Origin: Eledone cirrhosa
Lineage: Eukaryota
Reading direction: 5' to 3'
NCBI GenBank assembly: GCA_964016885.1
Contig: OZ024749.1
Span: forward strand, 19,716,001-19,780,000
Length of the DNA: 64,000 nt
Shown: piece after piece, positions 1-64,000 of the stretch
How the letters are laid out: each line of letters begins with the position of its first letter
Position numbering within the stretch: position 1 is the first letter of the stretch
Notes under the pieces: generated by a model
The model's input: only the letters and a program-made list of their open reading frames with translations
The model's database searches: none
Told to the model about the DNA's origin: nothing
Position numbers and translations under genes: made by a program

Positions 1-3000
1 TATCTATACACTGTTAATGACTGTATTTACACTATTTATACACTGTTAATGACTGTATTTACACTATCTATACACTGTTAATGACTGTATTTACACTATC
101 TATACACTGTTAATGATTGTATTTACACTATCTATACACCGTTAATGACTGTATTTACACTATCTATACACTGTTAATGACTGTATTAACATTATCTATA
201 CACTGTTAATGACTGTATTTATCCTATCTATACACCGTTAATGACTGTATTTACATTATCTATACACTGTTAATGACTGTATTTACACTATCTATACACT
301 GTTAATGACTGCATTTACACTATCTATACACCGTTAATGACTGTATTTACACTATCTATACACTGTTAATAACTGTATTTACACTATCTATACACTGTTA
401 ATGACTGTATTTACACTATTTATATACTGTTAATAACTGTATTTACACTATCTATACACTGTTAATGACTGTATTTACACTATCTATACACTGTTAATGA
501 CTGTATTTACACTATCTATACACTGTTAATAACTGTATTTACACTATCTATACATTGTTAATGACTGTATTTACACTATCTATACACTGTTAATGACTGT
601 ATTTACACTATCTATACACTGTTAATGACTGTATTTACACTATCTATACACTGTTAATAACTGTATTTACACTATCTATACACTGTTAATAACTGTATTT
701 ACACTATCTATACACTGTTAATGACTGTATTTACACTATCTATACATTGTTAATGACTGTATTTACACTATCTATACACTGTTAATGTCTGTATTTACAC
801 TATTTATACACTGTTAATGACTGTATTTACACTATCTATACATTGTTAATGACTGTATTTACACTATCTATACACTGTTAATGACTGTATTTACACTATT
901 TATATACTGTTAATAACTGCATTTACACTATCTATACACTGTTAATGACTGTATTTACACTATCTATACACTGTTAATGACTGTATTTACACTATCTATA
1001 CACTGTTAATAACTGTATTTACACTATCTATACATTGTTAATGACTGTATTTACACTATCTATACACTGTTAATGACTGTATTTACACTATCTATACACT
1101 GTTAATGACTGTATTTACACTATCTATACACTGTTAATAACTGTATTTACACTATCTATACACTGTTAATAACTGTATTTACACTATCTATACACTGTTA
1201 ATGACTGTATTTACACTATCTATACATTGTTAATGACTGTATTTACACTATCTATACACTGTTAATGTCTGTATTTACACTATTTATACACTGTTAATAA
1301 CTGTATTTACACTATCTATACACTGTTAATGACTGTATTTACACTATCTATATACTGTTAATGACTGTATTTACACTATCTATACACTGTTAATGACTGT
1401 ATTTACACTATCTATACACTGTTAATGACTGTATTTACACTATCTATACACTGTTAATGACTGTATTTACACTATCTATACACTGTTAATGACTGTATTT
1501 ACACTATCTATACACTGTTAATGACTGTATTTACACTATCTATACACTGTTAATGACTGTATATACACTATCTATACACTGTTAATGACTGTATTTACAC
1601 TATCTATACACCGTTAATGACTGTATTTACACTATCTATACACCGTTAATGACTGTATTTACACTATCTATACACCGTCAATGACTGTATTTACACTATC
1701 TATACACCGTTAATGACTGTATTTACACTATCTATACACCGTTAATGACTGTATTTACACTATCTATACACCATTAATGACTGTATTTACACTATCTATA
1801 AACCGTGAATGACTGTATTTACACTATCTATACATTGTTAATGACTGTATTTACACTATCTATACACTGTTAATGACTATATTTACACTATCTATACACT
1901 GTTAATAACTGTATTTACACTATCTATACACTGTTAATGACTGTATTTACACTATCTATACATTGTTAATGACTGTATTTACGCTATCTATACACTGTTA
2001 ATGACTGTATTTACACTATCTATACACTGTTAATGACTGTATTAACATTATCTATACACTGTTAATGACTGTATTTACACTATCTATACACCGTTAATGA
2101 CTGTATTTACACTATCTATACACCGTTAATGACTGTATTTACACTATCTATACACCGTTAATGACTGTATCTACACTATCTATACACTGTTAATGACTGT
2201 ATTTACACTATCTATACACCGTTAATGACTGTATTTACACTATCTATACACTGTTAATGACTGTCTTAACATTATCTATACACTGTTAATGACTGTATTT
2301 ACACTATCTATACATTGTTAATGACTGTATTTACACTATCTATACACTGTTAATGACTGTATTTACACTATCTATACACTGTTAATGACTGTACTTACAC
2401 TATCTATACACTGTTAACGACTGTATTTACACTATCTATACACTGTTAATGACTGTATTTACACTATCTATACACTGTTAATGACTGTATATACACTATC
2501 TATACACCGTTAATGACTGTATTTACACTATCTATGCACCGTTAATGACTGTATTTACACTATCTATACACTGTTAATGAGTGTATTTACACTATCTATA
2601 CACCGTTAATGACTGTATTTACACTATCTATACACTGTTAATGACTGTATTTACACTATCTATACACCGTTAATGACTGTATTTACACTATCTATACACC
2701 GTTAATGACTGTATTTACACTATCTATACACCGTTAATGACTGTATTTACACTATCTATACACCGTTAATGACTGTATTTACACTATCTATACACCGTTA
2801 ATGACTGTATTTACACTATCTATACACCGTTAATGACTGTATTTACACTATCTATAAACCGTTAATGACTGTATTTACACTATCTATACATTGTTAATGA
2901 CTGTATTTACACTATCTATACACTGTTAATGACTATATTTACACTATCTATACACTGTTAATAACTGTATTTACACTATCTATACACTGTTAATGACTGT

Positions 3001-6000
3001 ATTTACACTATCTATACATTGTTAATGACTGTATTTACACTATCTATACACTGTTAATGACTGTATTTACACTATCTATACACTGTTAATGACTGTATTT
3101 ACACTATCTATACACTGTTAATGACTGTATTTACACTATCTATACACTGTTAATAACTGTATTTACATTATCTATACACTGTTAATAACTGTATTTACAC
3201 TATCTATACACCGTTAATGACTGTATTTACACTATCTATACACCGTCAATGACTGTATTTACACTATCTATACACCGTTAATGACTGTATTTACACTATC
3301 TATACACCGTTAATGACTGTATTTACACTATCTATACACCGTTAATGACTGTATTTACACTATCTATAAACCGTGAATGACTGTATTTACACTATCTATA
3401 CATTGTTAATGACTGTATTTACACTATCTATACACTGTTAATGACTATATTTACACTATCTATACACTGTTAATAACTGTATTTACACTATCTATACACT
3501 GTTAATGACTGTATTTACACTATCTATACATTGTTAATGACTGTATTTACACTATCTATACACTGTTAATGACTGTATTTACACTATCTATACACTGTTA
3601 ATGACTGTATTAACATTATCTATACACTGTTAATGACTGTATTTACACTATCTATACACCGTTAATGACTGTATTTACACTATCTATACACCGTTAATGA
3701 CTGTATTTACACTATCTATACACCGTTAATGACTGTATCTACACTATCTATACACTGTTAATGACTGTATTTACACTATCTATACACTGTTAATGACTGT
3801 CTTAACATTATCTATACACTGTTAATGACTGTATTTACACTATCTATACATTGTTAATGACTGTATTTACACTATCTATACACTGTTAATGACTGTATTT
3901 ACACTATCTATACACTATTAATGACTGTACTTACACTATCTATACACTGTTAATGACTGTATTTACACTATCTATACACTGTTAATGACTGTATTTACAC
4001 TATCTATACACTGTTAATGACTGTATATACACTATCTATACACCGTTAATGACTGTATTTACACTATCTATGCACCGTTAATGACTGTATTTACACTATC
4101 TATACACTGTTAATGACTGTATTTACACTATCTATACACCGTTAATGACTGTATTTACACTATCTATACACTGTTAATGACTGTATTTACACTATCTATA
4201 CACCGTTAATGACTGTATTTACACTATCTATACACCGTTAATGACTGTATTTACACTATCTATACACCGTTAATGACTGTATTTACACTATCTATACACC
4301 GTTAATGACTGTATTTACACTATCTATACACCGTTAATGACTGTATTTACACTATCTATACACCGTTAATGACTGTATTTACACTATCTATAAACCGTTA
4401 ATGACTGTATTTACACTATCTATACATTGTTAATGACTGTATTTACACTATCTATACACTGTTAATGACTATATTTACACTATCTATACACTGTTAATAA
4501 CTGTATTTACACTATCTATACACTGTTAATGACTGTATTTACACTATCTATACATTGTTAATGACTGTATTTACACTATCTATACACTGTTAATGACTGT
4601 ATTTACACTATCTATACACTGTTAATGACTGTATTTACACTATCTATACACTGTTAATGACTGTATTTACACTATCTATACACTGTTAATGACTGTATTT
4701 ACACTATCTATACACTGTTAATGACTGTATTTACACTATCTATACACCGTTAATGACTGTATTTACACTATCTATACACTGTTAATGACTGTATTAACAT
4801 TATCTATACACTGTTAATGACTGTATTTACACTATCTATACACCGTTAATGACTGTATTTACACTATCTATACACCGTTAATGACTGTATTTACACTATC
4901 TATACACCGTTAATGACTGTATTTACACTATCTATACACTGTTAATGACTGTATTTACACTATCTATACACTGTTAATGACTGTATTTACACTATCTATA
5001 CATTGTTAATGACTGTATTTACACTATCTATACACCATTGACTGTATTTACACTATCTATACACTGTTAATGACTGTATTTACACTATTTATACACTGTT
5101 AATGACTGTATTTACACTATCTATACACTGTTAATGACTGTATTTACACTATCTATACACTGTTAATGACTGTATTTACACTATCTATACACCGTTACTG
5201 ACTGTATTTACACTATCTATACACTGTTAATGACTGTATTAACATTATCTATACACTGTTAATGACTGTATTTATACTATCTATACACCGTTAATGACTG
5301 TATTTACACTATCTATACACCGTTAATGACTGTATTTACACTATCTATACACTGTTAATGACTGTATTTACACTATCTATACACCGTTAATGACTGTATT
5401 TACACTATCTATACACTGTTAATGACTGTCTTAACATTATCTATACACTGTTAATGACTGTATTTACACTATCTAGACATTGTTAATGACTGTATTTACA
5501 CTATCTATACACTGTTAATGACTGTACTTACACTATCTATACACTGTTAATGACTGTATTTACACTATCTATACACTGTTAATGACTATTTACACTATCT
5601 ATACACTGTTAATGACTGTATATACACTATATATACACCGTTAATGACTGTATTTACACTATCTATACACTGTTAATGACTGTATTTACACTATCTATAC
5701 ACCGTTAATGACTGTATTTACACTATCTATACACTGTTAATGACTGTATTTACACAATCTATACACCGTTAATGACTGTAATTACACTATCTATACATTG
5801 TTAATGACTGTATCTACACTATCTATACACTGTTAATGACTGTATTTACACTATCTATACACCGTTAATGACTGTAGTTACACTATCTATACACTGTTAA
5901 TGACTGTATTTACACTATCTATACACTGTTAATGACTGTATTTACACTATCTATACACTGTTAATGACTGTATTTACACTATCTATACACCGTTAATGAC

Positions 6001-9000
6001 TGTATTTACACTATCTATACACCGTTAATGACTGTATTTACACTATCTATACACCGTTAATGACTGTATTTACACTATCTATACACCTTTAATGACTGTA
6101 TTTACACTATCTATACATTGTTAATGACTGTATTTACACTATCTATACACTGTTAATGACTGTATTTACACTATCTATACACTGTTAATGACTGTATTTA
6201 CACTATCTATACATTGTTAATGACTGTATTTACACTATCTATACACTGTTAATGACTGTATTTACACTATCTATACACTGTTAATGACTGTATTTACACT
6301 ATCTATACACTGTTAATGACTGTATTTACACCATCTATACACTGTTAATGACTGTATTTACACTATCTATACACTATTAATGACTGTATTTACACTATCT
6401 ATACATTGTTAATGACTGTATTTACACTATCTATACACTGTTAATGACTGTATTTACACTATCTATACACTGTTAATGACTGTATTTACACTATCTATAC
6501 ACTGTTAATGACTGTATTTACACTATTTGTACATTGTTAATGACTGTTTTTTACACTATCTATACACTGTTAATGACTGTATTTACACTATCTATACACT
6601 GTTAATGACTGTATTTACACTATCTATACACTGTTAATGACTGTATTTACACTATCTATACACTGTTAATGACTGTATTTACACTATCTATACACCGTTA
6701 ATGACTGTATTTACACTATCTATACACTGTTAATGACTGTATTAACATTATCTATACACTGTTAATGACTGTATTTACACTATCTATACATTGTTAATGA
6801 CTGTATTTACACTATCTATACACTGTTAATGACTGTATTTACACTATCTATACACCGTTAATGACTGTATTTACACTATCTATACACTGTTAATGACTGT
6901 ATTTACACAATCTATACACCGTTAATGACTGTATTTACACTATCTATACACCGTTAATGACTGTATTTACACTATCTATACACCGTTAATGACTGTATTT
7001 ACACTATCTATACACCGTTAATGACTGTATTTACACTATCTATACACCGTTAATGACTGTATTTACACTATCTATAAACCGTTAATGACTGTATTTACAC
7101 TATCTATACATTGTTAATGACTGTATTTACACTATCTATACACTGTTAATGACTATATTTACACTATCTATACACTGTTAATAACTGTATTTACACTATC
7201 TATACACTGTTAATGACTGTATTTACACTATCTATAAACCGTTAATGACTGTATTTACACTATCTATACGTTGTTAATGACTGTATTTACACTATCTATA
7301 CACTGTTAATGACTATATTTACACTATCTATACACTGTTAATAACTGTATTTACACTATCTATACACTGTTAATGACTGTATTTACACTATCTATACATT
7401 GTTAATGACTGTATTTACACTATCTATACACTGTTAATGACTGTATTTACACTATCTATACTCTGTTAATGACTGTATTTACACTATCTATACACTGTTA
7501 ATGACTGTATTTACACTATCTATACACTGTTAATGACTGTATTTACACTATCTATACACTGTTAATGACTGTATTTACACTATCTATACACCGTTAATGA
7601 CTGTATTTACACTATCTATACACTGTTAATGACTGTATTAACATTATCTATACACTGTTAATGACTGTATTTACACTATCTATACACCGTTAATGACTGT
7701 ATTTACACTATCTATACACCGTTAATGACTGTATTTACACTATCTATACACCGTTAATGACTGTATTTACACTATCTATACACTGTTAATGACTGTATTT
7801 ACACTATCTATACACTGTTAATGACTGTATTTACACTATCTATACATTGTTAATGACTGTATTTACACTATCTATACACCATTAATGACTGTATTTACAC
7901 TATCTATACACTGTTAATGACTGTATTTACACTATTTATACACTGTTAATGACTGTATTTACACTATCTATACACTGTTAATGACTGTATTTACACTATC
8001 TATACACTGTTAATGACTGTATTTACACTATCTATACACCGTTAATGACTGTATTTACACTATCTATACACTGTTAATGACTGTATTAACATTATCTATA
8101 CACTGTTAATGACTGTATTTACACTATCTATACACCGTTAATGACTGTATTTACACTATCTATACACCGTTAATGACTGTATTTACACTATCTATACACT
8201 GTTAATGACTGTATTTACACTATCTATACACCGTTAATGACTGTATTTACACTATCTATACACTGTTCATGACTGTCTTAACATTATCTATACACTGTTA
8301 ATGACTGTATTTACACTATCTAGACACTGTTAATGACTGTATTTACACTATCTATACACTGTTAATGACTGTATATACACTATCTATACACCGTTAATGA
8401 CTGTATTTACACTATCTATACACTGTTAATGACTGTATTTACACTATCTATACACCGTTAATGACTGTATTTACACTATCTATACACTGTTAATGACTGT
8501 ATTTACACAATCTATACACCGTTAATGACTGTAATTACACTATCTATACATTCTTAATGACTGTATTTACACTATCTATACACTGTTAATGACTGTATTT
8601 ACACTATCTATACACCGTTAATGACTGTATTTACACTATCTATACACTGTTCATGACTGTCTTAACATTATCTATACACTGTTAATGACTGTATTTACAC
8701 TATCTATACACTGTTAATGACTGTATTTACACTATCTATACACTGTTAATGACTGTATATACACTATCTATACACCGTTAATGACTGTATTTACACTATC
8801 TATACACTGTTAATGACTGTATTTACACTATCTATACACCGTTAATGACTGTATTTACACTATCTATACACTGTTAATGACTGTATTTACACAATCTATA
8901 CACCGTTAATGACTGTAATTACACTATCTATACATTCTTAATGACTGTATTTACACTATCTATACACTGTTAATGACTGTATTTACACTATCTATACACC

Positions 9001-12000
9001 GTTAATGACTGTATTTACACTATCTATACACTGTTAATGACTGTATTTACACTATCTATACACTGTTAATGACTGTATTTACACTATCTATACACTGTTA
9101 ATGACTGTATTTACACTATCTATACACCGTTAATGACTGTATTTACACTATATATACACCGTTAATGACTGTATTTACACTATCTATACACCGTTAATGA
9201 CTGTATTTACACTATCTATACACTGTTAATGACTGTACTTACACTATCTAAACACCGTTAATGACTGTATTTACAGTATCTATACACTGTTAATGACTGT
9301 ATTTACACTATCTATACACCGTTAATGACTGTATTTACACTATCTATACACTGTTAATGACTGTATTTACACTATCTATACACCGTTAATGACTGTATTT
9401 ACACTATCTATACACTGTTAATGACTGTATTTACACTATCTATACACTGTTAATGACTGTATTTACACTATCTATACACCGTTAATGACTGTATTTACAC
9501 TATCTATACACCGTTAATGACTGTATTTACACTATCTATACACCGTTAATGACTGTATTTACACTATCTATACACCGTTAATGACTGTATTTACACTATC
9601 TATACACCGTTAATGACTGTATTTACACTATCTATACACCGTTAATGACTGTATTTACACTATCTATAAACCGTTAATGACTGTATTTACACTATCTATA
9701 CATTGTTAATGACTGTATTTACACTATCTATACACTGTTAATGACTATATTTACACTATCTATACACTGTTAATAACTGTATTTACACTATCTATACACT
9801 GTTAATGACTGTATTTACACTATCTATACATTGTTAATGACTGTATTTACACTATCTATACACTGTTAATGACTGTATTTACACTATCTATACACTGTTA
9901 ATGACTGTATTTACACTATCTATACACTGTTAATGACTGTATTTACACTATCTATACACTGTTAATGACTGTATTTACACTATCTATACACTGTTAATGA
10001 CTGTATTTACACTATCTATACACCGTTAATGACTGTATTTACACTATCTATACACTGTTAATGACTGTATTAACATTATCTATACACTGTTAATGACTGT
10101 ATTTACACTATCTATACACCGTTAATGACTGTATTTACACTATCTATACACCGTTAATGACTGTATTTACACTATCTATACACCGTTAATGACTGTATTT
10201 ACACTATCTATACACTGTTAATGACTGTATTAACATTATCTATACACTGTTAATGACTGTATTTACACTATCTATACACCGTTAATGACTGTATTTACAC
10301 TATCTATACACCGTTAATGACTGTATTTACACTATCTATACACCGTTTATGACTATTTACACTATCTATACACTGTTAATGACTGTATTTACACTATCTA
10401 TACACCGTTAATGACTGTATTTACACTATCTATACACTGTTAATGACTGTCTTAACATTATCTATACACAGTTAATGACTGTATTTACACTATCTATACA
10501 TTGTTAATGACTGTATTTACACTATCTATACACTGTTAATGACTGTATTTACACTATCTATACACTGTTAATGACTGTACTTACACTATCTATACACTGT
10601 TAATGACTGTATTTACACTATCTATACACTGTTAATGACTGTATTTACACTATCTATACACTGTTAATGACTGTATATACACTATCTATACACCGTTAAT
10701 GACTGTATTTACACTATCTATACACCGTTAATGACTGTATTTACACTATCTATACACTGTTAATGACTATTTACACTATCTATACACCGTTAATGACTGT
10801 ATTTACACTATCTATACACTGTTAATGACTGTATTTACACTATCTATACACTGTTAATGACTGTATTTACACTATCTATACACCGTTAATGACTATTTAC
10901 ACTATCTATACACCGTTAATGACTGTATTTACACTATCTATACACCGTTAATGACTGTATTTACACTATCTATACACCGTTAATGACTGTATTTACACTA
11001 TCTATACACCGTTAATGACTGTATTTACACTATCTATACACCGTTAATGACTGTATTTACACTATCTATAAACCGTTAATGACTGTATTTACACTATCTA
11101 TACATTGTTAATGACTGTATTTACACTATCTATACACTGTTAATGACTATATTTACACTATCTATACACTGTTAATAACTGTATTTACACTATCTATACA
11201 CTGTTAATGACTGTATTTACACTATCTATACATTGTTAATGACTGTATTTACACTATCTATACACTGTTAATGACTGTATTTACACTATCTATACACTGT
11301 TAATGACTGTATTTACACTATCTATACACTGTTAATGACTGTATTTACACTATCTATACACTTTTAATGACTGTATTTACACTATCTATACACTGTTAAT
11401 GACTGTATTTACACTATCTATACACCGTTAATGACTGTATTTACACTATCTATACACTGTTAATGACTGTATTAACATTATCTATACACTGTTAATGACT
11501 GTATTTACACTATCTATACACCGTTAATGACTGTATTTACACTATCTATACACCGTTAATGACTGTATTTACACTATCTATACACCGTTAATGACTGTAT
11601 TTACACTATCTATACACTGTTAATGACTGTATTTACACTATCTATACACTGTTAATGACTGTATTTACACTATCTATACATTGTTAATGACTGTATTTAC
11701 ACTATCTATACACCATTAATGACTGTATTTACACTATCTATACACTGTTAATGACTGTATTTACACTATTTATACACTGTTAATGACTGTATTTACACTA
11801 TCTATACACTGTTAATGACTGTATTTACACTATCTATACACTGTTAATGACTGTATTTACACTATCTATACACCGTTAATGACTGTATTTACACTATCTA
11901 TACACTGTTAATGACTGTATTAACATTATCTATACACTGTTAATGACTGTATTTACACTATCTATACACCGTTAATGACTGTATTTACACTATCTATACA

Positions 12001-15000
12001 CCGTTAATGACTGTATTTACACTATCTATACACTGTTAATGACTGTATTTACACTATCTATACACCGTTAATGACTGTATTTACACTATCTATACACTGT
12101 TCATGACTGTCTTAACATTATCTATACACTGTTAATGACTGTATTTACACTATCTAGACATTGTTAATGACTGTATTTACACTATCTATACACTGTTAAT
12201 GACTGTACTTACACTATCTATACACTGTTAATGACTGTATTTACACTATCTATACACTGTTAATGACTGTATTTACACTATCTATACACTGTTAATGACT
12301 GTATTTACACTATCTATACACTGTTAATGACTGTATTTACACTATCTATACACCGTTAATGACTGTATTTACACTATCTATACACTGTTAATGACTGTAT
12401 TAACATTATCTATACACTGTTAATGACTGTATTTACACTATCTATACACCGTTAATGACTGTATTTACACTATCTATACACCGTTAATGACTGTATTTAC
12501 ACTATCTATACACCGTTAATGACTGTATTTACACTATCTATACACTGTTAATGACTGTATTTACACTATCTATACACTGTTAATGACTGTATTTACACTA
12601 TCTATACATTGTTAATGACTGTATTTACACTATCTATACACCATTGACTGTATTTACACTATCTATACACTGTTAATGACTGTATTTACACTATTTATAC
12701 ACTGTTAATGACTGTATTTACACTATCTATACACTGTTAATGACTGTATTTACACTATCTATACACTGTTAATGACTGTATTTACACTATCTATACACCG
12801 TTACTGACTGTATTTACACTATCTATACACTGTTAATGACTGTATTAACATTATCTATACACTGTTAATGACTGTATTTATACTATCTATACACCGTTAA
12901 TGACTGTATTTACACTATCTATACACCGTTAATGACTGTATTTACACTATCTATACACTGTTAATGACTGTATTTACACTATCTATACACCGTTAATGAC
13001 TGTATTTACACTATCTATACACTGTTAATGACTGTCTTAACATTATCTATACACTGTTAATGACTGTATTTACACTATCTAGACATTGTTAATGACTGTA
13101 TTTACACTATCTATACACTGTTAATGACTGTACTTACACTATCTATACACTGTTAATGACTGTATTTACACTATCTATACACTGTTAATGACTATTTACA
13201 CTATCTATACACTGTTAATGACTGTATATACACTATATATACACCGTTAATGACTGTATTTACACTATCTATACACTGTTAATGACTGTATTTACACTAT
13301 CTATACACCGTTAATGACTGTATTTACACTATCTATACACTGTTAATGACTGTATTTACACAATCTATACACCGTTAATGACTGTAATTACACTATCTAT
13401 ACATTGTTAATGACTGTATCTACACTATCTATACACTGTTAATGACTGTATTTACACTATCTATACACCGTTAATGACTGTAGTTACACTATCTATACAC
13501 TGTTAATGACTGTATTTACACTATCTATACACTGTTAATGACTGTATTTACACTATCTATACACTGTTAATGACTGTATTTACACTATCTATACACCGTT
13601 AATGACTGTATTTACACTATCTATACACCGTTAATGACTGTATTTACACTATCTATACACCGTTAATGACTGTATTTACACTATCTATACACCTTTAATG
13701 ACTGTATTTACACTATCTATACATTGTTAATGACTTTATTTACACTATCTATACACTGTTAATGACTGTATTTACACTATCTATACACTGTTAATGACTG
13801 TATTTACACTATCTATACATTGTTAATGACTGTATTTACACTATCTATACACTGTTAATGACTGTATTTACACTATCTATACACTGTTAATGACTGTATT
13901 TACACTATCTATACACTGTTAATGACTGTATTTACACCATCTATACACTGTTAATGACTGTATTTACACTATCTATACACTATTAATGACTGTATTTACA
14001 CTATCTATACATTGTTAATGACTGTATTTACACTATCTATACACTGTTAATGACTGTATTTACACTATCTATACACTGTTAATGACTGTATTTACACTAT
14101 CTATACACTGTTAATGACTGTATTTACACTATTTGTACATTGTTAATGACTGTTTTTTACACTATCTATACACTGTTAATGACTGTATTTACACTATCTA
14201 TACACTGTTAATGACTGTATTTACACTATCTATACACTGTTAATGACTGTATTTACACTATCTATACACTGTTAATGACTGTATTTACACTATCTATACA
14301 CCGTTAATGACTGTATTTACACTATCTATACACTGTTAATGACTGTATTAACATTATCTATACACTGTTAATGACTGTATTTACACTATCTATACATTGT
14401 TAATGACTGTATTTACACTATCTATACACTGTTAATGACTGTATTTACACTATCTATACACCGTTAATGACTGTATTTACACTATCTATACACTGTTAAT
14501 GACTGTATTTACACAATCTATACACCGTTAATGACTGTATTTACACTATCTATACACCGTTAATGACTGTATTTACACTATCTATACACCGTTAATGACT
14601 GTATTTACACTATCTATACACCGTTAATGACTGTATTTACACTATCTATACACCGTTAATGACTGTATTTACACTATCTATAAACCGTTAATGACTGTAT
14701 TTACACTATCTATACATTGTTAATGACTGTATTTACACTATCTATACACTGTTAATGACTATATTTACACTATCTATACACTGTTAATAACTGTATTTAC
14801 ACTATCTATACACTGTTAATGACTGTATTTACACTATCTATAAACCGTTAATGACTGTATTTACACTATCTATACGTTGTTAATGACTGTATTTACACTA
14901 TCTATACACTGTTAATGACTATATTTACACTATCTATACACTGTTAATAACTGTATTTACACTATCTATACACTGTTAATGACTGTATTTACACTATCTA

Positions 15001-18000
15001 TACATTGTTAATGACTGTATTTACACTATCTATACACTGTTAATGACTGTATTTACACTATCTATACTCTGTTAATGACTGTATTTACACTATCTATACA
15101 CTGTTAATGACTGTATTTACACTATCTATACACTGTTAATGACTGTATTTACACTATCTATACACTGTTAATGACTGTATTTACACTATCTATACACCGT
15201 TAATGACTGTATTTACACTATCTATACACTGTTAATGACTGTATTAACATTATCTATACACTGTTAATGACTGTATTTACACTATCTATACACCGTTAAT
15301 GACTGTATTTACACTATCTATACACCGTTAATGACTGTATTTACACTATCTATACACCGTTAATGACTGTATTTACACTATCTATACACTGTTAATGACT
15401 GTATTTACACTATCTATACACTGTTAATGACTGTATTTACACTATCTATACATTGTTAATGACTGTATTTACACTATCTATACACCATTAATGACTGTAT
15501 TTACACTATCTATACACTGTTAATGACTGTATTTACACTATTTATACACTGTTAATGACTGTATTTACACTATCTATACACTGTTAATGACTGTATTTAC
15601 ACTATCTATACACTGTTAATGACTGTATTTACACTATCTATACACTGTTAATGACTGTATTTACACTATCTATACACCGTTAATGACTGTATTTACACTA
15701 TCTATACACTGTTAATGACTGTATTAACATTATCTATACACTGTTAATGACTGTATTTACACTATCTATACACCGTTAATGACTGTATTTACACTATCTA
15801 TACACCGTTAATGACTGTATTTACACTATCTATACACTGTTAATGACTGTATTTACACTATCTATACACCGTTAATGACTGTATTTACACTATCTATACA
15901 CTGTTCATGACTGTCTTAACATTATCTATACACTGTTAATGACTGTATTTACACTATCTAGACACTGTTAATGACTGTATTTACACTATCTATACACTGT
16001 TAATGACTGTATATACACTATCTATACACCGTTAATGACTGTATTTACACTATCTATACACTGTTAATGACTGTATTTACACTATCTATACACCGTTAAT
16101 GACTGTATTTACACTATCTATACACTGTTAATGACTGTATTTACACAATCTATACACCGTTAATGACTGTAATTACACTATCTATACATTCTTAATGACT
16201 GTATTTACACTATCTATACACTGTTAATGACTGTATTTACACTATCTATACACCGTTAATGACTGTATTTACACTATCTATACACTGTTCATGACTGTCT
16301 TAACATTATCTATACACTGTTAATGACTGTATTTACACTATCTATACACTGTTAATGACTGTATTTACACTATCTATACACTGTTAATGACTGTATATAC
16401 ACTATCTATACACCGTTAATGACTGTATTTACACTATCTATACACTGTTAATGACTGTATTTACACTATCTATACACCGTTAATGACTGTATTTACACTA
16501 TCTATACACTGTTAATGACTGTATTTACACAATCTATACACCGTTAATGACTGTAATTACACTATCTATACATTCTTAATGACTGTATTTACACTATCTA
16601 TACACTGTTAATGACTGTATTTACACTATCTATACACCGTTAATGACTGTATTTACACTATCTATACACTGTTAATGACTGTATTTACACTATCTATACA
16701 CTGTTAATGACTGTATTTACACTATCTATACACTGTTAATGACTGTATTTACACTATCTATACACCGTTAATGACTGTATTTACACTATATATACACCGT
16801 TAATGACTGTATTTACACTATCTATACACCGTTAATGACTGTATTTACACTATCTATACACTGTTAATGACTGTACTTACACTATCTAAACACCGTTAAT
16901 GACTGTATTTACAGTATCTATACACTGTTAATGACTGTATTTACACTATCTATACACCGTTAATGACTGTATTTACACTATCTATACACTGTTAATGACT
17001 GTATTTACACTATCTATACACCGTTAATGACTGTATTTACACTATCTATACACTGTTAATGACTGTATTTACACTATCTATACACTGTTAATGACTGTAT
17101 TTACACTATCTATACACCGTTAATGACTGTATTTACACTATCTATACACCGTTAATGACTGTATTTACACTATCTATACACCGTTAATGACTGTATTTAC
17201 ACTATCTATACACCGTTAATGACTGTATTTACACTATCTATACACCGTTAATGACTGTATTTACACTATCTATACACCGTTAATGACTGTATTTACACTA
17301 TCTATAAACCGTTAATGACTGTATTTACACTATCTATACATTGTTAATGACTGTATTTACACTATCTATACACTGTTAATGACTATATTTACACTATCTA
17401 TACACTGTTAATAACTGTATTTACACTATCTATACACTGTTAATGACTGTATTTACACTATCTATACATTGTTAATGACTGTATTTACACTATCTATACA
17501 CTGTTAATGACTGTATTTACACTATCTATACACTGTTAATGACTGTATTTACACTATCTATACACTGTTAATGACTGTATTTACACTATCTATACACTGT
17601 TAATGACTGTATTTACACTATCTATACACTGTTAATGACTGTATTTACACTATCTATACACCGTTAATGACTGTATTTACACTATCTATACACTGTTAAT
17701 GACTGTATTAACATTATCTATACACTGTTAATGACTGTATTTACACTATCTATACACCGTTAATGACTGTATTTACACTATCTATACACCGTTAATGACT
17801 GTATTTACACTATCTATACACCGTTAATGACTGTATTTACACTATCTATACACTGTTAATGACTGTATTAACATTATCTATACACTGTTAATGACTGTAT
17901 TTACACTATCTATACACCGTTAATGACTGTATTTACACTATCTATACACCGTTAATGACTGTATTTACACTATCTATACACCGTTTATGACTATTTACAC

Positions 18001-21000
18001 TATCTATACACTGTTAATGACTGTATTTACACTATCTATACACCGTTAATGACTGTATTTACACTATCTATACACTGTTAATGACTGTCTTAACATTATC
18101 TATACACAGTTAATGACTGTATTTACACTATCTATACATTGTTAATGACTGTATTTACACTATCTATACACTGTTAATGACTGTATTTACACTATCTATA
18201 CACTGTTAATGACTGTACTTACACTATCTATACACTGTTAATGACTGTATTTACACTATCTATACACTGTTAATGACTGTATTTACACTATCTATACACT
18301 GTTAATGACTGTATATACACTATCTATACACCGTTAATGACTGTATTTACACTATCTATACACCGTTAATGACTGTATTTACACTATCTATACACTGTTA
18401 ATGACTATTTACACTATCTATACACCGTTAATGACTGTATTTACACTATCTATACACTGTTAATGACTGTATTTACACTATCTATACACTGTTAATGACT
18501 GTATTTACACTATCTATACACCGTTAATGACTATTTACACTATCTATACACCGTTAATGACTGTATTTACACTATCTATACACCGTTAATGACTGTATTT
18601 ACACTATCTATACACCGTTAATGACTGTATTTACACTATCTATACACCGTTAATGACTGTATTTACACTATCTATACACCGTTAATGACTGTATTTACAC
18701 TATCTATAAACCGTTAATGACTGTATTTACACTATCTATACATTGTTAATGACTGTATTTACACTATCTATACACTGTTAATGACTATATTTACACTATC
18801 TATACACTGTTAATAACTGTATTTACACTATCTATACACTGTTAATGACTGTATTTACACTATCTATACATTGTTAATGACTGTATTTACACTATCTATA
18901 CACTGTTAATGACTGTATTTACACTATCTATACACTGTTAATGACTGTATTTACACTATCTATACACTGTTAATGACTGTATTTACACTATCTATACACT
19001 TTTAATGACTGTATTTACACTATCTATACACTGTTAATGACTGTATTTACACTATCTATACACCGTTAATGACTGTATTTACACTATCTATACACTGTTA
19101 ATGACTGTATTAACATTATCTATACACTGTTAATGACTGTATTTACACTATCTATACACCGTTAATGACTGTATTTACACTATCTATACACCGTTAATGA
19201 CTGTATTTACACTATCTATACACCGTTAATGACTGTATTTACACTATCTATACACTGTTAATGACTGTATTTACACTATCTATACACTGTTAATGACTGT
19301 ATTTACACTATCTATACATTGTTAATGACTGTATTTACACTATCTATACACCATTAATGACTGTATTTACACTATCTATACACTGTTAATGACTGTATTT
19401 ACACTATTTATACACTGTTAATGACTGTATTTACACTATCTATACACTGTTAATGACTGTATTTACACTATCTATACACTGTTAATGACTGTATTTACAC
19501 TATCTATACACCGTTAATGACTGTATTTACACTATCTATACACTGTTAATGACTGTATTAACATTATCTATACACTGTTAATGACTGTATTTACACTATC
19601 TATACACCGTTAATGACTGTATTTACACTATCTATACACCGTTAATGACTGTATTTACACTATCTATACACTGTTAATGACTGTATTTACACTATCTATA
19701 CACCGTTAATGACTGTATTTACACTATCTATACACTGTTCATGACTGTCTTAACATTATCTATACACTGTTAATGACTGTATTTACACTATCTAGACATT
19801 GTTAATGACTGTATTTACACTATCTATACACTGTTAATGACTGTACTTACACTATCTATACACTGTTAATGACTGTATTTACACTATCTATACATTATTA
19901 ATGACTGTATTTACACTATCTATACACTGTTAATGACTGTATATACACTATCTATACACCGTTAATGACTGTATTTACACTATCTATACATTATTAATGA
20001 CTGTATTTACACTATCTATACACTGTTAATGACTGTATTTACACAATCTATACACCGTTAATGACTGTAATTACACTATCTATACATTCTTAATGACTGT
20101 ATTTACACTATCTATACACTGTTAATGACTGTATTTACACTATCTATACACCGTTAATGACTGTATTTACACTATCTATACACTGTTAATGACTGTATTT
20201 ACACTATCTATACACTGTTAATGACTGTATTTACACTATCTATACACTGTTAATGACTGTATTTACACTATCTATACACCGTTAATGACTGTATTTACAC
20301 TATATATACACCGTTAATGACTGTATTTACACTATCTATACACCGTTAATGACTGTATTTACACTATCTATACACTGTTAATGACTGTACTTACACTATC
20401 TAAACACCGTTAATGACTGTATTTACAGTATCTATACACTGTTAATGACTGTATTTACACTATCTATACACCGTTAATGACTGTATTTACACTATCTATA
20501 CACTGTTAATGACTGTATTTACACTATCTATACACCGTTAATGACTGTATTTACACTATCTATACACTGTTAATGACTGTATTTACACTATCTATACACT
20601 GTTAATGACTGTATTTACACTATCTATACACCGTTAATGACTGTATTTACACTATCTATACACCGTTAATGACTGTATTTACACTATCTATACACCGTTA
20701 ATGACTGTATTTACACTATCTATACACCGTTAATGACTGTATTTACACTATCTATACACCGTTAATGACTGTATTTACACTATCTATACACCGTTAATGA
20801 CTGTATTTACACTATCTATAAACCGTTAATGACTGTATTTACACTATCTATACATTGTTAATGACTGTATTTACACTATCTATACACTGTTAATGACTAT
20901 ATTTACACTATCTATACACTGTTAATAACTGTATTTACACTATCTATACACTGTTAATGACTGTATTTACACTATCTATACATTGTTAATGACTGTATTT

Positions 21001-24000
21001 ACACTATCTATACACTGTTAATGACTGTATTTACACTATCTATACACTGTTAATGACTGTATTTACACTATCTATACACTGTTAATGACTGTATTTACAC
21101 TATCTATACACTGTTAATGACTGTATTTACACTATCTATACACTGTTAATGACTGTATTTACACTATCTATACACCGTTAATGACTGTATTTACACTATC
21201 TATACACTGTTAATGACTGTCTTAACATTATCTATACACTGTTAATGACTGTATTTACACTATCTATACACCGTTAATGACTGTATTTACACTATCTATA
21301 CACCGTTAATGACTGTATTTACACTATCTATACACTGTTAATGACTGTATTAACATTATCTATACACTGTTAATGACTGTATTTACACTATCTATACACC
21401 GTTAATGACTGTATTTACACTATCTATACACCGTTAATGACTGTATTTACACTATCTATACACCGTTTATGACTATTTACACTATCTATACACTGTTAAT
21501 GACTGTATTTACACTATCTATACACCGTTAATGACTGTATTTACACTATCTATACACTGTTAATGACTGTCTTAACATTATCTATACACAGTTAATGACT
21601 GTATTTACACTATCTATACATTGTTAATGACTGTATTTACACTATCTATACACTGTTAATGACTGTATTTACACTATCTATACACTGTTAATGACTGTAC
21701 TTACACTATCTATACACTGTTAATGACTGTATTTACACTATCTATACACTGTTAATGACTGTATTTACACTATCTATACACTGTTAATGACTGTATATAC
21801 ACTATCTATACACCGTTAATGACTGTATTTACACTATCTATACACCGTTAATGACTGTATTTACACTATCTATACACTGTTAATGACTATTTACACTATC
21901 TATACACCGTTAATGACTGTATTTACACTATCTATACACTGTTAATGACTGTATTTACACTATCTATACACTGTTAATGACTGTATTTACACTATCTATA
22001 CACCGTTAATGACTATTTACACTATCTATACACCGTTAATGACTGTATTTACACTATCTATACACCGTTAATGACTGTATTTACACTATCTATACACCGT
22101 TAATGACTGTATTTACACTATCTATACACCGTTAATGACTGTATTTACACTATCTATACACCGTTAATGACTGTATTTACACTATCTATAAACCGTTAAT
22201 GACTGTATTTACACTATCTATACATTGTTAATGACTGTATTTACACTATCTATACACTGTTAATGACTGTATTTACACTATCTATACACTGTTAATGACT
22301 GTATTTACACTATCTATACACTGTTAATGACTGTATTTACACTATCTATACACCGTTAATGACTGTATTTACACTATCTATACACTGTTAATGACTGTAT
22401 TAACATTATCTATACACTGTTAATGACTGTATTTACACTATCTATACACCGTTAATGACTGTATTTACACTATCTATACACCGTTAATGACTGTATTTAC
22501 ACTATCTATACACCGTTAATGACTGTATTTACACTATCTATACACTGTTAATGACTGTATTTACACTATCTATACACTGTTAATGACTGTATTTACACTA
22601 TCTATACATTGTTAATGACTGTATTTACACTATCTATACACCATTAATGACTGTATTTACACTATCTATACACTGTTAATGACTGTATTTACACTATTTA
22701 TACACTGTTAATGACTGTATTTACACTATCTATACACTGTTAATGACTGTATTTACACTATCTATACACTGTTAATGACTGTATTTACACTATCTATACA
22801 CCGTTAATGACTGTATTTACACTATCTATACACTGTTAATGACTGTATTAACATTATCTATACACTGTTAATGACTGTATTTACACTATCTATACACCGT
22901 TAATGACTGTATTTACACTATCTATACACCGTTAATGACTGTATTTACACTATCTATACACTGTTAATGACTGTATTTACACTATCTATACACCGTTAAT
23001 GACTGTATTTACACTATCTATACACTGTTCATGACTGTCTTAACATTATCTATACACTGTTAATGACTGTATTTACACTATCTAGACACTGTTAATGACT
23101 GTATTTACACTATCTATACACTGTTAATGACTGTATATACACTATCTATACACCGTTAATGACTGTATTTACACTATCTATACACTGTTAATGACTGTAT
23201 TTACACTATCTATACACCGTTAATGACTGTATTTACACTATCTATACACTGTTAATGACTGTATTTACACAATCTATACACCGTTAATGACTGTAATTAC
23301 ACTATCTATACATTCTTAATGACTGTATTTACACTATCTATACACTGTTAATGACTGTATTTACACTATCTATACACCGTTAATGACTGTATTTACACTA
23401 TCTATACACTGTTCATGACTGTCTTAACATTATCTATACACTGTTAATGACTGTATTTACACTATCTATACACTGTTAATGACTGTATTTACACTATCTA
23501 TACACTGTTAATGACTGTATATACACTATCTATACACCGTTAATGACTGTATTTACACTATCTATACACTGTTAATGACTGTATTTACACTATCTATACA
23601 CCGTTAATGACTGTATTTACACTATCTATACACTGTTAATGACTGTATTTACACAATCTATACACCGTTAATGACTGTAATTACACTATCTATACATTCT
23701 TAATGACTGTATTTACACTATCTATACACTGTTAATGACTGTATTTACACTATCTATACACCGTTAATGACTGTATTTACACTATCTATACACTGTTAAT
23801 GACTGTATTTACACTATCTATACACTGTTAATGACTGTATTTACACTATCTATACACTGTTAATGACTGTATTTACACTATCTATACACCGTTAATGACT
23901 GTATTTACACTATATATACACCGTTAATGACTGTATTTACACTATCTATACACCGTTAATGACTGTATTTACACTATCTATACACTGTTAATGACTGTAC

Positions 24001-27000
24001 TTACACTATCTAAACACCGTTAATGACTGTATTTACAGTATCTATACACTGTTAATGACTGTATTTACACTATCTATACACCGTTAATGACTGTATTTAC
24101 ACTATCTATACACTGTTAATGACTGTATTTACACTACTATACACCGTTAATGACTGTATTTACACTATCTATACACTGTTAATGACTGTATTTACACTAT
24201 CTATACACTGTTAAGACTGTATTTACACTATCTATACACCGTTAATGACTGTATTTACACTATCTATACACCGTTAATGACTGTATTTACACTATCTATA
24301 CACCGTTAATGACTGTATTTACACTATCTATACACCGTTAATGACTGTATTACACTATCTATACATTGTTAATGACTGTATTTACACTATCTATACACTG
24401 TTAATGACTGTATTTACACTATCTATACACTGTTAATGACTGTATTTACACTATCTATACACTGTTAATGACTGTATTTACACTATCTATACACCGTTAA
24501 TGACTGTATTTACACTATCTATACACTGTTAATGACTGTATTAACATTATCTATACACTGTTAATGACTGTATTTACCTATCTATACACGTTAATGACTG
24601 TATTTACACTATCTATACACCGTTAATGACTGTATTTACACTATCTATACACCGTTAATGACTGTATTTACACTATCTATACACTGTTAATGACTGTATT
24701 TACACTATCTATACACTGTTAATGACTGTATTTACACTATCTATACATTGTTAATGACTGTATTTACACTATCTATACACCATTAATGACTGTATTTACA
24801 CTATATACTACCCTGTTAATGACTGTATTTACACTATTTATACACTGTTAATGACTGTATTTACACTATCTATACACTGTTAATGACTGTATTTACACTA
24901 TCTATACACTGTTAATTGACTGTATTTACACTATCTATACCCGTTAATGACTGTATTTACACTATCTATACACTGTTAATGACTGTATTAACATATCTAT
25001 ACACTGTTAATGACTGTATTTACACTATCTATACACCGTTAATGACTGTATTTACACTATCTATACACCGTTAATGACTGTATTTACACTATCTATACAC
25101 TGTTAATGACTGTATTTACACTATCTATACACCTGTTAATGACTGTATTTACACTATCTATACACTGTTCATGACTGTCTTTACATTATCTATACACTGT
25201 TAATGACTGTATTTACACTATCTAGACACTGTTAATGACTGTATTTACACTATCTATACACTGTTAATGACTGTATATACACTATCTATACACCGTTAAT
25301 GACTGTATTTACACTATCTATACACTGTTAATGACTGTATTTACACTATCTATACACCGTAATGACTGTAATTTACACTATCTATACACTGTTAATGACT
25401 GTATTTACACAATCTATACACCGTTAATGACTGTAATTACACTATCTATACATTCTTAATGACTGTATTTACACTATCTATACACTGTTAATGACTGTAT
25501 TTACACTATCTATACACCGTTAATGACTGTATTTACACTATCTATACACTGTTCATGACTGTCTTAAACATTATCTATACACTGTTAATGACTGTATTTA
25601 ACTATCTATACACTGTTAATGACTGTATTTACACTATCTATACACTGTCAATGACTGTATATACACTATCTATACACCGTTAATGACTGTATTTACACTA
25701 TCTATACACTGTTAATGACTGTATTTACACTATCTATACACCGTTAATGACTGTATTTACACTATCTATACACTGTTAATGACTGTATTTACACAATCTA
25801 TACACGTTAATGACTGTAATTACACTATCTATACATTCTTAATGACTGTATTTACACTATCTATACACTGATAATGACTGTATTTACACTATCTATACAC
25901 GTTAATGACTGTATTTACACTATCTATACACTGTTAATGACTGTATTACACTATCTATACACTGTTAATGACTGTATTTACACTATCTATACACTGTTAA
26001 TGACTGTATTTACACTATCTATACACCGTTAATGACTGTATTTACACTATATATACACCGTTAATGACTGTATTTACACTATCTATACACCGTTAATGAC
26101 TGTATTTTACACTATCTATACACTGTTAATGACTGTACTTACACTATCTAAACACCGTTAATGACTGTATTTACAGTATCTATACACTGTTAATGACTGT
26201 ATTTACACTATCTATACACCGTTAATGACTGTATTTACACTATCTATACACTGTTAATGACTGTATTTACACTATCTATACACACGTTAATGACTGTATT
26301 TACACTATCTATACACTGTTAATGACTGTATTTACACTATCTATACACTGTTAATGACTGTATTTACACTATCTATACACCGTTAATGACTGTATTTACA
26401 CTATCTATACACCGTTAATGACTGTATTTACACTATCTATACACCGTTAATGACTGTATTTACACTATCTATACAACCGTTAATGACTGTATTTTACACT
26501 ATCTATACACCGTTAATGACTGTATATACACTATCTATACACGTTAATGACTGTATTTACACTATCTATAAACCGTTAATGACTGTATTTACACTATCTA
26601 TACATTGTTATTGACTGTATTTACACTATCTATACACTGTTAATGACTATATTTACACTATCTATACACTGTTAATAACGTATTTACACTATCTATACAC
26701 TGTTAATGACTGTATTTACACTATCTATACATTGTTAATGACTGTATTTACACTATCTATACACTGTTAATGACTGTATTTACACTATCTATACACTGTT
26801 AATGACTGTATTTACACTATCTATACACTGTTAATGACTGTATTTACACTATCTATACACTGTTAATGACTGTATTACACTATCTATACACTGTTAATGA
26901 CTGTATTTACACTATCTATACACCGTTAATGACTGTATTTACACTATCTATACACTGTTAATGACTGTATTAACATTATCTATACACTGTTAATGACTGT

Positions 27001-30000
27001 ATTTACACTATCTATACACCGTTAATGACTGTATTTACACTATCTATACACCGTTAATGACTGTATTTACACTATCTATACACCGTTAATGACTGTATTT
27101 ACACTATCTATACACTGTTAATGACTGTATTAACATTATCTATACACTGTTAATGACTGTATTTACACTATCTATACACCGTTAATGACTGTATTTACAC
27201 TATCTATACACCGTTAATGACTGTATTTACACTATCTATACACCGTTTATGACTATTTACACTATCTATACACTGTTAATGACTGTATTTACACTATCTA
27301 TACACCGTTAATGACTGTATTTACACTATCTATACACTGTTAATGACTGTCTTAACATTATCTATACACAGTTAATGACTGTATTTACACTATCTATACA
27401 TTGTTAATGACTGTATTTACACTATCTATACACTGTTAATGACTGTATTTACACTATCTATACACTGTTAATGACTGTACTTACACTATCTATACACTGT
27501 TAATGACTGTATTTACACTATCTATACACTGTTAATGACTGTATTTACACTATCTATACACTGTTAATGACTGTATATACACTATCTATACACCGTTAAT
27601 GACTGTATTTACACTATCTATACACCGTTAATGACTGTATTTACACTATCTATACACTGTTAATGACTATTTACACTATCTATACACCGTTAATGACTGT
27701 ATTTACACTATCTATACACTGTTAATGACTGTATTTACACTATCTATACACTGTTAATGACTGTATTTACACTATCTATACACCGTTAATGACTATTTAC
27801 ACTATCTATACACCGTTAATGACTGTATTTACACTATCTATACACCGTTAATGACTGTATTTACACTATCTATACACCGTTAATGACTGTATTTACACTA
27901 TCTATACACGTTAATGACTGTATTTACACTATCTATACACCGTTAATGACTGTATTTACACTATCTATAAACCGTTAATGACTGTATTTACACTATCTAT
28001 ACATTGTTAATGACTGTATTTACACTATCTATACACTGTTAATGACTATATTTACACTATCTATACACTGTTAATAACTGTATTTACACTATCTATACAC
28101 TGTTAATGACTGTATTTACACTATCTATACATTGTTAATGACTGTATTTACACTATCTATACACTGTTAATGACTGTATTTACACTATCTATACACTGTT
28201 AATGACTGTATTTACACTATCTATACACTGTTAATGACTGTATTTACACTATCTATACACTTTTAATGACTGTATTTACACTATCTATACACTGTTAATG
28301 ACTGTATTTACACTATCTATACACCGTTAATGACTGTATTTACACTATCTATACACTGTTAATGACTGTATTAACATTATCTATACACTGTTAATGACTG
28401 TATTTACACTATCTATACACCGTTAATGACTGTATTTACACTATCTATACACCGTTAATGACTGTATTTACACTATCTATACACCGTTAATGACTGTATT
28501 TACACTATCTATACACTGTTAATGACTGTATTTACACTATCTATACACTGTTAATGACTGTATTTACACTATCTATACATTGTTAATGACTGTATTTACA
28601 CTATCTATACACCATTAATGACTGTATTTACACTATCTATACACTGTTAATGACTGTATTTACACTATTTATACACTGTTAATGACTGTATTTACACTAT
28701 CTATACACTGTTAATGACTGTATTTACACTATCTATACACTGTTAATGACTGTATTTACACTATCTATACACCGTTAATGACTGTATTTACACTATCTAT
28801 ACACTGTTAATGACTGTATTAACATTATCTATACACTGTTAATGACTGTATTTACACTATCTATACACCGTTAATGACTGTATTTACACTATCTATACAC
28901 CGTTAATGACTGTATTTACACTATCTATACACTGTTAATGACTGTATTTACACTATCTATACACCGTTAATGACTGTATTTACACTATCTATACACTGTT
29001 CATGACTGTCTTAACATTATCTATACACTGTTAATGACTGTATTTACACTATCTAGACATTGTTAATGACTGTATTTACACTATCTATACACTGTTAATG
29101 ACTGTACTTACACTATCTATACACTGTTAATGACTGTATTTACACTATCTATACACTGTTAATGACTGTATTTACACTATCTATACACTGTTAATGACTG
29201 TATTTACACTATCTATACACTGTTAATGACTGTATTTACACTATCTATACACCGTTAATGACTGTATTTACACTATCTATACACTGTTAATGACTGTATT
29301 AACATTATCTATACACTGTTAATGACTGTATTTACACTATCTATACACCGTTAATGACTGTATTTACACTATCTATACACCGTTAATGACTGTATTTACA
29401 CTATCTATACACCGTTAATGACTGTATTTACACTATCTATACACTGTTAATGACTGTATTTACACTATCTATACACTGTTAATGACTGTATTTACACTAT
29501 CTATACATTGTTAATGACTGTATTTACACTATCTATACACCATTGACTGTATTTACACTATCTATACACTGTTAATGACTGTATTTACACTATTTATACA
29601 CTGTTAATGACTGTATTTACACTATCTATACACTGTTAATGACTGTATTTACACTATCTATACACTGTTAATGACTGTATTTACACTATCTATACACCGT
29701 TACTGACTGTATTTACACTATCTATACACTGTTAATGACTGTATTAACATTATCTATACACTGTTAATGACTGTATTTATACTATCTATACACCGTTAAT
29801 GACTGTATTTACACTATCTATACACCGTTAATGACTGTATTTACACTATCTATACACTGTTAATGACTGTATTTACACTATCTATACACCGTTAATGACT
29901 GTATTTACACTATCTATACACTGTTAATGACTGTCTTAACATTATCTATACACTGTTAATGACTGTATTTACACTATCTAGACATTGTTAATGACTGTAT

Positions 30001-33000
30001 TTACACTATCTATACACTGTTAATGACTGTACTTACACTATCTATACACTGTTAATGACTGTATTTACACTATCTATACACTGTTAATGACTATTTACAC
30101 TATCTATACACTGTTAATGACTGTATATACACTATATATACACCGTTAATGACTGTATTTACACTATCTATACACTGTTAATGACTGTATTTACACTATC
30201 TATACACCGTTAATGACTGTATTTACACTATCTATACACTGTTAATGACTGTATTTACACAATCTATACACCGTTAATGACTGTAATTACACTATCTATA
30301 CATTGTTAATGACTGTATCTACACTATCTATACACTGTTAATGACTGTATTTACACTATCTATACACCGTTAATGACTGTAGTTACACTATCTATACACT
30401 GTTAATGACTGTATTTACACTATCTATACACTGTTAATGACTGTATTTACACTATCTATACACTGTTAATGACTGTATTTACACTATCTATACACCGTTA
30501 ATGACTGTATTTACACTATCTATACACCGTTAATGACTGTATTTACACTATCTATACACCGTTAATGACTGTATTTACACTATCTATACACCTTTAATGA
30601 CTGTATTTACACTATCTATACATTGTTAATGACTTTATTTACACTATCTATACACTGTTAATGACTGTATTTACACTATCTATACACTGTTAATGACTGT
30701 ATTTACACTATCTATACATTGTTAATGACTGTATTTACACTATCTATACACTGTTAATGACTGTATTTACACTATCTATACACTGTTAATGACTGTATTT
30801 ACACTATCTATACACTGTTAATGACTGTATTTACACCATCTATACACTGTTAATGACTGTATTTACACTATCTATACACTATTAATGACTGTATTTACAC
30901 TATCTATACATTGTTAATGACTGTATTTACACTATCTATACACTGTTAATGACTGTATTTACACTATCTATACACTGTTAATGACTGTATTTACACTATC
31001 TATACACTGTTAATGACTGTATTTACACTATTTGTACATTGTTAATGACTGTTTTTTACACTATCTATACACTGTTAATGACTGTATTTACACTATCTAT
31101 ACACTGTTAATGACTGTATTTACACTATCTATACACTGTTAATGACTGTATTTACACTATCTATACACTGTTAATGACTGTATTTACACTATCTATACAC
31201 CGTTAATGACTGTATTTACACTATCTATACACTGTTAATGACTGTATTAACATTATCTATACACTGTTAATGACTGTATTTACACTATCTATACATTGTT
31301 AATGACTGTATTTACACTATCTATACACTGTTAATGACTGTATTTACACTATCTATACACCGTTAATGACTGTATTTACACTATCTATACACTGTTAATG
31401 ACTGTATTTACACAATCTATACACCGTTAATGACTGTATTTACACTATCTATACACCGTTAATGACTGTATTTACACTATCTATACACCGTTAATGACTG
31501 TATTTACACTATCTATACACCGTTAATGACTGTATTTACACTATCTATACACCGTTAATGACTGTATTTACACTATCTATAAACCGTTAATGACTGTATT
31601 TACACTATCTATACATTGTTAATGACTGTATTTACACTATCTATACACTGTTAATGACTATATTTACACTATCTATACACTGTTAATAACTGTATTTACA
31701 CTATCTATACACTGTTAATGACTGTATTTACACTATCTATAAACCGTTAATGACTGTATTTACACTATCTATACATTGTTAATGACTGTATTTACACTAT
31801 CTATACACTGTTAATGACTATATTTACACTATCTATACACTGTTAATAACTGTATTTACACTATCTATACATTGTTAATGACTGTATTTACACTATCTAT
31901 ACACTGTTAATGACTGTATTTACACTATCTATACACTGTTCATGACTGTCTTAACATTATCTATACACTGTTAATGACTGTATTTACACTATCTATACAC
32001 TGTTAATGACTGTATTTACACTATCTATACACTGTTAATGACTGTATATACACTATCTATACACCGTTAATGACTGTATTTACACTATCTATACACTGTT
32101 AATGACTGTATTTACACTATCTATACACCGTTAATGACTGTATTTACACTATCTATACACTGTTAATGACTGTATTTACACAATCTATACACCGTTAATG
32201 ACTGTAATTACACTATCTATACATTCTTAATGACTGTATTTACACTATCTATACACTGTTAATGACTGTATTTACACTATCTATACACCGTTAATGACTG
32301 TATTTACACTATCTATACACTGTTAATGACTGTATTTACACTATCTATACACTGTTAATGACTGTATTTACACTATCTATACACTGTTAATGACTGTATT
32401 TACACTATCTATACACCGTTAATGACTGTATTTACACTATATATACACCGTTAATGACTGTATTTACACTATCTATACACCGTTAATGACTGTATTTACA
32501 CTATCTATACACTGTTAATGACTGTACTTACACTATCTAAACACCGTTAATGACTGTATTTACAGTATCTATACACTGTTAATGACTGTATTTACACTAT
32601 CTATACACCGTTAATGACTGTATTTACACTATCTATACACTGTTAATGACTGTATTTACACTATCTATACACCGTTAATGACTGTATTTACACTATCTAT
32701 ACACTGTTAATGACTGTATTTACACTATCTATACACTGTTAATGACTGTATTTACACTATCTATACACCGTTAATGACTGTATTTACACTATCTATACAC
32801 CGTTAATGACTGTATTTACACTATCTATACACCGTTAATGACTGTATTTACACTATCTATACACCGTTAATGACTGTATTTACACTATCTATACACCGTT
32901 AATGACTGTATTTACACTATCTATACACCGTTAATGACTGTATTTACACTATCTATAAACCGTTAATGACTGTATTTACACTATCTATACATTGTTAATG

Positions 33001-36000
33001 ACTGTATTTACACTATCTATACACTGTTAATGACTATATTTACACTATCTATACACTGTTAATAACTGTATTTACACTATCTATACACTGTTAATGACTG
33101 TATTTACACTATCTATACATTGTTAATGACTGTATTTACACTATCTATACACTGTTAATGACTGTATTTACACTATCTATACACTGTTAATGACTGTATT
33201 TACACTATCTATACACTGTTAATGACTGTATTTACACTATCTATACACTGTTAATGACTGTATTTACACTATCTATACACTGTTAATGACTGTATTTACA
33301 CTATCTATACACCGTTAATGACTGTATTTACACTATCTATACACTGTTAATGACTGTATTAACATTATCTATACACTGTTAATGACTGTATTTACACTAT
33401 CTATACACCGTTAATGACTGTATTTACACTATCTATACACCGTTAATGACTGTATTTACACTATCTATACACCGTTAATGACTGTATTTACACTATCTAT
33501 ACACTGTTAATGACTGTATTAACATTATCTATACACTGTTAATGACTGTATTTACACTATCTATACACCGTTAATGACTGTATTTACACTATCTATACAC
33601 CGTTAATGACTGTATTTACACTATCTATACACCGTTTATGACTATTTACACTATCTATACACTGTTAATGACTGTATTTACACTATCTATACACCGTTAA
33701 TGACTGTATTTACACTATCTATACACTGTTAATGACTGTCTTAACATTATCTATACACAGTTAATGACTGTATTTACACTATCTATACATTGTTAATGAC
33801 TGTATTTACACTATCTATACACTGTTAATGACTGTATTTACACTATCTATACACTGTTAATGACTGTACTTACACTATCTATACACTGTTAATGACTGTA
33901 TTTACACTATCTATACACTGTTAATGACTGTATTTACACTATCTATACACTGTTAATGACTGTATATACACTATCTATACACCGTTAATGACTGTATTTA
34001 CACTATCTATACACCGTTAATGACTGTATTTACACTATCTATACACTGTTAATGACTATTTACACTATCTATACACCGTTAATGACTGTATTTACACTAT
34101 CTATACACTGTTAATGACTGTATTTACACTATCTATACACTGTTAATGACTGTATTTACACTATCTATACACCGTTAATGACTATTTACACTATCTATAC
34201 ACCGTTAATGACTGTATTTACACTATCTATACACCGTTAATGACTGTATTTACACTATCTATACACCGTTAATGACTGTATTTACACTATCTATACACCG
34301 TTAATGACTGTATTTACACTATCTATACACCGTTAATGACTGTATTTACACTATCTATAAACCGTTAATGACTGTATTTACACTATCTATACATTGTTAA
34401 TGACTGTATTTACACTATCTATACACTGTTAATGACTATATTTACACTATCTATACACTGTTAATAACTGTATTTACACTATCTATACACTGTTAATGAC
34501 TGTATTTACACTATCTATACATTGTTAATGACTGTATTTACACTATCTATACACTGTTAATGACTGTATTTACACTATCTATACACTGTTAATGACTGTA
34601 TTTACACTATCTATACACTGTTAATGACTGTATTTACACTATCTATACACTTTTAATGACTGTATTTACACTATCTATACACTGTTAATGACTGTATTTA
34701 CACTATCTATACACCGTTAATGACTGTATTTACACTATCTATACACTGTTAATGACTGTATTAACATTATCTATACACTGTTAATGACTGTATTTACACT
34801 ATCTATACACCGTTAATGACTGTATTTACACTATCTATACACCGTTAATGACTGTATTTACACTATCTATACACCGTTAATGACTGTATTTACACTATCT
34901 ATACACTGTTAATGACTGTATTTACACTATCTATACACTGTTAATGACTGTATTTACACTATCTATACATTGTTAATGACTGTATTTACACTATCTATAC
35001 ACCATTAATGACTGTATTTACACTATCTATACACTGTTAATGACTGTATTTACACTATTTATACACTGTTAATGACTGTATTTACACTATCTATACACTG
35101 TTAATGACTGTATTTACACTATCTATACACTGTTAATGACTGTATTTACACTATCTATACACCGTTAATGACTGTATTTACACTATCTATACACTGTTAA
35201 TGACTGTATTAACATTATCTATACACTGTTAATGACTGTATTTACACTATCTATACACCGTTAATGACTGTATTTACACTATCTATACACCGTTAATGAC
35301 TGTATTTACACTATCTATACACTGTTAATGACTGTATTTACACTATCTATACACCGTTAATGACTGTATTTACACTATCTATACACTGTTAATGACTGTA
35401 TTAACATTATCTATACACTGTTAATGACTGTATTTACACTATCTAGACATTGTTAATGACTGTATTTACACTATCTATACACTGTTAATGACTGTACTTA
35501 CACTATCTATACACTGTTAATGACTGTATTTACACTATCTATACATTATTAATGACTGTATTTACACTATCTATACACTGTTAATGACTGTATATACACT
35601 ATCTATACACCGTTAATGACTGTATTTACACTATCTATACACTGTTAATGACTGTATTTACACTATCTATACACCGTTAATGACTGTATTTACACTATCT
35701 ATACACTGTTAATGACTGTATTTACACAATCTATACACCGTTAATGACTGTATTTACACTATCTATACACCGTTAATGACTGTATTTACACTATCTATAC
35801 ACCGTTAATGACTGTATTTACACTATCTATACACCGTTAATGACTGTATTTACACTATCTATAAACCGTTAATGACTGTATTTACACTATCTATACACTG
35901 TTAATAACTGTATTTACACTATCTATACACTGTTAATGACTGTATTTACACTATCTATACATTGTTAATGACTGTATTTACACTATCTATACACTGTTAA

Positions 36001-39000
36001 TGACTGTATTTACACTATCTATACACTGTTAATGACTGTATTTACACTATCTATACACTGTTAATGACTGTATTTACACTATCTATACACTGTTAATGAC
36101 TGTATTTACACTATCTATACACTGTTAATGACTGTATTTACACTATCTATACACCGTTAATGACTGTATTTACACTATCTATACACTGTTAATGACTGTA
36201 TTAACATTATCTATACACTGTTAATGACTGTATTTACACTATCTATACACCGTTAATGACTGTATTTACACTATCTATACACCGTTAATGACTGTATTTA
36301 CACTATCTATACACCGTTAATGACTGTATTTACACTATCTATACACTGTTAATGACTGTATTTACACTATCTATACACTGTTAATGACTGTATTTACACT
36401 ATCTATACATTGTTAATGACTGTATTTACACTATCTATACACCATTAATGACTGTATTTACACTATCTATACACTGTTAATTACTGTATTTACACTATTT
36501 ATACACTGTTAATGACTGTATTTACACTATCTATACACTGTTAATGACTGTATTTACACTATCTATACACTGTTAATGACTGTATTTACACTATCTATAC
36601 ACTGTTAATGACTGTATTTACACTATCTATACACTGTTAATGACTGTATTTACACTATCTATACACCGTTAATGACTGTATTTACACTATCTATACACTG
36701 TTAATGACTGTATTAACATTATCTATACACTGTTAATGACTGTATTTACACTATCTATACACCGTTAATGACTGTATTTACACTATCTATACACCGTTAA
36801 TGACTGTATTTACACTATCTATACACTGTTAATGACTGTATTTACACTATCTATACACCGTTAATGACTGTATTTACACTATCTATACACTGTTCATGAC
36901 TGTCTTAACATTATCTATACACTGTTAATGACTGTATTTACACTATCTAGACACTGTTAATGACTGTATTTACACTATCTATACACTGTTAATGACTGTA
37001 TATACACTATCTATACACCGTTAATGACTGTATTTACACTATCTATACACTGTTAATGACTGTATTTACACTATCTATACACCGTTAATGACTGTATTTA
37101 CACTATCTATACACTGTTAATGACTGTATTTACACAATCTATACACCGTTAATGACTGTAATTACACTATCTATACATTCTTAATGACTGTATTTACACT
37201 ATCTATACACTGTTAATGACTGTATTTACACTATCTATACACCGTTAATGACTGTATTTACACTATCTATACACTGTTCATGACTGTCTTAACATTATCT
37301 ATACACTGTTAATGACTGTATTTACACTATCTATACACTGTTAATGACTGTATTTACACTATCTATACACTGTTAATGACTGTATATACACTATCTATAC
37401 ACCGTTAATGACTGTATTTACACTATCTATACACTGTTAATGACTGTATTTACACTATCTATACACCGTTAATGACTGTATTTACACTATCTATACACTG
37501 TTAATGACTGTATTTACACAATCTATACACCGTTAATGACTGTAATTACACTATCTATACATTCTTAATGACTGTATTTACACTATCTATACACTGTTAA
37601 TGACTGTATTTACACTATCTATACACCGTTAATGACTGTATTTACACTATCTATACACCGTTAATGACTGTATTTACACTATCTATACACCGTTAATGAC
37701 TGTATTTACACTATCTATACACCGTTAATGACTGTATTTACACTATCTATACACCGTTAATGACTGTATTTACACTATCTATACACCGTTAATGACTGTA
37801 TTTACACTATCTATACACTGTTAATGACTGTATTTACACAATCTATACACCGTTAATGACTGTAATTACACTATCTATACATTCTTAATGACTGTATTTA
37901 CACTATCTATACACTGTTAATGACTGTATTTACACTATCTATACACTGTTCATGACTGTCTTAACATTATCTATACACTGTTAATGACTGTATTTACACT
38001 ATCTATACACTGTTAATGACTGTATTTACACTATCTATACACTGTTAATGACTGTATTTACACTATCTATACACTGTTAATGACTGTATTTACACTATCT
38101 ATACACCGTTAATGACTGTATTTACACTATATATACACCGTTAATGACTGTATTTACACTATCTATACACCGTTAATGACTGTATTTACACTATCTATAC
38201 ACTGTTAATGACTGTACTTACACTATCTAAACACCGTTAATGACTGTATTTACAGTATCTATACACTGTTAATGACTGTATTTACACTATCTATACACCG
38301 TTAATGACTGTATTTACACTATCTATACACTGTTAATGACTGTATTTACACTATCTATACACCGTTAATGACTGTATTTACACTATCTATACACTGTTAA
38401 TGACTGTATTTACACTATCTATACACTGTTAATGACTGTATTTACACTATCTATACACCGTTAATGACTGTATTTACACTATCTATACACCGTTAATGAC
38501 TGTATTTACACTATCTATACACCGTTAATGACTGTATTTACACTATCTATACACCGTTAATGACTGTATTTACACTATCTATACACCGTTAATGACTGTA
38601 TTTACACTATCTATACACCGTTAATGACTGTATTTACACTATCTATAAACCGTTAATGACTGTATTTACACTATCTATACATTGTTAATGACTGTATTTA
38701 CACTATCTATACACTGTTAATGACTATATTTACACTATCTATACACTGTTAATAACTGTATTTACACTATCTATACACTGTTAATGACTGTATTTACACT
38801 ATCTATACATTGTTAATGACTGTATTTACACTATCTATACACTGTTAATGACTGTATTTACACTATCTATACACTGTTAATGACTGTATTTACACTATCT
38901 ATACACTGTTAATGACTGTATTTACACTATCTATACACTGTTAATGACTGTATTTACACTATCTATACACTGTTAATGACTGTATTTACACTATCTATAC

Positions 39001-42000
39001 ACCGTTAATGACTGTATTTACACTATCTATACACTGTTAATGACTGTATTAACATTATCTATACACTGTTAATGACTGTATTTACACTATCTATACACCG
39101 TTAATGACTGTATTTACACTATCTATACACCGTTAATGACTGTATTTACACTATCTATACACCGTTAATGACTGTATTTACACTATCTATACACTGTTAA
39201 TGACTGTATTAACATTATCTATACACTGTTAATGACTGTATTTACACTATCTATACACCGTTAATGACTGTATTTACACTATCTATACACCGTTAATGAC
39301 TGTATTTACACTATCTATACACCGTTTATGACTATTTACACTATCTATACACTGTTAATGACTGTATTTACACTATCTATACACCGTTAATGACTGTATT
39401 TACACTATCTATACACTGTTAATGACTGTCTTAACATTATCTATACACAGTTAATGACTGTATTTACACTATCTATACATTGTTAATGACTGTATTTACA
39501 CTATCTATACACTGTTAATGACTGTATTTACACTATCTATACACTGTTAATGACTGTACTTACACTATCTATACACTGTTAATGACTGTATTTACACTAT
39601 CTATACACTGTTAATGACTGTATTTACACTATCTATACACTGTTAATGACTGTATATACACTATCTATACACCGTTAATGACTGTATTTACACTATCTAT
39701 ACACCGTTAATGACTGTATTTACACTATCTATACACTGTTAATGACTATTTACACTATCTATACACCGTTAATGACTGTATTTACACTATCTATACACTG
39801 TTAATGACTGTATTTACACTATCTATACACTGTTAATGACTGTATTTACACTATCTATACACCGTTAATGACTATTTACACTATCTATACACCGTTAATG
39901 ACTGTATTTACACTATCTATACACCGTTAATGACTGCATTTACACTATCTATACACCGTTAATGACTGTATTTACACTATCTATACACCTTTAATGACTG
40001 TATTTACACTATCTATACACCGTTAATGACTGTATTTACACTATCTATAAACCGTTAATGACTGTATTTACACTATCTATACATTGTTAATGACTGTATT
40101 TACACTATCTATACACTGTTAATGACTATATTTACACTATCTATACACTGTTAATAACTGTATTTACACTATCTATACACTGTTAATGACTGTATTTACA
40201 CTATCTATACATTGTTAATGACTGTATTTACACTATCTATACACTGTTAATGACTGTATTTACACTATCTATACACTGTTAATGACTGTATTTACACTAT
40301 CTATACACTATTAATGACTGTATTTACACTATCTATACACTTTTAATGACTGTATTTACACTATCTATACACTGTTAATGACTGTATTTACACTATCTAT
40401 ACACCGTTAATGACTGTATTTACACTATCTATACACTGTTAATGACTGTATTAACATTATCTATACACTGTTAATGACTGTATTTACACTATCTATACAC
40501 CGTTAATGACTGTATTTACACTATCTATACACCGTTAATGACTGTATTTACACTATCTATACACCGTTAATGACTGTATTTACACTATCTATACACTGTT
40601 AATGACTGTATTTACACTATCTATACACTGTTAATGACTGTATTTACACTATCTATACATTGTTAATGACTGTATTTACACTATCTATACACCATTAATG
40701 ACTGTATTTACACTATCTATACACTGTTAATGACTGTATTTACACTATTTATACACTGTTAATGACTGTATTTACACTATCTATACACTGTTAATGACTG
40801 TATTTACACTATCTATACACTGTTAATGACTGTATTTACACTATCTATACACCGTTAATGACTGTATTTACACTATCTATACACTGTTAATGACTGTATT
40901 AACATTATCTATACACTGTTAATGACTGTATTTACACTATCTATACACCGTTAATGACTGTATTTACACTATCTATACACCGTTAATGACTGTATTTACA
41001 CTATCTATACACTGTTAATGACTGTATTTACACTATCTATACACCGTTAATGACTGTATTTACACTATCTATACACTGTTCATGACTGTCTTAACATTAT
41101 CTATACACTGTTAATGACTGTATTTACACTATCTAGACATTGTTAATGACTGTATTTACACTATCTATACACTGTTAATGACTGTACTTACACTATCTAT
41201 ACACTGTTAATGACTGTATTTACACTATCTATACATTGTTAATGACTGTATTTACACTATCTATACACTGTTAATGACTGTATATACACTATCTATACAC
41301 CGTTAATGACTGTATTTACACTATCTATACACTGTTAATGACTGTATTTACACTATCTATACACCGTTAATGACTGTATTTACACTATCTATACACTGTT
41401 AATGACTGTATTTACACTATCTATACACCGTTAATGACTGTATTTACACTATCTATACACCGTTAATGACTGTATTTACACTATCTATACACCGTTAATG
41501 ACTGTATTTACACTATCTATACACCGTTAATGACTGTATTTACACTATCTATACACCGTTAATGACTGTATTTACACTATCTATAAACCGTTAATGACTG
41601 TATTTACACTATCTATACATTGTTAATGACTGTATTTACACTATCTATACACTGTTAATGACTATATTTACACTATCTATACACTGTTAATAACTGTATT
41701 TACACTATCTATACACTGTTAATGACTGTATTTACACTATCTATAAACCGTTAATGACTGTATTTACACTATCTATACATTGTTAATGACTGTATTTACA
41801 CTATCTATACACTGTTAATGACTGTATTTACACTATCTATACACTGTTAATGACTGTATTTACACTATCTATACACCGTTAATGACTGTATTTACACTAT
41901 CTATACACTGTTAATGACTGTATTAACATTATACACTGTTAATGACTGTATTTACACTATCTATACACCGTTAATGACTGTATTTACACTATCTATACAC

Positions 42001-45000
42001 CGTTAATGACTGTATTTACACTATCTATACACTGTTAATGACTGTATTTACACTATCTATACACCGTTAATGACTGTATTTACACTATCTATACACTGTT
42101 CATGACTGTCTTAACATTATCTATACACTGTTAATGACTGTATTTACACTATCTAGACATTGTTAATGACTGTATTTACACTATCTATACACTGTTAATG
42201 ACTGTACTTACACTATCTATACACTGTTAATGACTGTATTTACACTATCTATACACTGTTAATGACTGTATTTACACTATCTATACACTGTTAATGACTG
42301 TATATACACTATCTATACACCGTTAATGACTGTATTTACACTATCTATACACTGTTAATGACTGTATTTACACTATCTATACACCGTTAATGACTATATT
42401 TACACTATCTATACACTGTTAATGACTGTATTTACACAATCTATACACCGTTAATGACTGTAATTACACTATCTATACATTCTTAATGACTGTATTTACA
42501 CTATCTATACACTGTTAATGACTGTATTTACACTATCTATACACCGTTAATGACTGTATTTACACTATCTATACACTGTTAATGACTGTATTTACACTAT
42601 CTATACACTGTTAATGACTGTATTTACACTATCTATACACTGTTAATGACTGTATTTACACTATCTATACACCGTTAATGACTGTATTTACACTATATAT
42701 ACACCGTTAATGACTGTATTTACACTATCTATACACCGTTAATGACTGTATTTACACTATCTATACACTGTTAATGACTGTACTTACACTATCTATACAC
42801 CGTTAATGACTGTATTTACAGTATCTATACACTGTTAATGACTGTATTTACACTATCTATACACTGTTAATGACTGTATTTACACTATCTATACACCGTT
42901 AATGACTGTATTTACACTATCTATACACCGTTAATGACTGTATTTACACTATCTATACACCGTTAATGACTGTATTTACACTATCTATACACCTTTAATG
43001 ACTGTATTTACACTATCTATACATTGTTAATGACTGTATTTACACTATCTACACACTGTTAATGACTATATTTACACTATCTATACACTGTTAATAACTG
43101 TATTTACACTATCTATACACTGTTAATGACTGTATTTACACTATCTATACACTGTTAATGACTGTATTTACACTATCTATACATTGTTAATGACTGTATT
43201 TACACTATCTATACACTGTTAATGACTGTATTTACACTATCTATACACTGTTAATGACTGTATTTACACTATCTATACACTGTTAATGACTGTATTTACA
43301 CCATCTATACACTGTTAATGACTGTATTTACAGTATCTATACACTATTAATGACTGTATTTACACTATCTATACATTGTTAATGACTGTATTTACACTAT
43401 CTATACACTGTTAATGACTGTATTTACACTATCTATACATTGTTAATGACTGTATTTACACTATCTATACACTGTTAATGACTATATTTACACTATCTAT
43501 ACACTGTTAATGACTGTATTTACACTATCTATACACTGTTAATGACTGTATTTACACTATCTATACACTGTTAATGACTGTATTTACACTATCTATACAC
43601 TGTTAATAACTGTATTTACACTATCTATACACTGTTAATGACTGTATTTACACTATCTATACACTGTTAATGACTGTATTTACACTATCTATACACTGTT
43701 AATAACTGTATTTACATTATCTATACACTGTTAATAACTGTATTTACACTATCTATACATTGTTAATGACTGTATTTACACTATCTATACACTGTTAATG
43801 ACTGTATTTACACTATCTATACACTGTTAATGACTGTATTTACACTATCTATACACTGTTAATGACTGTATTTACACTATCTATACATTGTTAATGACTG
43901 TATTTACACTATCTATACACTGTTAATAACTGTATTTACATTATCTATACACTGTTAATGACTGTATTTACACTATCTATACACTGTTAATGACTGTATT
44001 TACACTATCTATACATTGTTAATGACTGTATTTACACTATCTATACACTGTTAATAACTGTATTTACACTATCTATACACTGTTAATGACTGTATTTACA
44101 CTATCTATACACTGTTAATGACTGTATTTACACTATCTATACATTGTTAATGACTGTATTTACACTATCTATACACTGTTAATAACTGTATTTACATTAT
44201 CTATACACTGTTAATGACTGTATTTACACTATCTATACAGTGTTAATGACTGTATTTACACTATCTATACATTGTTAATGACTGTATTTACACTATCTAT
44301 ACACTGTTAATAACTGTATTTACATTATCTATACACTGTTAATGACTGTATTTACACTATCTATACACTGTTAATGACTGTATTTACACTATCTATACAT
44401 TGTTAATGACTGTATTTACACTATCTATACCCTGTTAATAACTGTATTTACACTATCTATACACTGTTAATGACTGTATTTACACTATCTATCGACTGTT
44501 AATGACTGTATTTACACTATCTATACACTGCTAATGACTGTATTTACACTATCTATACACTGTTAATGACTGTATTTACACTATCTATACACTGTTAATG
44601 ACTGTATTTACACTATCTATACACTGTTAATGACTGTATTTACACTATCTATACATTGTTAATAACTGTATTTACACTATCTATACACTGTTAGTAACTG
44701 TATTGACACTATCTATACACTGTTAATGACTATATTTACACTATCTATACACTGTTAATAACTGTATTTACACTATCTATACACTGTTAATAACTGTATT
44801 TTCACTATCTATACACTGTTAATGACTGTATTTACACTATCTATACACTATTAATAACTGTATTTACACTATCTATACACTGTTAATGACTGTATTTACA
44901 CCATCTATACATTGTTAATGACTGTATTTACACTATCTATACACTGTTAATAACTGTATTTACATTATCTATACACTGTTAATGACTGTATTTACACTAT

Positions 45001-48000
45001 CTATACACTGTTAATGACTGTATTTACACTATCTATACACTGTTAATGACTGTATTTACACTATCTATACACTGTTAATGACTGTATTTACACTATCTAT
45101 ACACTGTTAATAACTGTATTTACATTATCTATACACTGTTAATGACTATTTACACTATCTATACACTGTTAATGACTGTATTTACACTATCTATACACTG
45201 TTAATGACTGTATTTACACTATCTATACACCGTTAATGACTGTATTTACACTATCTATACACCGTTAATGACTGTATTTACACTATCTATACACTATTAA
45301 TGACTGTATTTACACTATCTATACACCGTTAATGACTGTATTTACACTATCTATACACCGTTAATGACTGTATTTACACTATCTATACACCGTTAATGAC
45401 TGTATTTACACTATCTATACACCTTTAATGACTGTATTTACACTATCTATACATTGTTAATGACTGTATTTACACTATCTACACACTGTTAATGACTATA
45501 TTTACACTATCTATACACTGTTAATAACTGTATTTACACTATCTATACACTGTTAATGACTGTATTTACACTATCTATACACTGTTAATGACTGTATTTA
45601 CACTATCTATACATTGTTAATGACTGTATTTACACTATCTATACACTGTTAATGACTGTATTTACACTATCTATACACTGTTAATGACTGTATTTACACT
45701 ATCTATACACTGTTAATGACTGTATTTACACCATCTATACACTGTTAATGACTGTATTTACAGTATCTATACACTATTAATGACTGTATTTACACTATCT
45801 ATACATTGTTAATGACTGTATTTACACTATCTATACACTGTTAATGACTGTATTTACACTATCTATACATTGTTAATGACTGTATTTACACTATCTATAC
45901 ACTGTTAATGACTATATTTACACTATCTATACACTGTTAATGACTGTATTTACAGTATCTATACACTGTTAATGACTGTATTTACACTATCTATACACTG
46001 TTAATGACTGTATTTACACTATCTATACACTGTTAATAACTGTATTTACACTATCTATACACTGTTAATGACTGTATTTACACTATCTATACACTGTTAA
46101 TGACTGTATTTACACTATCTATACACTGTTAATAACTGTATTTACATTATCTATACACTGTTAATAACTGTATTTACACTATCTATACAATGTTAATGAC
46201 TGTATTTACACTATCTATACACTGTTAATGACTGTATTTACACTATCTATACACTGTTAATGACTGTATTTACACTATCTATACACTGTTAATGACTGTA
46301 TTTACACTATCTATACATTGTTAATGACTGTATTTACACTATCTATACACTGTTAATAACTGTATTTACATTATCTATACACTGTTAATGACTGTATTTA
46401 CACTATCTATACACTGTTAATGACTGTATTTACACTATCTATACATTGTTAATGACTGTATTTACACTATCTATACACTGTTAATAACTGTATTTACACT
46501 ATCTATACACTGTTAATGACTGTATTTACACTATCTATACACTGTTAATGACTGTATTTACACTATCTATACATTGTTAATGACTGTATTTACACTATCT
46601 ATACACTGTTAATAACTGTATTTACATTATCTATACACTGTTAATGACTGTATTTACACTATCTATACAGTGTTAATGACTGTATTTACACTATCTATAC
46701 ATTGTTAATGACTGTATTTACACTATCTATACACTGTTAATAACTGTATTTACATTATCTATACACTGTTAATGACTGTATTTACACTATCTATACACTG
46801 TTAATGACTGTATTTACACTATCTATACATTGTTAATGACTGTATTTACACTATCTATACCCTGTTAATAACTGTATTTACACTATCTATACACTGTTAA
46901 TGACTGTATTTACACTATCTATCGACTGTTAATGACTGTATTTACACTATCTATACACTGCTAATGACTGTATTTACACTATCTATACACTGTTAATGAC
47001 TGTATTTACACTATCTATACACTGTTAATAACTGTATTTACATTATCTATACACTGTTAATGACTGTATTTACACTATCTATACACTGTTAATGACTGTA
47101 TTTACACTATCTATACATTGTTAATAACTGTATTTACACTATCTATACACTGTTAGTAACTGTATTGACACTATCTATACACTGTTAATGACTATATTTA
47201 CACTATCTATACACTGTTAATAACTGTATTTACACTATCTATACACTGTTAATAACTGTATTTTCACTATCTATACACTGTTAATGACTGTATTTACACT
47301 ATCTATACACTATTAATAACTGTATTTACACTATCTATACACTGTTAATGACTGTATTTACACCATCTATACATTGTTAATGACTGTATTTACACTATCT
47401 ATACACTGTTAATAACTGTATTTACATTATCTATACACTGTTAATGACTGTATTTACACTATCTATACACTGTTAATGACTGTATTTACACTATCTATAC
47501 ACTGTTAATGACTGTATTTACACTATCTATACACTGTTAATGACTGTATTTACACTATCTATACACTGTTAATAACTGTATTTACATTATCTATACACTG
47601 TTAATGACTATTTACACTATCTATACACTGTTAATGACTGTATTTACACTATCTATACACTGTTAATGACTGTATTTACACTATCTATACACTGTTAATA
47701 ACTGTATTTACATTATCTATACACTGTTAATAACTGTATTTACACTATCTATACATTATTAATGACTGTATTTACACTATCTATACACTGTTAATGACTG
47801 TATTTACACTATCTATACACTGTTAATGACTGTATTTACACTATCTATACACTGTTAATGACTGTATTTACACTATCTATACACTGTTAATGACTGTATT
47901 TACACTATCTATACACTGTTAATGACTGTATTTACACTATCTATACTCTGTTAATGACTGTATTTACACTATCTAAACACTGTTAATGACTGTATTTACC

Positions 48001-48624
48001 CTATCTATACACTGTTAATGACTGTATTTACACTATCTATACACTGTTAATGACTGTATTTACACTATCTATACATTGTTAATGACTGTATTTACACTAT
48101 CTATACACTGTTAATGACTGTATTTACACTATCTATACACTGTTAATGACTGTATTAACATTATCTATACACTGTTAATGACTGTATTTACACTATCTAT
48201 ACACTGTTAATGACTGTATATACACTATCTATACATTGTTAATGACTGTATTTACACTATCTATACACTGTTAATGACTGTATTTACACTATCTATACAC
48301 TGTTAATGACTGTATTTACACTATCTATACACTGTTAATGACTGTATTTACACTATCTATACATTGTTAATGACTGTATTTACACTATCTATACATTGTT
48401 AATGACTGTATTTACACTATCTATACACTGTTAATGACTGTATTTACACTATCTATACACTGTTAATGACTGTATTTACACTATCTATACACTGTTAATG
48501 ACTGTATTAACACTATCTATACATTGTTAATGACTGTATTTACACTATCTATACACGGTTAATGACTGTATTTACACTATCTATACACTGTTAATGACTG
48601 TATTTACACTATCTATACACTGTT
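1..48624. repeat. 32-bp satellite array, consensus TATCTATACACTGTTAATGACTGTATTTACAC, ~1,500 copies, truncated by the window start
   Basis: Monomer read directly and repeated head-to-tail with mostly 0-2 substitutions per copy. No unique spacer or insertion seen. About 28% GC; TAA/TGA in a non-triplet unit closes every frame. Confidence 0.99.
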
Positions 48625-48741
48625 TATACACTGTTAACGACTATATTTACACTGTTAATGACTATATTTACACCGTCTTCACACTGTCAATGACTATATT
48701 TATGCTATCCTCACACTATTAATGGCAATATTAACACTTAA

Positions 48742-48951
48742 CCCTTTAGCATTCACATTACTCTATATATCCTATTATATTTTCATGGTAAAGACTTTCC
48801 CTCGCATAATTATCTCACATAATATCGAATCTATGAGATTTTGAAAGTATTTATTTTGAGAACAATACCTTGACATCAGTATGAGTGGCCAGTTACAGCC
48901 AATTTCAACAGAAAGAGGTAGAGAATTTTGGCCGGTTTGAACATTAAAGAG
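48742..48951 (+). mobile_element. piggyBac-type non-autonomous MITE, copy 1 (~210 bp)
   Basis: ttaa|CCCTTTAGCATT...ACATTAAAGAG|ttaa. TTAA flanks and CCC/GGG-type termini; internal sequence shared with five other copies in the window. Confidence 0.8.
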
Positions 48952-49317
48952 TTAATGAATATATTTGCACTGTATACACACTGTTAATGACTATATGAAC
49001 ACTGTCTATACACTGTTAATTAATATATTTACACTGCCTATACACTGTTAATTAATATATTTACACTGTCTATACACTGTTAATTAATATATTTACACTG
49101 TTAATTAATACTTTAACGCTGTCTACACACTGTTAATACTTCAACACTGTATATTGTTAATGATTACTTTAACACTGTCTACACAGTATTAATGACTATA
49201 TTTACACTGTCTACATGCTGTTTATATATTAACACACACACACAATGTTTATGTATTAATACTGTCTACACACTATATTTATATATTAACACTCCCTACC
49301 CACTGTTAATACTTCAA

Positions 49318-49533
49318 CCTTTAGCATTTAAACCGGCCATATCAGGCCAGAATTCTCCCACCTCTTTTTGTTCGAACCAGCTGTAACTGGCTACTCATAC
49401 TGATGGTAAGGTATTGTTCTCAAAATAAATATCGAAATCTCATAGACTCGATATTATGGGAGATAATTATGTAAGTAATTTTACCACAAAAATACATTAG
49501 TATATATAAAGAGTAATGTAAATGCTAATGTTG
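49318..49533 (-). mobile_element. Same MITE family, copy 2, inverted orientation
   Basis: Starts CCTTTAGCATTTAAACCGGCC (reverse complement of the family right end); internal GTATTGTTCTCAAAATAAAT and TCTCATAGA are reverse complements of copy 1 motifs. Confidence 0.8.
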
Positions 49534-49830
49534 TTAACACTATCTATGCACTGTTAATCAATACATTAACACTGTCTATACACTATTAATCAATACATTA
49601 ACACTGTCTATACACTGTTAATCAATACATTAACACTGTCTATACACTGTCAATCAATACTTTAACACTGTCTACGCACTGTTAGCCAATACATTAACAC
49701 TGTCTATACACTGTTAATCAATACTTCAACACTGTCGGTACACTGTTAACCAACACATTAACACTGTCTGTACACTGTTAATCAATACTTTAACACTGTC
49801 TATACACTTTTAATTCAATTCTCCCTACAG

Positions 49831-49957
49831 ACCGTCTTTTACTTCAATGTTCAACGGAAATACTTCGAGAAATCTTTGGATATATTTGCTCAGTTCTTCA
49901 TTTCTCCACTGATGAGAGAGGACAGCGTTAACAGGGAGATAAAAGCTGTGGACAGTG
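49831..49957 (+). CDS. NRDC: Nardilysin-like exon A (127 nt), TVFYFNVQRK...REIKAVDS
   Basis: Acceptor ttctccctacag|ACC; donor AGTG|gtgagt; phase 0 to 1. Confidence 0.93.
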
Positions 49958-52900
49958 GTGAGTCTTACCTTGTGGTGGTGGTGTGGTGGTGGTGGTGGTG
50001 GTGTGGCTGTGGTGGTGTGGCTGTGGTGGTGGTGGTGGTGCTCTGATGAGAGAGGGCAGCGTTAACAGGGAGATAAAAGCTGTGGACGGTGGTGGTCTGG
50101 TGGTGGTGGTGGTGACTGGAAATGGTGGTGTGGTGTAGTATTGTGGGTGATACTGGAGGTGGAGGTGGTGTGGTGTAGTGTAGTATTGTGTGTGACACTG
50201 GAGGTGGTGTGGTGGTGTGGTGTATTGTGGGTGATACTGGAGGTGGTGGTGTGGTGTAGTATTGTGGGTGATACTGGAGGTGGTGTGGTGTAGTATTGTG
50301 GGTGACACTGGAGGTGGTGTGGTGTATTGTGGGTGACACTGGAGGTGGTGTGGTGTTGTATTGTGGGTGATACTGGAGGAGGTGGTGTGGTGTAGTATTG
50401 TGGGTGATACTGGAGGTGGAGGTGGTGGTGTGGTGTAGTATTGTGGGTGATACTGGAGGAGGTGGTGTGGTGTAGTATTGTGGGTGACTCTGGAGGTGGT
50501 GTGGTGTAGTGTTGTGGGTGACACTGGAGGAGGTGGTGTGGTGTAGTATTATGGGTGACACTAGAGATCATTATATGAAAAACACTGTACAGACAACAAG
50601 AAAACCAATAACAAGATTCGCCAAATATAGAAAAGACATTTATCATATGTACTACATAGTCAGTGATGCTAGCCACCACATCACATGTCAATCTATTGTG
50701 TTATGTAATATTTATGTATGTGTTTGTTTTATCCAGAATTTGAGGAAGGAGTCCCAGCTCATCTGTTGGCCTACCTCTGTACTACATAGCCAGTGATGCT
50801 AGCCACCACATCACATGTCAACCTATTGTGTTATGTAATATTTATGTATGTGTTTGTTTTATCCAGAATTTGAGGAAGGAGTCCCAGATGATGACAACAG
50901 AGCAGCTCGTCTGTTGGCCAACCTCTGTACACTTGGTCATCCTATTGGAAACTTTATTGAAGGTAAGTTGTTGCTACTACTATTATTGCTACTACTACTA
51001 CTACTGCTACTACTACTACTTCTGCTACTACTACTACTACTACTACTGCTGCTGCTACTACTGCTGCTACGACTACTGCTACTACTGCTGCTACTACTAC
51101 TGCTACTACTGCTACTGCTGCTGCTGCTACTACTACTACTATTACTACTACTACTACTTTCATCAACTTCTAACAGTTTTTAGGACAACTTCAAATTAAA
51201 ACCTCTACTTTTTCAAACCTTGGACCCATCCTGCCCAACCATTAACCAAAGCTATAAAATTCCTAGTATGGAAGAAACAAATTTTAGCGATTCGCTGATG
51301 AAAGTCTTTTAACTCTTTAGCATTTACATTACTCTATATTTACTATTGTATTTTTGTGGTAAAAGCTTTACTTCACATAATTATCTCACATAATATGGAA
51401 TCTATGAAATTTTGATGATATTTATTTTGAGAACAATACCTTAACATATGAGCAGCTGGTTACAGCCAGTTTGAGCAGAAAGAAGTGAGAGAATTCTGGC
51501 TGGATATGGCCGGTTTAAATGCTAAAGGGTTAAGTTAGAAAACTTTGAATAAAACACTGTTTTAATTCTTTATACACATTGTTTGGGCTTCCAGTCATAA
51601 ATGTTTTTTTATAATACTTGGATTATTTTCAACACTCTGACGTGTATGTGTATAAGTGTGTGCGTGTGTATACGTGCATATACATACATTTATATGTATA
51701 AGTATATAAATATAAACACATAAACACAGACACACAAAAATACACACTCACAGACATACATATACATTCACACAAATACACATACATTCATATAAACACA
51801 AACACACGCACATACATGGTGTGATGGACAGACAGAAGTTACACAAATTTATATATAGATTGTCAGAATGCTTTCGAAATCTGCTATGAATCTTAATTCA
51901 TATATCTTAATTTAAACTTTTCCCAATTTGAAATATAACCTTGTTTTTTTTTTTCGCATCAAATTTAAATATGTTGTGACAAACAGTTTGGGGGCCACTT
52001 ATATAACCCCATATATGTTTGGTGTAGGGAATTTTTTATCACTTAACACTGACCCCATAATTGTATAAGTGGTGAGGGTGTTGGGCTTACAGTCATAATG
52101 TTGTGGGTTCAATTCCTGGACTGGGTTGTGTGTCTTGTCTGTTCTTGAACTAAACACTTCATTTCACGTCGCTCCAGTATACTCAACTGAAAATGAGTAC
52201 CAGTAATATCTGGGAGTTTAACCCTGCGATGAACTGATGTCCTGTCCAGGTGGCGGGAAGTCTTGTATTATGTCGCTTCATGTCACAAAAACTGGAATAA
52301 GCACCAGGCCTGATGAACCTCTGGGCTCAAAACCAGACTTTAATACTGCGATGGACTGACATCCCGTCCAGGGGGGAGTCTTAAACTCTGTCGCTTCATG
52401 CCACAGAAACTGGAATAAGCACCAGACTGTTTAGCCTCTCGGCTCAAGACAGACTTTTGACTTATAGACATAATTAGGGTCCACTGATTTAACCCCATAT
52501 ATGTTTGGTTGTAGGTAATTTTATACCATTTCTCACTGACCCCAAAATTAAGAGTCGCTGATCTAACCCCATATATGTTTGGTTGTAGGTAATTTTATAC
52601 CATTTCTCACTGACCCCAAAATTAAGGGTCACTGATCTAACCCCATATATGTTTGGTTGTAGGTAATTTTATATCACTTTACATTGACCCCGAAATTAGG
52701 GACCACTGATCTAACTCCATATATGTTTGGTTGTAGGTAATTTTATATAATTTCTCACTGACCCCAAGATTAAGAGTCACTGATCTAACCCCAAATATGT
52801 TTGGTTGTAGGTAATTTTATACCATTTCTCACTGACCCCAAAATTAAGGGACACTGATCTAACCCCATATATGTTTGGTTGTAGGTAATTTTATACCATT

Positions 52901-55900
52901 TCTCACTGACCCCAAAATTAAGGGTCACTGATCTAACCCCATATATGTTTGGTTGTAGGTAACTTTATATCACTTTACATTGACCCCAAAATTAGGAACC
53001 ACTGATCTAACCCCATATATGTTTGGTTGTAGGTAATTTTATATCACTTTACACTGACCCCTTAAAAAGCAACATTGATGTGTACAGTCGGTTAAAGAAG
53101 TTTCACAAGAAGATGTATTCAGCCCATTTTATGACCCTTGCTGTCCAGTCAAAAGGTAAGTTGATCAATTGCTGTATCTTCTGGTAGATTAGTCACACCT
53201 CTATTTTACATATGTACATGTATAGTGTACCATATATTTTGAATTGGTGTTTTATAGGGGTGACATATCACATATACTCATGTATAAGTCATACATACAT
53301 TTATAGAGTACTATATATTTTGAATTGAAATTTTATAAGGGTGACATATCATACTTACTCGTGTATAAGTCGCAGCTCTATTATACATACATTTATAGGG
53401 GTGACATATCATATATACTTGTGTATAAGTCATATCTCTATTATATATACATTTATAGTGTACTATATATTTTTAATTGAGCTTTTGTAGGAGTGAGTTA
53501 CTATATATTTTCATGTGACTTGTAGATAAGATACCTATTTGACATACATATATTTACAATGTACCATATATTTTGAATTGAGGTTTTGTAGGAGTAATTT
53601 ACCATATATATACAATAAGTCACACCTCTTTTACATATATTTATAATGTACCGTATCTAAACAGCTACCACATACACTCCTTTCCAAATAGTTCACGTTG
53701 GTGACACACTTTTTAAATATAACATTTTTCATAACATGTTTAATTTTTGTTAGTGACTGAAAAAAATAAACAATGAATAAATAACTAATTAAGGGTTGAA
53801 CTGGTGTTTGGAACATAGCTTAACAAAACTTATTACATAAAGGGTTGAGCTGGTGTTTGGAACAGCTTAACATAGGTTATTACATAAAAATCACAAGGGG
53901 AACGTTTTTAGCTTAAAATAAGCAGTTTTATATTGTATAACCAAGGGTAGCTTCTGGCAGTTTAGCATCAAAAGGGTTGAGCTAGTGTTTGGGACAAAGG
54001 TTCTTACATAAAATAAACAGTTTTGTATCATAGGACCATGGGTTCTTTCAGGCCATTTAGTATCATAAGGATCAATAGATGTAAGCTCCAACAGATCTAA
54101 GCTCCGACAGATCTAAGCTCCAACAGATGTAAACTCTGACAGATGTACACTCCTACAGATGTACACTCTGACAGATGTAAGCTCCTACAGATGTACGCTC
54201 CCACAGATGTAAGCTCCGACAGATGTAAACTCCGACAGATGTAAACTCCGACAGATGTATACTCCGACAGATGTATACTCCGACAGATGTACATTTCAAC
54301 AGATGTAAAGTTGATGTCTAAAATTCTTCTTATGTGTTACCGACTTTCTCTTTGGTTTTCAGAAACACTCGATGTTCTTGAGGAATGGGTCAAGGAAATA
54401 TTCTCCCATATTCCAAATAAGTAAGGAATTTAACATTATATATGCTTCATCATTTATGTCTATTTTCTATGTTGGCATGGGTTGGACAGGTTGTCATGCT
54501 CCAAGTCACTTCATATTTGATTTTACTGTACTCTTTGGTTAGAAGACCACATCATGCTCAATATGTTATGCATTTTTGTTGTGGTTTCTACAGCTGGATG
54601 CCCTTCATATCATCAACCACTTTACAGAGTGTATATGGTGCAGTTTATTGTGGCACCAGTACTAGGGAGCTGGTTATGCCCTCGGCAGGACAAAAGAGTT
54701 TATTTGAATTTATGTTGTCTTCACTCATTTGCTAACCTTTTTATAGAATATACTGGGTGCAATTTGTTGTGGCACCAGCACTAGGGAGATTGTCATATCC
54801 CCAGCAGGACAAAACAGTTCTTTTGAATGTTTGTTGTCTTTACTCGTTTGCCAACCACTTTACAGAGTGTACTGTGTGCATTTTGTTGTGGTGCCAGCAC
54901 TAGGGTGGCTGTCATGTCTTCAGCAAGACAACAGAGTTCTTTCAACCATATATTATCTTCACTCATTTGCCAACCACTTTACAGAGTGTACTGGGTGTAT
55001 TTTGTCATGAAACTAACACTTGTGAGGTTATGTTCTCCTCAACAGGACAAAAGAGTTCTCTTGGTCCCCACCTTGTTTCTGTTTGATCCCTAAACATTTC
55101 ATACCATTTCATACCTTACCATAGTGACCACCACTAATGAAGGGATCTTTCCTGTTTTTTCAGCAAGGAAGCCAAACCAACATTCACTTCTGAACCAGTA
55201 AGGTTTTACATTTTATTTTGTTGCGTTTTAAATGTTATTCTTGACTCCTCATTTGTGTATGTTGTTGTGTTGCTAATGTGTTGTGTGTATATTGTGTTGT
55301 GTGTATGTTGTGTTGTGTTGTGTTATGTTGTTAATGTGTTGTGTTGTTAATGTGTTGTATATTGTATTGTGTTGTTAATGTGTTGTGTGTTGTGTTGCAT
55401 GTTGTGATGTGTTGTGTTATATGCTGTATTGTGTGCATTGTTAGCATGTTGTACATTATGTTGTTATTGTGTTATCAGTATGTGATGTGTTGTCAGTGTT
55501 TAAACCCTGTCACAATCCACAGCTGTTGTGAATCGGTTGGTTGTATGTTGTTAGTATGTTACTTGTTGTGTAACATTAGTGTGTTGTGTGTTTTCAGCAT
55601 ATGTTGACCCTGTTGTCAATGTACGTTGATAGTGTTGACCCTGTTGTGTGTATATAACAGTTTTGTGTATATAACACTGTTGTGTGTATATAACCTCGTT
55701 TTATGTATATAACACTGCTGTGTGTATATAACACTGTTGTGTGTATATAACCCCGTTTTGTGTATATAACCTTGTTGTGTGTATATAACCCGGTTTTGTG
55801 TATATAACACTGTTGTGTGTATATAACCCGGTTTTGTGTATATAACCCCGTTTTGTGTATACAACCCTGTTGTGTGTATATAACCTTGTTGTGTGTATAT

Positions 55901-58900
55901 ATAAATATATTCTAATGGTAAACACTAATCATCTTCATTTTACTGAAATTGTCATGTTTTGTCATAGACACTTAACTTCTGAGGGATTCATAGGGGCAGC
56001 ATTTTAAACCAGGCAGAACCCATTCCTTCTCCAGGCCTAAACACAGCCGATTTCTTCCAGAGCAGGAGAGAGGAAGTGAGAAAAAAGATATAGAAGAACA
56101 ACTAATGCCAGTATTTGACTTGCACTTATTTAACCCTTTACCATTCACATTACTCTATATATACTATTATATTTTCACAGTAAAGGCTTTATCTCACATA
56201 ATATTGAATCTGAGATTTTGATATTGTTTATTTTGAGAATAATACTTTAACAACAGTATAAAAGCACCCAGCACTCACTCTAAATGAGGTTGGTGTTAGG
56301 AAGGGCATCCAGCTGTAGAAATCAAGCCAAAATCAGTTCCTGTATGAGCAAGACAAGGTCAGCCGACTGGACACTGCTCACAACAGGACAACCCATCTAA
56401 CCCATGCTAGCGTGGAAGAACGGATGTAAAACGGTGAGGATGATGATGATGTTGATGATAAGCAGCCGGTTACAGCTGGTTTGAACAGAAAGTGGTGAGA
56501 GAATTCTGGCCGGATACAGCCGGTTTAAATGCCAAAGGGTTATGGCTAAGTTGACTTCAGCAAGGTTTGAACACAGATCCCAGAGAGTCGGTACAAATAC
56601 AGACCAGAAAGTATTCTATCTGACATTCTAAAGACTCTACCAATTCTTCATCATTACTGAAACTATTCTGTTATTTTACAATAGTTATAGAATCTATTTC
56701 TGTTACTTTTGTTTTTTGTATCTTTTACTTCAAGCTGTGCAATTATTTTTTTTATTTTTTCTTTCTTTTTCCAGTGTCCATTTGACACGCCAGAATTTGC
56801 CAAGTTTTATCGAGGTAACTGTATAGTACTTGGGCGCATACACACACACACACACATATATACATACATGCGTGCATATATATATATATATACATACACA
56901 CACACACACATATATACATACATGCACGAACATATATATATATATATACATGCACACACATATATATACATGCACACATATATATATTTATATATACAGA
57001 CATACACACACATATACATCCATCCATGTATTTATATGTATATATATACACATGCGCACATACATATCTATATATGTCTCTTTCTCCATGTATGTAGATA
57101 TATATATACACACACACATATCCTATCGAGTAGTTGGTGATATGAAGGGCATCTCCAGTCTAAGAAAACCTGTCAAACAAAGGGTCAGAATCTTTCTAGT
57201 ATTGATATCGTGATGTATCACACCCAGTACTCTTTTTAAAGGAAGGGCGTCCAACCATAGAAAACTTGCCTAACAAAGAGTCAAGAGGATCCGTCAGTAG
57301 TGTCAAAGAAACAACAACATCCCTAATGCTGGTGTCAAAATAAAAAGCACCCACTACACTCTGTAGATTGCAGGATCATATGTAACGAGATGTGGGGCCC
57401 TGCCTGACTGAGAAATCAATAGTTCTGATTTGGTTTTTGGTTGGTATCCAGTCCATCCCATGATAGCAGGGGAAATGGGCACATCATCATCATCATCATT
57501 TTACGTCCGCTTTCCGCTGCTTGCAAGGGTGGGATGGGAACTGATTCTGGCTTGATTTCTACAGCTGGATGCCCTTCCTAACACCAACCTCATGTACAAT
57601 GAGTGGTGAGAGCTTTTTTTTTTTTTTTTCGTGGCGCCTACACGTCCACTTTACAGTGTGGGCTGGGTGGTTTTTTGCTGTGGCACCTCCACGACCACTT
57701 TGTAGTGGAATGATAGGGACCCCAGTCCTATCATCTCATTTCTACAGCTGAGTAAACTGGAGAAATGTGAAATAAAGTGTCTTGCTCAAGCAAATAACAT
57801 ATCACCTGGTCTGAGAATTGAACTCACAACCTTTCGATTGCAAGGCCAATGCTTTAACCACTAAGCCATGTACCTCCACACACTTTTATAATCAGCCTCA
57901 CACACACACACATATATAATTAGCTTCACACACACTCATATATAATTAGCTGCACCAACATGCACACATTCACACGCATACAAACATATAATAAGCCTCA
58001 CACACACACACACATATATAATTAGCTGCACCCACATACACACACACAAATATATAATATACCTCGCACACACACACACACACAAATATAATAATGCCCC
58101 CCCCCACACACACACACACTCATACAATTAGCTTCACATGCACACACTCGTATAGTTAGCCACATAAATACTCATATAATTAGACTCACACACTCATATA
58201 AATAATCTCACACACACACACAAATAATAACACACTACCAACCATAAAATATATCTGTCTGTGTGTCATTTCAGTTGTATCAGTGAAAGACACCCATAAA
58301 GTTTCATTGAACTGGGCTCTGACTCCACTACAGAAACATTACCAGTGAGTATCAGTTACCTCCCATTCCTGTCTGTCTGTCTGTCTTCATTACATAAACA
58401 TTACCAGTGAGTATCAGTTTCCGCCCTTTCCTGTCTGCCTTCACTACATAAACATTACCAGTGAGTATCAGTTACCTCCCTTTCTTGTCTGTCTGTCTTT
58501 ACTTCATAAACATTACCAGTGATTATCAGTTACCTCCCTTTCCTGTCTGTCTTCACTACATAAACATTACCAGTGAGTATTAGTTACCTCCCTTGCTTGT
58601 CTGTCTGTCTTCACTACATAAGCATTACCAGTGAGTATCAGTTACTCCCTTTCTTGTCTGTCTGTCTTCACTTCATAAACATTACCAGTGAGTATCAGTT
58701 ACCTCCCTTTCTAGTCTGTCTGTCTGTCTTCACTACATAAACATTATCAGTGAGTATCAGTTACTTCCCTTCCCTGTCTGTCACAAATTCTTATTGTAGA
58801 TCCACAGTGGACAATTCTTGCCATCACCCACTGTCACACTGCATAATGTCACATGTCACATTCCTCCATACCACATCACGTCACATGTCTCACCAGTGTC

Positions 58901-61132
58901 ACACCACACAATGTAACATCATTTCACAGTACTGTATCACACCACACCATATCACATCATGTCACACCACACAATGTAACATCTTTTCACAGTACTGTGT
59001 CACACCATGTCTCACCACTGTGTTACACCACTCAATGTCACCTGTCACATTCCTCCACACCACACCATGTCTCACCACTGTGTCACTACACGTCACACCC
59101 CTCAGTAACTCACTCTCTCTGTTTATAGGTCGAAGCCGTTAGATTATCTTGCTATCCTATTCTTACATGAAGGTGCTGGGAGTATTCTTTCTTATTTGAA
59201 GAAACGGTAAGTCACTTTGTTTTTTTTTTATTGTTTTCTTTTGATGCTTTTTAAAAAATATATATATATATCATCATCATCATCCACATAATGCTGTCTC
59301 TTGTACCTTCACTACTTAAAGTTTCACTCTATAGATGTTTCATTAAGTAATCTATACATTTGTTGAGCAGAGGTCCCCAACCACCGGGCTGCTGACCGGT
59401 ACCGGTCCGTGGATCATTTGCTACTGGGCCGCAAAGAAATAATTAACTTGTTTAAAATTATATAATAGATAAATTGAATATTGGACTTTAATTTAAAAAA
59501 GATTTGTTTAAATATTCAATATTCATCTACTTTAATAATTTGTTATTTTTATTATTACTCTCTTTATTAAAATGCACATAAAGATTGTCTGGCATGAAGC
59601 CGGTCCATGGTATAAAAAAGTTTGGAGACCACTGTTGTAAAGCATAATTTTCAATGTATACACAGGGCAGACATGGATTCCGTGAGCCATAAGGAAGGCA
59701 GCTCGTCTAGGAAGGCAGTGACACTGATTAAAATCTGATATAGAATGGAGAGGACTCTTGAGTCCAGTAAGACAACTTCTTAAGTGCTGCTGGCACAAAT
59801 AATGCATCCAGTCCATGCTGTAAAATGTCTTCTGTCCCCTAACCCATAATTTATTCAGTTTTATGTGACATTGAATACACAACACTTTCCGCTGGGATGA
59901 GATGCTAGTCTGTTGCAGGGCTATGCTCCAGCTTCTGTTGCTATTTATTTTCAGCTGAGTAAACCTCTGGGTGTAATGTGAAATAAAACATTTTTCTCAT
60001 TCAGCCTGGGTATCAAACCCTCAACCTTATGATCATAAGCTACACACACTAGCCATGAGGCAACATGACTTCAGAACACTTATTTGATTTAATGCATATA
60101 TAAATGCAAAAACTCGCCACTAGAACAGCTGTTAAACAGCTAAATGATTTCAAAGACAGCGATGGGCAAAAATGTCTCAGATAACTGGCCAGTGGTCAAC
60201 AGAGAGACAATCCACAAGGTGGGCGACAAACAGGCGAAATATAGAAAACTTTGAAAGAGGAGGTGGATCAATCAAATACACTCTTGCTTCGTCTCAATCA
60301 GAGACAACATTGTTTTAACTTATTAGATATTTTACCCCTTTAGTATTTTCATTACTCTATATTTACTATTGTATTTTCGTAGTAAAGGTTTTATCTCACA
60401 TAATTATTTCACATAATATCGAATCTATGAGATTTTGATATTATTTATTTTGAGAACAAAACCTTAACGTCAGTATGAGTGGCTGCTTATGGTTGGTGTG
60501 AGAATTCTGGCCAGATATAGCCGGTTTAAATGCTAAAGGGTTAATTTGAACACAGGTGATACAGAAGCCTCACAGTGCTCTTCAAAATTCGCAATAACTC
60601 TCTTGAAAAGGGATATATTATCCGAAATATATCAGGAATGATAAAGTAACAATCTCTCATTTCTCATTTTCCTTCCCACTTGGTCATTCTTTCACATATC
60701 TTCATCTGTCTTACCTGACTTTGTTCCCTCAATATTTACAACCCCATCTGAATTATAGCAGCTTCCTGAACATGCCCACATTTTAACTCTTTAGCATTCA
60801 CATTATTTTATATATACTATTATATTTTAATGGTAAAGGCTTTACCTCACATAATATCGAATCTATGAGATTTTGAAAGTATTTATTTTGAGAACAATAC
60901 CTTAACATCAGTTTGAGCAACCTGTTACAGCCAGTTTCAACAGAAAGAGGTAGAGAATTCTGGCCGGTTTGAACACTGAAGGGTTAAATAAAACTTATCA
61001 ATCTTTTTTAGGATGTGGGCCCTGCACATTGAAGGGGGAAATGCTACAAGTGGGTTTGAGTTCAACTCTGTGTGGTCGTGTTTCTACATTGACATATTTC
61101 TCACCGATTCAGGAGTTAACCACATTTACGAG
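49831..61132 (+). CDS. NRDC: Nardilysin-like M16A metallopeptidase, internal 9-exon fragment (gene incomplete at both ends)
   Basis: Spliced translation: TVFYFNVQRKYFEKSLDIFAQFFISPLMREDSVNREIKAVDSEFEEGVPDDDNRAARLLANLCTLGHPIGNFIEGNFISLYTDPLKSNIDVYSRLKKFHKKMYSAHFMTLAVQSKETLDVLEEWVKEIFSHIPNNKEAKPTFTSEPCPFDTPEFAKFYRVVSVKDTHKVSLNWALTPLQKHYQSKPLDYLAILFLHEGAGSILSYLKKRMWALHIEGGNATSGFEFNSVWSCFYIDIFLTDSGVNHIYE. Collinear with nardilysin as I recall it (VQRKYF, AQFFI.PLM, AVDSE, MTL.VQSKETLD, PFDTP.F, WAL...GGN..GFE.NS). All introns GT-AG with matching phases. Confidence 0.92.
49969..50563. repeat. (GGT)n low-complexity tract plus ~35-45-bp GT-rich minisatellite (GGTGGTGTGGTGTAGTATTGTGGGTGATACTGGA)
   Basis: About 11 units from ~50123 to 50563; source of the spurious His/Thr/Pro-rich minus-strand ORFs. 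Confidence 0.9.
50043..50094 (+). repeat. Intronic copy of the 3' end of exon A
   Basis: 50043-50087 equals 49909-49953 with one substitution; the following donor GTGAGT is replaced by GTGGTC. Confidence 0.9.
50648..50930 (+). repeat. 130-bp-period tandem duplication spanning the exon B acceptor
   Basis: TGTACTACATAG...TTTTATCCAG|AATTTGAGGAAGGAGTCCCAG starts at 50648 and again at 50778. Confidence 0.92.
50867..50962 (+). CDS. NRDC: Nardilysin-like exon B (96 nt), EFEEGVPDDD...GHPIGNFIE
   Basis: Acceptor ttttatccag|AAT; donor GAAG|gtaagt. Completes the AVDSE Glu codon (G|AA), the position of the third zinc ligand in M16A enzymes. Confidence 0.92.
50973..51157. repeat. (CTA)/(CTG) trinucleotide microsatellite
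   Basis: Directly visible, starting ~10 nt after the exon B donor. Confidence 0.95.
51313..51529 (+). mobile_element. Same MITE family, copy 3
   Basis: ttaa|CTCTTTAGCATTTA...TAAATGCTAAAGGG|ttaa; clear TIR and TTAA duplication. Confidence 0.85.
52063..52468 (+). mobile_element. tRNA-derived CORE-type SINE with duplicated 3' segment, flanked by a 7-bp TSD (CATAATT)
   Basis: A-box-like TATAAGTGGT, B-box GGTTCAATTCC, CORE-like TTCTTGAACTAAACACTTCATTTCAC. ~122-bp segment starting CTGCGATG at 52224 and 52346. CATAATT at 52056-52062 and 52469-52475. Confidence 0.78.
52476..53061 (+). repeat. 8 x 74-bp tandem array containing the branch point, acceptor and first ~29 nt of exon C (a ninth diverged copy lies at 51991-52062)
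   Basis: TTGTAG ends at 52514, 52588, 52662, 52736, 52810, 52884, 52958 and 53032 (exact 74-bp spacing); only the last copy continues into coding sequence. Confidence 0.95.
53033..53155 (+). CDS. NRDC: Nardilysin-like exon C (123 nt), GNFISLYTDP...MTLAVQSK
   Basis: Acceptor tttggttgtag|GTAATT with branch-like CTAAC at 53007-53011; donor AAAG|gtaagt; phase 1 to 1. Confidence 0.92.
53190..53665. repeat. Degenerate AT-rich tandem repeat after the exon C donor
   Basis: Recurrent TAGTGTACCATATATTTTGAATTG, GGGTGACATATCA and TGTATAAGTC motifs, 4-5 irregular units. Confidence 0.65.
54077..54309. repeat. 16-bp minisatellite (AGATGTAAGCTCCGAC), ~14 copies
   Basis: Directly visible; ends ~50 nt before the exon D acceptor. 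Confidence 0.92.
54363..54420 (+). CDS. NRDC: Nardilysin-like exon D (58 nt), ETLDVLEEWVKEIFSHIPN
   Basis: Acceptor ggttttcag|AAA; donor ATAA|gtaagg; phase 1 to 2. Confidence 0.92.
54586..55061 (-). repeat. ~119-bp tandem repeat (4 copies) derived from a SINE internal segment
   Basis: Units start AACC(AC)TTT at ~54614, 54734, 54853 and 54972; preceded by TTCTACAGCTGGATGCCCTTC, also present in the SINE at ~57556. Confidence 0.75.
55164..55197 (+). CDS. NRDC: Nardilysin-like exon E (34 nt), NKEAKPTFTSEP
   Basis: Acceptor cctgttttttcag|C; donor CCA|gtaagg; phase 2 to 0, exactly the phases needed to bridge exons D and F. Confidence 0.82.
55254..55900. repeat. (TGTTG)-type low-complexity tract followed by a 19-bp minisatellite (ACCCTGTTGTGTGTATATA)
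   Basis: Directly visible; 19-bp units from ~55638 to 55900. Confidence 0.88.
56134..56539 (+). mobile_element. Same MITE family, copy 4, split by a SINE fragment
   Basis: ttaa|CCCTTTACCATT... left half to ~56259; right half resumes ~56460 and ends AATGCCAAAGGG. Confidence 0.8.
56260..56459 (+). mobile_element. 5'-truncated SINE with (GAT)n tail nested in MITE copy 4
   Basis: AAAAGCACCC...GGTGTTAGGAAGGGCATCCAGCTGTAGAAA...GATGATGATGAT; matches the reverse complement of 57483-57690. Confidence 0.75.
56775..56814 (+). CDS. NRDC: Nardilysin-like exon F (40 nt), CPFDTPEFAKFYR
   Basis: Long polypyrimidine tract then ccag|TGT; donor CGAG|gtaact; PFDTP.F.K.YR is nardilysin-like. Confidence 0.9.
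56838..57120. repeat. Compound (CA)/(TA) microsatellite
   Basis: Directly visible. Confidence 0.95.
57483..57877 (-). mobile_element. Near full-length tRNA/CORE-type SINE with (GAT)n tail
   Basis: Minus strand reads GGAGGTACATGGCTTAGTGGTTAAAGCATTGG (A box)...GAGTTCAATTCTC (B box)...CORE-like block...GGAAGGGCATCCAGCTGTAGAAA...(GAT)n; head highly similar to 63810-64000. Confidence 0.82.
58275..58344 (+). CDS. NRDC: Nardilysin-like exon G (70 nt), VVSVKDTHKVSLNWALTPLQKHY
   Basis: Acceptor catttcag|TT; donor ACCA|gtgagt; phase 1 to 2. Confidence 0.9.
58326..58782 (+). repeat. 8 x ~54-62-bp tandem array containing the last ~19 nt of exon G and its donor site
   Basis: Donor-like GT at 58345 (real), 58407, 58461, 58519, 58573, 58631, 58688 and 58750; length varies in a (TGTC)n run. 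Confidence 0.95.
58820..59105. repeat. CA-rich degenerate repeat (TGTCACACCAC motif) before the exon H acceptor
   Basis: Recurrent TGTCAC/CACCAC blocks with internal duplications. Confidence 0.75.
59129..59206 (+). CDS. NRDC: Nardilysin-like exon H (78 nt), QSKPLDYLAILFLHEGAGSILSYLKK
   Basis: Acceptor ctgtttatag|G; donor AACG|gtaagt; carries the M16A HEG.GS motif. Confidence 0.92.
59368..59634 (+). mobile_element. hAT (Charlie-like) non-autonomous element
   Basis: TIRs CAGAGGTCCCCAA...TTGGAGACCACTG; flanking 8-mers TTGTTGAG and TTGTAAAG (6/8 identical), consistent with a decayed 8-bp TSD. Confidence 0.78.
59890..60065 (-). mobile_element. Decayed tRNA/CORE-type SINE fragment
   Basis: CAGCTGAGTAAAC...ATGTGAAATAAA and AACCCTCAACCTT resemble 57746-57835; boundaries uncertain. 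Confidence 0.55.
60336..60540 (+). mobile_element. Same MITE family, copy 5
   Basis: CCCTTTAGTATT...AATGCTAAAGGG|ttaa with shared internal sequence. Confidence 0.8.
60787..60983 (+). mobile_element. Same MITE family, copy 6
   Basis: ttaa|CTCTTTAGCATT...ACACTGAAGGG|ttaa; shares the shortened right end (GGCCGGTTTGAACA) with copy 1. Confidence 0.82.
61012..61132 (+). CDS. NRDC: Nardilysin-like exon I (121 nt), RMWALHIEGGN...LTDSGVNHIYE
   Basis: Acceptor tcttttttag|G; donor CGAG|gtgagt; phase 2 to 0. Confidence 0.92.
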
Positions 61133-61136
61133 GTGA

Positions 61137-61164
61137 GTGATGTGTGTCACAGCTTGTAACTGTA

Positions 61165-61213
<49 letters not shown>

Positions 61214-62517
61214 AAGTTGTGTTGCAGGTTGTAACTGTAGTGTGTGTATATATGTGTGTGTGTGTGAAGATATGTTTTGCAGGTTGTAACTGTAGTGTGT
61301 ATATATACGTATATATGTGTGTGTGTGAAGATGTGTCACAGCTTGTAACTAATGTGTGTATATTCATGTGTGTGTGTGTATTGCAGGTTGTAACTGTAGT
61401 GTGTATGTATATATATATGTATATATATATATATATATATAGCAAAAAATTGAACGGGAACAAAACAGAGGCAGTACGAACAAAGGTTTATTAGTTTCAC
61501 GCTCTTGAGAGTGGGGGGGGGGGGGACGTTTCGGGCATAAGCCTTTCTTCAGGTGAAAAGTGTGTGGGAAGAGAGTTCCAAGGGTGTGTAGGGGAGTGGT
61601 GGAGAGACATAGAAAAAAGGGGGTGAGAGGAAACGGTACAAATGAAATTAAATATAAAAGCATGATAAAAATAAACATAAAGTAAAACAGGAGGTGGAAG
61701 GGTGTGGGGCGTGTAGGGGTGGTGGAGTGGGGAGAGGGAGGCGGAGTGTCCGAGTGGGGAGGGCTGAAGGTGGTGTGTGTGTGTAGGTGTATGTGTGTGC
61801 GTGTGTATGTGAAAGTAAGAGTTGGGGGAAGAACGGGGTTGCATGTTCAGGAAGAGGTGTGTGTGGAGTGGGGTGTAGGTCGGAGTGTATGTGTGGATGG
61901 GGAGGGGTGGGGGGGAGAGGATTCCGGAGGCTGAGTGTGTAAATATGTGGTGGTACGCACGTGTGTGTGTGTGTGGTGTTTATGCGTGTTGTGGATGTAG
62001 GTGGCGTGGGGGAAAAAAAATTTTTTGAGTGTATGTCAGTGTGTGAGTCCTTAAGGTAGTTCCGTAGAGGATGTGGTGGAATGCTGGGTAATACCCTTGG
62101 GATGTGGTGGATTCTAGGGATCAATGTTCACATATGTGTAATCCGTGAAGAGATTGGTCGGAAGAGGGGAGATGTGGGGTGTGCGCGCAACAGGGAGTGG
62201 TCAGAGGGTCAAGGCAGGAGGAGGGTTGTGTGTCTGTGTGTGCGGGGAGGTGGTCAGAGATAAGGGCATAGCAGCAGTCGGGTAGAATGGTAAGTGAAGA
62301 AAGTCGGTGTGTTAGTGTGTGCGGAGGTGCGGTTGACAGGGGAGAGGATGGGTAGGTGTGAAAGTTGGAGTGAGGAGGGGGTGTGTGTGTATTAGTAGAG
62401 ATGTTAGTGGGATGTGTGTGTGTGTGATATGAGGTTGTAACTAGTAAATGTGTATGTACGTATGTGTATATATGTGTGTGTTGATATGAGGTTGTAACTA
62501 GTAAATGTGTATGTACG

Positions 62518-62548
<31 letters not shown>

Positions 62549-62566
62549 CAAATTGTAACTAATGTG

Positions 62567-62603
<37 letters not shown>

Positions 62604-62650
62604 ATATATAAATTCACAGGTTGTAACTGTATTCTATATATATATATATA
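61137..62650. repeat. GGTTGTAACT + (TG)/(TA) compound repeat after the exon I donor, interrupted at ~61441-62410 by a G-rich insertion
   Basis: TTGTAACT units at 61155-61395 resume at 62434-62629. Confidence 0.75.
61441..62410 (-). mobile_element. Putative Penelope-like retroelement 3' remnant
   Basis: Minus strand: C-rich tract, then CCTGAAGAAAGGCTTATGCCCGAAACGTC (hammerhead-core-like), then AATAAA, ending in (TA)n. No RT or GIY-YIG coding sequence recognised. Confidence 0.5.
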
Positions 62651-62856
62651 TATTATTCAAAATATTAATAAATAAAAAATATTTTCATAATCAAAATATA
62701 TATTTTATTATACATATTTCAAAGGTACAATGGTGTTTAAGTACATTTTCATCAGATAAAATATATGAGAGATTGGATATGCGACATACCACTAGGGTTT
62801 TGATTATTCAATTCCAATTGTATTCGTTGAATAATCAACGAATCATATAAACTTTG

Positions 62857-62908
<52 letters not shown>

Positions 62909-63308
62909 GGTGTTGGATGCTTAAAGCGTCCGTATGCGGTAGGCCGTATGAGCACTCGATGCCCTTGTAGAGCAGAGTATGATATCACAGAAAAAAGAGA
63001 ATCAGTGTTGCGACGAAAGGAATTTATTGGACATATTACAATTGTTTCTCGGGCGACCAGCTCAATGCACGATCGATATGGTGATCAAACCTGACTCTGA
63101 AATCGCGCGGTCTTTGGATACGTCTCGATTCTACGAAGCAGATTTTCCTATTCCTATAGATCCCGTTAAGGGTGAAAGCAGCGATTCTTTGCTTAAACTT
63201 TAAACTGTTATTTTAATAAATATTTGCTCTAGGGTTCTTATATATTTGATATATATTTATCCTTATCGAGCCCTCTTTGGATTTTAGTCTTCAAATTTAT
63301 TATTATTG

Positions 63309-63339
<31 letters not shown>

Positions 63340-63343
<4 letters not shown>

Positions 63344-63470
63344 AAAAGGTATGACCCCGACGGCAGAGCTCAAGCCGTTTTGACGGCTATTTCTGGACTA
63401 AATAGAATTTAGTCCAGAAATAACCGTCGAAACGGCTTGAGCTCTGACATCGGGGTCATACCTTTTCCTA
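63340..63470. repeat. Near-perfect inverted repeat: 64-bp arms, 3-nt loop, 4 mismatches
   Basis: 63340-63403 is the reverse complement of 63407-63470. Confidence 0.95.
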
Positions 63471-63547
63471 TTACCCACTCTACTACGCTAAGTATTGAGT
63501 ACTCTGGTGCGTTATGGTCCATCTGGTTCCTTACCACAATTCCTTGG

Positions 63548-63606
<59 letters not shown>

Positions 63607-63809
63607 CATACAATAATATTAAATAAATGGAAACTATATTTATAAAACCATATTTATTCTATTATATATATTTCAAGGGTACCAAGACATTGGTACAGAT
63701 AAAATACAAAGTGTTTTATAAATTTTGAGATATCCAAGGAAACATACCTTATCAGTTGAATTTTCATTGGATATATAAATTTATATATATCCAACGAAAT
63801 ATATCCAAT

Positions 63810-64000
63810 GGAGGCACATGGCTTAGTGGTTAGAGCATTGGCCTTGCAATCGAAAGGTTGTGAGTTCAATTCTCAGACCGGGTGATGTGTTGTTTCCTTG
63901 AGCAAGGTACTTTATTTCACATTGCTCCAGTTTACTCAGCTGTAGAAATGAGATGATAGGGACTGGGGTCCCTATCATTCCACTGCAAAGTGGTCGTGTA
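63810..64000 (+). mobile_element. tRNA/CORE-type SINE, 5' part, truncated by the window end
   Basis: GGAGGCACATGGCTTAGTGGTTAGAGC (A box), GAGTTCAATTCTC (B box), CCTTGAGCAAGGTACTTTATTTCAC (CORE-like); same family as 57483-57877, opposite orientation. Confidence 0.85.

Follow-up and report, generated by a model that had tools for sequence, protein, structure and literature searches.

Tandem duplications across four exon–intron junctions of a nardilysin gene in Eledone cirrhosa, probable products of replication slippage

Why should one gene carry copies of its own splice junctions in its introns, and are such duplications drawn to exon edges or do they simply survive there? The question was raised by an earlier note on a 64,000-nucleotide stretch of Eledone cirrhosa DNA (contig OZ024749.1, positions 19,716,001 to 19,780,000; the window). 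The gene concerned is nardilysin. Its nine exons in the window, A to I, all have AG and GT borders, and their translation aligns over 249/249 residues, with no gaps, to Octopus vulgaris nardilysin at 88% identity. The identity of the spliced frame is 85–88% to four octopod nardilysins and 55% to Lingula, again gap-free, and exon A contains Pfam domain PF00675 (peptidase M16; E = 4e-8, above the cut-off), so that both features by which a nardilysin (peptidase M16) is assigned, identity at the level of orthology and the M16 domain, were found. Nardilysins are further marked by an N-terminal zinc-binding motif and an acidic stretch; by tblastn, the residues before 216 fall outside the 64-kb window. 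Metagenome contigs were also scanned with O. vulgaris nardilysin, and 150 of 197 stretches were confirmed; among the 80 kept, none exceeded 46% identity, thus none is a cephalopod locus, and these stretches were left out of the comparison.

All features lie on the + strand. The exons are A (49831-49957; O. vulgaris residues 216-257, phase-1 donor GTG/GTGAGT), B (50867-50962), C (53033-53155; 123 nt, first bases GTAATT), D (54363-54420), E (55164-55197), F (56775-56814), G (58275-58344; donor CCA/GTGAGT), H (59129-59206) and I (61012-61132). Four of the 18 junctions are straddled by a duplication, namely the exon A donor, the exon B and exon C acceptors and the exon G donor, while the junctions of exons D, E, F and H have no copy. 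The claim that four of nine exons have their own junction copied into the adjoining intron was thus confirmed at the sites named, with corrections of detail, as was the claim that the units are unrelated to one another and each cross an exon–intron boundary.

The exon A donor lies in a 134-bp tandem duplication (49909..50114, right end approximate) whose unit holds a GTG microsatellite. The 3′-terminal 49 nt of exon A are repeated 134 bp downstream, at 50043-50091, with 2 mismatches. The exon A 3′ end is copied once, as had been stated, and the exon-like copy extends over these positions rather than over 50043-50094; the donor that follows it has decayed from GTGAGT to GTGGTC and is therefore not an intact splice site. 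Just 2–4 bases match at the breakpoints, the same range as for exon C. Across the exon B acceptor lies a 148-bp tandem duplication (50648..50930), with TGTAC at both breakpoints and a decoy acceptor at 50736/50737. Tandem Repeats Finder (TRF) gives a period of 130 bp (1.8 copies, 98%), the value quoted previously. The single copy stands, but the unit really measures 148 bp; 18 nt between CAG repeats are missing from its upstream copy, which has exon sequence on either side of the deletion.

At the exon C acceptor, a 74-bp minisatellite of eight units (52469..53061; TRF ×8.0, 90%) bears out the eight to nine copies noted earlier, as eight plus one orphan. Each unit comprises 44–46 nt of intron and about 28 nt of exon, inside a 2-kb intron. 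Besides the real acceptor there are seven decoys with the sequence TAG/GTAAYT, whose first exon-like bases are at 52515, 52589, 52663, 52737, 52811, 52885 and 52959, each with a YTRAY motif 26 nt before the acceptor. The orphan unit (51988..52062) precedes the array by about 487 bp; it is more diverged (83–90% alike) and has retained the AG and lost the GT. The exon G donor is spanned by a minisatellite of eight units of about 58 bp (58318..58782; TRF ×8.0, 85%), as the earlier note had described it. Its seven decoy donors follow positions 58406, 58460, 58518, 58572, 58630, 58687 and 58749; GTGAGT is kept in 6/7 and the 9-mer of the real donor in 5/7. The left breakpoint is TCTG, common to the exon and to an intronic (TCTG)n run. 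The donor columns of this array vary like the remainder (2/9 versus 11/36, P = 0.43).

It is scarcely credible that these arrays are assembly or sequencing stutter. The window is hard to assemble, 76% of it being a single 32-bp satellite (TRF), but all eight exon C units are distinct (80–99% alike in pairs), so stutter is not easily their source. The exon G copies also have substitutions in common that are missing from exon G itself, the exon B copy has its own deletion, the donor of the exon A copy has decayed, and the diverged orphan of exon C stands 487 bp away. Of sampled words, 68–76% were found in three sequencing runs, which derive from one sample, possibly the source of the assembly, and so give no independent support. 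Eight runs were listed in all, none of them of RNA; two others contained small shares (0.10 and 0.07), which do not count as evidence, and three were RAD runs included by their species label.

In the A, B, C and G units alike, the terminal monomer lies across the exon–intron boundary, as in the F7 IVS7 type. The splice consensus is repeated in the intron as AG in B (1/1) and C (7/7) and as GT in G (7/7); that of the single A copy is the decayed donor. Copies range from 98% down to about 85% alike, so the duplications differ in age, and splice signals within them are neither consistently retained nor consistently destroyed. There are 15 intact decoys in total. The suggestion that they supply raw material for new splice sites holds as a possibility in principle; used as an exon extension, however, 15/15 would introduce a premature stop. 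We also considered whether changes in the arrays are passed back to the coding exons; this was unsupported, as lineage-specific amino acid changes were not enriched in the copied exon parts (3/48 versus 6/161, P = 0.43).

In the most probable account, the copies arose from four short tandem duplications, independent of one another, each of which carried a single exon edge into the adjoining intron. Replication slippage at short microhomologies is the likely mechanism, and the duplications are likely neutral passengers. The short matches at the breakpoints (TGTAC at exon B, TCTG at exon G) and the intact reading frame are consistent with this. The exon C and G duplications would then have grown to eight units by minisatellite turnover, through slippage or unequal exchange, like the neighbouring intron arrays. 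By geometry, the intact exon must come before its copies when a donor is duplicated in tandem and after them when an acceptor is. The duplications likely persist because one whole exon always remains and the adjoining splice-site copy is likely the one that the spliceosome goes on using. By analogy with human F7, the exon-adjacent site may be chosen by exon definition or by 5′-to-3′ scanning, and rare decoy products, with their premature stop, would go to nonsense-mediated decay. In F7, as the available part of PMC1557585 describes it, only the most upstream of the identical donors is used. The decoys are likely harmless remnants of a kind known from human genes, about as many as chance predicts. 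One of the two explanations offered in the earlier note, frequent duplication with junction-straddling events surviving since one intact exon stays, fits this evidence.

The other was that duplication is biased to exon boundaries. If it occurred preferentially there, through transcription- or splicing-coupled breaks, R-loops, or nucleosome or GC boundaries, junction copies would accumulate faster than intron length predicts. A hand-made inventory of duplications (12–17 events by region and class, 4 straddling) was compared with uniform placement on the collapsed gene in 24 settings; this is a single gene with little power, in a window chosen by eye, a selection uncorrected in the P values. Four straddles were observed against 1.3–2.6 expected, a 1.6- to 3.2-fold excess, and the probability of four or more was 0.03–0.25 (above 0.05 in 20/24 settings, below it in 4/24). 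Directly after exon I, a 55-bp array (61133..61441) starts at the first intron base, copies no exon sequence and has lost the donor hexamer in its copies; counting this near-miss as a fifth case lowers the probability of five or more to 0.005–0.096 in the 16 settings including it. Repeats are also somewhat denser near exons, up to 250 nt away (P 0.04–0.06): the tandem repeat share by TRF is 0.59 there versus 0.45 farther away (P = 0.044), and 0.66 versus 0.54 with local duplications included (P = 0.063). However, masking transposon-like sequence in the target by self-BLAST, which sets a lower bound on it, weakens the excess (P 0.06–0.25). Old, transposon-poor sequence near exons could mimic the picture, transposon-like sequence occupying 3–6% within 120 nt of exons versus 27% beyond 500 nt, although this change with distance also falls short of significance (P 0.17–0.21). 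The introns from A to I are 39% tandem repeat (TRF, 4124/10555 bases), or 47% including local duplications. That most remaining junctions have repeats within ~60 nt is right as a count (10–11 of the 16 internal intron ends, straddled ones included) but not as an excess, since rotation gives chance means of 8.7 and 10.0 (P = 0.37 and 0.39). Thus the bias is not shown in this eye-picked gene, and we consider it rather unlikely. The Rfam search found no RNA gene in the introns, its single weak tRNA match lying within a dispersed repeat.

A role in splicing, for which the decoys would have been retained, is quite improbable. The exon C array would neutralise itself, or decoy use would tune nardilysin through unproductive splicing. 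Every 74-nt exon C unit reads GTAAYT ... YTRAY(-26) ... TAG and thus resembles a complete mini-intron, and exon B joined to any of the eight exon C acceptors gives AAG/GTAAYT, which matches the donor consensus at 8/9 positions, where real donors here match at 6–9. Since joining any decoy acceptor to exon B regenerates a donor, the units could be removed recursively, and mis-splicing at the array might, judged from the sequence, be reversed in this way. Splice-signal columns of the array vary little (1/20 versus 17/72 overall; hypergeometric P = 0.017), and PMC1557585 describes use of the closest pseudo-sites in 6-16 and CBS. That conservation, however, is not significant by circular shift (P = 0.17), the orphan has lost its GT, and the exon G array is unable to regenerate a donor. 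Moreover, AG/GTAA stems from Glu-Gly-Asn codons common to other octopods, so that selection on the array is not needed to explain the motif, and PMC6224609 puts human exons with a donor-like start in the hundreds, their inclusion secured by the exon junction complex. Both ideas may be combined: tandem duplication in repeat-rich invertebrate genomes would be attracted to exon edges, and arrays would grow where splicing is able to cancel them. The array at exon C would then be a chain of seven 74-nt mini-introns, set back to back and excised by recursive splicing, so that a minisatellite would have produced a natural ratchet. We regard this as unlikely. In the open-access literature, recursive splicing, tandem duplication and AGGT were not found treated together.

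The CBS 844ins68 polymorphism duplicates the intron 7/exon 8 acceptor and is an analogue of the exon B copy. The insertion is short; it brings in an alternative splice site and is itself removed by splicing, so that most of the mRNA is normal (PMC1334203). The human variant is polymorphic and rescues a mutation linked to it, whereas the exon B copy has an internal deletion and is not known to have an effect. The earlier note did not know of this architecture as a recurrent one; this proved wrong, as the available text of PMC1557585 has minisatellites whose first monomer spans the boundary 'within several genes', five of them listed by name in human (F7 intron 7, IFI6/6-16, CBS intron 13, lamin B2 (LMNB2) and PDGF intron 4). 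The likeness to the F7 37-bp VNTR group lies in the first monomer across the exon–intron boundary and the donor repeated in the intron, with 5–9 copies in F7 and 8 in the exon G array (PMC1557585, same part). The human cases, as described there, are donor-side and one per gene, with polymorphism and splice use established for F7, whereas nardilysin has acceptor-side cases too, four events in nine exons, in arrays read here from a genome sequence. Minisatellite units at exon–intron boundaries are also recurrent in human segmental-duplication genes, as variable internal tandem repeats with 27 intron modifications. There, in the portion of PMC2812944 available, the repeats of young paralogs mostly generate novel introns or alternative isoforms of the coding sequence, whereas nardilysin is a conserved gene with a gap-free frame.

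Intron gain by tandem genomic duplication gives intron-shaped units from a duplicated AG/GT, as in the exon C array (PMC3443670, available part). In that model a wholly exonic segment is duplicated and makes a new intron, whereas the exon C unit is largely intronic; the ends of intron B–C share only AG/GTAA and are not copies of each other. In recursive splice sites and RS-exons, as given in the available parts of PMC6224609 and PMC8605326, an acceptor stands directly before donor-like sequence, an arrangement present at the sequence level in 8/8 exon C units. Exon C differs from RS-exons in that its putative motif is repeated in 74-nt steps by duplication.

A cephalopod report of junction-spanning minisatellites was not found in the open-access literature, and this nardilysin gene is a dense invertebrate example of an architecture already known. 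Its weight would rise if a genome-wide duplication bias to exon edges, or recursive removal of the exon C array, were true. The locus calls for caution in cephalopod read mapping and gene annotation and, with donor-side and acceptor-side decoys within one constitutive gene, is naturally suited to testing how splice sites are chosen.

The window contains animal DNA, with a 32-bp satellite over 1–48738 followed by nine nardilysin exons, A to I, on the + strand. Among six candidates, the best matches of exon A alone were nardilysin, from Octopus vulgaris (93%) and Argonauta hians (90%). Joined at AG/GT boundaries, the nine exons gave 249 residues that align gap-free to O. vulgaris residues 216–464 (219 identical, 88%, by protein alignment), with identities of 88% in O. 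bimaculoides and O. sinensis, 85% in Argonauta and 55% in Lingula, which points to an octopod other than the four compared. No earlier nardilysin exon was found in the window by tblastn, thus the intron before exon A would be at least 49.8 kb.

The splice-junction copies that the earlier note reported at exons A, B, C and G were all present in the sequence, and its observation that the units are unrelated to one another was borne out, their ages also differing. The last 49 nt of exon A reappear 134 bp downstream with two mismatches, the donor having decayed from GTGAGT to GTGGTC. The exon B acceptor was copied once, as claimed, however the duplicated segment is 148 bp, with TGTAC at its bounds, and not 130 bp; in the upstream copy the acceptor survives and 18 exonic nt between a pair of CAGs are gone, hence the 130-bp period given by TRF. 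CBS 844ins68, which duplicates an acceptor, is the single-copy analogue of this event. At exon C, the 74-bp unit is present eight times; seven of these units are decoy acceptors (copied, intact sites within the intron), and an isolated copy of the unit (51988–52062) lies 487 bp upstream of the array. Eight ∼58-bp units at exon G include seven decoy donors, five of which share the real donor's 9-mer. At exon I, a 55-bp array (61133–61441) starts with the very first base of the downstream intron and copies no exon sequence. The copies show both private and shared differences which, together with the unrelated units and different ages, argue against assembly stutter as their source. The copied exon parts show no accelerated evolution relative to the remaining protein (lineage-specific changes 3/48 versus 6/161, P 0.43). 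Intron gain by AGGT duplication, as outlined in PMC3443670, was rejected for these copies because the units are largely intronic.

Each of the four duplications was probably made by replication slippage, the C and G arrays probably growing by ordinary minisatellite turnover. Short breakpoint matches are clear at B (TGTAC) and G (TCTG in the exon, matched by a TCTG run in the intron) and slight at A and C. Geometry dictates that a tandem duplication over one junction always spares one whole exon and leaves the partial copy in the intron; it thereby escapes the selection against exonic duplications. Extension of an exon to any intact decoy runs into a stop codon in all 15 cases, at exon G a TGA within the decoy donor itself. 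The exon-adjacent splice site probably outcompetes the decoys, as has been demonstrated for donors in human F7. Two tandem duplications lie away from any junction, at 52214–52457 (122 bp × 2) and 54614–55063 (119 bp × 3.8, overlapping dispersed-repeat sequence); purely intronic DNA undergoes the same duplication process.

Tandem repeats make up 39% of the eight introns by TRF, or 47% with local duplications added. A repeat lies within 60 nt of 10 of the 16 intron ends (11 with local duplications), which agrees in number with the earlier claim that most remaining junctions lie near repeats but is no excess, since rotating the repeat mask inside each intron gave means of 8.7 and 10.0 (P 0.37, 0.39). 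For straddling, hand-listed duplication events (12–17 by region and class), each collapsed to one unit, were placed uniformly, and any placement falling within an exon or spanning one completely was counted as lost. Four straddles were observed against 1.3–2.6 expected (P 0.03–0.25 over 24 settings, with P < 0.05 in four, all keeping transposon-like sequence in the target). This mild excess is in keeping with one of the two options offered in the earlier note, that duplication is biased towards exon edges, as are the P of 0.005–0.096 obtained when the exon I array is added as a fifth straddle and a modest enrichment of repeats close to exons, up to 250 nt away (P 0.044 by TRF, 0.063 with local duplications); however, a single gene, chosen for its striking look, cannot demonstrate a mutational bias. 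The unusual density of junction copies is largely explained by the local repeat load.

Exon C starts with GTAATT, so every 74-bp unit is shaped like a whole intron, with a donor-like start, YTRAY 26 nt before its end and a terminal TAG. Joining exon B to any C decoy would give AAG/GTAAYT, matching 8 of 9 donor consensus positions (the gene's real donors match 6–9), so that a mis-splice could be reversed by re-splicing; that C-array mis-splicing might be undone recursively in 74-nt units is a testable side hypothesis. Within the array, the splice-signal columns show little variation (1/20 versus 17/72, P 0.017 by column count), although a shift test gave P 0.17. However, the motif itself is fixed by Glu-Gly-Asn codons common to other octopods, and exons with a donor-like start are common and normally retained through the exon junction complex (PMC6224609). 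The regenerated donor at the real exon B–C junction could cause in-frame skipping of exon C. It seems to us improbable that duplication favours exon edges here or that the C units form a chain of recursively removed mini-introns. Within 52469–53061, a hairpin was predicted for each decoy unit, its exon-like end TGACCC pairing with the next unit's start GGGTCA; the predicted energy, calculated without a shuffle control, was −13.5 kcal/mol for one decoy unit versus −8.0 for the real exon start.

The earlier note took the recurrent architecture to be undescribed, but it is already in print: PMC1557585 places junction-spanning minisatellites 'within several genes', F7, 6-16, CBS, lamin B2 and PDGF, with the same architecture as the nardilysin copies. 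It describes five to nine identical donors in human F7, only the most upstream being used, 25 pseudo-sites in 6-16, 15–20 in CBS intron 13, 10–15 × 100 bp in lamin B2 and 16–18 × 81 bp in PDGF. For human duplicated genes, PMC2812944 gives 27 repeat-driven modifications at exon–intron boundaries. No cephalopod report of junction-spanning minisatellites was found in the open-access literature searched. The nardilysin case belongs to an already known type.

The satellite, directly upstream of exon A, comprises ∼1,520 units (95% matches) whose similarity declines gradually as the distance between them grows; no higher-order periodicity was evident in 1–48738. AG occurs just 40 times along the 48.7 kb of its sense strand, which therefore offers almost no acceptors. 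Further related units (48951–49819) stop 11 nt short of the exon A acceptor. A ∼220-bp dispersed repeat is present in at least six copies, 75–87% alike and in both orientations (48740–48955, 49311–49528, 51307–51545, 56129–56542, 60329–60547 and 60780–60996), two of which form an inverted pair around the satellite remnant. A second dispersed repeat (57690–57878, 63809–63998 and 52068–52197, two copies being 94% alike) has a weak Rfam tRNA match (57807–57874, minus strand, 30.7 bits) and is likely a tRNA-derived SINE. The near-perfect 133-bp inverted repeat at 63339–63471 (92%), beside TA runs, resembles a small MITE. In the exon G array, each decoy CCA/G doubles as CAG after a pyrimidine tract, making small pseudo-exons a possible reading of the units; one 57-nt unit (58461–58518) would, by eye, be open and in frame, but its donor is the weakened GTGATT.
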